Shown piece by piece: positions 1 through 64,000 of a DNA stretch of 64,000 nt (within the stretch, counting starts at the first letter, position 1; each line of letters starts with the position of its first letter). Below the pieces are notes generated by a model. That model had not been told where the DNA came from. It was given only the letters and a program-made list of their open reading frames with translations, and ran no database searches. The position numbers were made by a program, and so were the translations under genes. This DNA comes from a virus, in the IMG/VR virus record IMGVR_UViG_3300011116_000796, positions 1-64,000 of that record. One strand, written 5' to 3'.

Positions 1-10
1 TCGCAGAGGA

Positions 11-3000
11 TTGAGTCTGAAAGAGGACTTTGGGCTTTTATCAGAAGCACCCAAGACAGACGATGTTACCATTCTTGCTCTCACATCCTCCGAAAAGGAT
101 TTAAGTGACACCATAGAAAAGACTGAAGCGATCTGTAAGAGGCGCAAGATTGAATTCTATCCTGTGAAGACATCGAAAGCACAGGTGGAAATATCGAATG
201 TTGCTTCAAAAAAGATCACTATAAAGAATTACGATGGAGAAGGTAAAGATGTAACCATCATTCCAGAGAACACAGTCGCAATCGTTCGTGGTGGCGTGAT
301 GAACACCGAAATCGGTGTAGCCATCATGACTATTCTACAGAATAATGGCGTGTTCATGGTCAATGAAAGAGCGGGTATGGAACTGTGTGCCAACAAGTTG
401 GAGACAGCCATCGCTCTCAAGAAGCATGGCCTTCCTCACCCACGCACAGCATTCGTTGCTAACGAAGAGAACATCGAATCGGCTGTCAAGGAAGTTGGTG
501 GTAAGTTTCCAATCATCTGCAAGACACTTACAGGAGCAGAGGGTATCGGGGTATCTAAGATTGAGAGCATGGAAAGTCTTAAGTCTGTACTTCAGACTCT
601 ATGGAAATATGGTGCAGAGATTATCATTCAGGAGTTCCTACCTGAATTCAAGAATGATGTTCGCAGCATCGTCCTCAACGGAAAGATATTTGCATGTGCA
701 AAACGAGACAAGGCACCTAAAGATTTCCGTACCAACATCGCCCGTGGATCAAAGGGCGGATCACATCAGTTATCTGAGGATGAAGTCAAACTAGTTGAGC
801 AAGCCGCACGGGTCAGTAAATGCTTTTATGTTGGCATCGACCATGTTATTAATGATGGCAAGCCCTACATCATTGAAATGAATGCAAGTCCTGGAAGTGG
901 TAACATTTATTACCGCTATTACGAAGATGGTAAGGGTAAAGACAATGTCAAAGGCGAAGAACTTGTAGAGGACTTCGTAGAGTACATTCTCAACAAGGCG
1001 AACTGGAAACTCTTCTCCAATCTAGCCGTCCGTGAAACTGTCAAGGTTGATGGTATCGAATACACGGCAAAGATCGACACAGGCAACAGTGGTTACAATA
1101 TGATTCATGCTGAAGACATCAAGGATAATGGAGACCACACAGTTTCATTCAAGACCATGGATGGCAAGAAGGTCACCAAGAAGATCATCAGTCGAATCAA
1201 GGTCAAGAGCGGTATCGGTGAGAAGGAAAGAATCGTTGTGTTCATGGACATTGAGTTTCATGGTAAGAGATACCCAAACATCAAGTTCAGTCTCGGTGAT
1301 CGAAGCCACATGTCAACCAAGATTCTTCTTGGATTACGATTCCTTGAGAAGACAGGATATGTAGTCGATCCTGCAAATGCAATATACCCACAACCTGATT
1401 CGAAGAAGAATTCAGTTGGAGAAGAGGAAGAAGAAGAGGAATTGCTAGAGGCTATAATTAAGGGGAAATCAAATGTTGCTGGTGCGGTCTTTCGGGTGAT
1501 GCGTAACCCCGAGACAGCAAAGAAGATAGTCGAACTCTCTAAACTCTGGAAATCAGGTTCAAGTGAGTTTAGCAAGAAGTTTCAAGATCTGAAGCAGGAG
1601 ATCGTTGTTGACTACCACAAATCTTTGAACGCAGGGGCATCAGTTGCTTTGTTCATTGACCGATTCAAGTTACAGAAGGTCATTGAGAAAATCATGTACA
1701 AAATGCTTGAAGTTGGTGGTGACTTGGGGGCATATTCGGGAAAGTTGGCTTCCGTTCTTGGTTCGCAATTGACTATGGGCGATTCGGTCGATGGGGATTC
1801 TCTGCATGAAGCCGATGTCACTAAGGGAAAGAAGTTCCACACAAAGAGCGGGAAAATTAAGCCATCACCAAAAGACAAGAAGACAGGACTCCCAAAGAAG
1901 TATGTCTCTGGATTGTCGAAGCGAGAAGCAGAACTACGAAAGAAGCGGCTTGCAAAAAGAAAAGGAATGTCCGATGATGATCCTAAGACTTGGGAGTTTG
2001 TGAACCCTAAAGAAAAGAAGATCAAGACCAAGCCTTCGAAGTACACGACCGCTTTCAAGAAACTAGCCAAGAAAGGTAAGTTGAAGGCACTCAAGAATGA
2101 ATATGAAGTGAATGAGGCAATTGCAGCAATTGAAGCCTTCGAAAATCTTGACTACAGAACTCGCATGGATAGAGCAATCATGCTTGAACAGAAGTCAATT
2201 GAGAAAGGTAAAAAGGATGCTGCATCTGTTTATCGTTCTTTCATAGAGTATGAGAAGCAAATACAATACAGTAAGTATGACATACAAACTGACATGCAGG
2301 AGGAGATCGAATACTTACTGTACGAAGTAAGTCCACCGTCTGGCCCTGCTCGTCGCTTCTCAAAGAAGGAGAAGATCAAGAAGGAATTCCAAAAGCGTTA
2401 CGGTAAGCGGTGGAAAGAAGTGTTCTATGCAACTGCATGGAAGATGCACAACGACTCCTTTGATCCAGAGGTCAATATGGTCGAAGCCGCAATTGATAGA
2501 CTCTATCTCTCGCTAGAGGAAGGTGCATGGGATTGGACTGCAAAAGAAAAGCGTGGCCCTCTGAGTGTTGGTACAGACGAGATAGTCAAGACATACCGTA
2601 AAGATACTCCAGGTGAGAGAGAGCGATTGGGTGAGGAGAAGAGTGACGAGGAAAAGGATGCTCTCTATAAGGAGTGGCAAAAACTCGTAAACATGTCGGG
2701 CAAAGAGATTCAGTCTTTCCTCGACTCTGATGAAGGTAAAGAAGCGGGGCTTTCCCGTAAAGAAGCAGGCAAGGCAGGATCCGGTGGCGGAAAGATCACC
2801 AGTGGAAGAGATTCTGCCCGTGCTATCATTCGTATGCTTGACACACCAAAGGAAAAGTGGACGGCAAACGATTGGAAATGGGCTGGCAAGCAAGTCAGTT
2901 TCATCAGTCGTATGAAGGGGGCTAAGGGACCGACTAGGGACGATAAGGGTCGGCCCACTCGCAAACTGCTCGCCCTCAAAGTTTGGGGCTACAATCCGGA

Positions 3001-3013
3001 GAAGAAATCATGA
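11..3013 (+). CDS. rimK: Multidomain (probably 5'-truncated) protein: RimK-type ATP-grasp ligase + RimB/PF05618-like retropepsin protease + poly-Glu linker + DUF5824-like + DUF3140-like domains
   Basis: ATP-grasp motifs (CANKLET, GLPHPRT, FPIICKTLTGAEGIGV, IIQEFL, DVR, DFRTNIARG, GIDHV, IEMNASPG); protease motifs AKIDTG...FSLGDRSHMSTKILLGLRFL..VVDP; C-terminal LVNMSGKEI...SGRDSARAIIRML...LKVWGYNP resembles DUF3140. The frame is open to the window edge, so the TTG at 11 may not be the true start. Confidence 0.8.
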   Translation: MSLKEDFGLLSEAPKTDDVTILALTSSEKDLSDTIEKTEAICKRRKIEFYPVKTSKAQVEISNVASKKITIKNYDGEGKDVTIIPENTVAIVRGGVMNTEIGVAIMTILQNNGVFMVNERAGMELCANKLETAIALKKHGLPHPRTAFVANEENIESAVKEVGGKFPIICKTLTGAEGIGVSKIESMESLKSVLQTLWKYGAEIIIQEFLPEFKNDVRSIVLNGKIFACAKRDKAPKDFRTNIARGSKGGSHQLSEDEVKLVEQAARVSKCFYVGIDHVINDGKPYIIEMNASPGSGNIYYRYYEDGKGKDNVKGEELVEDFVEYILNKANWKLFSNLAVRETVKVDGIEYTAKIDTGNSGYNMIHAEDIKDNGDHTVSFKTMDGKKVTKKIISRIKVKSGIGEKERIVVFMDIEFHGKRYPNIKFSLGDRSHMSTKILLGLRFLEKTGYVVDPANAIYPQPDSKKNSVGEEEEEEELLEAIIKGKSNVAGAVFRVMRNPETAKKIVELSKLWKSGSSEFSKKFQDLKQEIVVDYHKSLNAGASVALFIDRFKLQKVIEKIMYKMLEVGGDLGAYSGKLASVLGSQLTMGDSVDGDSLHEADVTKGKKFHTKSGKIKPSPKDKKTGLPKKYVSGLSKREAELRKKRLAKRKGMSDDDPKTWEFVNPKEKKIKTKPSKYTTAFKKLAKKGKLKALKNEYEVNEAIAAIEAFENLDYRTRMDRAIMLEQKSIEKGKKDAASVYRSFIEYEKQIQYSKYDIQTDMQEEIEYLLYEVSPPSGPARRFSKKEKIKKEFQKRYGKRWKEVFYATAWKMHNDSFDPEVNMVEAAIDRLYLSLEEGAWDWTAKEKRGPLSVGTDEIVKTYRKDTPGERERLGEEKSDEEKDALYKEWQKLVNMSGKEIQSFLDSDEGKEAGLSRKEAGKAGSGGGKITSGRDSARAIIRMLDTPKEKWTANDWKWAGKQVSFISRMKGAKGPTRDDKGRPTRKLLALKVWGYNPEKKS

Positions 3014-3270
3014 AAGAATATAACGATCTAATTCAGAACATCACGGAGGCTCGTATTGCGGCTTTAGAAAAGAAAGCAAAGCAAAGCGGAATCTCGTATG
3101 GAATTCTAAAACAAGTTTATGATAGGGGTATGGCTGCTTGGAAAGGTGGTCACAGACCCGGTGCAACAAGTCATCAATGGGCCTTTGCCCGTGTAAATTC
3201 CTTCATTGTCGGCGGAAAGACCAGAAGAACTGCTGACAAGGATTTGTGGAAGAAAGCAAAGGGCAGTTAA
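3010..3270 (+). CDS. Small basic DUF5824-like protein (putative head-internal protein)
   Basis: GISYGILKQVYDRGMAAWKGGHRPGATSHQWAFARVNSF motif; ATG at 3010 overlaps the upstream stop (ATGA), a better start than 2983. Confidence 0.7.
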   Translation: MKEYNDLIQNITEARIAALEKKAKQSGISYGILKQVYDRGMAAWKGGHRPGATSHQWAFARVNSFIVGGKTRRTADKDLWKKAKGS

Positions 3271-3273
3271 CAC

Positions 3274-3279
3274 TAAATA
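3274..3279 (+). promoter_or_regulatory. T4-type late promoter core TAAATA
   Basis: (c/a)TAAATA recurs before many genes (also 6431, 13578, 14607, 16903, 18718, 20307, 22856, 25629, 27605, 28886, 31921, 35623, 44211, 52098, 62608); a gp55 sigma gene is present. Confidence 0.7.
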
Positions 3280-3322
3280 GACCGTAGGTGTAAAGACACA
3301 CGCATAAGAAAAGGGAAATTCT

Positions 3323-6300
3323 ATGTCACAAACAGAACCAGCGAATATTTATCTTTGGGTCGGTGGATACACAGGACATACTGGACAACATAGCGGTTGG
3401 ACTAACGGTGGAATTGCATCGTCAAATGGCTATTGGATAAACTGGGCAGATGGATCTACTACCGATAAAGGAGACTTTTCTTATAGCCCTTATTGCTGGA
3501 ATTTTCCAGAAAACTGGGTGCTTTATCACCCACCTGTAATATCAAGTGACCAAGGTAATGATATCAATACGACACAGACTCCAGGTATCTTTCCTGGATT
3601 CTCTCGGGCCTCCTCAATTCCAGGTGCTAGAGATAGAGCAATTTTTGACGCTAATGTTTCAGGAGTAATTAAAGATATTACTCTCTATGCTGATACTAGA
3701 ACAGGAATTCGTCCTGATATAGCACAAGCATGGAAAAATAAATTCCGTGCTGCCGGTTGGTATGCTTTCGCTACTACACCAGTAAATTTTTCAAATCAAC
3801 CAAATAGTGCCTCTCCAGGAGGGCTTTTTGTCCCATATGCATTCCCTTATAGAATTTCTTGTTTGTTCGGTGGATTGTCTGGCGATGGATATACTCATGG
3901 AACAAATCCGAATCCCGAACACTATCAGAGACAGTTAAACCCAACTGCACTTGCAAAAACTCTTGGACTTTATGGTCAAGAAGGCCATGATGACATGAAC
4001 GTATTTTATGAAGGTGTACACAGTAATGTTAATATGGGTGATCCTACATCCTCGGAATCTAGATATCACTGGTTCCCAGAAACTCCAGGAAATCCGGCAC
4101 CCGCAGGAGCAGATTCAAGATTTGATGGAAGAGGAAATAAAAATACATACTACGCACCTTTAGAATCCATCAGAATTGGATATGCATACCGAAAAAATGG
4201 TATCGGTGCTGGATCGAATGTTTATTATGCCCCCGGCACACCCGTTAGTTTAGTCCCACATATGGTGGTTCCTCTACCAAAATCTGGATGGGCTGGAATT
4301 GGTGTTGCTAGTCCTATGTCCTGGCCTTCAGTATTCAATCGAACGGACTGCGCTACATACTATAATGGAAACCAAGCCTTTCCTCCGAACTGGCCTGGTT
4401 TTCAGGGAAGTTCTATTAGTTCCCCCATCCCACCAAATCTTCCGGCATCGTCATCATGTGGTCCTAAGACCTACAGTAAAGGAATTCCTGGTTGGCATAT
4501 GCCTGGAGCAACACTCGGATCGGGAAGTGATTTGCTACAGTTTGTAACCCCTGACCTACCAAAACACCCACTTGGATTCCGTCAGGGAGAAATCGGTGTA
4601 CCACTTCCAACAGAATACAAAAAAGATTGGAACATGTCTAGTGGATGGCAATCCCTGAATATTACTGGTGGCGATATTGATGGCAACAGCGGCGTAGTAT
4701 TCGAAGGATCAACAGCAGCATTCTATCGAAATTCACAATCTTGGTTCAAAACACACATACCTGGAATTGGATTGCGAGTGAGAGCGGACGAAATTATTGT
4801 TAATGATCATGCATGGAGAAATGGTTATACTGCAAATTCTCTAAACGATGGAGCAAATATCAATATTCATGCTGTGCCATTTGACAGTAGATACCTCGGG
4901 GGAACTGCTGGCCTTCAATCGACAAATTGGAATACAACAAATGTTCTTGGAACCAGATTCCTTTCTACATCAAATTTCCAAACTGCTGTTAGATTGCCAG
5001 TTTGGTGGCAGTGGACATCATGGGGAATGCTGGGTGGCGATGGCCCTTATGGATCTGGATTTCAGGCACCTCCAGAGGGTAGAGCGGCGGACTGGTATTC
5101 TCTCCGACAACTCTTTGCACCACAAACCAGTGGGACCACTTATCTCAATACAAATAAGTGCGATGTTCTTCCGCCATTAGGACAGAACGGGGGACCGACT
5201 GGACCATGGCTCTCATCAGGATCGCATCAAATGCTATTGAGCGGATATTGGGGAACTATCACTAGTAAATCGGGATATTTGTCTGTGATTGGAGCAACTG
5301 CTTCCGTTGCAACAGGAGTAACTTCGTCGTATATTAAAAATTATGAGTGTGGAATAAATATTAACAATGAGCAATTTATGGATAATTTAGGGGCTGCGGA
5401 CCCCGCCAATTTTAGTGATTATGCACGCATTTGGAATGGAAGTAACACTGAATGGTGGGCTAAGAAGCATTTGTTCTTCTACTATCCATACACTAATCTA
5501 GGAACAACAGGTTCATTGTCAGAACCAACTAATTCCGCTGGAACACCAATTTTGTCGCATCTCAGTTTCCCTGCAAATTGCGTTGGTGCATTTATATCAA
5601 ATACAAATTTCGGCCATTTAAATATTGGTGTTAATGATGCAAAGTTCGATAGTTCAATTCGTCAAACCTTTAGATCGAAAACACATCTAATCAGGAGTGG
5701 CGTAAAAGTTTTAGATGGAGCCAGAACGCTATTTGCAAATGAAGACGGAAAATTTGTACGGGATCTAGTTTCAAGCGATGGAATTCAAGTATCTGGTTGG
5801 GAGACAATGTCTCCTTCGAACTGCCTGATGATTGGCACATTCGATAATAATTATGGTAATAAACCAGTTTATGCAAAGAATTTTACTACGCTAGAAGCAC
5901 ATTTGAACATGACAGCACAGAGTGAAGGTGTTGGAGTTGATGAAAACATCTCTCTGAACATGAAATACAACATGGGACCGATTGTTCGTATGGGTGGGAA
6001 TTTATATGTGAACGAAATTCGTGCAAATGGTGGGTACGTTGGAGTGCATCCAAATGCATCAGGACCAATTTCTATACTAGATGGTTATGTTGAAGGACCG
6101 ACTCTTCTTGATTTGAACTATAAATCCAATAGTTCTGGATTTGGATTGACATCTAATCAGAATGCTTTGATACTTGGTAACAGCAATGAAGGATCAGGAA
6201 TTAAGGTAATCAACACTAACATTCCAAGTAATTGGTCGGGAACTACTGGTGCGCCGGTCATGTATAGCGCAGATGAAAATGTTTCTATCTACGGATACGG

Positions 6301-6433
6301 TTCAATTATCTGCGATAGTGTTAGATTAGCAGAAGGAAAGGTCAGAATTATTCCTGATAGTTACAATGCATATAGAATTCGTGATGAAATAAAGGGTGCG
6401 ACGGCATCAGCCCACTATAGTAGTCCAATCTAA
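3323..6433 (+). CDS. Large Gly/Trp/Asn-rich putative virion protein (paralog A)
   Basis: 1036-aa ORF, late promoter upstream; N-terminal YLWVGG...W...ENW...P...D.AIF and ISCLFGG.SGDG shared with the next ORF. Confidence 0.6.
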   Translation: MSQTEPANIYLWVGGYTGHTGQHSGWTNGGIASSNGYWINWADGSTTDKGDFSYSPYCWNFPENWVLYHPPVISSDQGNDINTTQTPGIFPGFSRASSIPGARDRAIFDANVSGVIKDITLYADTRTGIRPDIAQAWKNKFRAAGWYAFATTPVNFSNQPNSASPGGLFVPYAFPYRISCLFGGLSGDGYTHGTNPNPEHYQRQLNPTALAKTLGLYGQEGHDDMNVFYEGVHSNVNMGDPTSSESRYHWFPETPGNPAPAGADSRFDGRGNKNTYYAPLESIRIGYAYRKNGIGAGSNVYYAPGTPVSLVPHMVVPLPKSGWAGIGVASPMSWPSVFNRTDCATYYNGNQAFPPNWPGFQGSSISSPIPPNLPASSSCGPKTYSKGIPGWHMPGATLGSGSDLLQFVTPDLPKHPLGFRQGEIGVPLPTEYKKDWNMSSGWQSLNITGGDIDGNSGVVFEGSTAAFYRNSQSWFKTHIPGIGLRVRADEIIVNDHAWRNGYTANSLNDGANINIHAVPFDSRYLGGTAGLQSTNWNTTNVLGTRFLSTSNFQTAVRLPVWWQWTSWGMLGGDGPYGSGFQAPPEGRAADWYSLRQLFAPQTSGTTYLNTNKCDVLPPLGQNGGPTGPWLSSGSHQMLLSGYWGTITSKSGYLSVIGATASVATGVTSSYIKNYECGININNEQFMDNLGAADPANFSDYARIWNGSNTEWWAKKHLFFYYPYTNLGTTGSLSEPTNSAGTPILSHLSFPANCVGAFISNTNFGHLNIGVNDAKFDSSIRQTFRSKTHLIRSGVKVLDGARTLFANEDGKFVRDLVSSDGIQVSGWETMSPSNCLMIGTFDNNYGNKPVYAKNFTTLEAHLNMTAQSEGVGVDENISLNMKYNMGPIVRMGGNLYVNEIRANGGYVGVHPNASGPISILDGYVEGPTLLDLNYKSNSSGFGLTSNQNALILGNSNEGSGIKVINTNIPSNWSGTTGAPVMYSADENVSIYGYGSIICDSVRLAEGKVRIIPDSYNAYRIRDEIKGATASAHYSSPI

Positions 6434-6469
6434 ATACTTAAGTAACTCAGAAAGATAAAGGAAATAAAA

Positions 6470-8971
6470 ATGGCAACATTTTACTGGATAGGCGGATTCA
6501 CCGGACACACAGGCTCCAATAGTGGATATGACGTTGGTCGTAAAATTTGGACTAACTGGATGACTGGAGCAGAAAATACAGAGGGTGATTATGTCTATGG
6601 TCCATATGCATGGGACATCAAAGAAAACTGGCTTGAACTTGATGAATTTGAAACTAGATTGCAAGCAGACGAATATGATGGTCAGAATCCAAGCCCTACT
6701 CTTTCTGTAGTAGAAGCAACGAGATTTCCAGGACAGAATTTGACTGGTGGGAATGATGTCGCTGTTTTCGGAAGATTCCATGGAAGAATGTGGAGATATA
6801 GATTGGATCCCGTCACAGGAAAACCGACATCTGTTGCTGAGGGGAAGGATTGGTATTGGCATGATATTGGAAACAACATTTCTTGTTTATTCGGGGGAAT
6901 ACAAGGAGATGGATTTACCGCTAGTGGTTTAACAGCCACAAGAGCAGGGCAAACATCAGGAATTTCTCTTATTGTGGAGAGAAACTGGATTAATGGTGCA
7001 GATATTCTTCATCCAACTATAATTGGACAGCAGTTGTCATCCTCAGATATTGCGTGTGCGGAAAGACAAGATCACTCCTGGGCAAATCCCATGAGATTCA
7101 TCCCGACTGATGTGGAAGGTAAACTTGCTGACTTTGTGCCAATCGTTAGTGCGGGTTGTGTCAAAGGACGCCTTGACGAGCGTCCTCCTCTGTTTGGAGT
7201 AGTTGATGGTAGTCACTATAGAGCGAATAACTGGACTGCTATTTACGGAAATCATGCCAATCAGTTCAGAACTGGCGAAATTGGTTTAATTAAAGATAAG
7301 AAGTATAGCGTAAGACCAGACAGTATCAATACTGCGGGAGCAACCGGAGCAACATCTAATTCAACATGGTTACACAAATTTGGTCACGTTCTGAAAGGTA
7401 CTCAACTGAATCTTCGGTGTGCAAATATCACATCAATCGATAAACCTGGCAGAGCCGCATGGCCGATGGCATTTGAATCGTTCTCAATTTTCAACGATAG
7501 TCCTGGTGGAGCCGGAACGTCAAGTACTATGCGTTATGGTAAAGTGGGTGGAGTTCCATATCAAAGAGGATATAATACCTCTGGTGTGCCAGGAAGAGTG
7601 ATCTGGGCATATGGAACAAACACGATTCAGAAGCCGAATCCAGTCGATCCAAACACCACATCCGATCTAAACGGTGTCTTCTGGAAAGAAGGTTATAAGG
7701 TTTCCAATAATTTTGTCATGGAAGAGTTTATCTGTATCAATAATGTGATGAACACGAATGAATTCACATTTGCCGATAACTTACCTTATACACAATCGTC
7801 AGGATTTGTGAAGATTATTAGAGAAGACGAAAGCGAATCACCAGCAAAATTTGCTTCTTTGCCCAATCCGAATGAGGGAGTACCATCAGCACATACCGAG
7901 GGTCCATACTCATCAACGCATGTTTCTGGCGACCCTGTAAAATACTACACATTTGCATGGCCTACCAATTATAATGCGTGGCAAAGAAAGTATTCAGGAA
8001 GATTTGTTCAACTGTCCGGAGAATGGGGATCCAGCACAGAAATTTCGTCAGCAAAAACAGAATTGCTGAATTTTAGTACCGAAAATTTGAAGATTCAAAA
8101 TGCTAGATCACATGGTGTATTTGTCGATAAAAATTCTAGTATGGCGAGTATAAAGATTGAGAAGAATAGGTACATGATAAACGGAGTTGAAATTGAAGGT
8201 AATGTTGGATCTCCACACACTCTGCAAAGTATAGAAATTAATGGTGGGTGGGAAAACCAAAGTCGCAAATATGATATCGGAACAATACCCGTTTCAAGTT
8301 CCGGTGGCTTGAATTTTAATAAGAAACCATATTGGACGGAAGCAAACAACAATGTTGACAACTGTGTAAAGATCGGACAAATCTATCAGACCACAGGAGA
8401 CAACATCATGCCTATCCCATCTTTGATCGTGAAAAGTGACAAAACATTTGCAGAGGAGTTGGGAAATCCAAATCAAACTTGGACTGATGAACGACTTTGG
8501 TTCAAACCGGGATTCAATCAGTCATTCACTCCAAATATTGTTGGGGCACCTATAGTTCGACTTGGATTTGTTCAGATAGATGATCTACAACTTCTAGGTG
8601 GAAATGTAAATGTTAGAACGGATAAGGTTCAATATCCGCCATCAGATTCAACTGCGGTAGATTGTGTGATTAGAAATGGAAATATCGCAGGACAGGGTGT
8701 TGCATTCATGATGGGTGATGTGAGAAGATCGAACGATTCAGTGAGTTCATCAGGAGCGGGGGCAAAGGGCGGCGGCGGCAGTGGAAGACAGGGAGTCAGA
8801 CAATTACTTGTTGGATTCTCACCTGAGGACAAAGGCATTGTGTTTGAACCTTCTCAAAGAGATTTCTGTGGGGGGGATTTCTTATTCGTGGCACCTTCAA
8901 ACCACACACTAAGAAATTCAGAAAGATATGCTTATATTACCAATAGTGGTTTAACTGCAACTGGAACCTAA
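6470..8971 (+). CDS. Large putative virion protein (paralog B)
   Basis: 833-aa ORF, TAAATA at 6431 and AAGGA SD; shares N-terminal motifs with 3323..6433. Confidence 0.6.
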   Translation: MATFYWIGGFTGHTGSNSGYDVGRKIWTNWMTGAENTEGDYVYGPYAWDIKENWLELDEFETRLQADEYDGQNPSPTLSVVEATRFPGQNLTGGNDVAVFGRFHGRMWRYRLDPVTGKPTSVAEGKDWYWHDIGNNISCLFGGIQGDGFTASGLTATRAGQTSGISLIVERNWINGADILHPTIIGQQLSSSDIACAERQDHSWANPMRFIPTDVEGKLADFVPIVSAGCVKGRLDERPPLFGVVDGSHYRANNWTAIYGNHANQFRTGEIGLIKDKKYSVRPDSINTAGATGATSNSTWLHKFGHVLKGTQLNLRCANITSIDKPGRAAWPMAFESFSIFNDSPGGAGTSSTMRYGKVGGVPYQRGYNTSGVPGRVIWAYGTNTIQKPNPVDPNTTSDLNGVFWKEGYKVSNNFVMEEFICINNVMNTNEFTFADNLPYTQSSGFVKIIREDESESPAKFASLPNPNEGVPSAHTEGPYSSTHVSGDPVKYYTFAWPTNYNAWQRKYSGRFVQLSGEWGSSTEISSAKTELLNFSTENLKIQNARSHGVFVDKNSSMASIKIEKNRYMINGVEIEGNVGSPHTLQSIEINGGWENQSRKYDIGTIPVSSSGGLNFNKKPYWTEANNNVDNCVKIGQIYQTTGDNIMPIPSLIVKSDKTFAEELGNPNQTWTDERLWFKPGFNQSFTPNIVGAPIVRLGFVQIDDLQLLGGNVNVRTDKVQYPPSDSTAVDCVIRNGNIAGQGVAFMMGDVRRSNDSVSSSGAGAKGGGGSGRQGVRQLLVGFSPEDKGIVFEPSQRDFCGGDFLFVAPSNHTLRNSERYAYITNSGLTATGT

Positions 8972-9001
8972 TACATACTACAGAAGAGTAAGGAAAATAA
9001 A

Positions 9002-9625
9002 ATGTTTACAGACCCTCACAATAAAAGTTTGATCATTGATGTTATGCGTGTTCTTAGTGGAGAGACCACTGAGACTCCGATCAAGCCAGTTCCACAATGG
9101 ATAACGGAGGCAGCAGAGGTTGCCGCAAGTGACATTCGATCTGTGCTTTCGGAGGGAGGTGTGGTGACAAGCGAAACTCGTCGTGACATTCTCCGCAAGC
9201 ACCTCTCAAGTGCAATTGAAGAGTGCAACTGCTCTGTAAATGGTGAAACTCCACTTCAGTTTGAAGAAGAAGTTCGCAAGATGGAGCGTAAAGGCGTTGA
9301 AATCACCGAGAAAGCGTTCGCCAACAATAACCTGTTGGATGAGGTGGAGATCGAAGAAGCCCGTATAGGTATGGGTCGCAAAAATGAGCCGCTGTCTAGA
9401 ACCTTGAAGAGAGCAGCAAAGGCGATGAAGATTACAGGGAAGGCTCCCCCCAAACCAGCCACTCCACCCGAAAAGAAGGAAGAAGTCGAGGACGGTGAGG
9501 TGGATAGCGTTCAGGAAGAAACTGAAAGAATCAACGAGATCGTTGATGGTCTTCGTGAATTTGTGTCAAAACTGTCTGAAGAAGAAGTATCGGTACTTCG
9601 TACCATTATCAACGAAAACAACTGA
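9002..9625 (+). CDS. Acidic hypothetical protein, possible prohead core/internal protein
   Basis: SD AAGGA; many I/L-x-E motifs (ITEA, LSEG, IEE, INE). Confidence 0.5.
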   Translation: MFTDPHNKSLIIDVMRVLSGETTETPIKPVPQWITEAAEVAASDIRSVLSEGGVVTSETRRDILRKHLSSAIEECNCSVNGETPLQFEEEVRKMERKGVEITEKAFANNNLLDEVEIEEARIGMGRKNEPLSRTLKRAAKAMKITGKAPPKPATPPEKKEEVEDGEVDSVQEETERINEIVDGLREFVSKLSEEEVSVLRTIINENN

Positions 9626-9643
9626 GTCAACTAGGAGAAACAA

Positions 9644-10816
9644 ATGCCGACTTGGAGAAATAACGACAGAGAAGAATCGAAGCCATCGTGGCTGAACCCC
9701 GCACAGAAGATCAACTGTGTTAGAACAGTTCGTGGATGGGAAATTCCACAACACGGAAGCAGCCTCGGATCCAACTTCGATGGTTCAAAAGGGTACACTA
9801 GTGTATTTTATGGATCAACTGGTGGTACAGCATCACCAAAGACAGAATTAATTGTGTGTATTCCTAATGATCCAGTCTACAATCCTCAGGTTGTCATAAC
9901 GGTTACAGGAGTGGGACAAGAATTTACTCAAGGCATTTCTGGATTCTCTCTGACAGCAGGGGCATCTGTATTCTTTGGAACCCTCCCATATACAGGAACT
10001 GCCAACGCACTTTCAGTTGGAACTATTATTGCATCAACTGGAGGAGTATCATCTTTCACAATACAATTGAACTCATTTAATTTACTAAATGGTGGTGGTG
10101 CAGGCGGTTACGGTTCTGTTGTTGTAGGTGGAATTGCTCAGTCAATCGGACCTGGTGGAACAACAGGAACAACTGCTCAGATTCAAACTGTATCTCGTAT
10201 AATGGATACATTCTCGTCAAGCGGATTCTATACGTCAAGACAAGTAGCAACCGGTGGTCATACTTTCGGCGGGGACACTCCAAATTATAGACCATATATC
10301 ACCGTTCCATTTAATGGCGATGGTGCAACATCTGGTGGATTAGATGGAACTGGACTATCTTTCGGAACCACAGGTGCACATGCAGGATTTACTGGAGTTG
10401 CTGTGGTAGGATCAACTGGTTTTGGATTCTATGCTGTAAATCAATACGGAGCAGGAACTCTAAATTTCCCAGGAGCGACTGCATATATCAAGGTAGTTGC
10501 GAACGATTCAAACTTCACACAGCAAATTGCAATGTCTTTACCGGCAGAAAGCGGACAGCAATTTGGAAATCCAGGTGCAGTTTTGATTCAGGGCAATAAT
10601 CTTATCAATGGAACTGTTCCGATTTCAGTTTACGAAGCATTCTTTGGTCCGACTGCAAGTGTAAATAACAACATCGGAGTAATCCAAATTCGTAGGGGTG
10701 GTGCTACAGCAAATCAAAATTACAAGATGGTGATCCGTGCAACAGACAATGGTGCTGGAGGACTCACATCTGATTCTGCTGTATTTGTGAAATTCGGTGC
10801 CGCTGCCAACGGATAA
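9644..10816 (+). CDS. Putative capsid decoration/structural protein
   Basis: N-terminus MPTWRNND..SKPSWL...GW...ELIV resembles a conserved T4-like structural family; Gly/Thr-rich body; SD AGGAG. Confidence 0.5.
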   Translation: MPTWRNNDREESKPSWLNPAQKINCVRTVRGWEIPQHGSSLGSNFDGSKGYTSVFYGSTGGTASPKTELIVCIPNDPVYNPQVVITVTGVGQEFTQGISGFSLTAGASVFFGTLPYTGTANALSVGTIIASTGGVSSFTIQLNSFNLLNGGGAGGYGSVVVGGIAQSIGPGGTTGTTAQIQTVSRIMDTFSSSGFYTSRQVATGGHTFGGDTPNYRPYITVPFNGDGATSGGLDGTGLSFGTTGAHAGFTGVAVVGSTGFGFYAVNQYGAGTLNFPGATAYIKVVANDSNFTQQIAMSLPAESGQQFGNPGAVLIQGNNLINGTVPISVYEAFFGPTASVNNNIGVIQIRRGGATANQNYKMVIRATDNGAGGLTSDSAVFVKFGAAANG

Positions 10817-10825
10817 GAAAGGTAC

Positions 10826-11299
10826 ATGATGCGAAAATTCAAAGAGTTGAGGAAAATAACTGAAGATGCAAGCGATTTTTCCGGATTTATTCGGAAAAGA
10901 GTTGGTCCTCAAGATGGTGACAATTCAGTTGATTTCAACGCAAACCTTGCTAACCTGAATCCTTCTGAGGTTGATAGAATTAATACTTTCTTGGGTGCAA
11001 TGTCTGCAAAACCATATATTGATCCTAATCAGGCTATCAAAGAAGCACAAGGGAAACTTCTTACAGTTGGACTGCAATTTACTTTAAATAATGGTGATGA
11101 CTTGCGAAGAGGTGGAGAAAGAGTTTATCCTCTGAGCCTATTTGGTGGGTCATTTGGCGCAGATGGATCGACCTATGGCTACAAGACAGCAGATGATAAT
11201 ATCGAAAGAAGACTTGGTCATAAACTTGGATTGATGGTTTCTTCACAGCCGACATCTACGGGAATGACATCATTAAGGGCAGAAATTGTCCCTATGTAA
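10826..11299 (+). CDS. Hypothetical protein with capsid-targeting-like N-terminus
   Basis: MMRKFKELRKITE-D start; in-operon ORF. Confidence 0.5.
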   Translation: MMRKFKELRKITEDASDFSGFIRKRVGPQDGDNSVDFNANLANLNPSEVDRINTFLGAMSAKPYIDPNQAIKEAQGKLLTVGLQFTLNNGDDLRRGGERVYPLSLFGGSFGADGSTYGYKTADDNIERRLGHKLGLMVSSQPTSTGMTSLRAEIVPM

Positions 11300-11314
11300 C
11301 ATAAACACTTTGTA

Positions 11315-11701
11315 ATGATAGATGATACATTAACAGAGAAGAACTACATTCACTATGCTATGAAGAACTACGATAACCCATCGGGGGGGATCGAAGAGTT
11401 TGAAGAGGACATGGCGAGGATAGTCTATCTCAAAAGGTTGTTCCGCAAGTATCATAACTCTGGTATACTCCGTGAAAGATTGGTTTTAAATCACATTATA
11501 ACATTTTATAATGTGTTTGGAGTCGAGGTTGCTACTCGACTCCTTTTCTTTAGAATAGAAAGTGAACTTCACTACATACTAAAGACATTTCTAATTTACC
11601 TAAATTATCTTCCAGAGGGAAATCCTAAGTTCAAAATAGGATTTAATGTAGTTGAGATTAGTCTAGATCCCAATATTATCAAAATACTGAGGAAAATCTG
11701 A
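11315..11701 (+). CDS. Conserved T4-like (cyanophage-type) hypothetical protein
   Basis: YAMKNYDNP...EF.ED..RI.YLKRLFRKY..SG.LRERLVLNHII..YNVFG motif. Confidence 0.75.
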   Translation: MIDDTLTEKNYIHYAMKNYDNPSGGIEEFEEDMARIVYLKRLFRKYHNSGILRERLVLNHIITFYNVFGVEVATRLLFFRIESELHYILKTFLIYLNYLPEGNPKFKIGFNVVEISLDPNIIKILRKI

Positions 11702-12402
11702 TGTCCATAGGAAGTACGATACTCGACACATTCATTGCATATAAGTTTGTCAAGATCATTTCTACTCCCTGGAAAGATACTGATGCATACAAACTTGGTA
11801 TTGTTGATGAGAATGGGAAGATACTAAAGAAACGCAGCACTCTGAAAACAAAAGAAGAGAAGTCGGCGTATCCAAGTATCTTCTATACTTTGTGTTGGAA
11901 TCTAAAGAAATTGATGGATAGAGTGCCTGTGCTTAATCTTAAGAGCAAACCAGGTGCATTAGTAGCATCTGTCATGCTTCTTCGTGAAGTATGTGCTAAA
12001 GATGTAAGTGATCCTTCTATCATCGATGATCTAGTCAAAGAAGAACTCTCAAGAAGAGGGATGCATATCAGTATGATCTCTGAGTCTGCTTCTAATCCTA
12101 AAGCAATTCCTTCGGGAACCTATTCAGTTCGTGGACGAATGATTAGCATCGACTCTGACCTTCTTCCTATTGACGAATGCTTTGGTCATCCAGTATACAA
12201 ATCGAATGGTATGTTCTTCATTCTATCTGAAGTCAAGAGAGTCAAGGAGGAAGCCCCTGTTAACAATGTTGGTGGTGGTGCTATCGCAGGGGCATCGCCG
12301 GGTCAGGAGCCTCCGGGTCCAAAGGGTGGGTTCAAGGGACTAAAGAAGTTACGAAAGAGAAAGCCACCACAGATTCCGCCTATGGATGGTGGATCACGAT
12401 AA
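11701..12402 (+). CDS. Conserved T4-like hypothetical protein usually found upstream of primase
   Basis: YKFVKIISTPWKDTDAYKLGIVDENGK..K motif; C-terminal EEAPVNNVGGGAIAG. Confidence 0.7.
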   Translation: MSIGSTILDTFIAYKFVKIISTPWKDTDAYKLGIVDENGKILKKRSTLKTKEEKSAYPSIFYTLCWNLKKLMDRVPVLNLKSKPGALVASVMLLREVCAKDVSDPSIIDDLVKEELSRRGMHISMISESASNPKAIPSGTYSVRGRMISIDSDLLPIDECFGHPVYKSNGMFFILSEVKRVKEEAPVNNVGGGAIAGASPGQEPPGPKGGFKGLKKLRKRKPPQIPPMDGGSR

Positions 12403-12513
12403 TTGCTATGTATTGATGCTTTATAAATATAGCAAACAAAGTCAAGAACTTTCTTAAGAAATTCTACTGACTTATAAGACCAATGCTATATTATTAGACT
12501 TTCGTAAAAGTAC

Positions 12514-12541
12514 TTGACATTGGCAGTTTATGGGATACAAT
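12514..12541 (+). promoter_or_regulatory. Sigma70-type promoter TTGACA-N16-TACAAT, 7 nt before the primase ATG
   Basis: Read directly; same architecture upstream of uvsY and rnh. Confidence 0.7.
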
Positions 12542-12548
12542 CTCGCCA

Positions 12549-13580
12549 ATGGCTCAGTTCATAGACACAAAGTATATCAATCTGCTGTCTCCAAGGCTTG
12601 AGCGATTTCAATGGAAGAAGTCCAACCTAGCAGCCTGTCGCTGCCCCATCTGCGGTGACTCATCAAAAAGTAAACGGAAGGTTAGGTTCTACTTCTACGA
12701 GAAGAGTGGTAACTTCTTTGTGCGGTGTCATAACTGTGACTACAGCACGACGCTCGGCAGTCTTATTCGCCATATGGATGGTAATCTCTATCGGCAGTAT
12801 TGCTTTGAAAATCTGAAAGACAAAAACGACAATGGCATCTTTGTTCGGAAAGAACAATCGGAACCAAAGAAGCCTACACTTCCTGAAAACGCTGTTCTTG
12901 ATGAAATACCTAAGTTATCGGAACTGTCCTCATCTCACCCCGCTGTGGAGTGGGCGAGAAGCAGAAAGATTCCGAAAGCAAAGTTAGACTTGCTTCACTA
13001 TGCGGAGAACTTTGCCGATTGGGTGTCTCTCATAGATCCTGATGCGAATGTCGGTGATGATCAAAGAGTGGTCATACCTATCTTCTCCCGCACGGGTGCG
13101 CTCACGGGCGCACAGGGGCGCATGCTCGGGCAGGCGCAGGCGCACGGGCGTGAGGTGAGGTACATCACAATCAAGGCAGACAAGGATGGTGGTAGGCTCT
13201 GGTATGGTCTTGAGCGAACAGATCCCGACAGACCTTTGGTTGTTGTTGAGGGGCCAATTGACAGCCTGTTCTTAACCAACGGCGTTGCGATGCTAGGTTT
13301 GGCCGACCCATTAAACATTCCCGTTGGTGTTCCCACAGACAAAATTGTCTATGCTTTGGACAACGAACCTAGAAATAAGCAAGTTGTAGAGGCGATGGAA
13401 ACTTTGATTGAAGCGGGGCGATCTGTGTGCATTTGGAGTCCCCGTGTAAATGGAATCAAAGACATAAATGACATGATTCTTAAGGGTATTCATTCAGCAG
13501 AGATTGAGTCCATCATTCGTGAATGTACATTGTCTGGTCTTTCTGCCAAACTTGCTATGAAGAGTTGGAAGCGAGTCTAA
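12549..13580 (+). CDS. 61: DNA primase (T4 gp61-like)
   Basis: Zn finger CRCPICGDS...RCHNC; TOPRIM VVEGPIDSLF, DNEPRN, KDINDMI. Confidence 0.95.
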   Translation: MAQFIDTKYINLLSPRLERFQWKKSNLAACRCPICGDSSKSKRKVRFYFYEKSGNFFVRCHNCDYSTTLGSLIRHMDGNLYRQYCFENLKDKNDNGIFVRKEQSEPKKPTLPENAVLDEIPKLSELSSSHPAVEWARSRKIPKAKLDLLHYAENFADWVSLIDPDANVGDDQRVVIPIFSRTGALTGAQGRMLGQAQAHGREVRYITIKADKDGGRLWYGLERTDPDRPLVVVEGPIDSLFLTNGVAMLGLADPLNIPVGVPTDKIVYALDNEPRNKQVVEAMETLIEAGRSVCIWSPRVNGIKDINDMILKGIHSAEIESIIRECTLSGLSAKLAMKSWKRV

Positions 13581-13601
13581 ATAGAATTGTGGGAGCGATT
13601 T

Positions 13602-13871
13602 ATGGCAGACAATGATAACATCAACGAGAGTATCGATGAAAACGAGGAAACTGAAGAGATTGGCTTTGAGGATTCGGAGAATTCTCCTTTGTCAGATTCA
13701 GACATTGAGGAAAGTGAACATGCGACTACTGACATTCCTCCAGCGGACCTCATTGACTTAATCTCAAATCAGAAGGCAAGTGAAGCACGGTCTGAAATTT
13801 TCCGTGCCCTCTACAACAAGGTTGGAGAGAAAATCGAAGATATGAAGTTAGGAATTCGCAAAAGCGAGTAA
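13602..13871 (+). CDS. Small acidic protein, prohead-core (gp67-like) family candidate
   Basis: ATG 13602 after GGGAG and a late promoter; DLIDLI....ASEARSEI...LYNKVGEKIE resembles small T4-like core proteins. Confidence 0.45.
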   Translation: MADNDNINESIDENEETEEIGFEDSENSPLSDSDIEESEHATTDIPPADLIDLISNQKASEARSEIFRALYNKVGEKIEDMKLGIRKSE

Positions 13872-13889
13872 CAACTAGGAGTCTTTATT

Positions 13890-14609
13890 ATGAGTGGGAA
13901 GAGCGATATCGTTCCCGTACTTGATGCGGGATATGTTCAATATGTGGATCACATGGGGGATGACTTGACTGTAGTCAACGCTGCCCGTGTCTCTTTCAAC
14001 AAAGAAAGTGATTGGGATGGAGAGCAGCAATGGACAGGTGCAATCAAGGGCAAGACACTCACCGATAAAGATCGGAAGTTGATTGATTACCTTGCAAAGC
14101 ACAAACATTGGACTCCGTTCGCACACCCACAAATCACATTACGAATCAGCGCACCTATTTCAATTCGAACACAACTGTTTAAGCATAAGCAGGGATTTGT
14201 TGAGAACGAGGTGTCTCGTCGTTATGTCACAGAAGACCCGATGTTTTACACTCCTAAGTGGAGATCAAAACCTACAAATGGAGCAAAGCAAGGGAGTGAG
14301 GAGTTCATCGATGATAAGCAGCGTACTGACCACTTTAATGAACTGTATCTTCAGGTTGTATCGAAGGCTCATGGTTACTATGAGTACCTTATTCAGCAGG
14401 GAGTAGCCCCCGAACAAGCACGGTTCATCTTGCCACAGGGAGCCTACACTGAATGGTGGTGGACGGGTAGTCTGGCTGCATATGCTAGAGTATATGCTCT
14501 TCGGTCAGATCCCCATGCTCAATGGGAAGTTAGATCTTATGCACAGGCCATTTCCAAGATTATAGAACCTCTATATCCTATCTCTTGGAACGCTCTAACC
14601 TGTCAATAA
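13890..14609 (+). CDS. thyX: Flavin-dependent thymidylate synthase
   Basis: VVNAARVSF, HWTPFAH, QLFKHK...NEVSRRY, GVAPEQARFILPQ, HAQWEVR. Confidence 0.95.
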   Translation: MSGKSDIVPVLDAGYVQYVDHMGDDLTVVNAARVSFNKESDWDGEQQWTGAIKGKTLTDKDRKLIDYLAKHKHWTPFAHPQITLRISAPISIRTQLFKHKQGFVENEVSRRYVTEDPMFYTPKWRSKPTNGAKQGSEEFIDDKQRTDHFNELYLQVVSKAHGYYEYLIQQGVAPEQARFILPQGAYTEWWWTGSLAAYARVYALRSDPHAQWEVRSYAQAISKIIEPLYPISWNALTCQ

Positions 14610-14628
14610 ATACAGGTTGGTGCGGTGA

Positions 14629-16905
<2,277 letters not shown>

Positions 16906-16915
16906 ATAAATTCCC

Positions 16916-17962
16916 ATGAGTAATGTAATTAAAATAAAACGTGGTGTGACCGGAGGAATAATACCCGTTGGGCTGACCTTCGGTGAATTAGCAGTCAACA
17001 TCGTTGATAAAAAATTATTCGTTGGTGGAATCACAGGAGAAACAATTGAACTTCTCGGTGGTGCATCTGAAATATCAGGTTCCGCATTTCCGATTGCATC
17101 AAACACAGTAACCGGTGCAGCATCGTTTGACCCAAGATTTTTCGCAGTCGGTTCAACAGGACACGTTGCATTTCTTGGTGCGACAACTGTAGAAATTTGG
17201 ACAAATGTAGATGCAGGATATGCAAATGGAATTGCGAGTGGAATTACGTTTAGTGTTGGGTCGAGTGCGATAGATGTATTAGAGCAGTTAATATACCCAT
17301 ACCAATCGGTTTCCTTCTCTGCTTTTACGGTTGGGTTGGCTAGTAATACGTTTGATCTTGGTCAGACATCTGCCGCTGGAAGTTATTCATCGACATGGAC
17401 TACGAGTGGTCCAGCGTCAAATTGGGTCGCTGGATCAGTAAACATATCAATTGTTTCTGGCTCAAATCTCGCAACAGGACTTAACTACAACTCATCACCA
17501 TATAGCATATCACACTCTCCTTATTTGTATTCAACTCCATCAACATTATCTTTCAGTTTAACTGGACAACAAATATCAGGAACTGAGATTGTTACTGCCA
17601 CACCAAAAACTTACAGTTGGTTGCACCGAATATATTTTGGAAAGAGTTCTTCCGCTGCCCCAACTTCAATATCGAATTTGACAACTGGTCAAACAAGTAG
17701 ATATACCAGTTCAACTAGTTCTTTAGGTAACTATACATATTCATTCATAGCATCAGGTAGTGCAGAATATTGTTATGTTGTAGTTCCGACTTCTCCAGGA
17801 AGTCCTGGATCATACACTACATGGCGAGATGCGAATAATCTTGTATTTACTCCCCAAGAAGGAACTTTCACAGAAACCAATTCACATGGAGTTTCCATTT
17901 CATGGAAATGGTATAGAGTAGCGAATCCAACGACCGGAACAATATCAGTTTCTGCATCATAA
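16916..17962 (+). CDS. Fibre protein with Mtd_N-like head domain
   Basis: IKIKRG...GLTFGELAVNIVDKKLFVG; fibre repeat PIASNTVTGAASFDPRFFAV. Confidence 0.7.
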   Translation: MSNVIKIKRGVTGGIIPVGLTFGELAVNIVDKKLFVGGITGETIELLGGASEISGSAFPIASNTVTGAASFDPRFFAVGSTGHVAFLGATTVEIWTNVDAGYANGIASGITFSVGSSAIDVLEQLIYPYQSVSFSAFTVGLASNTFDLGQTSAAGSYSSTWTTSGPASNWVAGSVNISIVSGSNLATGLNYNSSPYSISHSPYLYSTPSTLSFSLTGQQISGTEIVTATPKTYSWLHRIYFGKSSSAAPTSISNLTTGQTSRYTSSTSSLGNYTYSFIASGSAEYCYVVVPTSPGSPGSYTTWRDANNLVFTPQEGTFTETNSHGVSISWKWYRVANPTTGTISVSAS

Positions 17963-17968
17963 AACATT

Positions 17969-18703
17969 ATGCCAATTACTGGATACATCTCTATTGGACT
18001 TCCACTCGGACCAAACGACGAGACTGATCCTGTATTCATTACAGATCCAAAATATGGTCTTGGTGGTTTGCGTACATTAGGAACCACGGCAGAGAGAGAT
18101 TCTATAGTTGATGCTCGACGGCAACTGGGGATGGTTGTTTATGTGAGTGATGTGAACAAATATTACTCATTGTTGGGAGGCACTGGAAATGAACATTGGA
18201 CAATTTTTAATTCAGCGTCCTCATCGGGATTGACATCTTATATCTCCTCCTTCAATGGAAAAACTGGAGATGTTAGAATAACAAGCGGAAGAGGAATATT
18301 AGTCAAAACTCCTATTGTAATTGGTTTAACTAGTTACATAGAAATTGATAATACTTGGGGTGAATTAAGTGATGCTGCCGAAACACTAAAAACTCTTATT
18401 GTTACATCATTAAATGGTCTCACAGGAGATGTAACAATACCTTTAGCCACAACTGGAACATCTGCTGGAATTGCATCTTTTGATCCTGACTATTTCAATG
18501 TGAGTCTGACTGCACAAGTAACAGTAAAGACAGGAATAAAAGCAGGAAATTTAATAGTTCTAGGAGTAAGTTCTGTATTTGGTGCGGGGCAAACGGGATC
18601 ACTACCCGCACTTGACGGATCAAAATTGCTTGAAGTGAACGCAAAGTTGTTAGATGGAAAAACGAGAGAACAGATAACAGATGGCGGATATTTTGTTAGT
18701 TAA
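17969..18703 (+). CDS. Fibre adaptor protein ending in ITDGGYFVS
   Basis: N-terminal GGLR...AERDSI...RRQLGMVVYV....KYYSL domain seen in phage fibres; SFNGKTGDV and SLNGLTGDV repeats. Confidence 0.6.
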   Translation: MPITGYISIGLPLGPNDETDPVFITDPKYGLGGLRTLGTTAERDSIVDARRQLGMVVYVSDVNKYYSLLGGTGNEHWTIFNSASSSGLTSYISSFNGKTGDVRITSGRGILVKTPIVIGLTSYIEIDNTWGELSDAAETLKTLIVTSLNGLTGDVTIPLATTGTSAGIASFDPDYFNVSLTAQVTVKTGIKAGNLIVLGVSSVFGAGQTGSLPALDGSKLLEVNAKLLDGKTREQITDGGYFVS

Positions 18704-18741
18704 GGCATTTATTACGATAAATAATTTATCAGGAGTTAGAT

Positions 18742-20289
18742 ATGGCAAGAGAAAGCACAATTAAAATTTACCGATCCGATTCGGTTGATAAACCAACAGG
18801 ACTTACATTTGGCGAACCCGCATTTGTAACAACCGATACTGCCGGAAATAGACTGTATATCGGAGGTACAGCAGGAAATTCAATTTGGATCGCCGCCGGA
18901 ATTACTGATTCTTTTGGTAAATTTACCCTTAATACGTCATCAGACAATCATGTAGTTACGCAAAAGGGGGTTGCTGACCACGTTTTGATAAACAGAACTC
19001 TGGTCAATGGTTATACAGGTTCTTGGACATTCTCAAATAATGGTGGGAGAGTTAAAGTTACTGCTACCTATAACCCCCCTTCAGGAAACTTCATAACCAT
19101 TAATGATGCCATGCCATTTGCCAGTGCTAGTATCACTGGTGTTGCCAAATTTAATGCCACATATTTTACGGTGGAGTCTGAGGGCGATGTAGTTTTAAAC
19201 ACACCCTATCGTGCAACAGGCAGCACCCTTTACAGCACTCAAACAATAACAGTTGTAAACGGTGCAACAGGAACGGCACTTGCTGTAAATCCGGCTGCTA
19301 TTCAAGGGATTGCTGGATCATTTACATTGAATGGTGCAACAGCGGAATCATCTTTAACTGCTCAGGGTGGAGCGATATTTTTAAATCAGCCTTTAGGTCA
19401 AAACAATGGTCCTGGTCCAAACATGGTCATTGGGGTTCGAATTGCTGACAACAGCCTAACCGGCGTTGCTGCGTTCAATTCAACTTATTACTCAGTTAGT
19501 GCTGCTGGCGTTGTAAGTCCTACTACTCCATTTCAATTCACAGGAGATACAGTATCTACCGTAGTAGGAAGTGGTATAACAGTAACAAAGAATTCGTCGG
19601 GAGCAGTAGTTTCTAATATTGGTGTCACGGGTTTCAATGGTCTTACTGGAAATGTGAGTTTAACTGGTTATATTGGTGGTGCAGTTCGTGTTGTGGAAAA
19701 CGATAAAGTCGATATTCGAATTGCTACTAGTTCTGTTACTGGTGTTGCTGCGTTCTCAACTGATAACTTTGCGGTGTCTCCACAGGGTGTTGTTACAGTT
19801 AAGGATAGTGGAATTGCTAATGCCGAACTTGTTAATTCTTCTATAACACTCAAAGCATCGGCTCCAGATAGTGGAAATTCAGTTTCTCTAGGACAGTCAT
19901 TCACACTAACGGGTGTGAATAATCAAATTCTCCTAGTAAGAGATGCTAGCACAGTCACAGTTGGATTTGCCGATGATGTTATTATTCCAGGAAATCTAAC
20001 TGTAAATGGAACTGTGGTTACTGCAAATGTAAGTTCATTCACTGTAGAAGATCCACTTATTGCTCTAGGATCGGGAAACGCAAATGATACAGTTGATCTT
20101 GGATTTTACTCAATTTATAATACATCAACAACTCCTGTTTATACTGGACTCTTTAGAGATCAGAATGACACCGGGAAATACAAACTATTCACTAATCTTA
20201 CTGAACAGCCAACAACTACAGTAAACACAAGTGCCGCATCTTATAGGCAAGCAGAACTTGTTGCTAGAATTGACGGCGGGACATTCTGA
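18742..20289 (+). CDS. Fibre protein, Mtd_N-like head, ends IDGGTF
   Basis: STIKIYRS...GLTFGEPAF; IPGNLTVNGTVVT..V....VEDPLIALG; DLGFY; GLFRD. Confidence 0.75.
   Translation: MARESTIKIYRSDSVDKPTGLTFGEPAFVTTDTAGNRLYIGGTAGNSIWIAAGITDSFGKFTLNTSSDNHVVTQKGVADHVLINRTLVNGYTGSWTFSNNGGRVKVTATYNPPSGNFITINDAMPFASASITGVAKFNATYFTVESEGDVVLNTPYRATGSTLYSTQTITVVNGATGTALAVNPAAIQGIAGSFTLNGATAESSLTAQGGAIFLNQPLGQNNGPGPNMVIGVRIADNSLTGVAAFNSTYYSVSAAGVVSPTTPFQFTGDTVSTVVGSGITVTKNSSGAVVSNIGVTGFNGLTGNVSLTGYIGGAVRVVENDKVDIRIATSSVTGVAAFSTDNFAVSPQGVVTVKDSGIANAELVNSSITLKASAPDSGNSVSLGQSFTLTGVNNQILLVRDASTVTVGFADDVIIPGNLTVNGTVVTANVSSFTVEDPLIALGSGNANDTVDLGFYSIYNTSTTPVYTGLFRDQNDTGKYKLFTNLTEQPTTTVNTSAASYRQAELVARIDGGTF
19465..19755 (+). 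repeat. Near-identical DNA modules A+B (copy 1)
   Basis: Matches 21133-21417 (order B+A) and 21749-21949 (B plus partial A) almost base for base. Confidence 0.9.
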
Positions 20290-20326
20290 AATCAGAACCG
20301 CTCTGATAAATACTTCGTGAGTAATT

Positions 20327-22858
20327 ATGCCGCATGAAAGCACTATAAAAGTTTATAGGTCAAGTACAGTTGGTTCAATTCCAAATGGATTAACCGATGG
20401 TGAACTCGCAGCAAATTTGGCTGATGGCAAAATTTTTGTGGGTAATGGAAATGAAGTTATAAATTTTGAATCAAATCCACACAACAACGTCGGAGCATCA
20501 GGTTCAGGTATAGAGTTAGTCTCTGCTTACGCAGGAAGTATTCACCTTTCAGTTCCGAAAAGAACCAATCTAATTCTTTATAGTCACGATTTCGTTTCTT
20601 CTGGATTTCCAAATTCTTGGTCTTCGTTTTCCGGCAACGGATCTCCTCCATATCCAACTATTACCAATTTGGATAATGACTCAACTCAGGGTTGGCAGGG
20701 GAGTGCTACGGGAGGGTTCCAAATTGAATTCATTAACCCTGCTGATTCTAACAATGGGGTGTATCAGGAAATAAGAACTCCCCATTTGGTAACGGGAGAA
20801 TATTACACTCTATCATGCTGGGCAAGATCTAATTCGGGGGAGACAAAGTTTAGATTTAGTGACTACAACTACATTACAAATATAAGTAGATTCTCAGACA
20901 AATTTATTGCAACAACAGATCCACAAAGATTTCATTATGTATTTCGTCCCGAAGCAAGAACAAATATTAGTATATCAAACGGGGATGCCAATTCATCGGG
21001 AACCATTCGTGTTTGGGGTATTCAACTTGAAAGGGGAACATTCCCATCAAGTCCAATAAGATCAGATGGAACTGAAACAACGGCATCTGCTTCGATTATC
21101 TCATTTGCATCTTCATCCGCATCGTCTGTTGCTGGTGTCACGGGTTTCAATAGTCTTACTGGAAATGTGAGTTTAACTGGTCACACAGGTGGTGCAGTTC
21201 GTGTTGTAGAAAACAATAAAGTCGATATTCGAATTGCTACTAGTTCTGTTACTGGTGTTGCTGCGTTCAATTCAACTTATTACTCAGTTAGTGCTGCTGG
21301 CGTTGTAAGTCCTACTACTCCATTTCAATTCACAGGAGATACAGTATCTACTGTATCAGGAAGTGGTATAACAGTAACAAAGAATTCGTCGGGAGCAGTA
21401 GTTTCTAATATTGGTGTGACTGGAATTGGATTTAGTAATACCGATGTTGGATTGACTGGAAAAATCAATCTAACCGCAGGAACTGATATTTCCCTGATAC
21501 GATCAGGAAATACAATAACAATCAACTATACTGGAACTCCAAGTTCCGGTGGCGATACAGTATCGGCAGGAGATTCAATTCAAGTAGTTCGATCAGGAAC
21601 TAATGTAACTCTAAACAATGCTGGTGTTACTGGAATTGCATTTGGGAATACTGATCCTGGATTGACTGGAAGAATAGTTTTAACTGGAAATGCAGCATCA
21701 GGGATAATTCTCTCTAAACCAACCAACTCAAATATAATAACTCTAGTCAATATTGGTGTCACGGGTTTCAATGGTCTTACTGGAAATGTGAGTTTAACTG
21801 GTTATGTTAGTGGTGCAGTTCGTGTTGTAGAAAACAATAAAGTCGATATTCGAATTGCTACTAGTTCTGTTACTGGTGTTGCTGCGTTCAATTCAACTTA
21901 TTACTCAGTTAGTGCTGCTGGCGTTGTAAGTCCTACTACTCCATTTCAAACAACTGGAGATACAGTCAGAGCAAATTGGCCTATAAAACAAACAATTACC
22001 GGAAAAAGAGTAATATTAGATATAGATCAGCCAACATGTTGGGATCCATTTAATGTTTATCCAGATACTAATGGATACTATTATCCAGGAAATTCCCTCG
22101 GAACCGTTTCTTCTACTGAAAGACCTGGTGCCACATTTGGGCTGAGTGGTGCATCTCCTGGATTTTGGTATAAGCATTTTCTTTTAGCGAAAAGTGCAGA
22201 TGCCTATAATCCTGATATCTCTACAGATGAAACAGTCAATAGAACAGATTATTGTTTGTTTTTAAGAACGACATCTGGACCAGGTGGTTTGCTGCAAACC
22301 CCATTTGGTGCATCTGGATCAGGAATAGGTACGACTGGAACTACTAGCGGAATATTGAAGTATTTTTATCTAGACATAAACAATCTAGAAACTGCAACAA
22401 ATACATTATCGTCAAATGACAATATACTCATTTACGATGCAGCCGAAACCGGAGAGATCAAGACCAAAAAGGCTTCTGTAAGTAAGTTTTTTCTTGACAA
22501 TGACACAATATTTACAAGTTTGTCACCGGATCAACTAAAAAGAAACACAAAATCTTCTGCTATTGAATTTGAGGTAGTTCTAGGTGATGTTAGTAGTAAT
22601 AGCCTGGGACTCATAAATGGTGCATCAGCACATTCATATATCACTAAAAATACTGTAAAATCTATAAATGGTTGTACGGGACAAATTACAATCACCGGAA
22701 CAGTAAACGAGGTTGTTGTTACGAACAACTGCCCAACTATTGTAATCGGATTGCCCGACAATGTGATGGTTCCCTACATTAGCATATCGGGTGGAACTTT
22801 CACCGAAACCGTAAGTGCGAACCTATTCATAGGAAGTATCGCAGGGGGAACCTTCTAA
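20327..22858 (+). CDS. Fibre protein, Mtd_N-like head, carbohydrate-binding-like domain, ends IAGGTF
   Basis: STIKVYRS...GLTDGELAANLADGKIFVG; RTNLILYS...YTLSCWARS...WGIQLERG CBM-like domain; internal duplicated modules. Confidence 0.75.
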   Translation: MPHESTIKVYRSSTVGSIPNGLTDGELAANLADGKIFVGNGNEVINFESNPHNNVGASGSGIELVSAYAGSIHLSVPKRTNLILYSHDFVSSGFPNSWSSFSGNGSPPYPTITNLDNDSTQGWQGSATGGFQIEFINPADSNNGVYQEIRTPHLVTGEYYTLSCWARSNSGETKFRFSDYNYITNISRFSDKFIATTDPQRFHYVFRPEARTNISISNGDANSSGTIRVWGIQLERGTFPSSPIRSDGTETTASASIISFASSSASSVAGVTGFNSLTGNVSLTGHTGGAVRVVENNKVDIRIATSSVTGVAAFNSTYYSVSAAGVVSPTTPFQFTGDTVSTVSGSGITVTKNSSGAVVSNIGVTGIGFSNTDVGLTGKINLTAGTDISLIRSGNTITINYTGTPSSGGDTVSAGDSIQVVRSGTNVTLNNAGVTGIAFGNTDPGLTGRIVLTGNAASGIILSKPTNSNIITLVNIGVTGFNGLTGNVSLTGYVSGAVRVVENNKVDIRIATSSVTGVAAFNSTYYSVSAAGVVSPTTPFQTTGDTVRANWPIKQTITGKRVILDIDQPTCWDPFNVYPDTNGYYYPGNSLGTVSSTERPGATFGLSGASPGFWYKHFLLAKSADAYNPDISTDETVNRTDYCLFLRTTSGPGGLLQTPFGASGSGIGTTGTTSGILKYFYLDINNLETATNTLSSNDNILIYDAAETGEIKTKKASVSKFFLDNDTIFTSLSPDQLKRNTKSSAIEFEVVLGDVSSNSLGLINGASAHSYITKNTVKSINGCTGQITITGTVNEVVVTNNCPTIVIGLPDNVMVPYISISGGTFTETVSANLFIGSIAGGTF
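21133..21417 (+). repeat. DNA modules B+A (copy 2, permuted order)
   Basis: Direct comparison with 19465-19755. Confidence 0.9.
21749..21949 (+). repeat. DNA module B plus partial A (copy 3)
   Basis: Direct comparison with copies 1 and 2. Confidence 0.9.
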
Positions 22859-22871
22859 ATAGGTATAGAAC

Positions 22872-24269
22872 ATGTCAAAGCAAAGCACAATTCAACACTA
22901 CTTCTCGCTCACGCCCGCAGGCGTACCCGCAGGCGCAGGAATGACTTATGGTGAAATCGCTATCAATGTTGCTGACGAGAAACTGTTCATTGAGAATGTG
23001 AATGGTGATGTTATTTCTCTCTCGCAGACAAAGGATCTATCGGGAGCATTTGCACACTCTGATCAGGTTGTAACTTCGGTGAATGGTGCTACTGGTGCAA
23101 TTATAAATGTCGCATTCACAAATACTGCACAGACCTTTACAGGATTGCAGACCTTTGCCAACGGTATTACCGCTGTGGGCGGAACCTTTGGAAATATCTC
23201 AGCAGCGGGAGCATCTTTCAGTTCTGACATATTTGTTCAGGGTATTAGAGTTGGTAGGGGTGGTGCGGGAGATGCGAACAGCGTTGCCGTTGGCGCAGAT
23301 GCACTACCGGCAGGAACATTCAATGTTGCTATCGGAAAAAGTGCGCTGCAAGCAGCAGTTAGTCCAAACAACAATGTTGCAATTGGTTGGCAGTCTCAAA
23401 TGTCGGGAGATTCTCCAATCAACAATGTTTCTGTTGGTGCAAACTCCCTTAGATTCAATCAATTTGGTCAGGGTAATGTTGCCATTGGGTACGAGGCACT
23501 CTACACCACAAATAATAATGCAAATACAGCCGTAGGTTCTATGGCACTTCGCCAAACAACAACTGGATTCAGAAATACTTCAATTGGTAATGAATCTCTT
23601 TACAACAATACTCTAGGTGTTGCTAATGTTGCAATTGGTCATCAGGCAGGAAGATATCGTGGAGAGTTCACTCTATTTGACTTCCCCAATGATTTAGACA
23701 ACGAAGATGTTTCTGCGCTAACAAGAACAACAGGAACAGGCGGCATCTACATTGGTCAATGGTCGAGAGCATCTGCAAACGGAACCGTAAAAGAAATCGT
23801 GATTGGTGCAGAGGCACTTGGTCTCGGTTCAAATACGGCGGTGATTGGTGCAACTTCACAGGTTTCCGCAACCATTTACGGAACTTTGAATCTGCCAGGT
23901 GGGTTGAGTGCTTCAAGTGGAGCAACATTTAGTGGAACAGTTTCGTCTGACACTGGGTATAGAATTACCTCAAGTGCGATCAACACACAGACCGGAACAT
24001 CCTATTCGATAACGGGAACTGACAACGGAGAAATACTAACATTTAACAATGTATCGGCAACGACTCTAACTGTCCCTTCGGGACTCCCTATTGGATTCAA
24101 CTGCACTGTTATACAACTCGGACTCGGACAAGTTGGGTTCACAGCGGCAGCCGGTGTTACTCTCAACAGTTATGGAAATCTCATCAAGATTGCAGGACAA
24201 CATGGTGCTGCTACTTTGGTGTCCTATCAAAGTAATGTATACAATATTGCAGGAACATTAAGTACATGA
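22872..24269 (+). CDS. Distal fibre/adhesin with Mtd_N-like head and YadA/Hep_Hag-like NxAxG repeats
   Basis: MTYGEIAINVADEKLFI; NVAIG..AL, NTAVGSMAL, NTSIG repeats; C-terminal TLTVPSGLPIGF...YNIAGTLST. Confidence 0.7.
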   Translation: MSKQSTIQHYFSLTPAGVPAGAGMTYGEIAINVADEKLFIENVNGDVISLSQTKDLSGAFAHSDQVVTSVNGATGAIINVAFTNTAQTFTGLQTFANGITAVGGTFGNISAAGASFSSDIFVQGIRVGRGGAGDANSVAVGADALPAGTFNVAIGKSALQAAVSPNNNVAIGWQSQMSGDSPINNVSVGANSLRFNQFGQGNVAIGYEALYTTNNNANTAVGSMALRQTTTGFRNTSIGNESLYNNTLGVANVAIGHQAGRYRGEFTLFDFPNDLDNEDVSALTRTTGTGGIYIGQWSRASANGTVKEIVIGAEALGLGSNTAVIGATSQVSATIYGTLNLPGGLSASSGATFSGTVSSDTGYRITSSAINTQTGTSYSITGTDNGEILTFNNVSATTLTVPSGLPIGFNCTVIQLGLGQVGFTAAAGVTLNSYGNLIKIAGQHGAATLVSYQSNVYNIAGTLST

Positions 24270-25021
24270 TAATTCCGTCTTTCAAGGCGGGATATACTAG
24301 AGTACCCCGTCTTATTTCAACTACAAATATTACATCGACAGGAACACAAAATTATACTGTTCCTGCCGGGACAATTTATCTTGAGATAGAAATAGTTGGC
24401 GGTGGCGGTGGTGGTGGTGCAGGAAGAACACTAACTTCTGGAAGAAATACAAGATATCATGGTGGCGGTGGTGGAGGTGGCGGTGGTTATGTCAAATACA
24501 CATATCGTGGAAGTTTGCATGGCGGTTTCAAAGTAGGAGATACTTTGAGTTTTACTGTAGGAACCGCAGGAACTGCTGGTAGTGGAAGCAGTAGTGGAGG
24601 AAACGGCGGAAACAGCACACTTAACTCACATACGCAAAATTCCATCCCTCAATTGTTTCTAACTGTTCCTACTGGCGGTGGTGGTGGCGGTGGAGAAACA
24701 GAGTCAACATATAACACAACTGCTTCCGGTGGAGTAGCAGGAGTTGCTTCTAATGGAGATATCAATACAAATGGAAATGCTGGTTCTCCCGGATCTGCTC
24801 CTAGCGCATCTGCGAGTAACGGTGGCAATGGAGCATTGAATGGTGGTTCATCAACATTCGGTAACACTACTGTAGCATCAGGAGGAACATCGGGAAGTAC
24901 AGTAGGTGGAACAGGGACTCAGCCGGGTAATGGTGGTGGGGGTGGATATAGTTCATCTACATCGAATGCTAATGGTGGTGATGGTGGGGCGGGACAAGTT
25001 AGAATAAAGGCATATGGATGA
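24266..25021 (+). CDS. Glycine-rich fibre tip (gp38-like adhesin) protein
   Basis: YTVPAG...IEIVGGGGGGG...GGGGGGGGY...GGDGGAGQVRI; ATGA-coupled to the upstream gene. Confidence 0.7.
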   Translation: MIIPSFKAGYTRVPRLISTTNITSTGTQNYTVPAGTIYLEIEIVGGGGGGGAGRTLTSGRNTRYHGGGGGGGGGYVKYTYRGSLHGGFKVGDTLSFTVGTAGTAGSGSSSGGNGGNSTLNSHTQNSIPQLFLTVPTGGGGGGGETESTYNTTASGGVAGVASNGDINTNGNAGSPGSAPSASASNGGNGALNGGSSTFGNTTVASGGTSGSTVGGTGTQPGNGGGGGYSSSTSNANGGDGGAGQVRIKAYG

Positions 25022-25575
25022 GTAGAATAAAAGTAAATCTTCCTATTGGATCGGATGGAGATTGGTCAGTCAAAAACGTGACTGGAGATTCCGAATCAAT
25101 ATACACAAATGTGATGGGTGTTTCTTGTGGTGGAAAAAGTGAGCCATTTGGAAACTATACCTTCTTATACAACAATCAATATGGGATAGTGATGTCGGAC
25201 ACATATAGTGAACATTTAGAACATCAGATTCTTTGGAATGGTGCGACTGGTGATGTTCTTGTGGCTGGACTTGGTCTCGGATATGTGAATGAGTTTCTTA
25301 TGAACAATCCGAACATAACATCAGTTACTATAATTGAAAAGAATCAAGAGGTCATAAATCTGGTGTGGCCGCATTGCCCCAAAAATCAAAAATTTACATT
25401 GATCAATGACGATATTGAAACTTGGTCACCACCAAACGGTTCACATTGGCATTTTGGGTGGTTTGATTCTTGGACATCTCAGTCAGCATTTACAGATTAT
25501 CAAAGTTATCAGCAGTTTATTCGAAACAAATATCAGACATACTGCGATTCGATTGAGTTTTGGGCTGGAGAGTAA
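25018..25575 (+). CDS. Class I SAM-dependent methyltransferase (spermidine-synthase-like fold)
   Basis: GDVLVAGLGLG motif I, VTIIEKNQEVI motif II, LINDDI, WFDSW. Confidence 0.75.
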   Translation: MSRIKVNLPIGSDGDWSVKNVTGDSESIYTNVMGVSCGGKSEPFGNYTFLYNNQYGIVMSDTYSEHLEHQILWNGATGDVLVAGLGLGYVNEFLMNNPNITSVTIIEKNQEVINLVWPHCPKNQKFTLINDDIETWSPPNGSHWHFGWFDSWTSQSAFTDYQSYQQFIRNKYQTYCDSIEFWAGE

Positions 25576-25659
25576 TCTCTTTTATATGATACTTCTTGCT
25601 ATAAACTGAATGTCTCTGTACTATGGTCTAAATACCCCGCACAACACAAGGAGTGAAGT

Positions 25660-27597
25660 ATGTCTGACGAGATTCGACTGCCGACTGAGTATCAACAATT
25701 CATTCACCTTTCACGCTACTCTCGGTGGCTTGAAACCGAAGGACGAAGAGAGACTTGGGAGGAGACAGTCAATCGTTACTTTAACTTCTTCGACAAGCAC
25801 CTAGCAAATCACACCAAAGGCAAGTTGACAAAGGCAGAGCGAGAGGAACTCCGTCAGGCGGTACTCAATCTTGAAGTGCTTCCTTCGATGCGTTGTCTTA
25901 TGACGGCAGGCGAAGCACTAGAACGAGACAACATCGCAGGGTACAACTGTGCTTATGTCCATATTAACCGTGTCCGTGCTTTCGATGAGATTCTATATGT
26001 GCTAATGTGCGGTACGGGAGTTGGATTCTCCGTCGAGCGACAGTTTGTTGAAAAGTTGCCTACTATTGCCGAAGAGTTTAGTGATAGTGATACTGTCATT
26101 AGTGTTGCTGACTCAAAGATGGGTTGGGCAAAGGCTTTCCGTGAATTGATCAGTCTTCTTATCGTTGGACAGATTCCGAAGTGGGATGTGTCCAAGGTTC
26201 GTCCTGCCGGATCACGACTCAAGACTTTCGGCGGTAGAGCATCTGGTCCTCGGCCACTTGAAGACCTGTTCAAGTTCAGCGTCGAGACATTCAGAAAGGC
26301 CGCAGGCCGTAAGTTAACATCGATTGAATGTCACGACATTGTCTGCAAGATTGCGGAGATTGTTGTTGTCGGCGGCGTTCGTCGTTCAGCACTTATTTCT
26401 TTATCGGAACTCGGTGACGAGCGCATGCGGAACGCCAAGAGTGGTGCGTGGTGGGAAGCCAATCCGCAACGGGCACTTGCAAACAATAGTGTTGCTTATA
26501 AGGAGAAGCCCGACATCGGGACATTCATGCAGGAGTGGCTGTCTCTTTACAATAGCAAGAGCGGCGAACGGGGTATCTTCAACCGTGCCGCAGCGCAGAA
26601 GACTGTTTCCAAGTTGGGTGATCGTCGTGATCCGAACCACGAATTCGGCACAAACCCATGCTCTGAAATCATCCTTCGTGACCGTGAATTCTGCAACCTT
26701 ACAGAAATCATTGTTCGTCCTACAGATACTGTAGAAGACTTGATGCGTAAGGGTCGCATCGCTGCTATTCTCGGTACGATGCAGGCATCACTTACGAATT
26801 TCCAATACATCTCTTCTGAATGGACAAAGAACTGCAAGGAAGAGGCTCTTCTTGGTGTTTCCATGACGGGTCAGTTGGACAACAAGATGATGCTTTCGAT
26901 TCTCACTTCACTCCCAAATATTCTTGAGACTGTTAAGAAAAAGACTATTCAGGTAAACGCAGAATGGGCGAAGAGACTCGGTATCAATGCCGCTGCTGCT
27001 ATTACATGCGTCAAACCGTCAGGAACAGTCTCGCAGTTGACTGATGCCGCTTCGGGGATGCATCCACGGCACAGTCAGTATTACATCAGAACCGTCCGTG
27101 CAGACATTAAGGATCCTCTATGTCAGATGATGCAAGAGGCGGGATTCCCTTCCGAGCCTTGTGTGATGCGCCCTGACCACACTAGAGTTTTCTCGTTCCC
27201 TATGAAGTCTCCCGATGGATGCTTGACCCGTAATGACCTTACGGCAATTGAACATCTGAGTCTTTGGTTGACCTATCAGAGATATTGGTGCGAACACAAG
27301 CCATCCATTACGATCACAGTCCGTGAGCATGAGTGGATGGATGTGGGTGCGTGGGTTTATAACCATTTTGATGAGGTATCAGGAATTTCATTCCTGCCTC
27401 ATAGCGACCACTCTTACAAGCAGGCACCTTATCAGGATTGCACAGAAGAAGAGTACGAAACTCTACTGTCTCAAATGCCAAAGAATGTTAACTGGTCCGA
27501 TCTTTCGAAGTACGAGAAGGAAGATAGAACTGCCGGTTCACAAACTTATGCATGTTCAGGAGATAAATGTGAGTTGGTTGACTTGACTTCCACATAA
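25660..27597 (+). CDS. nrdJ: Class II (adenosylcobalamin-dependent, monomeric-type) ribonucleotide reductase
   Basis: LPSMRCL, YNCAY, LMCGTGVGFSVE, VVVGGVRRSALISL, GTNPCSEI, TCVKPSGTVSQL, EHKPSIT, C-terminal ACSGDKCE; no nrdB nearby. Confidence 0.92.
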   Translation: MSDEIRLPTEYQQFIHLSRYSRWLETEGRRETWEETVNRYFNFFDKHLANHTKGKLTKAEREELRQAVLNLEVLPSMRCLMTAGEALERDNIAGYNCAYVHINRVRAFDEILYVLMCGTGVGFSVERQFVEKLPTIAEEFSDSDTVISVADSKMGWAKAFRELISLLIVGQIPKWDVSKVRPAGSRLKTFGGRASGPRPLEDLFKFSVETFRKAAGRKLTSIECHDIVCKIAEIVVVGGVRRSALISLSELGDERMRNAKSGAWWEANPQRALANNSVAYKEKPDIGTFMQEWLSLYNSKSGERGIFNRAAAQKTVSKLGDRRDPNHEFGTNPCSEIILRDREFCNLTEIIVRPTDTVEDLMRKGRIAAILGTMQASLTNFQYISSEWTKNCKEEALLGVSMTGQLDNKMMLSILTSLPNILETVKKKTIQVNAEWAKRLGINAAAAITCVKPSGTVSQLTDAASGMHPRHSQYYIRTVRADIKDPLCQMMQEAGFPSEPCVMRPDHTRVFSFPMKSPDGCLTRNDLTAIEHLSLWLTYQRYWCEHKPSITITVREHEWMDVGAWVYNHFDEVSGISFLPHSDHSYKQAPYQDCTEEEYETLLSQMPKNVNWSDLSKYEKEDRTAGSQTYACSGDKCELVDLTST

Positions 27598-27624
27598 AGC
27601 CGTATAAATATCTTCGGGTATATC

Positions 27625-27981
27625 ATGGAAACTACTGCGCTGCAAACGCTTTGGTTGGGACTTATGCTGTATGTTCTTTACGAAACATCAGCAGTCTATT
27701 CATACATTTCGTCCCGACCTATGAGGCTATTTAAGTGGTGGACAAAGATTCACTTATATGATTCTAGAGATGGGCTTTCGTACTCTGATTGGTTAACATC
27801 GAAATACCCAAAATCATTCTTATACAAACTACTGTCATGCAGATACTGTTTTGGTCTTTGGTTAGCGTTCGGTATCTGCATGACAACGAATTCTCCTGAA
27901 GAAACTCCTATAGTGTACTTCTTAGGACAATCTATTTGTTCACTGTTTAACTTAAGCGAAAGGATGATGAGAGATGCATGA
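27625..27981 (+). CDS. Small membrane protein with CxxC (DUF1360-like)
   Basis: Hydrophobic segments; LLSCRYCFGLW; TATAAATA at 27603. Confidence 0.55.
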   Translation: METTALQTLWLGLMLYVLYETSAVYSYISSRPMRLFKWWTKIHLYDSRDGLSYSDWLTSKYPKSFLYKLLSCRYCFGLWLAFGICMTTNSPEETPIVYFLGQSICSLFNLSERMMRDA

Positions 27982-28282
27982 GATTTCATTTAATGGACCT
28001 GAACCCTTTTATGACAGAATCGATTCTAGTGGAATTCAAATTGATCCCGAAGTTCATAGTTCTATCAATACATTCTATAGAATGATGAAATCCTACAGAG
28101 ATCCTAACACTTGTTCCTGCAAGAAGGGGAGAGCCGCCTATCAGAATATTGTGCAGGAATATGTAAACATTCCCATTAAACTTAGAACTGATCCTAACAT
28201 TGGTGGGATTAAGCAGATCTTGGGAGCCGAGGGGGTAATAATTTTTACCTTGAATGGGGAAGAATTTTCAAGGATTGATTGA
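27974..28282 (+). CDS. Hypothetical protein (CSC motif)
   Basis: Overlapping in-operon ORF with GAGAG upstream. Confidence 0.55.
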   Translation: MHEISFNGPEPFYDRIDSSGIQIDPEVHSSINTFYRMMKSYRDPNTCSCKKGRAAYQNIVQEYVNIPIKLRTDPNIGGIKQILGAEGVIIFTLNGEEFSRID

Positions 28283-28878
28283 TGAACAAATCAGACAAAG
28301 CCTTTGTTGCCTTTGTCCGAAAAAGTATCGGTAATTTCGGTCTTAAGTTAAATTTGCGAAAAACGAAATTCGTCAAGGCCGATGGCTTTATGTGCTATGG
28401 CTTTTTCGATGAAAATCAAATCTGTGTGGCGAAGAAAAATCCTAAATGGATTGAGGTTCTTGCACATGAATATTCACACTTCATTCAGTGGAAAAGAGGA
28501 ACGGAATTATACAGGAAGTGTTTCGGTCCAACCAACAATTATGCTGATATTGTCGAAGAGTGGGTAACATCGACCAAACACATAGAGAGAAGAAAACTGA
28601 AGAGAGCATTTCAGACATATCGGGCTATGGAAAGAGAATGTGAGATGCTTACCATAGGTGTGATGCAAAAGCATGGTGTCAATTTTGATCCTGAGGCTTA
28701 TGCACAGGAAGCGAACTGCTACATCTACATGTATCACTACATGGAAAAACGAAGAATTAAAAAGTTCAAAAAGGAACCGGATTGGAGGGTATTCCGAAAA
28801 ATGCCCTCGTCTATGCGGGTGCACTCACACAGAAAAACTAGTAAAGATATAGAGATGATACTAGATTGTCTTTTATAA
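28279..28878 (+). CDS. Putative zinc metallopeptidase-like protein (HExxH)
   Basis: EVLAHEYSHFIQW and a downstream ERECE. Confidence 0.6.
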   Translation: MMNKSDKAFVAFVRKSIGNFGLKLNLRKTKFVKADGFMCYGFFDENQICVAKKNPKWIEVLAHEYSHFIQWKRGTELYRKCFGPTNNYADIVEEWVTSTKHIERRKLKRAFQTYRAMERECEMLTIGVMQKHGVNFDPEAYAQEANCYIYMYHYMEKRRIKKFKKEPDWRVFRKMPSSMRVHSHRKTSKDIEMILDCLL

Positions 28879-28899
28879 ACCCCGATAAATAGTAGTCCT

Positions 28900-31713
28900 A
28901 TGCCAATTGAAACATCACATTTTAGAGTATTTAACTGCTATCCATCATTTACCAATGTTTATTTTCATTCGGGTAAAACTGGAACAAATCCAATTCCCAA
29001 TTATGGCAGCATGGGTTTTCATCTGAAGGACTATTTCGAAAATAGAATGTCTGAAACTCCTGTATCGGGATGCGATTATCTGGTCGCATTTTTGGCATCA
29101 AGTAAAAGTTTGACAGGAATTATGCAAAATGACCTAACAGGTATGGCAAATTCTGCCTCGGTCGATTTTGGCATTACACATTCAACTGAGGGATTTGGTC
29201 TTCTAGACTTCAGAGGTGATTCTTGGAAGCATCTTGTTGGTGACGGAATAATTGGACAAAGTAGTACAACAAACTATCAAGCATACACAGATACAGTATC
29301 TGCTGCTGTGAACATTTTAGATCACTTTAGTAGTAAATATCCCATGATTAAGTGGGCATATGCAGGACTACCTTCATTACCGAAATACACATGTTTTGCT
29401 CCAACTGCTGGATCATCTTTCGCATGGTCACAAGGATTGACAAATACACCCGGTGCAACAAATAATCACTGGGATGCAGCACATCCGACAGGTGCATCTT
29501 ATGGTGAACAGATCTTTGAGTGGTCTAGGTCTCCAAGCAAACTAACGACATACTTCAATACAAATTCGATTGATAGATGCAGAACCGTTCTTGAAAATTC
29601 TGGTTGGGCTTGTCCTGACATTAATCCTGTTGCCACAAATAACACAGAATTCGGTGTCAACATTCACTCTGTGGTTGATCATCACAGGTACACAAGAGAT
29701 CTTGTTAAAATTGCAAATGATTTTGCAACAACGCAGCATGCACTTGAAAGAGACTTTAAGGTTATGCCTCTCGTTAATAGCATGTTGAGATCCAGAGAAA
29801 TTCATGTATTTGATGATCCTAATGGTCAATTCACTAACACTTACGGGATGGCATTTGGGGCTAGTGGGGAAATTGTTAATTTCTATTCTGGTTTTACAGG
29901 GGCATCTGGAATGGGAGCATCCGGTGCAGCAGATTCAGATGTGAGCACAGAGTTTTTGAGGGCTGGTATGCTTGAGCCTGCTGCCTTTGCGGGTGCAGTT
30001 GGATTTGTATATCAGGACAATATTCCTCTTTTAGTTGAGTTGGCTTGTACTGGATCCACTTCTATTTCAGGAGATGATGCAGAAGCAACAATCAGAGCGA
30101 GAAATTACATAGCCAAAAAGGTGTATAATACATCAAACACAAGCCTAATTCCTTGGAATAGTGTTAGAAATGAAGTTCTTATTGATTTGTCTTTAAATGT
30201 AACAGCAATTCAACTCAGAACTTTCCCTGAGAGTATTCCGATTGGAAATGGATGGGCTTTAAGAAGTACCTCTCAAACAAGAGAACAATTTCCATCAGAA
30301 AGTTTAAATGTCGAGCAATACAGAAGTGTTAGATGGAAACAATGTGGATCGAATTGTTCAACTCCAGCAAACGAGGGAGAAAATCCGGAATATATGCCAT
30401 TTAGAGATGGCAGTGATATTGAATGTGATTGTGGTGGTGGTGGATGTCCAAAAGGAGTTTGTTGTGTTTCGGTTGGGGGAATTGGATACTGCTCTGACAG
30501 TTATCAGGGATCTGCACCAGGATCCGGAATATGTGAAAACGCCTGCAATCTGAATGGTGTTGGTGGAAGATTCATCGCATTTAGTGATCCGTTGTTTGGT
30601 GCAGGAATTCCGAAAACTTGTGCTTCTCTTATTCCTGGTGGCCCATTAGCAGCACAAGGTTCAGGATTTGGATGTTGGACACAAATTGGTCCACATGATC
30701 CCGATTATGTAAACTACTGCAATAATCAGGGATTGATTGTACCAAACGAAAACCGACCATGTATACAAATTAAGTTCTGCGAATATCCATGTTCGAATTG
30801 TGATGCTGGATATCTGCCTGATTCACAGGGGGGGTGTAATAATAGATGTCCAGATTTTCCGGGAGTTCCCGACACATATCCTTTCTCAGTGTATCAACGT
30901 AAATGCAGAGAATACAGAAATGATCCAGAAGTTTGTTGTTGCGTAGATGTTGATAGTGATGGTGACTCAGATGCTAGACCTTCGCAATGTTTTGCTGGTA
31001 GTGCTGGTGGAGGTGCAGCAGGAACACCGAGTGGAGGTGGACCATTTAATGGTTCGGGTTTGTATGGTGCTGCAAATTGTGACAGAGATTTACAAGACTG
31101 GCAGCAGGCTGGAAATCCACCGGGATCAGAAATTATCCCTGATGGTCCGTGTACTAGATCATTTCAAAGTGGAGGGCAAGGCGGAACTGATGTGTTTAAC
31201 TGTATTCACCCATGTGCAGACTCCGTTCAAATTGATTCATCGCTTTGTCAGTGTTGTGGGCTGAAGAGAACCGATTACAGTGGTCAGGAAGAATCGTGCT
31301 GCTCCAGAAAAAGTCCTGGTGGTGCTCATTGTGCGGGCTTACAGCAACTTTGTAATTGTGGTGGTGCAGGATTTGGGGATTGGAAACCCATTAACTATCA
31401 ATTCTTCACAGATTCGTCCATATCAGATAGTATGAAGAAACTAGTAATAAGTGATCTTTACGGTCTTCTAGAACCCGAAAGCACGGTATACAAGTTCTAC
31501 GATAATATATTCAGAAAATTCCCCGAATTCTCTAATATGAGAACACCTGGTACCGTTGGAAACTCATTACCATATTTCGGAAGTATACTCAAAGACTCCA
31601 AAAATACAAATAAATCTCTGTATTATAATTACACACCATCAATACAGACAATAAACAGAATTAAGTCAGAATTTGCTTTTGATAGACTAATCAAACCAAT
31701 TTCTTATACATAA
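28900..31713 (+). CDS. Large late protein with a Cys-rich central/C-terminal region
   Basis: 937 aa; about 36 Cys counted in ~345 aa; GVCC and CCCVDVDSDGDSD motifs; late promoter at 28886. Confidence 0.6.
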   Translation: MPIETSHFRVFNCYPSFTNVYFHSGKTGTNPIPNYGSMGFHLKDYFENRMSETPVSGCDYLVAFLASSKSLTGIMQNDLTGMANSASVDFGITHSTEGFGLLDFRGDSWKHLVGDGIIGQSSTTNYQAYTDTVSAAVNILDHFSSKYPMIKWAYAGLPSLPKYTCFAPTAGSSFAWSQGLTNTPGATNNHWDAAHPTGASYGEQIFEWSRSPSKLTTYFNTNSIDRCRTVLENSGWACPDINPVATNNTEFGVNIHSVVDHHRYTRDLVKIANDFATTQHALERDFKVMPLVNSMLRSREIHVFDDPNGQFTNTYGMAFGASGEIVNFYSGFTGASGMGASGAADSDVSTEFLRAGMLEPAAFAGAVGFVYQDNIPLLVELACTGSTSISGDDAEATIRARNYIAKKVYNTSNTSLIPWNSVRNEVLIDLSLNVTAIQLRTFPESIPIGNGWALRSTSQTREQFPSESLNVEQYRSVRWKQCGSNCSTPANEGENPEYMPFRDGSDIECDCGGGGCPKGVCCVSVGGIGYCSDSYQGSAPGSGICENACNLNGVGGRFIAFSDPLFGAGIPKTCASLIPGGPLAAQGSGFGCWTQIGPHDPDYVNYCNNQGLIVPNENRPCIQIKFCEYPCSNCDAGYLPDSQGGCNNRCPDFPGVPDTYPFSVYQRKCREYRNDPEVCCCVDVDSDGDSDARPSQCFAGSAGGGAAGTPSGGGPFNGSGLYGAANCDRDLQDWQQAGNPPGSEIIPDGPCTRSFQSGGQGGTDVFNCIHPCADSVQIDSSLCQCCGLKRTDYSGQEESCCSRKSPGGAHCAGLQQLCNCGGAGFGDWKPINYQFFTDSSISDSMKKLVISDLYGLLEPESTVYKFYDNIFRKFPEFSNMRTPGTVGNSLPYFGSILKDSKNTNKSLYYNYTPSIQTINRIKSEFAFDRLIKPISYT

Positions 31714-31734
31714 CCGAGCAGAAAGGAGAACGCC

Positions 31735-31848
31735 ATGTCAGAATTTCTAGGTACAACTTGGTGGAGTGTATTGATGTTTGTTGCTGGTGCTTTGATCGGC
31801 GCACCGCTGTGGAAGTGGGTTTCGACAAAACTTCCATGGAATAAGTAA
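31735..31848 (+). CDS. 37-aa single-pass membrane peptide (below the ORF-track cutoff)
   Basis: Strong SD GAAAGGAG; MSEFLGTTWWSVLMFVAGALIGAPLWKWVSTKLPWNK; followed by a terminator. Confidence 0.7.
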   Translation: MSEFLGTTWWSVLMFVAGALIGAPLWKWVSTKLPWNK

Positions 31849-31873
31849 ATTGCGAATATTGTTCGTAAAAACG

Positions 31874-31903
31874 ACGGGGGGAGAAATCCCCCCGTTTTCT
31901 TTT
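31874..31903 (+). terminator. Rho-independent terminator
   Basis: ACGGGGGGA-GAAA-TCCCCCCGT followed by TTTCTTTT. Confidence 0.9.
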
Positions 31904-31933
31904 CAGATTGGGTTGTCTGCTAAATATAAGTAA

Positions 31934-32146
31934 ATGCCCAAAAATTATCTAGATTTAATCCGATCTTTAGAGGAATGGTCTGCTCCCACCTCTCATACCG
32001 CTAGAGTCACCTCTAGATTAAGCACTCGTACAGACTTGTCTAGGAAGGCTAAGAAGCCAAGCGTAGTACAACCAACGCAGATACCGTTCAGCAAGAAAGA
32101 GAAGGCAGTCAGGGGCATCCATGGCTTTCAGATAGGGGAGAAGTAA
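31934..32146 (+). CDS. Small basic late protein with capsid-targeting-like N-terminus
   Basis: TAAATA 7 nt upstream; MPKNYLDLIRSLEE. Confidence 0.5.
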   Translation: MPKNYLDLIRSLEEWSAPTSHTARVTSRLSTRTDLSRKAKKPSVVQPTQIPFSKKEKAVRGIHGFQIGEK

Positions 32147-35100
32147 TGGCTATTAGTGGAGAGGGAACATTTGGGTTTAATATATCGACATCAATTCCAC
32201 AAGTACAAACTGATGGTGATGATCGATACACAAGACCTTTCAAGAAGAATGAGGGGATAATCATAAGATTACCTCTAAATTCAGATATTATGGCGGATTC
32301 GGAGGGAATTTATAAGGGAATCCCTTTTACTTTGTCTGCAAATGAAAGAGAAATTAAAGCAAATCTTCTTCCTTATGGAGGAAGTCCTGGTGCTATAGAG
32401 CAATGGCCTCTTCCTACAGATTTAGCCTATGCAAAACATGATCCTGATATTTGTATCACAACTGATGGATTAATTTATGATTGTCAGAGTATTGTATTTG
32501 CTAATGAAAATGATGGGAAAATCTATCTCAATAGATTTGTAGATGTGAATGTAGAATACATTGATACTTTTGTTGGGTCTAAACTTTCGCACATCCCTCA
32601 AAATTTAAATGCGGTGAATATATCTCTTGAACAAAGGTATTCCTCCGGATATGGGGTCACTCCATATCTTTGGGGATCGGTAATTGAAGGAGTTAGAAGT
32701 GGAGCAAGAAGATTCATAATTGGACCCACTAGTTTGTACACATCAAATCCTTCTTTCGGGAACTATTGCGACACCAACATCGATTCAATGAGCACTTATG
32801 GTGACATGGCATGTTCGGGAACTGGACCTTATAATCCTGGTACGTTGAAATACATAATGCCCTTCTACAGAAAAGATGGGCTTGAGATCAGAAATAATCT
32901 ATTCAATTATCAAGTAGATTCGAAAGTAGATTTATCAAATCCTATTAACAATGAGTTTTTAAAATCTACTCCATTCGCACATCAAAATCTAGATTATAGC
33001 GGATTTAGATTGAAGAACAGAAAAAGTCTCCCTGTTCCATATTCAGAATACGACCAATCTACTGTGGATTTAGGAGCATCATCAGGTGTAGGAGTTTTAC
33101 CTGAAGATGATGTGTTTTTTGGAGCAAATAAAATATTTCCCTGGGTTTCAGTTGCAACATCTAGATCAAAAGGATATGCAATAACAAAACGCCATGTCTT
33201 GGGTACTCTAAATCCATTTCACTCTTATGCATATTATAAGGGAGAACCTTCAGCCATCAATCCTATTGGATATGCAAATTCAATTACAGGTCAATCACCA
33301 TTCACAGATACAAATTTTCCAAAGAAGATTCACTTTTGGGATAAAATCAACAGAACTATCATCGAAAGAGAAATTGTTGCGAGTAAACCGATTGATGTAA
33401 AAACCATACATGAAACAATTAGGGAAATGCTAAAAGGCAATCTACTTGAATTAGATTCTTACTTCTCATGTAGCACCTCTAATCCTTTGGGGCAAACCCC
33501 AATCACACAAGATCCCTGTGAAGATTGTGAAGGATGTTTTGTACAAACCAAAGGGTTTGACTGGTATGATTTTATTCATTTGAATGATGTTCTGATCAAC
33601 GATGTTCAAAATCCAGTAGGAAAATGTAAAAAGAAAGTGCAGTCTACATCTAAAGGAAGTAGAAAGTCTTATCCCATAGGATTTAAAAATCAAGAAGTGA
33701 AGAAATCGAACAAATTGATTTCATCAGACATACCGCCATTAGACGAAGATTCTTCTCTACCAAATAACACATTAGAAGGTGCTTTGAATGGAGTTCCCTC
33801 TGCTGCGATTAATGCTATTTCAGAGTTTTTCCCGCACGGTCTCAACAATATTTTCTATGGGTATTTCAATACAAATGATGACACAAAAAATTCATGCACA
33901 TGGCAATATATCGTTAGTCACTTCAAAGCAATTCTTGATGCTAAGTGTGTAATACATTTATTGGATCAGGATCTTCCTGATGGGGTAGTTCCGATTGCAT
34001 TTCTCGACACAAGAAGATCAGAAACTCACAAGTTTTCAATGTTTTTAGACAATTCTGATCGTGGATTTATTTTAAACAGGTGCAATCCTAAACCTAGTGT
34101 GTTTGCACACAATGTATCGCAATATGGTCCATATGCGGTAGAGGCTTCAATTAGCACTTACCAAAATCCGCTGAAGTCCTCTATGATAACTTTCAATATG
34201 ACAAGAATTGGAAATTGTGATAATGTGTATCCGGATGGATTTTTAGATTCTTGTGATGAGCCAAATGGATCAACTTCGGGACCAAAATGCAGATGGAGAG
34301 TATATGGTATAAATTGCGGTGCTGCTCCACTCAAGCCAGGAATCAGAAGTGGTTTAGATACTAACAATAATTACGAACCGCATGGTATATTCGATGCGGA
34401 GACCACAAAAAGAAATCCTTGTTTTGTTTGCGATGGAGAAACAGTTAATAACACAACAAGTAAAATTCCTGATGGTTCTCTACGGGACGATATCTTACTA
34501 GATTTTTCACTCGGAAATGATTACAATCTTTCAAAGGGATTAGGACAATCTTTCAGACCAAAAGGATCGTCAGATATTCCTGCTCCGCTATTCACATACA
34601 ATGAAAGTGGTATTCCAATAATGTCTGACATGATAATGAACTCCAAATTTACTTCGGCATTAAAGACGAGCAATGGAACTTGTGCATTAACTTGCCTAGT
34701 GACAGGACACAATGAGGATTTTGAATGGAGTAGAGGGACAGAAGTGTGGCAAAATTTTGATGGTACAATTGGGGGTGGAGATTCTTGGGCAATTCCTCAA
34801 CCTAAATGGAAAGTCTATAAGCACTCAAAAGATAATGGTGTGCTTACTCTGTATGCGCCTAGAGAAACTCCGGGAAATTTAATACTACCAACTGAAGTTC
34901 TTGTTGGGGGAAATTCTTGTAACAATACGATATTTGGATTTTATGGTGGTACAGGATATATTAAGACTGTACTTGAAAGTTTAGCCAATCCATGCTCAAA
35001 CCCAACAACTTACGGTGTTAGACATCAGATTGGTGGTAAAAAAGGATATATCTATGATTCTTCGGGAAAATATCTTGAGGTTATTCGTGGTGGATCAAGA

Positions 35101-35619
35101 TTCTTTACGGGAATTTCTTACTTATTACAGAGAAATGTTTCACGGGTTATCGAAGAAACCTCCGAACTTCCTTTTGCAAGAAATTTAGATTGCAGTTCCA
35201 CAAAGGCAATTTCAAGTTTGTTCACACATGAATTGAGTGAGGGGTTTGATCAAAATTTAGGAGAACATTGGGAACAGAGTTATAAGTATCACAATATTGG
35301 GTCTTTCCTATCTGATCAGAAAATTTACTATAGGGCAAATCCATCTGATCAAATCAATAAATATTACTATTTTGGAACTCCCTCCGATATATTCTATCGT
35401 ATATTGGATAAATTTGGTTTGGAAAATGGAGTCACTCAAACATATAGATGTAACAAACAAGTGATCAAGAACTCTCCAAATTTTGGAGAATTCCAAAACC
35501 CAAATCCCAAGTATACTAGTACAGAATCCCCCGTCCCACCCGCAACATCAAGCGGATTGAAATTTAAAGCAAAAAGTGGACCAGGACCGCATATTGATGA
35601 AAAAGAATTCCTAAAGTGA
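32146..35619 (+). CDS. Large Cys-containing orphan protein, probably virion-associated
   Basis: 1157 aa; TAATG coupling to the upstream gene; SD GGGGAG. Confidence 0.55.
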   Translation: MAISGEGTFGFNISTSIPQVQTDGDDRYTRPFKKNEGIIIRLPLNSDIMADSEGIYKGIPFTLSANEREIKANLLPYGGSPGAIEQWPLPTDLAYAKHDPDICITTDGLIYDCQSIVFANENDGKIYLNRFVDVNVEYIDTFVGSKLSHIPQNLNAVNISLEQRYSSGYGVTPYLWGSVIEGVRSGARRFIIGPTSLYTSNPSFGNYCDTNIDSMSTYGDMACSGTGPYNPGTLKYIMPFYRKDGLEIRNNLFNYQVDSKVDLSNPINNEFLKSTPFAHQNLDYSGFRLKNRKSLPVPYSEYDQSTVDLGASSGVGVLPEDDVFFGANKIFPWVSVATSRSKGYAITKRHVLGTLNPFHSYAYYKGEPSAINPIGYANSITGQSPFTDTNFPKKIHFWDKINRTIIEREIVASKPIDVKTIHETIREMLKGNLLELDSYFSCSTSNPLGQTPITQDPCEDCEGCFVQTKGFDWYDFIHLNDVLINDVQNPVGKCKKKVQSTSKGSRKSYPIGFKNQEVKKSNKLISSDIPPLDEDSSLPNNTLEGALNGVPSAAINAISEFFPHGLNNIFYGYFNTNDDTKNSCTWQYIVSHFKAILDAKCVIHLLDQDLPDGVVPIAFLDTRRSETHKFSMFLDNSDRGFILNRCNPKPSVFAHNVSQYGPYAVEASISTYQNPLKSSMITFNMTRIGNCDNVYPDGFLDSCDEPNGSTSGPKCRWRVYGINCGAAPLKPGIRSGLDTNNNYEPHGIFDAETTKRNPCFVCDGETVNNTTSKIPDGSLRDDILLDFSLGNDYNLSKGLGQSFRPKGSSDIPAPLFTYNESGIPIMSDMIMNSKFTSALKTSNGTCALTCLVTGHNEDFEWSRGTEVWQNFDGTIGGGDSWAIPQPKWKVYKHSKDNGVLTLYAPRETPGNLILPTEVLVGGNSCNNTIFGFYGGTGYIKTVLESLANPCSNPTTYGVRHQIGGKKGYIYDSSGKYLEVIRGGSRFFTGISYLLQRNVSRVIEETSELPFARNLDCSSTKAISSLFTHELSEGFDQNLGEHWEQSYKYHNIGSFLSDQKIYYRANPSDQINKYYYFGTPSDIFYRILDKFGLENGVTQTYRCNKQVIKNSPNFGEFQNPNPKYTSTESPVPPATSSGLKFKAKSGPGPHIDEKEFLK

Positions 35620-35649
35620 TACTAAATAGACTCAAAGGAGCGTATTGCT

Positions 35650-35958
35650 ATGAGTAATATCAAACTGATCAGAATGGTTTCGGGTGAAGAAGTGATTGCA
35701 AAGATTCTTGATGAAACCCAAGATGGTGGTCTCATCCTAAAGAATCCCTGTATTCTGCTTCCTGCTGGACAAGGAAGACTTGCACTGGTGCCTTGGATGC
35801 CATACACTGAAACTGAAAATATGGAAATTCCATCAAAGGTAGTCGCATTTCAGGTAACTCCGAAATCAGAACTAATCAACGAATATAATACGATGAATAG
35901 CGGACTGATTGTTCCTGATAATAGTGTTGCATCACCAAAACTAACTTTGGTCGAATAA
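35650..35958 (+). CDS. Conserved T4-like small beta-barrel (Sm-like) hypothetical protein
   Basis: IKLIRMVSGEEVIAK...LKNP...LVPWMPY...Y....SGL; late promoter plus AAGGAG. Confidence 0.7.
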   Translation: MSNIKLIRMVSGEEVIAKILDETQDGGLILKNPCILLPAGQGRLALVPWMPYTETENMEIPSKVVAFQVTPKSELINEYNTMNSGLIVPDNSVASPKLTLVE

Positions 35959-36002
35959 TCTGACCTTCTAATACGGCCAGATTTCGCAGAATCTAGCCTT
36001 CT

Positions 36003-36034
36003 GAAAAGGACACCTGTCGGAGGGTGTCCTTTTC
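36003..36034. terminator. Bidirectional intrinsic terminator between convergent genes
   Basis: GAAAAGGACACC-TGTCGGAG-GGTGTCCTTTTC. Confidence 0.85.
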
Positions 36035-36038
36035 TATT

Positions 36039-37745
36039 TCACAATATCTTACTATAGTTGCCTTTTTTGGTCATCTGTACATGTCGTTCGAACTTATCCT
36101 GAAGAACTTCTTTCGACTTGTGACTGATGACAAATACATTCACCCCTTGCCCACGCATACCATTCACGATTTCCAAGAACGCTTCTGTTGATGTATCGTC
36201 CAATGATCCATCTAGAACTTCATCTAGAATGAGTAGATTGGTCGAGAGTGAGTTCTTGATCTCTGCCATGGCTCTCCAAGCAAACAGCAGAGCCAAGTCG
36301 ATCTTTCTCTTCTCTCCTTCGCTGAAAGATGCATAGGTGAATACATCACGATGTCGAGATTTAATAGTTTCGTTGAACTCATCATCAAGATGGAAGTTGA
36401 CGAAGAAGTTCATCATGCTCAAATACTTATTGATGGTTCGATTGATGACGGGAATGTAGTGCTTGATGATCTTCTTTTTGATGCCACCATCTTTCAGTAG
36501 AACAGAGGCAAGGTTCAGGTAGTGGTTGTCTTCTACAAGTTCCTTCTTTGAGTCCAATACTTCTGATTCTTCGGTTTCAAGACGAGAAAGTTCAGTCTCT
36601 TCTTGAGTCAACTTCGTGACATCTCCCCCACGCCCACGAACCTTTCCGATGTACTCATTTAGAGAGTCGATATCTGAAGTCTTCTTGTGAATCAAAGACT
36701 GTAGTGAGGATATCTCAAGCAAAACATCTGTGATTGTGTTTAGTCTGTCATCTACCTCTTTGTACTTGACCATCAGTTCGGACAGGCCACCACTCAAATC
36801 GTCAGACTTCTTTCGCTTCGAATCAATAGTTGACTTCTTGAACTCTTCATTGATGGGCTGTGTGCATGTTGGGCACTTGTTATTGCTTTCATAGAACTGT
36901 ACCTCTCTCTTGAGAGAAGTAATCTTCTTCTCAATGGTATTTCTCAAAGCCACACACTCTTCACGCTTCTTACTGATTGAGTCCTTATCTGATATACTTT
37001 CAAACATGGCTTCGATATTTCTAGCCACCATTTCGATTTCTTTTCGATGCTTTTCAATCTCTTCGTTAGTGCGATTCACCTCTTGGGTTTCCCACTCTTT
37101 ATCCGATAAGGTTCGTTTACGCTCGTCCTCAAGGATCTTGCGTTGATTCTTGACTCTCTCCTTTGCAATAGCCAACTGAGTATCAATCTGAGCCGCCTCC
37201 TCCTTGATCTGGCTGGCTCTTTCCTTGAGGAGGGTGTTCATCACGGAGAAGACTCCGATGTCTAGGATCGACTCTACGACCGATCTACGCTCTGCTGCTG
37301 GCAGGCGCATGAAGGGAATGTAGTTTGCCGAACCCAAAATGACCACCTGACAGAAAGATTTGTAGGACATACGGAGGATTTGTTCTTCAAGGATCCGCTG
37401 CCCATCCCTTGCCTTTGCTTCTTGGTCAAGTAGTTTGCCATCACGCCAAATCTCAAACACTTTAGGCGATTGACCCCGAATGATCTTGTATTCATTCTTT
37501 TCATCGGAGAATTCCAATTCTACAACGCAGTCTTTTTCATTGACTGAGTTTGTCAATTGCGGTAGGTTGATGTTTCTATATGGCTTGTTGAACAATGCAA
37601 ATGTGAGTGCATCAAGTAAAGTACTCTTACCTGATCCATTCTCACCACTAATCAGCGTTGTTGATGTGTCTGTTAGTGACAGTTCCGTGAAGTTGTTTCC
37701 TGTACTCAGAAAGTTCTTCCATCGGATAGTCTTGAAAGTAATCAT
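36039..37745 (-). CDS. 46: Recombination endonuclease subunit gp46 (Rad50/SbcC-like)
   Basis: WKNFLSTGN, GENGSGKST, CPTC hook, FSEGEK, LILDE, VISH. Confidence 0.95.
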   Translation of the reverse strand: MITFKTIRWKNFLSTGNNFTELSLTDTSTTLISGENGSGKSTLLDALTFALFNKPYRNINLPQLTNSVNEKDCVVELEFSDEKNEYKIIRGQSPKVFEIWRDGKLLDQEAKARDGQRILEEQILRMSYKSFCQVVILGSANYIPFMRLPAAERRSVVESILDIGVFSVMNTLLKERASQIKEEAAQIDTQLAIAKERVKNQRKILEDERKRTLSDKEWETQEVNRTNEEIEKHRKEIEMVARNIEAMFESISDKDSISKKREECVALRNTIEKKITSLKREVQFYESNNKCPTCTQPINEEFKKSTIDSKRKKSDDLSGGLSELMVKYKEVDDRLNTITDVLLEISSLQSLIHKKTSDIDSLNEYIGKVRGRGGDVTKLTQEETELSRLETEESEVLDSKKELVEDNHYLNLASVLLKDGGIKKKIIKHYIPVINRTINKYLSMMNFFVNFHLDDEFNETIKSRHRDVFTYASFSEGEKRKIDLALLFAWRAMAEIKNSLSTNLLILDEVLDGSLDDTSTEAFLEIVNGMRGQGVNVFVISHKSKEVLQDKFERHVQMTKKGNYSKIL

Positions 37746-38812
37746 ACAGACTGCGCCTCCATGTACAGTTCACGAATGATGTTCTTAAGTCTAGTTGGGT
37801 CTTCTATTCCCTCTGTTCTATCAATTTCCTCACAGATCAAACTCAATGTGTCTTTCGATAGATCGACTTTCTCTTCAACTTTGTTTACCTTATTTGCTTG
37901 AGTTTGATCAACGATTGAAACTGAGTGTGAGCCTTCCTCATTCAGTTTGTCAATAACCCGATCAAGCATGAATGGGTTCGTCTTCTTTTCAACCAGCAAC
38001 CGAACAAAGGTCTTCTTGAAATAGTTCCAATCGATTGATCCATCGAAGAAGTCTTGATGCTCTTCATCGTTGTAAGAAAACTGCGTGAAGAGTCTCATTG
38101 GGTTCTGAATGTATTCTACCTCACCTGTGTCGGTATCGATCACATGAAATCCTTTAGGTTCATGTAAGTCTCCAAATGTGATCTGATACTGTGTACCAAG
38201 ATAGTGGACATTTCCTTTACTGTGCTTGCAATGAAAGTGACCGCTGTAGACTGCTTCGTATCCTGATAGTAGACCAGGATCCATACCGTCATGATGCTCA
38301 ACTCCACGAAGAACTTCATACCCAGAGAGTTCAAAATGTCCCATGAGAATCGAAGCCTCTTTCTTCGCTATGAAGTCTAGGCATTCTTTCTCATTTGCTT
38401 TGGTGATCCAAGGAACCATTCCAATTCGAAGCCCTTTGATTTCAACCACTCTTGGTTCAAAATAGAAGTTCCAGTTGTGACAAAGCCCCGAATGATAGAA
38501 CAACTCTTGAATAGAATTGACTTCATTGGTGTTCTTGTAGAATACATCATGATTACCAGGAATGATGTCGAGGGTAATTCCTAGTTCAAGTAAGGGAGTG
38601 ATAAATCTTTTCTGTACCACACTAAGGGTGTTGAAGTTAACATACTTACGACGATCCATAAGATCACCCAAGTGTATGACATTCCGTATGTCATGCATAC
38701 GCATGTACGGGAAGAACACCTTCTCAAAGAACTGCATGAAGTGTTCTAGAAAAATCGGATTGTCATTACGGGCACCGAAGTGCGTATCATTGATGATTGC
38801 TATTTTGCCCAT
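37742..38812 (-). CDS. 47: Recombination endonuclease subunit gp47 (Mre11/SbcD-like)
   Basis: DTHFG, HLGDLMDRRK, GNHD, GHFEL, SGHFH. Confidence 0.95.
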   Translation of the reverse strand: MGKIAIINDTHFGARNDNPIFLEHFMQFFEKVFFPYMRMHDIRNVIHLGDLMDRRKYVNFNTLSVVQKRFITPLLELGITLDIIPGNHDVFYKNTNEVNSIQELFYHSGLCHNWNFYFEPRVVEIKGLRIGMVPWITKANEKECLDFIAKKEASILMGHFELSGYEVLRGVEHHDGMDPGLLSGYEAVYSGHFHCKHSKGNVHYLGTQYQITFGDLHEPKGFHVIDTDTGEVEYIQNPMRLFTQFSYNDEEHQDFFDGSIDWNYFKKTFVRLLVEKKTNPFMLDRVIDKLNEEGSHSVSIVDQTQANKVNKVEEKVDLSKDTLSLICEEIDRTEGIEDPTRLKNIIRELYMEAQSV

Positions 38813-38813
38813 T

Positions 38814-39401
38814 TCACTCCATCAAGTCTTCTAGATTTTGTTTGGTAGACTTGCGCTTTCTGCGCTTTTTCTTGATAATCTTACTCTCGGATGTACCTTC
38901 GAAATTCTTCACATCGTTATCACTCAACGAGAAGTAATCTGCATATGGATTTTCACTTCTCGGCTCTGAATCGGAGAACTTGCTGTCCTCAACCATACGA
39001 TTTCTGAACTTACCAGTTTTGTCGGAGTTTTCAAAGCACTTCATCTTCACAAAGAGTTGCTTCTTCTCTTTAGTAATTCGTCTGAGAAATGCGTAGTAGA
39101 TAATCTGTGTGAAGAATGCGAAAGGATTTCTAGACTTCTTCTCATCAAAATTGGCGGTATACATGATGCAGTTCTCTATACCGTCAGAGATCATTTCTTC
39201 CTTGAAGATGTAGTTGGCAAAGTTGGGCTTCTTTGCTAGATTATTGGCAATGTCGAGAAAGCATTGACCAATGTAGTTAGAAACACCTGGTGGTTTCTCG
39301 CCTACCTTTTTGGCTTTCTGATGGGCTTTCTTGTACTCAATAAGTTCCTCAAGGAACCTTTGGTTATCGATATAGTGGTTTTCTTTTTTGCGTTTAGCCA
39401 T
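38814..39401 (-). CDS. 55: Late-transcription sigma factor gp55
   Basis: HYIDN..F, YIGQCFLDIANNL..KPNF.NY, EMISDGIENC, NPFAFFTQIIYYAFLRRI.KEKKQ. Confidence 0.95.
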   Translation of the reverse strand: MAKRKKENHYIDNQRFLEELIEYKKAHQKAKKVGEKPPGVSNYIGQCFLDIANNLAKKPNFANYIFKEEMISDGIENCIMYTANFDEKKSRNPFAFFTQIIYYAFLRRITKEKKQLFVKMKCFENSDKTGKFRNRMVEDSKFSDSEPRSENPYADYFSLSDNDVKNFEGTSESKIIKKKRRKRKSTKQNLEDLME

Positions 39402-39416
39402 AATGTTATTGGTGGT

Positions 39417-39444
39417 AGTTTAACCCCAAAATCCACTTTGTAAA
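39417..39444 (-). promoter_or_regulatory. Sigma70-like promoter TTTACA-N16-TAAACT for gp55
   Basis: Read on the minus strand, 15 nt before the ATG; no SD. Confidence 0.55.
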
Positions 39445-39543
39445 GGGTGTAGTTTCAATGTTGAGAAAAATCTTTGGTAATTCATTGACTAGAACATAAA
39501 CTACCGTTTACCACTACTACATATCCTTGGGTAACAAGGAACC

Positions 39544-39617
39544 AGAGTACTTAAGTTACTAGAGTACTATATTACCCTATTGAGTAAGATATAGAGTACT
39601 AGAGTACTTATAGTACT
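39544..39617. repeat. Cluster of AGAGTACT/AGTACT repeats in non-coding DNA
   Basis: AGAGTACT at 39544, 39561, 39593, 39601 and AGTACT at 39612. Confidence 0.85.
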
Positions 39618-39984
39618 AGGCGAGTTCTTCGCCATCATCTTCCTCATCATCAAAGAAATCATCTTTCGCATCCTCAAGGTCTTCGTTGGCGTTGAAAAGG
39701 TCAAACTTGATCTTGGCATCATTGTAGTCCTTGAGAATATCGTTGTACGGATTGGAAACACAGACCACCACACTTTCGGGAACGATAAACATCTCGTCCT
39801 TTGAAAATTCGATCCAAGGTCTGAGAAACATCATAGGTTCACCTGGTTTGCCAGTTTTCGACATGGGTGCAACAAATGAGATCGACATAGGTCTTTCAAA
39901 TTGATACACAGAACCTGTCTTTGCGATTCCGCAAATGATAGTTTCATTGCTTGCAAGACGGACTACCCTGATGGGATACATCAT
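39616..39984 (-). CDS. Conserved hypothetical (Sm-like) protein between uvsW and gp55
   Basis: IRVVRLASNETIIC...PM...LRPWI.FS; acidic tail; conserved position. Confidence 0.7.
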   Translation of the reverse strand: MMYPIRVVRLASNETIICGIAKTGSVYQFERPMSISFVAPMSKTGKPGEPMMFLRPWIEFSKDEMFIVPESVVVCVSNPYNDILKDYNDAKIKFDLFNANEDLEDAKDDFFDDEEDDGEELA

Positions 39985-41504
39985 GTCTTTACCTTCCCGT
40001 AAACAGGTAACTTGACAATCTTGTATGGGAATCCTTCTTCGTCATACAACTTCATTCGTGATAGAAAGTGCTTGAATGTGTAGTTGACTTCATCTTCCCA
40101 ATGCAGATCATCTGCTATGTCATACAACTTTGCGATGTCTTTATTTTCCGACTTTCGAAGTTGTCTGCCAATGCTTTGTAGAATACGGATTCTGCTTTTC
40201 GAAGGGCTAGCAAAGATTAGGTTCTTCAGAGACTTGATGTTAATGCCTGTAGAGAATGTTCCATATGAAGCGACGATGATTGCATTATCTTCCTTCTCCA
40301 CAATGTGCCGAATTTCTTCACGGTCATCCACATCCGTTTCCCCTGCTACAAAGAACACTTTACGGTTCTCTATCTCAGTTGGTGCCATCTTGCGAATCAT
40401 CTCATACAAGGGTTTACCGTGCTTCTCAACATACTGAAACAGAACAAGAGTGTTTCCTTTAACTGATGTTGCTAGTTGAGAGATCATGAAATTGCGTTTC
40501 TCGCAGTTGACGATCCAATCGATTTCGTGCTGATAGTCAAGACCTCGTAAGGCTTCACGAATCTCCTGTGGATACTTGAACAATATGCATTCGATCTTTA
40601 GTGCTGTCAGCAATTCTCTTTCCATGAGTTGCTTCGTGGATACGACTTTGTTGACAGGTCCAAACAGACCTTCAATGCACAACTTGTGGATCTTTGTACC
40701 ATCAAGTGTTCCTGTGAGAGCAATTCGATATGGGCAATCCACTAACTTATTCATGATAGTTGTCAGAGACTGTGACTTGAACAAATGTGCTTCGTCGCCT
40801 ATCACTACTTCGAAATTATCAAACCAAGCCCGTGGCATTTTATGGATCGACTGCCATGTGGAAATCACTATCTGACGATCTGTGAGTTTAGTTGTGCCAC
40901 CATGAATTTTGTGGCAGTTTTTGTGAGTTACCCACCCTGAGTTCTTTGAGTAGTCATCAAAGTCCGCATACATCTGTGCAACAAGCGAGATAGTCGGAAC
41001 AACGATCAGCATCTTCCTTGAGGGATTGATTACATTTTGGTAGTACCGACATAGACTGTAAATGATCAGACTCTTTCCACTTGCAGTTGGTGATAGTAGA
41101 ACACAACGAGACTTATTGATAGCGTGGCAAAATGCGTCTACTTGGTGATCATGCGGATCAAGAGGTTGACCGCCTGCGGTAGGTTTGAGACTCTTGATGA
41201 AGTCTTTCGCCTTATCGCAGTTGATTTTGATTTCGGGACTTTCTAATAGCGAGTCCACTTCCATTGTGTATCCACGCTGCTGTGAAAACGCAGAAAGATA
41301 CTCGACCAAACCCGCAGGAAGAAGTCCCGAGTATGCATTGAAAAGACGGATTTTGCCGTCCCAGTATTTGTTTTTGAATGCGGGGGTAAACTTGGCACCC
41401 GGAACATCATAAGTGAAATAGTCTTGCAACTCATATGCGATTCCGTTGTCTGCAAGGACACGGATAAACGCAGAGTTTACATGACGAACACCTATCACAT
41501 TCAT
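39981..41504 (-). CDS. uvsW: RNA-DNA/DNA helicase UvsW
   Basis: WDGKIRLF, SPTASGKSLI, STWQS, GDEAH, TGT, ASYGTFSTGINI, QSIGR.LR. Confidence 0.95.
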   Translation of the reverse strand: MNVIGVRHVNSAFIRVLADNGIAYELQDYFTYDVPGAKFTPAFKNKYWDGKIRLFNAYSGLLPAGLVEYLSAFSQQRGYTMEVDSLLESPEIKINCDKAKDFIKSLKPTAGGQPLDPHDHQVDAFCHAINKSRCVLLSPTASGKSLIIYSLCRYYQNVINPSRKMLIVVPTISLVAQMYADFDDYSKNSGWVTHKNCHKIHGGTTKLTDRQIVISTWQSIHKMPRAWFDNFEVVIGDEAHLFKSQSLTTIMNKLVDCPYRIALTGTLDGTKIHKLCIEGLFGPVNKVVSTKQLMERELLTALKIECILFKYPQEIREALRGLDYQHEIDWIVNCEKRNFMISQLATSVKGNTLVLFQYVEKHGKPLYEMIRKMAPTEIENRKVFFVAGETDVDDREEIRHIVEKEDNAIIVASYGTFSTGINIKSLKNLIFASPSKSRIRILQSIGRQLRKSENKDIAKLYDIADDLHWEDEVNYTFKHFLSRMKLYDEEGFPYKIVKLPVYGKVKT

Positions 41505-41514
41505 TCATTCGTAT

Positions 41515-41952
41515 TTAGGTCACGCCAGACATGAACTTTCGCCATTCGATAGCATTACGAATGACCCATTGGCGATTGTTGATTCCCTTGAGAATAGAGT
41601 CTAGGTAATCAACTTTCTGTCTTTGCATGTCTAGTTTCGTTTGAATCTTCAGAAGGTCAACATCAGACTCAAGGTAGACATCCATATCTTGCCGAAGAAT
41701 CCTGTGATCAAACTGCTCCCAACCTAAAGCATTGAGTTCTTCTTTGGACATCTTACCTGAGTAATACTCCCACTTCTGCCGTCTAAGTACCTTGTAATCT
41801 GCTTCATACTTTCGAAGTACTAGAGACTCATCGTGGAAGATATTAAGGTACTTTCCGTGCAGTTGAGGTATTCTAACAGACTCATCTGCAAGTTCGGTGC
41901 CGTCCATTTTCAGGTCGGTTTCTGCCATTTCACGAATTCTTTCGATGTTCAT
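41515..41952 (-). CDS. uvsY: Recombination mediator UvsY
   Basis: ESVRIPQLHGKYL, KWEYYSGK, INNRQWVIRNAIEWRKF. Confidence 0.9.
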   Translation of the reverse strand: MNIERIREMAETDLKMDGTELADESVRIPQLHGKYLNIFHDESLVLRKYEADYKVLRRQKWEYYSGKMSKEELNALGWEQFDHRILRQDMDVYLESDVDLLKIQTKLDMQRQKVDYLDSILKGINNRQWVIRNAIEWRKFMSGVT

Positions 41953-41959
41953 TGCGTAG

Positions 41960-41987
41960 ATTGTATCTCCAAATCTTGAATTGTCAA
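41960..41987 (-). promoter_or_regulatory. Sigma70-type promoter TTGACA-N16-TACAAT, 7 nt before the uvsY ATG
   Basis: Read directly on the minus strand. Confidence 0.7.
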
Positions 41988-41998
41988 TACATAATGAT

Positions 41999-42568
41999 AT
42001 GAGAGTTTTGAGAGCCTATGGTATCGACTACTCAATGACATGTCCTGCTGTTGCACTTTATGACGGCGAGGAGTGGCACATTAGGTATCTGACCTATGTA
42101 AACAAGCATAGTAAATTCTACAAGTTCGAAACATCAATTGGAAGAATGGAAGTTGCTGGAGATTTGATCAAAGAGTATGTGACTCAACAAGAAAGATTCG
42201 ATTACATATCCGAATGGGCAATGTCGTGTATCGATGATCCTGATGCAAAGATAATGATCGAAGATTACGCAATGGGTGCCAAGGGGAAAGTATTTCACAT
42301 AGCCGAAAACTGTGGACTTCTGAAACATAAGTTGTGGCAAGAGGGATTTCAATTTGATGTGCTTGCACCAACTGCACTCAAAAAGTTTGCCACAGGTAAA
42401 GGCAACTCTGACAAAGATGCCATGCACACACAGTTCATTAAAGACACAGGGGTCGATCTCATGAAAGAGATGACCCCTAGTATCAAGAACTGCTCTAGTC
42501 CTGTTTCGGATGTTGTCGATGCATTCTATCTCGCTAGATATGCATGGAGTAAACTCTCAGCGAGTTAG
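41999..42568 (+). CDS. RuvC-like Holliday junction resolvase
   Basis: GIDYSMTCP, IEDYA, IAEN.G.LK, PTALKKFATGKGN.DK, SDVVDAF; ATG 41999 preferred over TTG 41981. Confidence 0.8.
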   Translation: MRVLRAYGIDYSMTCPAVALYDGEEWHIRYLTYVNKHSKFYKFETSIGRMEVAGDLIKEYVTQQERFDYISEWAMSCIDDPDAKIMIEDYAMGAKGKVFHIAENCGLLKHKLWQEGFQFDVLAPTALKKFATGKGNSDKDAMHTQFIKDTGVDLMKEMTPSIKNCSSPVSDVVDAFYLARYAWSKLSAS

Positions 42569-42994
42569 CGTCTGTGGGCGAAACAGATTTGGATAGGCTT
42601 TTTCGATCATTTCCTTGTCGATTCCGTAAGAGTATTTGAAAGATCCATCAAACATCGAACGGATCATATCAATTTCTTTCTTGCTGACGGATTCAAGGAT
42701 CTGAATGAGAATTTCGTCCTTTCGTTTCGAAGAAAGGTTGTACTCTTCCTTGAAGATATAGAGTCGCTTTGTCTCAGACCACAAAGACGAAGGTGCTAGG
42801 CCATCAGGACTACCATCTTCCGTGAAGTTAGGTAAAGTTTTTCGATACCAAGTCTGCCCATCAAATGCGTAACGCAACAATTCTTTGATTGCGACGGTAT
42901 TGTTTTGCTGTAGACCCCGAATCATGTCTTCAGGGTTCTTGGCCTTGGTCTTGATGTCAATTAGGATCTCTGGAATGGTAAAATTCGCTGGCAT
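42557..42994 (-). CDS. Conserved T4-like hypothetical protein downstream of RNase H
   Basis: IPEIL, LWSETKRLYIF, RKDEILIQILESV...E motif. Confidence 0.65.
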   Translation of the reverse strand: MPANFTIPEILIDIKTKAKNPEDMIRGLQQNNTVAIKELLRYAFDGQTWYRKTLPNFTEDGSPDGLAPSSLWSETKRLYIFKEEYNLSSKRKDEILIQILESVSKKEIDMIRSMFDGSFKYSYGIDKEMIEKAYPNLFRPQTLTR

Positions 42995-42997
42995 GGT

Positions 42998-43837
42998 TTA
43001 AAACTCCTGTAAGTGTTCAATAAGAAGCCGCATGTTGTTTTCCATCATGTACGGCAATATCTTTGCACGGGAACCGACAATTGGCTGATCGTATTCTTGC
43101 ATTATTGCAGATTGAATACGCTCGGGAATGCGAGAGAAATCGATCATGGTCTTGTTTCGCTCATAGTTACGAATCATATCATCTGTGCAGAATGTATTTA
43201 GCGGAACCCGAATCCAATCAACAAGTTTTTTCTCGTAAAGAGGCTTTTGTCGCTTACCGTCAATAAAAACGGAGTCATCTGAAAGGAAGTTGGGAACACC
43301 ATCTCCACTATCACCTTTCATGATGTGGCGCACAAGTTCTTCTCTAGGGTTCTCACAGACGATAAATTCTTTCGTTCGGGGACACCATTGCTTGATATTC
43401 GGACAAGTTTGTAGTTGGAAAAAGTCATGATCTGACGAGACAATCAAATGCTTCCCTTCAAGGTTCTTTGAAAGTACTGCAATAATATCATCGCCCTCGC
43501 ACGAATCTACCTCCATCAGTTTGTATGGAAAGATCTCCTTCATCTCTTTTTTGATCTGACGAAGAATGTCCCATAACTGATCCCAATTAATATCAGACTC
43601 TTCTCTGATCTTCTTTCGGTTGGCTTTGTACTGCGGGAAGATCTCCTTACGCCAAGCCCGTACACGGGAGTCATAACATAAGACAGGCTCACCGAATTCG
43701 TGTGAGAAACGAAGCCTGATCAACCGAATTGAGTTGACTACCATATGGCGGATTAGACCGATATCCATGCTCGGCTTGCCCTTGGATTCCGCCATCAGGT
43801 TGGCTATCGTGATTTGGTTCATGTCTAGCAAGATCAT
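42998..43837 (-). CDS. rnh: T4-type RNase H (5'-3' flap nuclease)
   Basis: MILLDMNQ start at 43837 (the ORF-track 43867 start lies in the promoter), WRKEIFPQYKANRK, EGDDIIA, SSDHDFFQL, GDSGDGVPN. Confidence 0.92.
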   Translation of the reverse strand: MILLDMNQITIANLMAESKGKPSMDIGLIRHMVVNSIRLIRLRFSHEFGEPVLCYDSRVRAWRKEIFPQYKANRKKIREESDINWDQLWDILRQIKKEMKEIFPYKLMEVDSCEGDDIIAVLSKNLEGKHLIVSSDHDFFQLQTCPNIKQWCPRTKEFIVCENPREELVRHIMKGDSGDGVPNFLSDDSVFIDGKRQKPLYEKKLVDWIRVPLNTFCTDDMIRNYERNKTMIDFSRIPERIQSAIMQEYDQPIVGSRAKILPYMMENNMRLLIEHLQEF

Positions 43838-43844
43838 ACCGTCG

Positions 43845-43904
43845 AGTATACAGTCAAATTTTTTCATGTCAAGACTTGACAGAACATAAAGGTAATGGTA
43901 TTAT
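43845..43904. promoter_or_regulatory. Back-to-back sigma70 promoters sharing the palindrome TGTCAA-GAC-TTGACA
   Basis: Minus: TTGACA(43872)-N16-TATACT, 7 nt before the rnh ATG; plus: TTGACA(43876)-N17-TATTAT with extended TG. Confidence 0.7.
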
Positions 43905-43958
43905 TGACGCAACGCCCAATTTGGATGTTGGGCTATTCGCATAGTTAGAGGCAGAAAA

Positions 43959-44189
43959 ATGAGCAAGAATACGCATGAAGGCGTTGAGCCGATGAAGGTG
44001 TACATCACTTCGATGGACAAGATGGCGACAGTTCGTAAGGTCGAGAATGACCCCATTTGGGGACCGCAGTACTTTGTTAGTACCTATTCCCGTGATTGGG
44101 GACCGGAGTTCTTTTGGGTCAAGGGTGACGATGCAACGGTCGTTGTGCGACCTGGACCTAACGAGAAAGGGCATTTGAGCGGTCTCTGA
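43959..44189 (+). CDS. Small hypothetical early protein
   Basis: GAGG SD, sigma70 promoter upstream. Confidence 0.6.
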   Translation: MSKNTHEGVEPMKVYITSMDKMATVRKVENDPIWGPQYFVSTYSRDWGPEFFWVKGDDATVVVRPGPNEKGHLSGL

Positions 44190-44224
44190 ATATTTTTATT
44201 CAGAGGCAACTAAATAGAGACACC

Positions 44225-44482
44225 ATGCCATTCTATGATTACATCTGTAGGGCTTGCAATCATGAGTTTGAGGAGATGCATCGCATCGCTGATCGCAAGA
44301 AGCCAACCAAGAAACCCTGTCCCAAGTGTAGTCAGAAGAAGGTAGAGCAAATCATCAAAGAGGCTCCATCTGCCTGCGACCCTATTCGGGTTGGCAGCGT
44401 AGGCAAGGTGGACAATGGATTCAGAGAAGTGATATCCAAAATCAAGAAAGCACACCCACGCCACAAAATGCGTGACTATTAA
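44225..44482 (+). CDS. FmdB-family zinc ribbon protein
   Basis: MPFYDYICRACNHEFE...PCPKC. Confidence 0.85.
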   Translation: MPFYDYICRACNHEFEEMHRIADRKKPTKKPCPKCSQKKVEQIIKEAPSACDPIRVGSVGKVDNGFREVISKIKKAHPRHKMRDY

Positions 44483-45166
44483 ATGAAGTTAAACTCTGTC
44501 GAATTAGAGGGTAAAGGTAGGTATTACCAATCCCCAAAAACACTTCGTTGGTATCCATCGGTTACCACCGTTGTTAATCATGAGATGGAGGACTTCTGGC
44601 GTGAGTGGAGAAAGAATCCACAGAACCTCGCTATTTCAAAGAAAGCACTAGCAAGAGGAAACAGATTACATCAGGTAATGGAAGACTATCTTGGTGACGA
44701 GAAAGTCATTCCAACTGATCCATTTGATCGAATGAAGTTTGATTTACTGAAACCTTGCTTGGACAAGATTGGCAAGATTCGTGCAATTGAAACTCCTATG
44801 TGGTCGGACAAGATCCTTCTTGCGGGAAGAGTGGACTGCATCGCAGAATACGACGGTAAGTTATCTGTTGTTGATTTCAAAACAGCAGGAAAAGACAAGA
44901 CCAAAGATCAGATTCTTAACTACTTTCATCAGACCACAGCATATTCATACATGTGGAATGAGACACATTCGAAAGAGGATACGATTGAAAGAGTTGTCAT
45001 TTTGATCGTGACTGATGATGGAACGATGCAGGAGTTTGTTGAAGATCCATCTGATTATCGAAAGTCAATGTTCAATGTCATCAAGACTTACTGGAATAAA
45101 TACTCGTTCAAAGATGTACAGGAGATAGCAAATGAAATTCATCAAGAAATTGTTCGGTCATCCTGA
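44483..45166 (+). CDS. PD-(D/E)XK exonuclease
   Basis: YPSVTTV, RGNRLH, AGRVDCIAEYDGKLSVVDFKT, Q.TAY..M. Confidence 0.85.
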   Translation: MKLNSVELEGKGRYYQSPKTLRWYPSVTTVVNHEMEDFWREWRKNPQNLAISKKALARGNRLHQVMEDYLGDEKVIPTDPFDRMKFDLLKPCLDKIGKIRAIETPMWSDKILLAGRVDCIAEYDGKLSVVDFKTAGKDKTKDQILNYFHQTTAYSYMWNETHSKEDTIERVVILIVTDDGTMQEFVEDPSDYRKSMFNVIKTYWNKYSFKDVQEIANEIHQEIVRSS

Positions 45167-45347
45167 ACCCCCTCCACCTCCTGCAAGGCTTGAAAAATAT
45201 CATTGTGTTCGTTTTATGACCGAGAAAGGTGAGCAACTTGGTCTATTACTGACACACGAAGAGTTTGAAAGAGCGGTTTTCCGTTGGGTTCAGAATATCG
45301 ACACTATGCCAATACAGGAAGATCCACAAGAGGAAGGAGGAATTTGA
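45132..45347 (+). CDS. Hypothetical protein
   Basis: AGGAG SD; in-operon ORF. Confidence 0.55.
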   Translation: MKFIKKLFGHPEPPPPPARLEKYHCVRFMTEKGEQLGLLLTHEEFERAVFRWVQNIDTMPIQEDPQEEGGI

Positions 45348-45587
45348 ATGGGATCAATTATGAATATTGACCATGACTTCTCAAAAGAAGTTGAGGAACT
45401 TACCCGATCAAGAAAAAGCGGAAAGTACATGGAATCGATCATCGATCTATGCGAGAAGTATGGTATTGAACCCGAGTCGGCTGCAAAGTTGCTATCGAAG
45501 CCGATTCGTGAGAAACTCAAGAGTGAGTTTGAAACATTGAATATGGTTCGTGGTAAACGAAAAACCACGAAGTTACCTCTTGACTGA
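45348..45587 (+). CDS. 33: Late transcription coactivator gp33
   Basis: FSKEVEEL...YMESIIDLCEKYGIEPESAAKLLSKPIREKL..E...LN. Confidence 0.85.
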   Translation: MGSIMNIDHDFSKEVEELTRSRKSGKYMESIIDLCEKYGIEPESAAKLLSKPIREKLKSEFETLNMVRGKRKTTKLPLD

Positions 45588-45607
45588 TAGCAGATCGTCG
45601 TTACAAT
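45580..45607 (+). promoter_or_regulatory. Sigma70-type promoter TTGACT-N16-TACAAT for gene 32
   Basis: Read directly. Confidence 0.65.
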
Positions 45608-45645
45608 TCACACACATCAACACACTTCAAATACAAGGAGATACA

Positions 45646-46566
45646 ATGTCATTTGCAAACCTAAAGAAAAACGCACAGAATGGCCTTGATCGGCTACAGA
45701 AGGAAATGGAGAAGCAGGGCGGCAAGGAAGGTGGATACCAAAAGGACGAACGCCTTTGGTCGCTTGAGCGTGATAAGAGCGGAAATGGAATGGCTGTGAT
45801 TCGCTTCCTTCCCGCCCCCGAGGGTGAGGACATTCCGATGGTTCGGGTGTTCAGCCACGGATTCCAAGGTAAAAGCGGTTGGTTCATTGAGAACTGCCCG
45901 ACTACCCTTGGTCGTAAGTGTCCTGTCTGCGAGGCCAACAACGAGTTGTGGAACAGCGGTATTGAAGACAACAAGAAGATTGCCCGTGACCGCAAGCGCA
46001 AGTTGTCGTATATCAGCAACATTCTTGTTGTTTCTGACCCCGCAAACCGAGACAACGAAGGAAAGGTCTTCCTCTTTAAGTACGGGAAGAAGATCTTTGA
46101 TAAGTTGCAGGAGGCCATGAATCCTTCTGATCCTGATGAGCCGAAGTTCAACCCATTTGACTTCTGGAAGGGGGCCAACTTCAAGTTGAAGGCTCACATG
46201 GATTCGGGTTATGTTTCCTATGAGAAGAGTGGTTTCTCTGCTCCTGCCCCTCTCTTCGAAGGCGACGATGCTAAGTTGGAATCATTGTGGAAGAAGGAAT
46301 ATGCCCTGAAGGAATTCGTGGCAGAGGATCAGTTCAAGTCATACGAAGAACTCTCGACTCGTTTCTCACAGGTCATGAAGATGTCTTCAGCGGCATCTGT
46401 GAAGGCTGAGGATGCCGAGCCTGAGGACTTCCGTACCAAGATGGGGAAGGCCAATCAGGTTGCCGAATCGGCTTCCAAGAAGGCTCCTGTGAAGAAGATT
46501 GTTGATGATGACGATGAGTCTGAGGCACTTTCCTACTTCCGCAAGTTAGCGGAAGACGATGAGTGA
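45646..46566 (+). CDS. 32: Single-stranded DNA-binding protein gp32
   Basis: MSFANLKK start after AAGGAG; DERLW, GNGMAVIRFLPA, H...ENCPTT...CPVCE zinc site, YGKKIFDK, NPFDFWKGANFKLK; acidic tail. Confidence 0.95.
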   Translation: MSFANLKKNAQNGLDRLQKEMEKQGGKEGGYQKDERLWSLERDKSGNGMAVIRFLPAPEGEDIPMVRVFSHGFQGKSGWFIENCPTTLGRKCPVCEANNELWNSGIEDNKKIARDRKRKLSYISNILVVSDPANRDNEGKVFLFKYGKKIFDKLQEAMNPSDPDEPKFNPFDFWKGANFKLKAHMDSGYVSYEKSGFSAPAPLFEGDDAKLESLWKKEYALKEFVAEDQFKSYEELSTRFSQVMKMSSAASVKAEDAEPEDFRTKMGKANQVAESASKKAPVKKIVDDDDESEALSYFRKLAEDDE

Positions 46567-46631
46567 GTGTGATTCACTCATTATAACACCTAAATAGGTG
46601 TAACCCCACCAGAGATAGCATCTCCGGTCCG

Positions 46632-46660
46632 ACAACCCCCGAAAGGGGGTTGTTTCTTTT
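46632..46660 (+). terminator. Intrinsic terminator
   Basis: ACAACCCCC-GAAA-GGGGGTTGT followed by TTCTTTT. Confidence 0.9.
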
Positions 46661-49161
46661 TAGAATGCAGGTTGTGCACTATACTGCATAATTCGTATAG
46701 TTGGTTCTGTGTTTCTTGAAGACTGTGGTGCAATTATAGTTGGTTCTTGTTTCTGTTGTTGTCCCGAACTCACATTATTCGTTGTATTTGTATTGATTAT
46801 ACTTGTCGGTTGTGCAGCAGTCTTATTAATGTCGTTTTGTGCGTTCTGTAGATTTTTCGACATTTCTCCCATCATGGTCGATTGATCTTCGGTTTTTTCT
46901 ATATTGCTTTCTTGGTTTTGTTTCATTTTAGCAAGAAGTGCAGTTACTTCGGGGTCAGGCGGAAGACTTATTGGGCCATCCTCAATCCCAAGCATAGAAC
47001 CTACTACATTTTGTGCAGTTTTCTTTGCAATCCAAGCAGTTTCACCTTCACCAGTTTTTTGTGCCTCGGCCAAGGTCTCAGTATCTGTCCCTAATGCATC
47101 AGAAACGGGATCGTCACTCGACCAATCAACTCCAGTGATCCATTCAAGAACACCGTAAGCCAAATCCTTCAGTCCATCGAATATCATTCCCATGAACTCA
47201 GCGACTTGGTCCAATATTTTATCAATATTCAAGATTTCAGAGGCTTTATCGGCTAAGTACCGCATTGCTTTGTATAGCAACGTAATTGGGTTATACTCAA
47301 GATAAAAGTCCCAAAGTGTTTGAATCCCACTCCAAATTGCAGACCCCACACTTTTTAGAAAATCAAATACAGTTTTGACGATATAAACATTAAAATCTCT
47401 CCACATAATAAACAAATCGTACAAAAAAGATCCAATTTTTATAATAAGATTCGCAACCATCCGTGGGATATTCAGAAAGAAATTTCCTATTGCAATTAAG
47501 TGTTTTTTCAGTGTTCCGCCGAAGTCATTTACCCAACTCATAAGATAGTTGTATACATCATCAAACGATATACCGAATATACCTGTGATTCCTGATATGA
47601 TTCCTGATACAATACCTACAATCATTCCTTTAATACCATCACGACTAAACCCCTTGATTGCACCAACGACTGCATCAATTATAGTGATGATTATTGTGAG
47701 CGGAAGTAATATCTTCGATCCTATGAACTTCAAAAATTTTAGAACAGGGGATATAAATCCCATTACTTTTCCGAACATCGATCCAACTCTTCCAAAGAAA
47801 CTTCCTACTCTTGACATAAACGAAGCAGCGGGAGAGAATGACTCAATAATTCGTGTAACAAACCCAAATATGTCTGTGATCTTACCCCGTAAAAATCTAC
47901 CCACAGGTGTGAAAAGACCTTCAAAAAAATCTGAAACTACCTCCACAATTCCACTTACCATTTCACTATCAGTAAAAAGACCCGTAATAGAACCTATGAT
48001 TGATTTGACTATTTCTGGTGGATTAATGATCTTTAACAAAGCACGAATCTTTCTACCAGTATTTGCTAAAAACTCTCCAATACTTACAATAGCACCACCT
48101 ATAAAACCATCTTCGGAAAATAATCCTTTCACATATTGAATAAATTGGTCCTTAGCATACTCAAGCCCTTTGGTGAGTATTGCATACAAAATACCCCCAA
48201 CAGTGGCAAGTGCTAATACAGTTGCAACAATAGTCTTAATGATAAATCCAAGATTTGAGGGTTTAGTGTTTTCTTGAATATCTTCAAGGCTTTCACTCAT
48301 AGTTTCGATTTCAGGGTCAACTTCTTTGAACCATGTAGGTAATGGTTCTGTTTCACCCTCAGATTCAAGTCTTCTTCGAACATCATCTTCTATGACATCA
48401 TTTTGCTCCACCAATTTTGACTCAATATTTTTGAATACTCCAACCTGATCTTCAGATTGTCCTTCACCGTGCAAAATATCAGCGATTCTCCCAAAGAAAT
48501 CTTTATCTACTAGTTTTTCTTGTTTGAATTTGTCTTTCGCTGAATCGTCATTGATGTCTATACCTCTTGCTGCCATCTCATCAAGCATGGCCCTATTAAT
48601 TACAACTAAACTATCAAGACTTAGATTAGTTTTTTCCATCACATCAGCAAGGCGTTCACTTCCAATACCCTCAAAGTTTTCAGTTAGAGCAGCAGAAAGA
48701 ATTTCGTTGTTTAGTTCTTTTTGAGCATCATTCTGCCGTTTCAATTCCCTAAAATTTGAGTTAAAGGATGAACTGAATCTTCTAAACTCGGATGAAGGAT
48801 CTTTAGGAGCAGGAGTCTCTTGAGTTTGAAATGATGATATTGACTTTGAAACATAGCCTTGAGACTCAATAATTCTATTTTCTGTCTCTGATATACGAGC
48901 AAAACTTTCCGATTGAAATCGGTTTTGTTCTGCCTCTAACCTTGCTATAGTTTCTGCCGATTCGTTGGCTTTAGATAGAGCATCCTCTGTCGATCTTTGA
49001 TTTGACATCAGTTGATCGGATATTCTTCGAAGAAGATCAGTCTGCTCTTCTTGTAACTGTAATTGTTTGTTTAATGCAGTTGGATCAAATTGAGATCTTT
49101 CCGAGGAATCACTTCCTGGTGCTATTCTGTTGTTTGGATTGAATTCACCTGGGTCGGGCAT
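46660..49161 (-). CDS. Tape-measure/baseplate hub protein (gp29-like)
   Basis: Coiled-coil N-terminus, long amphipathic/hydrophobic helical repeats, C-terminal INTNTTNN; position next to the gp26/gp51-like genes. Confidence 0.7.
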   Translation of the reverse strand: MPDPGEFNPNNRIAPGSDSSERSQFDPTALNKQLQLQEEQTDLLRRISDQLMSNQRSTEDALSKANESAETIARLEAEQNRFQSESFARISETENRIIESQGYVSKSISSFQTQETPAPKDPSSEFRRFSSSFNSNFRELKRQNDAQKELNNEILSAALTENFEGIGSERLADVMEKTNLSLDSLVVINRAMLDEMAARGIDINDDSAKDKFKQEKLVDKDFFGRIADILHGEGQSEDQVGVFKNIESKLVEQNDVIEDDVRRRLESEGETEPLPTWFKEVDPEIETMSESLEDIQENTKPSNLGFIIKTIVATVLALATVGGILYAILTKGLEYAKDQFIQYVKGLFSEDGFIGGAIVSIGEFLANTGRKIRALLKIINPPEIVKSIIGSITGLFTDSEMVSGIVEVVSDFFEGLFTPVGRFLRGKITDIFGFVTRIIESFSPAASFMSRVGSFFGRVGSMFGKVMGFISPVLKFLKFIGSKILLPLTIIITIIDAVVGAIKGFSRDGIKGMIVGIVSGIISGITGIFGISFDDVYNYLMSWVNDFGGTLKKHLIAIGNFFLNIPRMVANLIIKIGSFLYDLFIMWRDFNVYIVKTVFDFLKSVGSAIWSGIQTLWDFYLEYNPITLLYKAMRYLADKASEILNIDKILDQVAEFMGMIFDGLKDLAYGVLEWITGVDWSSDDPVSDALGTDTETLAEAQKTGEGETAWIAKKTAQNVVGSMLGIEDGPISLPPDPEVTALLAKMKQNQESNIEKTEDQSTMMGEMSKNLQNAQNDINKTAAQPTSIINTNTTNNVSSGQQQKQEPTIIAPQSSRNTEPTIRIMQYSAQPAF

Positions 49162-49170
49162 CTGTTACCT

Positions 49171-49368
49171 TTACTGTTGTCTACTCATCTTTTCGGATTC
49201 CATTCTCTCTTTTTCATCTTTTAGATGCTGTATCAGAAGTTCAATGTATATTCGACGCTCCCACGGAATCATATTTTCAATTTCAGTCAAAGAGTACTTA
49301 TGATGCTGCATCATTGCAAAGTTGGTCTCAAAGTAGTTCAGAAGACTGTCATGAGAGGTCGTTATGAG
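49171..49368 (-). CDS. 51: gp51-like baseplate hub assembly frame; reachable by -1 frameshift from the upstream gene (own ATG at 49314 would give 47 aa)
   Basis: Not in the ORF track; translates LITTSHDSLLNYFETNFAMMQHHKYSLTEIENMIPWERRIYIELLIQHLKDEKERMESEKMSRQQ. Confidence 0.8.
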   Translation of the reverse strand, partial: LITTSHDSLLNYFETNFAMMQHHKYSLTEIENMIPWERRIYIELLIQHLKDEKERMESEKMSRQQ

Positions 49369-50075
49369 AAAAAATCCTGAATACCTCTTAGATGAATGGA
49401 TTCTTCACTTCCACAATGCTTGCATGTATAATCGATGTTTTTTGAAATTTGAGGCATAGTTTCAAAGAATTTTGATAGAGTTTTAAATTGTGCTTGAGTT
49501 AAGTTGTCGATGAAATCAACAACCTCTTTGAGACTAAGTTCTTTTGTGTTAAATGTATTGTCAGGTGTGTGTATTTTATCAATACACAATGCCATCATGT
49601 TAACAAGTTTCTCTGTGTCAGATTCGATTTTTTGTATAACTTCTACGTCCGAAAATTTGGGATACCGTAATTCAATTATCACACCTTTAGATATCTCAAC
49701 TTTTTTACTGTGAGTTTTATCACTTGTTGGGTCAATACTATCGATCTTGATTTCAATGGTGTTTAGTTTACTGCACTTTTTGCACTTTAGAGTTGGTTTT
49801 GCGCTCTCTCCAATTGATTTACTTCGTATCTTCAGAAAAAGATACTCAATGTCAACCATCGGAGCAGATGACATGTCGATTTTTCCAAACGTACACGCCG
49901 ACACTACATCTTGAACCGCTCGTAGAATTTCTTTTTCGTTTTTTGATTCCGAAGCAATTAATAATACCTTTTCCTCTTTTACTAGAAACGGTCTGTATTC
50001 AATTTTGTCGCCGTTACTAGGTAAGGTTAATTCGTATGATGGTGTTGTTGGTATCAGATTTGATAATGTGCCCAT
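49362..50075 (-). CDS. 26: Baseplate hub assembly protein (gp26-like)
   Basis: YELTLPS...IEYRPFLVKEEKVLLIA, DIEYLFLKIRSKSIGE, CxxC pairs, FFETMP, ends GIQDFFS. Confidence 0.9.
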   Translation of the reverse strand: MGTLSNLIPTTPSYELTLPSNGDKIEYRPFLVKEEKVLLIASESKNEKEILRAVQDVVSACTFGKIDMSSAPMVDIEYLFLKIRSKSIGESAKPTLKCKKCSKLNTIEIKIDSIDPTSDKTHSKKVEISKGVIIELRYPKFSDVEVIQKIESDTEKLVNMMALCIDKIHTPDNTFNTKELSLKEVVDFIDNLTQAQFKTLSKFFETMPQISKNIDYTCKHCGSEESIHLRGIQDFFS

Positions 50076-50092
50076 GTTAATCTCCTAATTTT

Positions 50093-50989
50093 TCACAGAT
50101 CCCCTAACATTCCTTGTGCTTGTGATATGAAAGTCACACCTCTTTGTAGTATCGACCTTTCAAGTTGCATTTGCGCCTGTCTTCTTTGGTTCTCAGCAAA
50201 ATCTCTTTGTGCTTCTTCAAGTGTGGCACGAACAACATCGCTTCTTGTGTATACATTTTCTGCTTGCCGAAGTAATTGTGATCTTGCAAGAATGTCTTCT
50301 GCTGTTGGTCTAACTTGTTGAATTGTGAAATTGCCATTGTCATCAACAAGACGAACTCCGCTATTAATATCAGATGGTTTTGGTTCCTTTATGAGAGTGA
50401 TTTCACGGAACATGAAATCCACTTTTACCTTAAGGGGTTCGGTTGCCGATGCATAGTTTTGCGACCCACCATTTACTGTAAAATTGTATGGATATATTTC
50501 AGACAACTTTATTCCAGCAATTTGTTCTAACTCAACCATAGCCTTGAGGCCACCTTCAAACGAAGAGACAATGTTAGGCATCTGTGCGATGATTATAGAA
50601 GAACCTTTAGCATAATCATCATAATATGATTGTTGCTTCGTGGTTGGATCGATTATGATGTTTTGCCACATCTGAAACATGTTCTTTTCAAACATATCTC
50701 CTAACACATAAAACTCAACCGAAACACCAGCAGAGTTGTTGGTGTTGATTCCATACGGAATGAGTCTAACTGGTTGGGTCACAGACATTTCATGTGTCGT
50801 GAATGATTTGGATGGTTGTGATACAGAGGCGCATGTCATTGCGAGTCTCTGTGTTATACTATTTGCGGGTATCCCAATTTGGGATGCAACATATGGGTTG
50901 GGCTGAATTAAAACAAGATAGCGGTTTGCCTTCGCAAATCCCTTATCTCGCATGTTTGCGATGAAACTATCTACAAATTTGATCGTCAT
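50093..50989 (-). CDS. 54: Baseplate-tail tube initiator (gp54-like, tube fold)
   Basis: GFAKANRYLV, C.SVSQP.K, F...WQN.I, YYDDY, EIYP; gene position. Confidence 0.7.
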   Translation of the reverse strand: MTIKFVDSFIANMRDKGFAKANRYLVLIQPNPYVASQIGIPANSITQRLAMTCASVSQPSKSFTTHEMSVTQPVRLIPYGINTNNSAGVSVEFYVLGDMFEKNMFQMWQNIIIDPTTKQQSYYDDYAKGSSIIIAQMPNIVSSFEGGLKAMVELEQIAGIKLSEIYPYNFTVNGGSQNYASATEPLKVKVDFMFREITLIKEPKPSDINSGVRLVDDNGNFTIQQVRPTAEDILARSQLLRQAENVYTRSDVVRATLEEAQRDFAENQRRQAQMQLERSILQRGVTFISQAQGMLGDL

Positions 50990-50992
50990 GGT

Positions 50993-51595
50993 TTACTTAC
51001 TATATTTATTAGCCCATGTCCAAACTTCTTCACGGGTAGCACCCTGAAATTTCTCAAGGGGCATGAATGTGGTGTACTTCCATTCGTTTGATGGAACCAC
51101 ATTGATTTTGGTAACTACAGAACTAACTAGGTACCTTTTAATCGCAGCCCTGAACGGCTTTAGTTTAGGTAAACTCTGCAACATCGGGTATGTTACTTCA
51201 AAAAGTGCTTTGGGGGTCTTTGTGTAGTTTGGATTATCTACAAACCTAAGCAAGGAATTCAGGAAATTTGCTCTGATGTCAGGTCTTAAATAGTGTAAGT
51301 TCAGCCCTAGAAACGAGTCTGTTTCTTTATGAAGCATTATCACTAATGGGAAACTATCCCAAAATTTCAAGTTTTCGGTCTTGGGGTCGTAACCAAAAAA
51401 TAGCATTGCCCCCTCTTTGATTTTATTTGGGGATGTAATTTGAGAGGGGTGTTGGCGATTATAATGATCAGACTTGATTTGCGTCTTGATCTTTGAAAGG
51501 TTCGTAGCCAGCCACCTAGTGGACTCATTTGAGAACAGATCCTTTCCAGACCTGTCAAATTCAGTTAATATTCGGTTTACTTCTTTTTTACTCAT
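50993..51595 (-). CDS. 2: DNA end protector protein gp2
   Basis: G.MLFF.YDPKT...WDSFPLVI...FLGLNLHYL...IKRYL...W....FMPLEKF. Confidence 0.9.
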   Translation of the reverse strand: MSKKEVNRILTEFDRSGKDLFSNESTRWLATNLSKIKTQIKSDHYNRQHPSQITSPNKIKEGAMLFFGYDPKTENLKFWDSFPLVIMLHKETDSFLGLNLHYLRPDIRANFLNSLLRFVDNPNYTKTPKALFEVTYPMLQSLPKLKPFRAAIKRYLVSSVVTKINVVPSNEWKYTTFMPLEKFQGATREEVWTWANKYSK

Positions 51596-52062
51596 TGATT
51601 ACCTGTTTTTGAGAATAAAACATCCTCTGTGATAATTTTGAACTCCCATCCTCGGTCCTCACAAACTTGTTTCGCCGCTGACCATTTAGCGTTATTGACG
51701 AGCCAATTTCGCATCTCTCTTATCTTAGACCTAGATGTTCTCTTATTTTTTGGAGGATCAGGTTTCTTGGTTTGTGCTTTTGGTTTTACTTCGATCAGAT
51801 ACTCTTTGTTTTCTCCGTCTTTGGTCTTAACTCTCACCCAAAAATCAACGAAGTATCTGTGTGCTTTTCCATCTATAGGAGAGATGTATTTGATTACAAT
51901 TTCTTCGGAAGACCATTCCAATATAGAGGAGTTCTCGTCGCAGAATATCATAAATTTCCGCTCCCACAAAGACCGATAGAAGCAGTTAGTCGGATTGCCC
52001 CTGTACTTCTCTGTGTTTTTGGGGCGATATTTACCTTTGTAACTTTCGTTGGATCTTTTGAT
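51592..52062 (-). CDS. 4: Head completion protein gp4 (TnsA-like nuclease fold); probable non-canonical ATC start at 52062
   Basis: SYKGKYRPKN.EKYRGNPT...YRSLWERKFM, WSSEE, HRYFVDF, IEVKP..QT, N.AKW.AA, ITED; the conserved N-terminus lies upstream of the track's TTG (51969). Confidence 0.85.
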   Translation of the reverse strand: MKRSNESYKGKYRPKNTEKYRGNPTNCFYRSLWERKFMIFCDENSSILEWSSEEIVIKYISPIDGKAHRYFVDFWVRVKTKDGENKEYLIEVKPKAQTKKPDPPKNKRTSRSKIREMRNWLVNNAKWSAAKQVCEDRGWEFKIITEDVLFSKTGNQ

Positions 52063-52108
52063 ATGAACCCTCCTGTTATTTATCGAAACTTATCTACTAA
52101 ATAGTTCT

Positions 52109-53287
52109 ATGCTAGAAAATCTAAACTTATCTTCATTGATACCAGAGGGCGGAATGCCATCTCTCTCCTCACTTTATCCTGAGGGAGCAGTCAATTGGAC
52201 TTTAGAACAAGCCCGAGAAATCGCAAGATATGGAAAAGAGTCTTATAGCGAGTTATTTCAAGAGAAACTAACTGAACAGCCTAAGTCTGCTCCACCGATA
52301 CTTGTTTACCCTGCCGATCTTGGAAATTCTCAAGAGTATCAGTTTTCGGTTCGTTTTGATATCTACGAGACCGGTGGTTTGAATCTACGAAGACAGAGGT
52401 TTATTCAGGATAAGTTTGCACAACTTACGATAGAGTCTATTAGAGATGCAGGAGGAAGCCTGAGTGCAAAACAATTTCTGTCGCTGGCGGGTTCAGCGGT
52501 TTCCCCTGCTCTGGAGGCACTGACTATTCCTGAGTTACTCAATCCAGGAGTGAATTCAAATTCAGGCAGAGACACATTCGTAGAGGAACAAGTTGGATTG
52601 AATGATCTTACTGAACATGTTGCTACTGTATATTTGTATCTTCCAGGTGCATTAAACTTCGGTTATAAAATGGATTATCAAGATGCAGACAAGTCCGGTC
52701 TTGAAATCGGAAAATTACTGAGAAGTCTAACAGAGACACAAACTGAGGAGGGCGGGGCTATGCAAGCAGAAATTGCAAGGAAACTTGGATTTGCTGCTGT
52801 ACGAGCGGCGGATTCTGTGACTGAGTTGTTGGGTGGTAAGGATGCACTTTTAGCGGACATGCAATTAAAAAACAGACAGATTGAAAATCCGTTTAATGTT
52901 CACTTGTTCAGGGGAGTTGGGAGAAGATCTTTTAAGTTCTCTTTCAACATGATTCCGAGATCATATACTGAAGCAGTTGCAATAGATAACATCACAAGAA
53001 TTTTTAAACAGTATGCACACCCAAAAAGATCTGCTGGTGGAAGATTTTTGGATTTTCCCGCTGAGTTCGGGATTTCTTTCTTGTATCAGAACAAAGAGAA
53101 TATTCGTTTACCAAAAATTAGAAAGTGTGCGCTCACTGGAATAAATTTGGTCTACGGAGAAAACACATTTACAGCAACAAAACCTGATGCTATGGGTGTT
53201 GTTAGTCCAACTAAGGTAACTTTAGAACTTGAATTCAGTGAACTTGAAATTCTGACACAACAGAGTATCACAGAACAAGGAGCATAA
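52109..53287 (+). CDS. 48: Baseplate tail tube cap gp48
   Basis: YPADL, YLYLP, NP....LF.GVGRRSFKFSF.MIPRS..EA..I..I...FK...HP, CALTGI...Y, F.ELEILT. Confidence 0.85.
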   Translation: MLENLNLSSLIPEGGMPSLSSLYPEGAVNWTLEQAREIARYGKESYSELFQEKLTEQPKSAPPILVYPADLGNSQEYQFSVRFDIYETGGLNLRRQRFIQDKFAQLTIESIRDAGGSLSAKQFLSLAGSAVSPALEALTIPELLNPGVNSNSGRDTFVEEQVGLNDLTEHVATVYLYLPGALNFGYKMDYQDADKSGLEIGKLLRSLTETQTEEGGAMQAEIARKLGFAAVRAADSVTELLGGKDALLADMQLKNRQIENPFNVHLFRGVGRRSFKFSFNMIPRSYTEAVAIDNITRIFKQYAHPKRSAGGRFLDFPAEFGISFLYQNKENIRLPKIRKCALTGINLVYGENTFTATKPDAMGVVSPTKVTLELEFSELEILTQQSITEQGA

Positions 53288-53288
53288 G

Positions 53289-54182
53289 ATGCCGTATTTC
53301 TCCGAGATGCCCACCTTTGACTATCCGGACATAGTTAAAGGAAAGTACAAGTTTGTAAATGCACGAAACATATTAGTTCGTGCTAAAATTATTGACTATA
53401 TCAAAAACACACAGTCCGCATATATCAATTACACAATAAAGGACGGAGAAAGACCAGAACATATTGCTTATAGGGTCTACGGACAATCAGACTTGCATTG
53501 GGTTATTCTTCTGTTTAACGAAATAATAGATCCATTGTTTGAATGGCCGATTTCAAGTAGTGATTTAGAGTCATCTGTTTTAAGGAGATATGATGGTAAA
53601 ACTTTATTTGTGAACCTGAGAAAAACTCAGTACTCAAAAAATGGAGTTTTGCAAATAGCAAATCAATCGTATAAAGACATATGGTATGAGATCGGCGGCA
53701 AAGTCACCCAAGGAAATGCAACAGCAACTGTTTTGGATTGGGATCCTGATTTGTACAAGTTGGTAATCAGACAAGATAGCGCAGCGTCATTCAGAGTTAC
53801 TCCTGGAATACTAGATCCATTAAGTCAGAATAGAGATCTTGTTCATGTTAGAAGTGATGGAATTGCTTTGTATTCTCCAGTTGGAAGGGTGGTTGATCAG
53901 AACAGATACTCCGTTCACCACTTTGAGGACGCAGACAGTGGCGAAATACAAGATCATCACTCCCTCCTAATCAACAACAACGAAGCAGTCAATGCAAGTA
54001 TTCTCGACTATTACGCCACATATAACACAGAACTGATTAGATTGCCGGGTAAAGATGTTATATCAGTTTCTAACTATCAGCACGAAATCAATAAAAATGA
54101 CAAGAAACGAAACATAAAGATGATGCGTCCGGATTTGATCGATGTCATAATTAAAGACATGAGAAGGATATTCGATGGCTGA
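53289..54182 (+). CDS. 53: Baseplate wedge subunit gp53
   Basis: MPYFSEMP, YTIKDGERPEHIAYRVYG..DLHWVILLFNEIIDP..EWP, SNYQHE...ND.KRNIK. Confidence 0.9.
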   Translation: MPYFSEMPTFDYPDIVKGKYKFVNARNILVRAKIIDYIKNTQSAYINYTIKDGERPEHIAYRVYGQSDLHWVILLFNEIIDPLFEWPISSSDLESSVLRRYDGKTLFVNLRKTQYSKNGVLQIANQSYKDIWYEIGGKVTQGNATATVLDWDPDLYKLVIRQDSAASFRVTPGILDPLSQNRDLVHVRSDGIALYSPVGRVVDQNRYSVHHFEDADSGEIQDHHSLLINNNEAVNASILDYYATYNTELIRLPGKDVISVSNYQHEINKNDKKRNIKMMRPDLIDVIIKDMRRIFDG

Positions 54183-55494
54183 ATTTAGATCAGATAGAAT
54201 TTATCGTGCGGGTGATGTGATTGTTGATGATGTCACGATAATTTCTTACTCAGGATTTAGACTCGACCTTCGTAAGATGGTGAGTGACTTTTCGATATAC
54301 GAGGACATATATTCAAATTGCTTGTCAGGATCTCTCGTCTTTTCAGATTCGATGAACTTAGTTAAAAACACACCCATAGTTGGTGATGAAGATTTGTTTA
54401 TCACATTTTATACTCCAGGTGTAGACAGTATTCCGAGAAAAGTTCGATTCAAGATTTTCAAGATCTCTACTTATGTTCGTGGTGCTTCACCAAACGCAAT
54501 TGCAGTGAGATTGGAATTTGTATCACACATGTCGGAGATTTCGATCAGAACAAAACTCAATAGAGTAATGAAAAACCTTACATTTGCAGAGATGGCTACT
54601 GCGGTTCATAATCAGTTCAGAGAAGCACCCTTAAGAGATGAAACTGAAAAAGTAAAAGAACTGAAGACCGAAGAGACATTTGGAAAATCTACGGTTATTA
54701 TTCCAAATTGGTCTCCTTTGTATGCAATTAATTGGTTTGCACATAGAGCAGTTTCTTTACAAAACACATCAATAGCCGACTATCTTTATTACGAGACTCT
54801 TGATGGGTTTCGTTTTAGGTCAATGTCTTCTTTGAAGTTAGAAAATCCAGTGTGCACATATAAATCTGCACCTGGTGGATTTAGATCCATTGGTGGAGAT
54901 AGGATGATTGAATCCGAATTGAGAAATATCACAAGTTATTCTGTTCGTGATTTAGGTGATAAGTTAAAAGAAACTTCTATGGGTGTCTATGCATCTAACA
55001 TGCTTGTGCATCAAATGACTAGTAAATCATACTACTCTCAATTATACTCATATAAATCTGAATTCAATCAAACACCTCATTTGAACAAAGGGAGGATGGT
55101 CGTATATGATAATCCTGTCCAAGATAAATTTCTGGCGCACACGAAATACTACTCAAAAAACTATTTTCAGTTTGATGATTTACAAGACACCAGTTTCATT
55201 GATATTGCACAGAGCAGACAATCATTATTGAATCAGATGAATGCTATGACACTAGTGATTGATGTTTATGGTGATTCGACTATTCGTGTAGGTAATATCA
55301 TTAATGTGGAATTCTTCTCTCAGGAATACACTAAAGACAAAAATGATTTTTTGGACTCATACTTGTCAGGAAAATACATGATCACATCGATATTACACAA
55401 CATTGTTGATGGTGTTCATACTATGAGAATGACGATTGCTAGAGACTCTTATTATGAATACTTGCCAGATAAGAAGGCGCAGGAATTGAAATGA
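54175..55494 (+). CDS. Baseplate hub protein (gp27-like)
   Basis: IYEDIYS..LSG....DS.NL....PIVGDE, YYETLDGF.FRS, GDSTIRVG, YLSGKYMIT.I.H. Confidence 0.75.
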   Translation: MAEFRSDRIYRAGDVIVDDVTIISYSGFRLDLRKMVSDFSIYEDIYSNCLSGSLVFSDSMNLVKNTPIVGDEDLFITFYTPGVDSIPRKVRFKIFKISTYVRGASPNAIAVRLEFVSHMSEISIRTKLNRVMKNLTFAEMATAVHNQFREAPLRDETEKVKELKTEETFGKSTVIIPNWSPLYAINWFAHRAVSLQNTSIADYLYYETLDGFRFRSMSSLKLENPVCTYKSAPGGFRSIGGDRMIESELRNITSYSVRDLGDKLKETSMGVYASNMLVHQMTSKSYYSQLYSYKSEFNQTPHLNKGRMVVYDNPVQDKFLAHTKYYSKNYFQFDDLQDTSFIDIAQSRQSLLNQMNAMTLVIDVYGDSTIRVGNIINVEFFSQEYTKDKNDFLDSYLSGKYMITSILHNIVDGVHTMRMTIARDSYYEYLPDKKAQELK

Positions 55495-56579
55495 ATGGAT
55501 CTGAAAGAGCAGATTATGTTGGTTTAGACCATTTTTTGTGGTGGCACGGTGTTGTTGAAGATATAAACGATCCAATGAAACTTGGTCGAGTTCGTGTTCG
55601 TGTTTTAGGATGGCACACAGACAACAAAACTAGTTCAGGAATACCGACAGGAGATTTGCCTTGGGCACCTGTAATGCAACCTATTACTAGTGCTGCGATG
55701 TCGGGTATAGGCAGTTCACCGACAGGATTATTGCAAGGATCTTGGGTAGTTGGCTTTTTCTTGGATGGAAGAAATGCACAACAACCGTTTGTGATAGGAT
55801 CATATAGTGGAATTCAAAAACCAGACAAGGTAAACGCTAATTCATCTTTACCATATAATGATTTCGGTAAACCCGCAAAGAAAAATGAGTTCATGAACTA
55901 TCAGTTTGGGTTCAGAGACCCTGATGGGATTTATCCTGTAGAAGGAAGAATGGGAGAACCGGATACAAATAGACTAGTTAGGAACGAGAATACTGACTGG
56001 ACTGTTGTTAAAAAGAAGAAGGACGAAGTGGTAAGTTGTGATACTGCATTGTATGGCTCTTGGGAGGAACCAAAGACCCCATATTCTGCAAAATATCCTT
56101 ACAATCATGTTACGGAAACCAAGTCGGGACACATATTTGAGGTCGATGATACACCTGGAGCGGAAAGAATTCATAGGTATCATAAATCTGGAACATTTGA
56201 AGAGATTCATCCAAATGGGAGTGAAGTGCACAAAGTGGTTGGTAATGAGTGGAACATAACACTCAACGATAGGTTGATTTTGGTGAAGGGAAATACTACA
56301 TGGAATACAGATAAACTGATGAAAATTCGTGTGGGCAAAGATTTGGAAATTGAAACTGAAGGAAACATGCGTGTACTCGTAAAAGGTAATACCGTCATGG
56401 AGACACAGGGTAATTTCTTGCATAAGGTCAATGGCAAATTCACTTGTGCGAGTGATGGAAATATGTTGTTTGTTGCTCCAAGAATCGATTTCAACCCAAA
56501 TGGATCATCATCTAGAAAGATTCAGACTCTGTTGTCTAAATTGAGATCAACTGTCAGGAAGATATTCAGTAGGAACTGA
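55491..56579 (+). CDS. 5: Baseplate central spike gp5 (OB fold plus short beta-helix, no lysozyme domain)
   Basis: WWHGVVED..DP.KLGRVRVR..G.H, LPWA, GSWVVGFFLDG..AQQP, YPYNHV.ET.SGH..E.DDTPG.ERIH..H.SGTF.EI. Confidence 0.92.
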   Translation: MNGSERADYVGLDHFLWWHGVVEDINDPMKLGRVRVRVLGWHTDNKTSSGIPTGDLPWAPVMQPITSAAMSGIGSSPTGLLQGSWVVGFFLDGRNAQQPFVIGSYSGIQKPDKVNANSSLPYNDFGKPAKKNEFMNYQFGFRDPDGIYPVEGRMGEPDTNRLVRNENTDWTVVKKKKDEVVSCDTALYGSWEEPKTPYSAKYPYNHVTETKSGHIFEVDDTPGAERIHRYHKSGTFEEIHPNGSEVHKVVGNEWNITLNDRLILVKGNTTWNTDKLMKIRVGKDLEIETEGNMRVLVKGNTVMETQGNFLHKVNGKFTCASDGNMLFVAPRIDFNPNGSSSRKIQTLLSKLRSTVRKIFSRN

Positions 56580-56580
56580 T

Positions 56581-57183
56581 ATGATTGGACCAAGCCCATA
56601 CAAAGGTAACTTCCCAAATGTCAAGGACACAACAGTCGATCCGACATCTGTCGGAGGAGTTTTAGTTCCTGATAAAAGTATCAGGCAAGAGTTCATAGGT
56701 TTGTCGGAAGTTCCGACAATAGAGGTTCCATCAACATATGATGATGCATTACTCAATGACGAGTTATTAAATAATTTGGAGGTTGTTGAGGAGAATTTAG
56801 AGGAGGTGTTTCCTCAGTCACCCCCTAAAGAGGTGGTAGCATTTGGGATTCCTGTAGCCGATGATGTATCTCCTTTGGCATTTGGGGGTGGATTTGGAAC
56901 TAAGAAAGAATCAGAACCGATTAAATTAGGAAGTTCATTATCTTTAGATGAAACGAGAGTGCTACTTAAAAACTCTGTGATTTCAATCGGGATTAGTGGT
57001 GGAGTAGGAGGCGACTATGAATTGGGAACCAAACTGATTTACAGTTTGGAACAGCAGAAAAAACTCAACCAGATTCTTTCTACACAGTATGTTCCGGAGA
57101 ATTTGGACACTCAGATTGTCCCCGATGCTCCTTTATTTGTGGTTGGAGATCCTCCCACCGTTGTTGATGGGGGAGATTTCTAA
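56581..57183 (+). CDS. Acidic hypothetical baseplate-region protein ending in VVDGGDF
   Basis: In-operon ORF; C-terminal DGGxF like the fibre genes. Confidence 0.55.
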   Translation: MIGPSPYKGNFPNVKDTTVDPTSVGGVLVPDKSIRQEFIGLSEVPTIEVPSTYDDALLNDELLNNLEVVEENLEEVFPQSPPKEVVAFGIPVADDVSPLAFGGGFGTKKESEPIKLGSSLSLDETRVLLKNSVISIGISGGVGGDYELGTKLIYSLEQQKKLNQILSTQYVPENLDTQIVPDAPLFVVGDPPTVVDGGDF

Positions 57184-57860
57184 TGCCAATGACAAGTGAC
57201 CAATATCCGATTGAGTACTACTACCCAGGAGGTTTTGGTGCAACATCGCAGAATTGTATGTTCACTTGGAAAGCGACCGATGAGACTTTTGGAAGAACTC
57301 CCATATATGAGAATCAGAGAGTTTGCGGTAATGGTTGTAATAATTTGAGAATAACGGCAAATTATACGAGGTGTTCAGCAGCAGCCAAAAATGGAACATA
57401 TATTCCACCAAATGTGGGTGATAGGTTTACTCTTTCCGAGTGCTGTGGTCCGGGTGATGGTCCCATCAAATACGCACTTTTAGGCGGTGAATTTCCGCCC
57501 AGTTTATATTTGAATATTGACACAGGAAAATTGTGCGGATTTATAGATGGAATTGAAAAAATTGCGCCGAAACGTCTTAGTGTTCCCCCAAATTTCAGAT
57601 TCAATGAGTCTAACTATTTGTCTTTTGCAGTTGGCGGTCTTGCTGCTAGGTTTTTAGTTAGAGCATTTGATTCGGGAAATACAGGACACTATGACGATAG
57701 GTATTTAACGATGAATATCAGAACAGATTGGAGTGCTAGGCGTGATAGGTTTGTCCTAAATATCGATAATCAGTTTTACATAGATGGAAGACCAGTATCA
57801 AACAAAGAATATCTTTTGGGAATGAAAAGAAAAGGTTACTATCCAGGACCAGGATGTTGA
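57183..57860 (+). CDS. Putative Ig-like (He_PIG-type) baseplate protein
   Basis: YALLGGEFPPSLYLNIDTGKLCG, F.VRAFD. Confidence 0.5.
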   Translation: MPMTSDQYPIEYYYPGGFGATSQNCMFTWKATDETFGRTPIYENQRVCGNGCNNLRITANYTRCSAAAKNGTYIPPNVGDRFTLSECCGPGDGPIKYALLGGEFPPSLYLNIDTGKLCGFIDGIEKIAPKRLSVPPNFRFNESNYLSFAVGGLAARFLVRAFDSGNTGHYDDRYLTMNIRTDWSARRDRFVLNIDNQFYIDGRPVSNKEYLLGMKRKGYYPGPGC

Positions 57861-57866
57861 GGAAAA

Positions 57867-58154
57867 ATGCCAGCAGTACATAGACTAAGGGATATCTGCA
57901 CGGGACACGGATGTTTTCCTCCGAGACCAAATATATCAGCATCATCAAATGTGATCGTTAATAGTAGAGGGTGGCACAGAAGAAATGATGGGTGGAAAAA
58001 GCATTGTTGCGGTAAATCTTGTCACGCAAGCACCACTGCACAAGGATCAACAAGTGTGTTCGTTAATAGTAGACAGGCAGTAAGAATAGGTGATCCAGTT
58101 AAATGTGGGTCAGCAGCAGGAACAGGTTCTCCAAATGTGTTTTGTGGCGGATGA
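57867..58154 (+). CDS. PAAR-like spike tip (gp5.4-like)
   Basis: MPAVHRLRDICTGHGCFPP...H...GSTSVFVN...AVRIGDPVKCGS....GSPNVF. Confidence 0.9.
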   Translation: MPAVHRLRDICTGHGCFPPRPNISASSNVIVNSRGWHRRNDGWKKHCCGKSCHASTTAQGSTSVFVNSRQAVRIGDPVKCGSAAGTGSPNVFCGG

Positions 58155-58170
58155 TTGAGGGAAATTACAA

Positions 58171-58563
58171 ATGGCATCATTTAACGGAAATTCAGCAGAT
58201 CTAGACATCAACTTCGAAAGAAACTTGTTTACAAATGATGTTTCTGTGAAGTCAGGAGAAGAGGCCATCCGTAGGGCAGTCAAGAATCTAATTCTTCTAA
58301 AGACAAACGAGAAACCTTTTCACCCAGAGATAAATTCAGGGGTTTCCGATATTCTGTTTGAGAATGTTGATCCGATTATCATGGAAGAACTCAAGAGAAG
58401 AATCAAACAGATTATTGCACGTTATGAGCCGAGAGTATCTAAGAGCATCATCAACCTAGAATACAACATAGACCGAAACACAGTTACCGTTAAGATTCTT
58501 TACACAATAAAGAATGTTCCAACTGTATTCACGGCTGATTTAACACTACAGAGGACACGCTAA
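58171..58563 (+). CDS. 25: Baseplate wedge subunit gp25
   Basis: DLDINF, AIRRAVKNLIL....EKPFHP, LFEN, YEPRV, L.RTR. Confidence 0.92.
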   Translation: MASFNGNSADLDINFERNLFTNDVSVKSGEEAIRRAVKNLILLKTNEKPFHPEINSGVSDILFENVDPIIMEELKRRIKQIIARYEPRVSKSIINLEYNIDRNTVTVKILYTIKNVPTVFTADLTLQRTR

Positions 58564-60494
58564 TGTCTAATACCCCTATCCGTGAACTTGACTTTGATCA
58601 GATAAAGCAAAGCCTTAAAGATTATTTGCGTGGTCAAGATAAGTTCAAAGACTACGACTTCGAAGGGTCTACACTCAACATTCTATTGGATTTGCTTGCA
58701 TATAATACGCATTACCAGGCGTTTTATGCAAACATGGTCGCAAATGAAGCCTTTCTTGATTCGGCTGTTGTGAGAAACTCTGTCGTTTCTTTGGCAAAAC
58801 ATCTTAACTATAGACCAAGATCGAAGAAGTCCGCACGAATTGCAGTAAATGTTGAGTTATCACCGATCACATCAGGAAGATCGCAGCCTGCTGGAGTGAC
58901 TGTCGCATCTGGTAAAGAATATGTAAATGCAGGGACTACATTTTTTGCAAGAAATTCACAGGGGCAAAATGTATCGTTTGTGACTCTAGACAATTTTAGA
59001 GTTCGGGTTTTTGGAGGGAGATTTGTTGCTTCTGATGTCATCCTACATGAGGGGGTTCTTAAGACATCTTCGTACATAGTTAATGCAAAGGATACACTAC
59101 AGAGATTTGTGATTGAGGATCAAAACATTGATATAGATACGCTTTCTGTCAGAGTACAGAGGTCGGTGACAGACACAGAGGGGTTTGATGAAATCTGGGC
59201 GAGATCGACAGACATCAATACTCTTAATGGGAGTTCAAGGGTCTTCTTTGTACAAGAGGCAGAGAACGGTAAGTGGGAAATATATTTCGGTGATGGTATA
59301 GTAGGAAAGGCATTGGAAAACGGAAATTTAATTCAAATGGTGTATCTCTCCACAAATGGAGAAAGTGGAAATGGAATCGGATCTACAGACTCTACCTCTT
59401 CAAGAGTTTTCACATCAAACAATCCTGAGTTTTTGGTGGAAGTGATCAAGGACTCAAGGGGAATTCCACAGCCATCTTACGGTGGAGCAGAACCCGAGAG
59501 TACAGAATCTATTAAGTTTCATGCTCCTAAAAACTATCAGGCACAAGACCGAGCGGTAACATCAGAAGATTATCTCTCCATTCTCGCAAGAGAGTATTCC
59601 ATCAGATCAGAATCTTTCTTGGTTTGGGGAGGAGAGGAAAACGACCCACCACAATACGGAAAGGTCTTCATCTCAATCAAACCCAAAAATGCGGGTCGGC
59701 TTACTATTACAGAAAAGCAAGCAATTTCTAGGACTGTTTTAGGTCAAAGGAACTTGGTTACTGTCACCCCCGAAATAGTAGATCCAGATTTGACATATAT
59801 CAATACTGATGTATCGGTATTTTATGATCCACAGTTGACAACAGCAACTCCAGACGTTTTGATATCGGGGATCTCCTCTAAAATTGTTGAATATGGAGAT
59901 ACATTCTTAGATCAGTTTGGAAAGAATTTCAGGCAATCTAAGTTCAGTTCTTTCATAGACGCTCTCGACCCGTCCATCAATAGTAGCAATGTCAAGTTGA
60001 AATTGGAAAAGCGTATAGAGCCACAATTTGAAAGGACTTTGCCCTACACAGTTAAGTTTGATAATGCAGTCTTTCATCCGGTTGATGGATACCCTCCCGT
60101 ACTTAGTTCATCATCATTCTATTACAGAGATTTAACATCGACTGCTGTAAATAAACCAACTGTTATTGCATATTTGGATGATGATGGATATGGTAATATT
60201 CGAATCTACAAAAAGGTGGGCGAGGAGAGAATTTATCTAGTTAGTAGAGCAGGAACAATTAACTATACAAATGGCCTGATTCAACTCAAATCTTTCTCTC
60301 CTTTGGGTATTCCTGATCCAGATGGTTCAGTGGAGATCAAAATTATCATTGTTCCTGATCGGGGAGATGTTTTGGTTCGTAGAAATCAAGTTTTGTTAAT
60401 CAACGACAGAGAAATAAATGTTGTTGTCGTGCCTGAAAAAACAGTTATTGATAGAAATGCAAGCGATAGTGGATTCCCATTTAGGACAAACTAA
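58563..60494 (+). CDS. 6: Baseplate wedge subunit gp6
   Basis: ELDFDQIK, FKDYDFEGS.L..LLDLLAYNTHY, NEAFLDSA..RNSVVS.AK.L.Y.PRS, FGDG..GK, QDRAVT..DY, WGGEE..PPQYGKVFISIKP. Confidence 0.95.
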   Translation: MSNTPIRELDFDQIKQSLKDYLRGQDKFKDYDFEGSTLNILLDLLAYNTHYQAFYANMVANEAFLDSAVVRNSVVSLAKHLNYRPRSKKSARIAVNVELSPITSGRSQPAGVTVASGKEYVNAGTTFFARNSQGQNVSFVTLDNFRVRVFGGRFVASDVILHEGVLKTSSYIVNAKDTLQRFVIEDQNIDIDTLSVRVQRSVTDTEGFDEIWARSTDINTLNGSSRVFFVQEAENGKWEIYFGDGIVGKALENGNLIQMVYLSTNGESGNGIGSTDSTSSRVFTSNNPEFLVEVIKDSRGIPQPSYGGAEPESTESIKFHAPKNYQAQDRAVTSEDYLSILAREYSIRSESFLVWGGEENDPPQYGKVFISIKPKNAGRLTITEKQAISRTVLGQRNLVTVTPEIVDPDLTYINTDVSVFYDPQLTTATPDVLISGISSKIVEYGDTFLDQFGKNFRQSKFSSFIDALDPSINSSNVKLKLEKRIEPQFERTLPYTVKFDNAVFHPVDGYPPVLSSSSFYYRDLTSTAVNKPTVIAYLDDDGYGNIRIYKKVGEERIYLVSRAGTINYTNGLIQLKSFSPLGIPDPDGSVEIKIIIVPDRGDVLVRRNQVLLINDREINVVVVPEKTVIDRNASDSGFPFRTN

Positions 60495-62603
60495 ATGACA
60501 AGCAAACCACTCAATGATATTAGTGATTTGGTGTCAGGAAGACTTCCTGAATTTATCAGAGTTGATCACCCAACACTTGTTGCATTTTTGGATGCCTATT
60601 ATGAGTGGCTACAGAACAAAGACAGATCAGGCAAAATTCTAAGCCCTATGGTTCTACAAGATGTGATTGATGTTGATGATACTTTGAATGATTTTGTCAA
60701 GCAATTCAAAAATCAGTATCTCTACAATTTTCCCGAAAAATTAGCCACATCTAAAGATGGAACTCCTTTAGATATTCGAAAATTGATGAAGCACATCAAA
60801 GCCTTTTATCGTTCAAAGGGCACGGAAAAGTCATATGAGTTTTTGTTTAGAATATTGTATGATGCTTCCGTTGAAATTTATTATCCAAAACAAGATATTC
60901 TCAGAGTCTCAGATGCAAAATGGTATCAGAAAACTTCAATAAAGTCATCAAACTCACTCGGTGACCGAATCTTTGATTCTATCGGCAGAATCATCTATCA
61001 GAAAAACATTGAGGGAAAAATAACGTCATCGGCAAAAGTCATAGATGTTAATTTGTATCAACAAGATCAATATGAAGTTGCCGAACTTGTTTTGACAGGG
61101 AAAAATGGATCGTTTTCTCCTGGAAGTAGAGGTTTTTCATTTGAAGTTGATAATCAAGTTCTTCGTGAACTTAAGATATACGATGTAGTCACATCAGTAA
61201 CCGTAAGTAATGGTGGATCAGGATATACTGTTGGAGACAGAGTCATATTTACTGCTGTTGCTGGTGATAGTGGAATTGCTGCAAGAGGTCAGGTTTCAGT
61301 TGTTAGTGCAACAGGATCGATAAAAAGAATCAAGATGGATGACTTTGGACTCAATTATGGTGTGAGTCCTTCTATAACAGTTCAATCAATAAATGGATCT
61401 GGATTTTCTGGTGTTGCAAATTTGGGAGCATTGTGTGAGTCAGAAGGCTACTATGTAAATACAGATGGCAGATTGAGTAGCAAGAAAGTCATCCAAGACA
61501 ACCATTACTACCAAGACTTCTCATATGTTCTAAAAACAGAGTTAGTCATTGATGAGTATCGTGAAGCAGTTCGTAGATTGATACACCCTGCGGGAACTGC
61601 CATGTTTGGTCAAGTTTTAATCAAGAGATGCGCTAAGGAAGATTTGACAAACGCCTCTACGCTTATGCGGTTTGAGCGTCCCATAATTGGTCATTACTGC
61701 CCATACACATTTAACACATACAACAATTTACAAGAATGGTTCTCAATTCCAGGTACCGGGGATTCGTTGGGTACGAATATCCCATCTGGATATAACCCAA
61801 ATAAGCATGACTCGCTAATTCAATATGGCGGCAAAGCCGGTACACCCGATCAACTCACCACTATCGGAAATCCAATAACAAATTTGATCCCATTTGTTGA
61901 AGCAACCGGACCTTCGTTTTCGCCTCTCGGTCTTAGCGGATATCAAAATGCAGATCCTTTCTGGATCATTTACGAGCATCCAAATAGAAAAATTAGTGGA
62001 CCGACCATAGCACAAATTTGGAGAAATCAACTGTCCGATTTTGTGAATACATGGCCTGAGTGGTGTTCAGTTACAGGTGGTGGCCCACCAAACGGATGGA
62101 CAGCGGATTTCCAAGACCCATCTTTTGAGAAGAAATATGCCTTCTTGAAATACAACGACACATCATCGTTCAGAAAGATAACAGCAAGAGCATTTTTTGA
62201 AATGCCAATCGGTGAGGAATTTGACTGTAAGGTTGAGTCTAGAGAAGCATTCGCTAGGCCAGTTATGAACATATTGCAGCCTTTGAATGGGCAGGAGGTA
62301 AACTCTAAAATAGAGTCTTGTCCAATCACAATCAGATTTGATATACAAAACAGTCAGAATTTACCTAGAGTTTCAGGTTTCGATCAGGATAGTAAGATCA
62401 GAATCTCTATGTCTCCAAATACTGTTCCTTCTCTTAAAAAACCAGTTTATCTCGACATCAATGAAAGAGAATTTCATGCAAATTCTGTGCCCGAAGGCAT
62501 TTATTCTGTTCGTGTGGATGTTGTTGATAGATTATTCAGGCCCATACAGAGATTGTCTGACAGCGTAGTCTTTGAATATACATGCTTACCACCAAATCCG
62601 TGA
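60495..62603 (+). CDS. 7: Baseplate wedge subunit gp7-like
   Basis: LPEFIR.DHP..V.FL.AYYEW, FYRSKGT..SY.FLFRILY, IQDN.YYQDFSYVLK, HPAG..MFG. Confidence 0.85.
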   Translation: MTSKPLNDISDLVSGRLPEFIRVDHPTLVAFLDAYYEWLQNKDRSGKILSPMVLQDVIDVDDTLNDFVKQFKNQYLYNFPEKLATSKDGTPLDIRKLMKHIKAFYRSKGTEKSYEFLFRILYDASVEIYYPKQDILRVSDAKWYQKTSIKSSNSLGDRIFDSIGRIIYQKNIEGKITSSAKVIDVNLYQQDQYEVAELVLTGKNGSFSPGSRGFSFEVDNQVLRELKIYDVVTSVTVSNGGSGYTVGDRVIFTAVAGDSGIAARGQVSVVSATGSIKRIKMDDFGLNYGVSPSITVQSINGSGFSGVANLGALCESEGYYVNTDGRLSSKKVIQDNHYYQDFSYVLKTELVIDEYREAVRRLIHPAGTAMFGQVLIKRCAKEDLTNASTLMRFERPIIGHYCPYTFNTYNNLQEWFSIPGTGDSLGTNIPSGYNPNKHDSLIQYGGKAGTPDQLTTIGNPITNLIPFVEATGPSFSPLGLSGYQNADPFWIIYEHPNRKISGPTIAQIWRNQLSDFVNTWPEWCSVTGGGPPNGWTADFQDPSFEKKYAFLKYNDTSSFRKITARAFFEMPIGEEFDCKVESREAFARPVMNILQPLNGQEVNSKIESCPITIRFDIQNSQNLPRVSGFDQDSKIRISMSPNTVPSLKKPVYLDINEREFHANSVPEGIYSVRVDVVDRLFRPIQRLSDSVVFEYTCLPPNP

Positions 62604-62620
62604 GGTCTAAATAAACAGCC

Positions 62621-64000
62621 ATGTCAAGTTGCGACCCATTTCGTCAAAATCACAAAAGATTCATAGTTGATACGCTTGTAAATCAATACAGCGATATCTC
62701 AGATGATAATCTGTACCTTAGTATAGGTAAAATTACTCCTTGGGGAGCAACTCAAGGTAGTGATATACCTGTAAGATCTTTGGATTCTGTGGAAGATGAT
62801 ACTAATTTTTGGCGGGGCATGATCGCAGCCAAAAGGATCAATAGATCAGATGTTTCGTTCGTCATTCGTAGGGTAGATTGGACATCGGGAACAGTTTATA
62901 CGGCCTACAGAAATAATGTCGATCTATTTGACGATCTGAGTCCAGCAGACTTTTATGCACTTGTTGATGAGGAAAGAGTTTATATCTGTATAGACAACAA
63001 TTTAGGCTCACAGTCTTTAATTCCACCCACTCACACAGATTCGATTGTTAGAAAATTGAGTGATGGGTATCGGTGGAAGTTTCTTTACCAAATTCCCGAA
63101 AGTAAACGAAAGTTCCTGACAAAGAGTAAAGTTGGTTCTATTGGGTACATGCCTGTTGAATTTGTTGAGTCTATTCGTGAAAACGATGATAGAGTGTTGC
63201 AATGGAATGTTCAGCAAGCAGCAGTAAATGGAAAAATAGAGTTTGCTTACATGGATGAACCCGCAAAAGCATATTGGGTTTCAAGTCCATCGTGTGTTCT
63301 TCCATCAAATGCAAATATAGTCGTTGACAATGTTGCATCTGGAGGGACTACAGTACAAATATCATCTCCTGAACTATCACCCAATTCAGACTTCTACACA
63401 AACATGATCATATCATTTGATGCTGGTCCTGGTCAGGGGCAGCGTAGAACCATCAAGGAGTATAATTGGCTTGGTGTTACGGCAAGAGTGGTCGTAGATC
63501 CACTTGTTCTTGGTATATCGGGATCATCAAATCCAAACACACAAACCTTCTTTAGTATTCAGCCTAAAGTCACAGTGAATGGTGATGGGTTTGCTAATAG
63601 TAACACATACAATCCAACAAATAGAACCGCAGATTTTCAGGTTAAGTTTGGTGAAACAGCAGGGGTATCAGCCGATTGTAGTAATATTTTGTCTCGGTAC
63701 GTCAAAAGTATCGAAATTGTAGATGGTGGCAAAGATTATACATTTATCGAACTCGACATTCCAAAGGGACTGACAACAGTATTTTCAAACACACCAAGAG
63801 AATATCTTGATCTGAAAAAGGTTCTTCATGGTGTCATCCCCCCTCCCGGAGGCCACGGTGCAAATCCATTCAAAGAACTTGGGTGTGCTGCATATATGAT
63901 TGTAAAGGATTTTGATGGGGATGAATTGGTTCAGGGAAATTGTGCTGAGGGGTGTACCGAAACAAGTAAATTGGATACGGACAATGATTTTAGACAATTC
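62621..64000 (+). CDS. 8: Baseplate wedge subunit gp8 (3'-partial, not in the ORF track)
   Basis: Manual translation MSSCDPFRQNHK...LYLSIGK..PW...MIAAKRI...VIRRVDWTSGTVY...VYICIDNN...PTHT...DGYRWKFLY...GHGANP.KELG; TAAATA 7 nt upstream. Confidence 0.9.
   Translation, partial: MSSCDPFRQNHKRFIVDTLVNQYSDISDDNLYLSIGKITPWGATQGSDIPVRSLDSVEDDTNFWRGMIAAKRINRSDVSFVIRRVDWTSGTVYTAYRNNVDLFDDLSPADFYALVDEERVYICIDNNLGSQSLIPPTHTDSIVRKLSDGYRWKFLYQIPESKRKFLTKSKVGSIGYMPVEFVESIRENDDRVLQWNVQQAAVNGKIEFAYMDEPAKAYWVSSPSCVLPSNANIVVDNVASGGTTVQISSPELSPNSDFYTNMIISFDAGPGQGQRRTIKEYNWLGVTARVVVDPLVLGISGSSNPNTQTFFSIQPKVTVNGDGFANSNTYNPTNRTADFQVKFGETAGVSADCSNILSRYVKSIEIVDGGKDYTFIELDIPKGLTTVFSNTPREYLDLKKVLHGVIPPPGGHGANPFKELGCAAYMIVKDFDGDELVQGNCAEGCTETSKLDTDNDFRQF

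Follow-up and report, generated by a model that had tools for sequence, protein, structure and literature searches.

The first gene of the window, as we call the whole 64,000-nucleotide stretch of DNA that was analysed, encodes a RimK-family ATP-grasp domain fused directly to a RimB-type peptidase domain and followed by a run of seven glutamates. Our best reading, to which we give a probability of roughly 45%, is that the product is a head-targeted polyprotein that would be processed by the prohead protease of the phage and by its own peptidase. The gene product would be made late and taken into the prohead via a leader resembling the T4 capsid-targeting sequence. In the disordered junctions, conserved [LIVM]-x-E↓A sites would be cut on the C-terminal side of the Glu by a T4-type prohead protease, which would set free a nucleotidyltransferase, basic proteins and a RimK–RimB enzyme of about 52 kDa. 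In the clade of the window, the run of six or seven glutamates would sit in the peptidase dimer's cleft, where it would either be self-cleaved or act as a pseudo-substrate. Like T4 Alt, the RimK–RimB enzyme would be delivered into the cell together with the DNA, and it would there add and trim C-terminal alpha-linked glutamate tails on a cell target.

We know of no bacterial system other than RimK/RimB that both adds polyglutamate tails to a ribosomal protein and removes them, and the role of this system is still under study. That phages carry copies has been known since 2008, and the only mechanism we know to have been proposed for them is that they "may affect translation". Should the phage protein be packaged in the head and injected, it would be a host-takeover enzyme of a new, ejected class, comparable with T4 Alt, in some of the abundant myoviruses of the ocean. 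The known range of the T4 capsid-targeting system would then take in marine phages that have not been cultured, as well as proteins built as polyproteins.

A truncated gene with ligase and peptidase domains

The window begins at base 1 of a contig of 119,654 bases (G000:C1:1-64000), and the end of the contig cuts the 5' end of the gene, so that the N-terminal part of the product is missing. The frame is open from nt 2 and runs to a stop at nt 3011-3013, encoding 1,003 residues in the window. Relatives that are 93–98% identical have about 211 extra N-terminal residues; the closest, P0002, is 98% identical and 1,214 residues long, with an offset of 211 residues. A sequence-only reading of this DNA had recognized the two domains, the glutamate run and a phage origin, all of which stood up, the source being a marine T4-like myovirus. 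It had misplaced both ends of the gene, with a start at a TTG codon at nt 11 and a protein end near residue 480, and its interpretation, which holds in part, had missed the truncation, the context of about 1,214 residues, and the head-targeting and prohead-protease-site features. Residues are numbered here from nt 2 (numbers counted from nt 11 are 3 lower). A tblastn search for the missing 5' part elsewhere on the contig, using the first 215 residues of P0002, gave a best E-value of 0.56, and no tRNA genes were found within the 64,000-nt window.

Full-length relatives show the order short leader, nucleotidyltransferase-like domain (GRMNPPTIGH ... SASKMR), RimK, RimB-type peptidase, linker and basic C-terminal part. 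The leader and the nucleotidyltransferase-like domain lie beyond the end of the contig and are not encoded in the window. Table 1 sets out what was observed: the domains and their signature residues, the missing 5' end, and the arrangement of the linkers and candidate sites.

Table 1. Features at the start of the window (aa, residues numbered from nt 2; ↓, candidate cut)
Feature	Position (nt)	Strand	Basis
3' portion, with 1,003 codons and the stop, of a gene that has about 1,214 codons	2..3013	+	Open frame, length of relatives
Disordered nucleotidyltransferase-like/RimK junction with conserved L6-K-E8↓D and L13-S-E15↓A	2..67	+	pLDDT, conservation
RimK-family ATP-grasp alpha-L-glutamate ligase domain, aa 23-335	68..1006	+	PF08443, TIGR00768, profile, fold
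RimB-type retropepsin-like aspartic peptidase domain (PF05618), aa 343-459	1028..1378	+	PF05618, solved-chain profiles
Catalytic motif D359-T360-G361-N362	1076..1087	+	Conservation; D359-T-G codons at nt 1076-1084
Disordered acidic linker, aa 454-491	1361..1474	+	pLDDT <50
E7 run E474-E480, possibly bound by the RimB-like domain as substrate or pseudo-substrate	1421..1441	+	Length conservation, complex model
L481-L-E483↓A484, candidate T4-type prohead-protease site directly 3' of the E-run	1442..1453	+	Conservation
Helical "module X", aa 489-587, in some relatives only	1466..1762	+	Helices in model
L601-H-E603↓A604, candidate cut, conserved, N-terminal to the basic DUF5824-N module	1802..1813	+	Conservation, pLDDT
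Basic module, aa 631-691, with sub-threshold similarity to the N-terminal half of Pfam DUF5824	1892..2074	+	PF19141
Conserved C-terminal helical domain DUF3140/DUF6321	2642..3010	+	PF11338
Small basic ORF, 86 aa from ATG 3010, pI 10.2	3010..3270	+	C-terminal half of DUF5824

The RimK-like ATP-grasp domain that had been claimed was matched by PF08443 over residues 131-301 (E=3.9e-30, 105.3 bits against a cut-off of 21) and by TIGR00768 (rimK_fam) with 148.2 bits against 143.4. A profile search matched Pseudomonas RimK (7qyr, E=1.1e-32), and Foldseek returned the RimK structures 7qys, 7qyr and 5zct (E 3e-17 to 2e-16, target-normalised TM 0.79–0.85), with the RimK–RpsF complex 5zk6 also among the fold matches. 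Across 37 diverse aligned sequences, K174, E180, G181, Q210, E211, D219 and R221 were invariant, as were D241-F-R-T-N245, D280, E292 and N294; we take these to be the nucleotide- and metal-binding positions of the ATP-grasp core. The only established RimK target we know of is ribosomal protein S6. The S6-ligase equivalog (NF007764) scored below its cut-off (78.3 bits against 331), and we therefore class the protein as a RimK-family member rather than an S6 ligase. The cofactor-ligase equivalog models likewise all fell below their cut-offs, the best at 119.7 bits against 350; MptN, with 119.7 bits, was the second-best NCBIfam match.

The claim of a DTG retropepsin-like domain fused directly to the ligase also survived a profile search, in which PF05618 matched residues 345-459 (E=1.2e-9, 38.6 bits against a cut-off of 27). 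Solved PF05618 chains were matched as well (9g58, E=1.1e-7; 2pma and 9g59, 1.2e-6 each), and the domain was modelled as a beta-rich fold with pLDDT mostly about 70–85. The D359-T-G-N motif was invariant in all 37 aligned sequences, D[TS]GN..YN was found in 121/121 family proteins, and basic residues (K357 and K/R402) are conserved in the cleft; the catalytic Asp of Pseudomonas RimB is D31. Ligase and peptidase thus share one chain as had been stated, and all signature residues were present in the alignment. The RimB equivalog (NF052261) scored 28.7 bits against 200 and RloA3 39.2 against 210; judged by these profile scores, the domain is RimB-like and no RimB orthologue. Given 28.7 bits against 200, it may not share the cleavage specificity described for Pseudomonas RimB.

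The roughly 520 residues past the E7 linker are mostly basic, the last 400 having a pI of 9.7 and a net charge of +30. Module X is missing or replaced in shorter relatives. Residues 631-691 resemble positions 1-55 of the 127 in PF19141 below the cut-off (17.5 bits against 25) and carry a net charge of +13 per 40 residues, and the downstream ORF matches positions 60-126 of the same model (E=3.9e-19) and bears a leader of its own, MKEYNDLIQNITE followed by Ala. The chain finishes in DUF3140/DUF6321 (PF11338, 33.9 bits against 25), a domain with a mean column identity of 81% over 27 sequences and a model pLDDT of 82.5. Its one significant viral fold match was a haloarchaeal virus protein named "prohead protease" (E=8.2e-5). 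No PDB sequence was matched significantly in a profile search (the best, a tape-measure protein, had E=0.022), and the protein atlas returned only unnamed viral DUF3140 clusters. Among 48,161 chains compared by VIA-align, the top match reached a Z of 5.8 (3td7, mimivirus sulfhydryl oxidase; rmsd 3.7, 102 residues aligned), below the level that the tool calls meaningful for helical folds.

The glutamate run and the junction sites

The poly-Glu tract and its LLE-A continuation were found as described, with G-E7-LLE-A spanning nt 1418-1453. Under a model of independent residues and the Glu frequency of the contig (0.0545 over 38,162 ORF residues), about 5e-5 runs of seven Glu would be expected in the contig's ORFs, and just 2 ORFs on the whole contig have at least five consecutive Glu. 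The residues flanking the run differ among lineages, and its length of 6–7 is kept via at least 14 different GAA/GAG codon spellings, a pattern that suggests that the length is held by selection in this clade. Conservation of the tract, which the sequence-only reading had proposed as a check, was partial: among 121 family proteins, at least six consecutive Glu occur in 37, five in 9, four in 20, and three or fewer in 55, and none of 65 stand-alone RimK–RimB proteins has four or more. By this distribution the E6-7 run appears to be restricted to a clade.

According to passages of a 2025 report, Pseudomonas RimB cleaves at least six contiguous Glu, whether C-terminal or internal, and also an internal E8 linker joining two domains (PMC11957791); the E7 run satisfies this rule as given there. 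We modelled a peptidase dimer with the 38-residue linker as partner, scoring the peptide partner and not the dimer. The score was 0.76, and the best of 3 controls reached 0.02; in a benchmark of solved complexes and mismatched pairs, 116 of 157 of the former and 2 of 215 of the latter attained this mark. The pass may mirror solved retropepsin–peptide complexes. The runs shared at least 68% of contacts, with a partner pLDDT of at least 49, the partner's own fold being uncertain. The modelled interface takes in only residues 473-482 of the 38-residue partner: E474-E480 lie across both catalytic aspartates, D359 of both copies contacts E477/E478, and residues 361-365 and the flap (399-405) of both copies of the unscored dimer contact the same peptide. 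The earlier suggestion that the tract is a cut site for the peptidase thus gained support from the RimB rule as excerpted, the apparent selection on run length and the predicted complex, and we regard the E7 run as a candidate self-cut site. If it is a natural target of a RimB-type peptidase, it would be the natural counterpart of the artificial poly-Glu "cleavable linker" of the RimB authors, and a run in cis offers a simple handle for comparing catalytic-Asp mutants and neutral linkers.

Candidate [LIVM]-x-E↓A sites stand at every domain junction and are more widely conserved than the E-run, as are the N-terminal leader and the late-promoter motif described below. Conserved [LIVM]xE columns were found at the nucleotidyltransferase/RimK junction (32/35 and 30/35 aligned sequences; flanking identity 0.36–0.44), directly after the E-run (24/29 sequences, and 39 of the 46 proteins with at least five consecutive Glu), before DUF5824-N (all 15 sequences having the column, with Ala next in 14; flanking identity 0.26) and at the N terminus (23/31). 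All of them fall in stretches with pLDDT below 50, such as residues 1-19 and, around L601-H-E603↓A604, residues 586-621. Ala follows in 14/15 and 22/25 of the rows with Glu in the column, and the linkers have an identity of 0.26–0.5. These sites fit the T4 gp21 sites quoted in the excerpts available, namely ITE-6 and LTE-619 of Alt and LIE-9 of gp21. The motif is short and common, with 34 occurrences in P0002 against 23.2 expected.

The family N termini, for example MKNFTQHITE↓A and VKRFTEIVAE↓A, resemble the T4 capsid-targeting sequence, printed in one partly available source as MKTYQEFIAE (PMC8442874). In another, positions 4 and 7 are assigned to targeting and 8 and 10 to processing, again as excerpted (PMC9026906). 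K2, an aromatic residue at 4, I/V at 8 and E10 are common to both, and M1 is shared where the start codon is ATG. The leader precedes the nucleotidyltransferase in the long forms and stands directly before RimK in 52/65 stand-alone RimK–RimB proteins (29–50% identity), and likewise in the cultured phages Mosig and Melnitz (the latter a Methylophilales phage); as it occurs on different first domains, it appears to be portable. A strict leader regex matched 69 of 107 full-length relatives, a large group having a shorter MKTFSE↓A and a few having no Glu at the leader-end position. In G001, a 93%-complete relative, 6/206 ORFs carry leaders and cluster at 147–165 kb, whereas 300 shuffles gave 0.81 +/- 0.87 and at most 5. 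Counts were not significant in G003 (3/248 against 0.96) or on the window's own contig, for either the leader regex (1/117 ORFs against 0.54 expected) or an N-terminal [LI]xE[AGS] (5/117 against 3.1 +/- 1.7). The leader of this gene copy, whose N terminus lies outside the window, is taken from its relatives. The RimK of cyanophage S-RIM12 has no leader, so a phage RimK can act without one.

Signs of late expression, particle evidence and competing explanations

The same phage encodes a T4-type (gp21-like) prohead protease: a head maturation protease (phrog_207, E=4e-81) lies at G000:C1:99227-99874, adjoining the scaffold and major capsid protein genes. The strict T4 late promoter TATAAATA was absent within 200 nt upstream of the polyprotein start at all 76 loci. 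Since the region 5' of this start is the end of the upstream gene, which abuts or overlaps the polyprotein gene in the relatives' loci, and since the head genes use CTAAATA, [ACT]TAAATA was sought before the upstream gene. It was found in 29/32 distinct loci, mostly 12–32 nt before that gene (background 0.042 per 120 nt). In the window's genome, the motif precedes 30/117 ORFs (background 0.013 per 60 nt), including tail fibre, baseplate, scaffold and capsid genes; ribonucleotide reductase and UvsW genes are preceded by it as well. Late expression alone does not imply packaging. For this copy, whose upstream gene and promoter lie beyond the end of the contig, late expression is predicted from the relatives. 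The upstream protein is KxDG ligase-like (DUF6267), and the DUF6267, nucleotidyltransferase, RimK and RimB-type domains form a single protein in P0120 and neighbouring genes elsewhere. The Mosig short form sits among replication genes, beside regA.

As given in part of the YerA41 study, the product of g112, annotated "Ribosomal protein modification protein*", was found in particles by LC-MS/MS (PMC7354516). The particle list there comprises 63 proteins including polymerases and ribonucleotide reductase (PMC7354516), so that carry-over is possible. We matched g112 to YerA41_066 by gene order alone, and YerA41 is not T4-like. Within a limited literature collection, we found no paper linking phage RimK/RimB with virions or capsid targeting.

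Homologues of the scaffold protein also carry glutamate runs. In a survey of 80 loci, of which 19 without the anchor motif were dropped, E7-E11 was present at the same position in 46 of the 61 counted, and the other 15 had at most four Glu. The scaffold and polyprotein genes are the only two ORFs with at least five consecutive Glu in each of two genomes examined. One could imagine that a leader-targeted polyprotein loads a poly-Glu enzyme into the head and that poly-Glu chemistry is itself part of head assembly, a joint reading that we consider quite improbable. The RimB-like domain would then be a second, poly-Glu-specific maturation protease that cuts or docks on the E7-E11 tracts of the scaffold and its own E6-7 tracts, RimK could extend the C-terminal Glu left by each prohead-protease cut, and the injected enzyme would act on host proteins before phage gene expression. 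Both genes were found in only 3 genomes, with scaffold/polyprotein runs of E8/E7 (the window's own), E7/DE6 (G001) and none/none (G003); searches of further records for both genes gave 0/28 and 0/17. Co-variation of the two runs was rejected as a functional link, since the three genomes represent two clades only and shared ancestry explains the paired runs equally well.

Against a head-targeted polyprotein must be set a cytoplasmic, unpackaged enzyme that would add and remove glutamate, free itself at the E-tract and glutamylate host S6, perhaps with an oligo-Glu end as primer. Such an enzyme, which we hold to be unlikely though a genuine contender, would account for the intact RimK and RimB-type domains and for the docking of the E-run in the modelled dimer cleft; it leaves unexplained the portable leader, the [LIVM]xE↓A sites at junctions without an E-run, and the basic C-terminal modules and late-promoter motif. 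S6 is a known RimK substrate, and RimK–RpsF (5zk6) is among the fold matches, but the S6-ligase equivalog fails (78.3 against 331 bits). Internal runs of at least six Glu are cut by Pseudomonas RimB according to the excerpted report (PMC11957791), yet the tract is absent in 55/121 family proteins and in 65/65 short forms. The leaderless cyanophage RimK indicates that a cytoplasmic phage RimK exists, and a translation-directed role was suggested in passages of Monier et al. (PMC2530865).

The gene might instead encode a single intact multi-domain enzyme that is never processed, with the E-run as an acidic spacer and the [LIVM]xE motifs and leader likeness due to chance or structure, which strikes us as distinctly unlikely. 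Acidic low-complexity linkers are common, and many lineages have lost or shortened the run and kept the gene; a mere spacer would hardly explain why a run length of 6–7 is kept under synonymous change while adjoining linker residues vary, or why the complex model selected the run out of 38 residues. The shortness of [LIVM]xE (34 observed, 23.2 expected) and the significant leader enrichment in just one of three genomes fit an intact enzyme, whereas the motif columns, with Ala after Glu, are conserved within linkers of 0.26–0.5 identity, and the leader occurs on unrelated first domains. Finally, a biosynthetic assembly line is conceivable in which the DUF6267, nucleotidyltransferase-like and ATP-grasp domains make or modify a small molecule or polymer, whether free poly-alpha-glutamate, a glutamylated cofactor or a nucleic-acid modification, and the peptidase trims the product. 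The fusion of the four domains in P0120 and their adjacency elsewhere would suit it, as would the cofactor glutamate ligases within the RimK family (MptN being the second-best NCBIfam match at 119.7 bits), but the cofactor-ligase equivalogs all fail (119.7 against 350 bits and lower). The thymidine of YerA41 is heavily modified, but the modification is described as oligosaccharide-like. An assembly line also explains neither leader nor basic tail; we regard it as very improbable.

Comparison with known systems

An ATP-grasp ligase and a PF05618 DTG peptidase are found in both Pseudomonas RimK/RimB (RimABK) and the phage protein. The phage system has no RimA, and both of its domains score far below the cut-offs of the RimB and S6-ligase equivalogs (28.7 against 200 and 78.3 against 331 bits). 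A single-chain RimBK hybrid from Desulfotalea psychrophila is described as proteolytically active in passages of the 2025 report (PMC11957791). In that bacterial protein, as excerpted, RimB is N-terminal, whereas the phage order is RimK and then RimB, and the phage pair lies inside a protein of about 1,214 residues with a nucleotidyltransferase-like domain, poly-Glu in cis and basic C-terminal modules.

The fusion itself is already known: marine phage RimK with a C-terminal DUF785/PF05618 domain was reported by Monier, Claverie and Ogata in 2008 (PMC2530865), in passages that propose a translation-directed role for phage RimK, give the second domain as being of "unknown function" and do not treat leaders or processing. 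The same RimK-then-peptidase fusion occurs in stand-alone proteins of Pelagibacter phage Mosig (Mosig_00005, 461 residues, matching residues 37-457 at 28% identity) and Yersinia phage YerA41 (YerA41_066, 473 residues, matching 90-458 at 29%). Mosig_00005 too has an N-terminal leader, ending LEE↓A. These stand-alone forms have about 460–500 residues and are without the E-run, nucleotidyltransferase-like domain and basic tail. What is new here is the E6-7 run that meets the RimB rule, its length kept under codon change, and its predicted docking in the modelled cleft.

T4 IPI-III and Alt have a leader of about ten residues (K2, aromatic at 4, I/V at 8, E10 and then Ala) resembling that of the relatives of the window's protein, and basic companion proteins and a T4-type prohead protease are common to T4 and the phage of the window. 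There is no sequence homology past the leader, and packaging is proposed here from such likenesses. We also propose that several domains would be released from one chain; in the passages concerned, the sources cited describe no such release for the internal proteins of T4. T4 Alt is cut after [IL]-x-E at both ends of the enzyme (ITE-6 and LTE-619), and the phage enzyme has candidate sites placed alike.

Domain composition and truncation of P0001

The reading frame of P0001, the truncated putative polyprotein of the window, is open from nt 2 (from which residues are numbered) to a stop at nt 3011–3013 and encodes 1,003 residues; this frame reads the TTG at nt 11, where the sequence-only reading had placed the start, as an internal Leu codon. 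P0001 aligns from residue 212 of its closest full-length relative, P0002 (1,214 residues; 98% identical), and a locus 93% identical has an uninterrupted frame of 1,215 codons. The ~211 N-terminal residues of full-length relatives that are lost in P0001 consist of a nucleotidyltransferase-like domain (GRMNPPTIGH ... SASKMR) preceded by a short leader. In this domain, PF01467 fell below its cut-off in close relatives and passed it (27 vs 21 bits) in P0120, a relative with a DUF6267 domain fused at its N-terminus. The missing 5′ part was not found at the opposite end of the contig (119,654 bases, of which the window is 1–64,000; CheckV completeness 67%), and we infer the leader, upstream gene, and promoter of P0001 itself from its relatives.

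Pfam matches above the curated cut-offs were a RimK domain (PF08443, E = 3.9e-30, aa 131–301), a peptidase domain (PF05618, E = 1.2e-9, aa 345–459), and DUF3140 (aa 891–982); DUF6321 and the N-terminal half of DUF5824 matched below theirs. P0001 passed the RimK-family model of NCBIfam (148.2 vs cut-off 143.4 bits) and failed its equivalogs for the S6 ligase (78.3 vs 331 bits) and RimB (28.7 vs 200), as well as RloA3 (39.2 vs 210). A 37-sequence family profile matched the solved RimK 7qyr (1.1e-32) and the solved PF05618 chains 9g58, 9g59, and 2pma (1e-7 to 1e-6). In the AlphaFold model (mean pLDDT 66.4), the RimK domain (23–335) and a beta-rich peptidase domain (343–451) were folded with confidence, with Pseudomonas and E. 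coli RimK as the best structural matches (TM 0.79–0.85, normalized to target). The ATP-grasp signature residues and D359-T-G-N362 showed no variation across 37 diverse sequences, and 121/121 family proteins examined contained the D[TS]GN..YN motif. The earlier proposal that an intact RimK-type ligase and a RimB-type retropepsin-like peptidase are fused was thus borne out, and we regard these domain identities and the truncation as close to certain.

The fusion as such is not new, since several phage RimK homologs of the GOS data set, in which Monier, Claverie and Ogata (2008) identified over 100 on T4-like phage contigs, carry DUF785/PF05618 C-terminal of the ATP-grasp domain (PMC2530865), and stand-alone fusions occur in the cultured Pelagibacter phage Mosig (461 aa) and Yersinia phage YerA41 (473 aa). 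RimK alone is found in cultured Melnitz phages and S-RIM cyanophages. That phage RimK might serve to modify host translation was already suggested in 2008 (PMC2530865), and RimB–RimK hybrids were described in 2025 (PMC11957791). No paper of the limited library searched describes the polyprotein context, the cis poly-Glu tract, or the T4-like targeting marks, and we consider these features new here.

Judged by its sequence, the phage is a T4-like myovirus. The window encodes UvsW, a gp55-like late sigma factor, a gp46/47-like nuclease, RNase H, gp6- and gp48-like baseplate proteins, ThyX, and a class II ribonucleotide reductase. Farther along the same contig, outside the window, are genes for a head maturation protease of T4 type, a scaffold, and a major capsid protein.

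The glutamate run and the peptidase cleft

Pseudomonas RimB is a retropepsin-like endopeptidase (catalytic D31) that cuts at least six contiguous Glu, whether these lie C-terminally or form an E8 linker between two domains (Little et al., 2025; PMC11957791); phage proteins are not covered in that paper. The G-E7-LLE-A stretch noted earlier after the P0001 peptidase domain is present at nt 1418–1453. Among 121 proteins (P0001 and the best 120 of 249 matches), the longest Glu run after this domain was six or more in 37, five in 9, four in 20, and three or fewer in 55, and no run of at least four was found in 65 complete stand-alone proteins, which are short and contain neither the nucleotidyltransferase-like domain nor the basic tail. 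The expectation that homologous fusions keep poly-Glu therefore holds in part: the tract is limited to part of the clade at least ~78% identical to P0001. At the codon level (67 readable of 81 sources, the window plus 80 loci), runs of 6–7 Glu were encoded by at least 14 different GAA/GAG orders, and the acidic stretch was constant at seven residues (six Glu and a preceding Asp, or seven Glu) while neighboring linker residues varied. Within its clade, the run looks to be under selection.

The run (E474–E480) sits in a stretch with pLDDT <50 (aa 454–491). A complex of two copies of aa 337–455 with aa 458–495 as the partner, modeled using an alignment built for this analysis, received the verdict "supports binding" in three runs (0.76, 0.76, and 0.75; best of three controls, 0.02), the score mark being reached by 116/157 solved complexes and 2/215 mismatched pairs. 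Contact agreement was at least 68% and partner pLDDT at least 49, so the partner's own fold is uncertain. Only partner residues 473–482 formed the interface, contacting D359, 361–365, the flap (399–405), and 437–444 of both copies, with D359 (copy 1)–E477 and D359 (copy 2)–E478 among the lowest-error pairs; the model may have been guided by solved retropepsin–peptide complexes. Cleft residues K357, D359–N362, Y365, basic 402, L442, and G444 did not differ between 16 rows whose run has at least five Glu and 19 rows with three or fewer; the cleft chemistry is thus family-wide and the cis tract one clade's addition. The run might be a substrate-like ligand of the cis peptidase, at odds slightly short of even.

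Neighboring genes and signs of late expression

In relatives, the polyprotein gene abuts or overlaps an upstream gene for a DUF6267 protein, whose KxDG motif resembles that of nucleotidyl-transferring ligases. [ACT]TAAATA lies, mostly 12–32 nt, before the DUF6267 gene at 29/32 distinct loci (background 0.042 per 120 nt). In the window's contig, this motif occurs 52 times, counting both strands, and 30/117 ORFs have a copy no more than 60 nt before the start (background 0.013 per 60 nt); among them are genes for the collagen-like tail fiber, baseplate, scaffold, and capsid and also for ribonucleotide reductase and UvsW. T4 late promoters read TATAAATA, and [ACT]TAAATA looks like this phage's late-promoter consensus, a CTAAATA/ATAAATA variant of the T4 motif. 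Even if the gene is expressed late, packaging does not follow.

Features of the window, its contig (G000:C1), and relatives (L010, a relative's locus; G001, a relative genome); a slash in a sequence marks the candidate cut
Feature	Location	Strand	Remarks
DUF6267 protein gene, ~400 aa, phrog_455	e.g. L010 4152-5366	+	directly upstream of polyprotein in relatives; leader ML[SN]F...[LI]xE
Small basic ORF	window 2983-3270, ATG 3010	+	downstream of polyprotein; leader MKEYNDLIQNITE/A
Large ORF, 1,036 aa	window 3323-6433	+	CTAAATA before it
Large ORF, 833 aa	window 6470-8971	+	CTAAATA before it
Extremely acidic 89-aa ORF	window 13602-13871	+	begins MADNDNINESIDENEETEEIGFEDSENSPLSDSD...; late-type motif 25 nt upstream
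Collagen-repeat tail-fiber-like protein	window 14629-16905	+	PF01391, four stretches
gp22-like scaffold	G000:C1:99909-101021 (L004 2910-4022), outside window		E8 run (KKEMT-EEEEEEEE-LASE)
Six leader-bearing ORFs, clustered at 147-165 kb	G001:C1:146947-165493	-	MKSFSQHITE/A, MQSFLAHITE/A, MKSYKDYISE/S, MKTYFDLLQSIQE/A ...
[LIVM]xE column, N-terminus			23/31 sequences
[LIVM]xE columns, nucleotidyltransferase/RimK junction	P0001 L6-K-E8, L13-S-E15/A		32/35 and 30/35
[LIVM]xE column, directly after Glu run	P0001 L481-L-E483/A		24/29
[LIVM]xE column, before basic DUF5824-N module	P0001 L601-H-E603/A		15/15

The small basic ORF matched only the C-terminal half of DUF5824 (positions 60–126 of 127, E = 3.9e-19); the N-terminal half gave a weak match inside P0001 (aa 631–691), and the present DUF5824 model seems to join two separable modules. 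This ORF also matched phrog_3041 "cytidyltransferase" at the C-terminal end of the latter. The two large ORFs had no Pfam or PHROG matches and, given the late-promoter-like CTAAATA before each, probably encode virion proteins; the first is rich in Gly/Ser/Asn/Thr/Pro/Trp. The acidic ORF is located between the primase and ThyX genes. Past the collagen-repeat gene lie several unannotated large ORFs and a gene for a glycine-rich-domain protein (24266–25021).

Putative products past the peptidase domain are basic (C-terminal 400 aa, pI 9.7, net +30; next ORF, pI 10.2), as are T4 internal proteins (PMC8442874). Among 63 proteins detected by LC-MS/MS in purified YerA41 particles was "g112 Ribosomal protein modification protein" (PMC7354516), equated by gene order only with YerA41_066, which is named "structural protein" in its GenBank record. 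However, replication enzymes are also on the particle list (PMC7354516), and the short Mosig gene sits among replication genes, beside regA; both observations count against a head location. The C-terminal domain model (pLDDT 82.5) had one significant viral fold match, a haloarchaeal tailed-virus "prohead protease" (E = 8.2e-5, TMq 0.69), which hints weakly at an association with the head.

Leaders, candidate cut sites, and the T4 head

Leaders in relatives (MKNFTQHITE/A, VKRFTEIVAE/A, MLNFRDHTNTINE/A, and similar) resemble the T4 capsid-targeting sequence MKTYQEFIAE (PMC8442874), in which positions 4 and 7 serve targeting and 8 and 10 processing (PMC9026906). A leader directly precedes RimK in 52/65 stand-alone fusions, with only 29–50% identity, and is present in the Mosig fusion, on Melnitz RimK, and on the upstream DUF6267 protein of relatives; the S-RIM12 RimK has none. 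Since it stays N-terminal while the first domain changes, the leader behaves as a signal rather than as part of a fold. A strict regular expression matched 69/107 full-length relatives, a low count reflecting a large group with the shorter MKTFSE/A and a few without Glu. In G001 (93% complete), leaders occurred on 6/206 ORFs, against 0.81 ± 0.87 in shuffled sequences (maximum 5 in 300 shuffles); one encodes a Lys/Ala-rich basic protein, and the products of all six are candidates for internal head proteins in this group of phages. No significant excess was found in the window's contig or in a third genome, G003.

We tentatively predict, with a probability of about 0.45, that the P0001 family is a polyprotein with head targeting and prohead-protease processing. 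In the family alignment, [LIVM]-x-E columns, in most cases with Ala next, are conserved within poorly conserved linkers; all these sites lie in stretches with pLDDT <50, and the motif immediately follows the Glu run in 39/46 proteins with a run of at least five. The motif is short and common, with 34 observed against 23.2 expected in P0002, which counts against processing. In both the window's contig and G001, the polyprotein and the scaffold are the only ORFs with at least five consecutive Glu, and 46/61 scaffold homologs read have E7–E11 at the same position; G003 lacks both tracts (no run of at least five Glu in 248 ORFs). If both proteins shared the prohead core, both would bear a poly-Glu recognition motif for the peptidase. 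Common descent explains the paired runs equally well: the pattern comes from three genomes of two clades, and 0/28 and 0/17 further records hold both genes. As for the predicted processing by a prohead protease, the sites at which T4 gp21 cleaves Alt are ITE-6 and LTE-619, and LIE-9 is present in gp21 (PMC5694885, PMC9026906); these are [IL]xE sites like the [LIVM]xE linker columns of the P0001 family.
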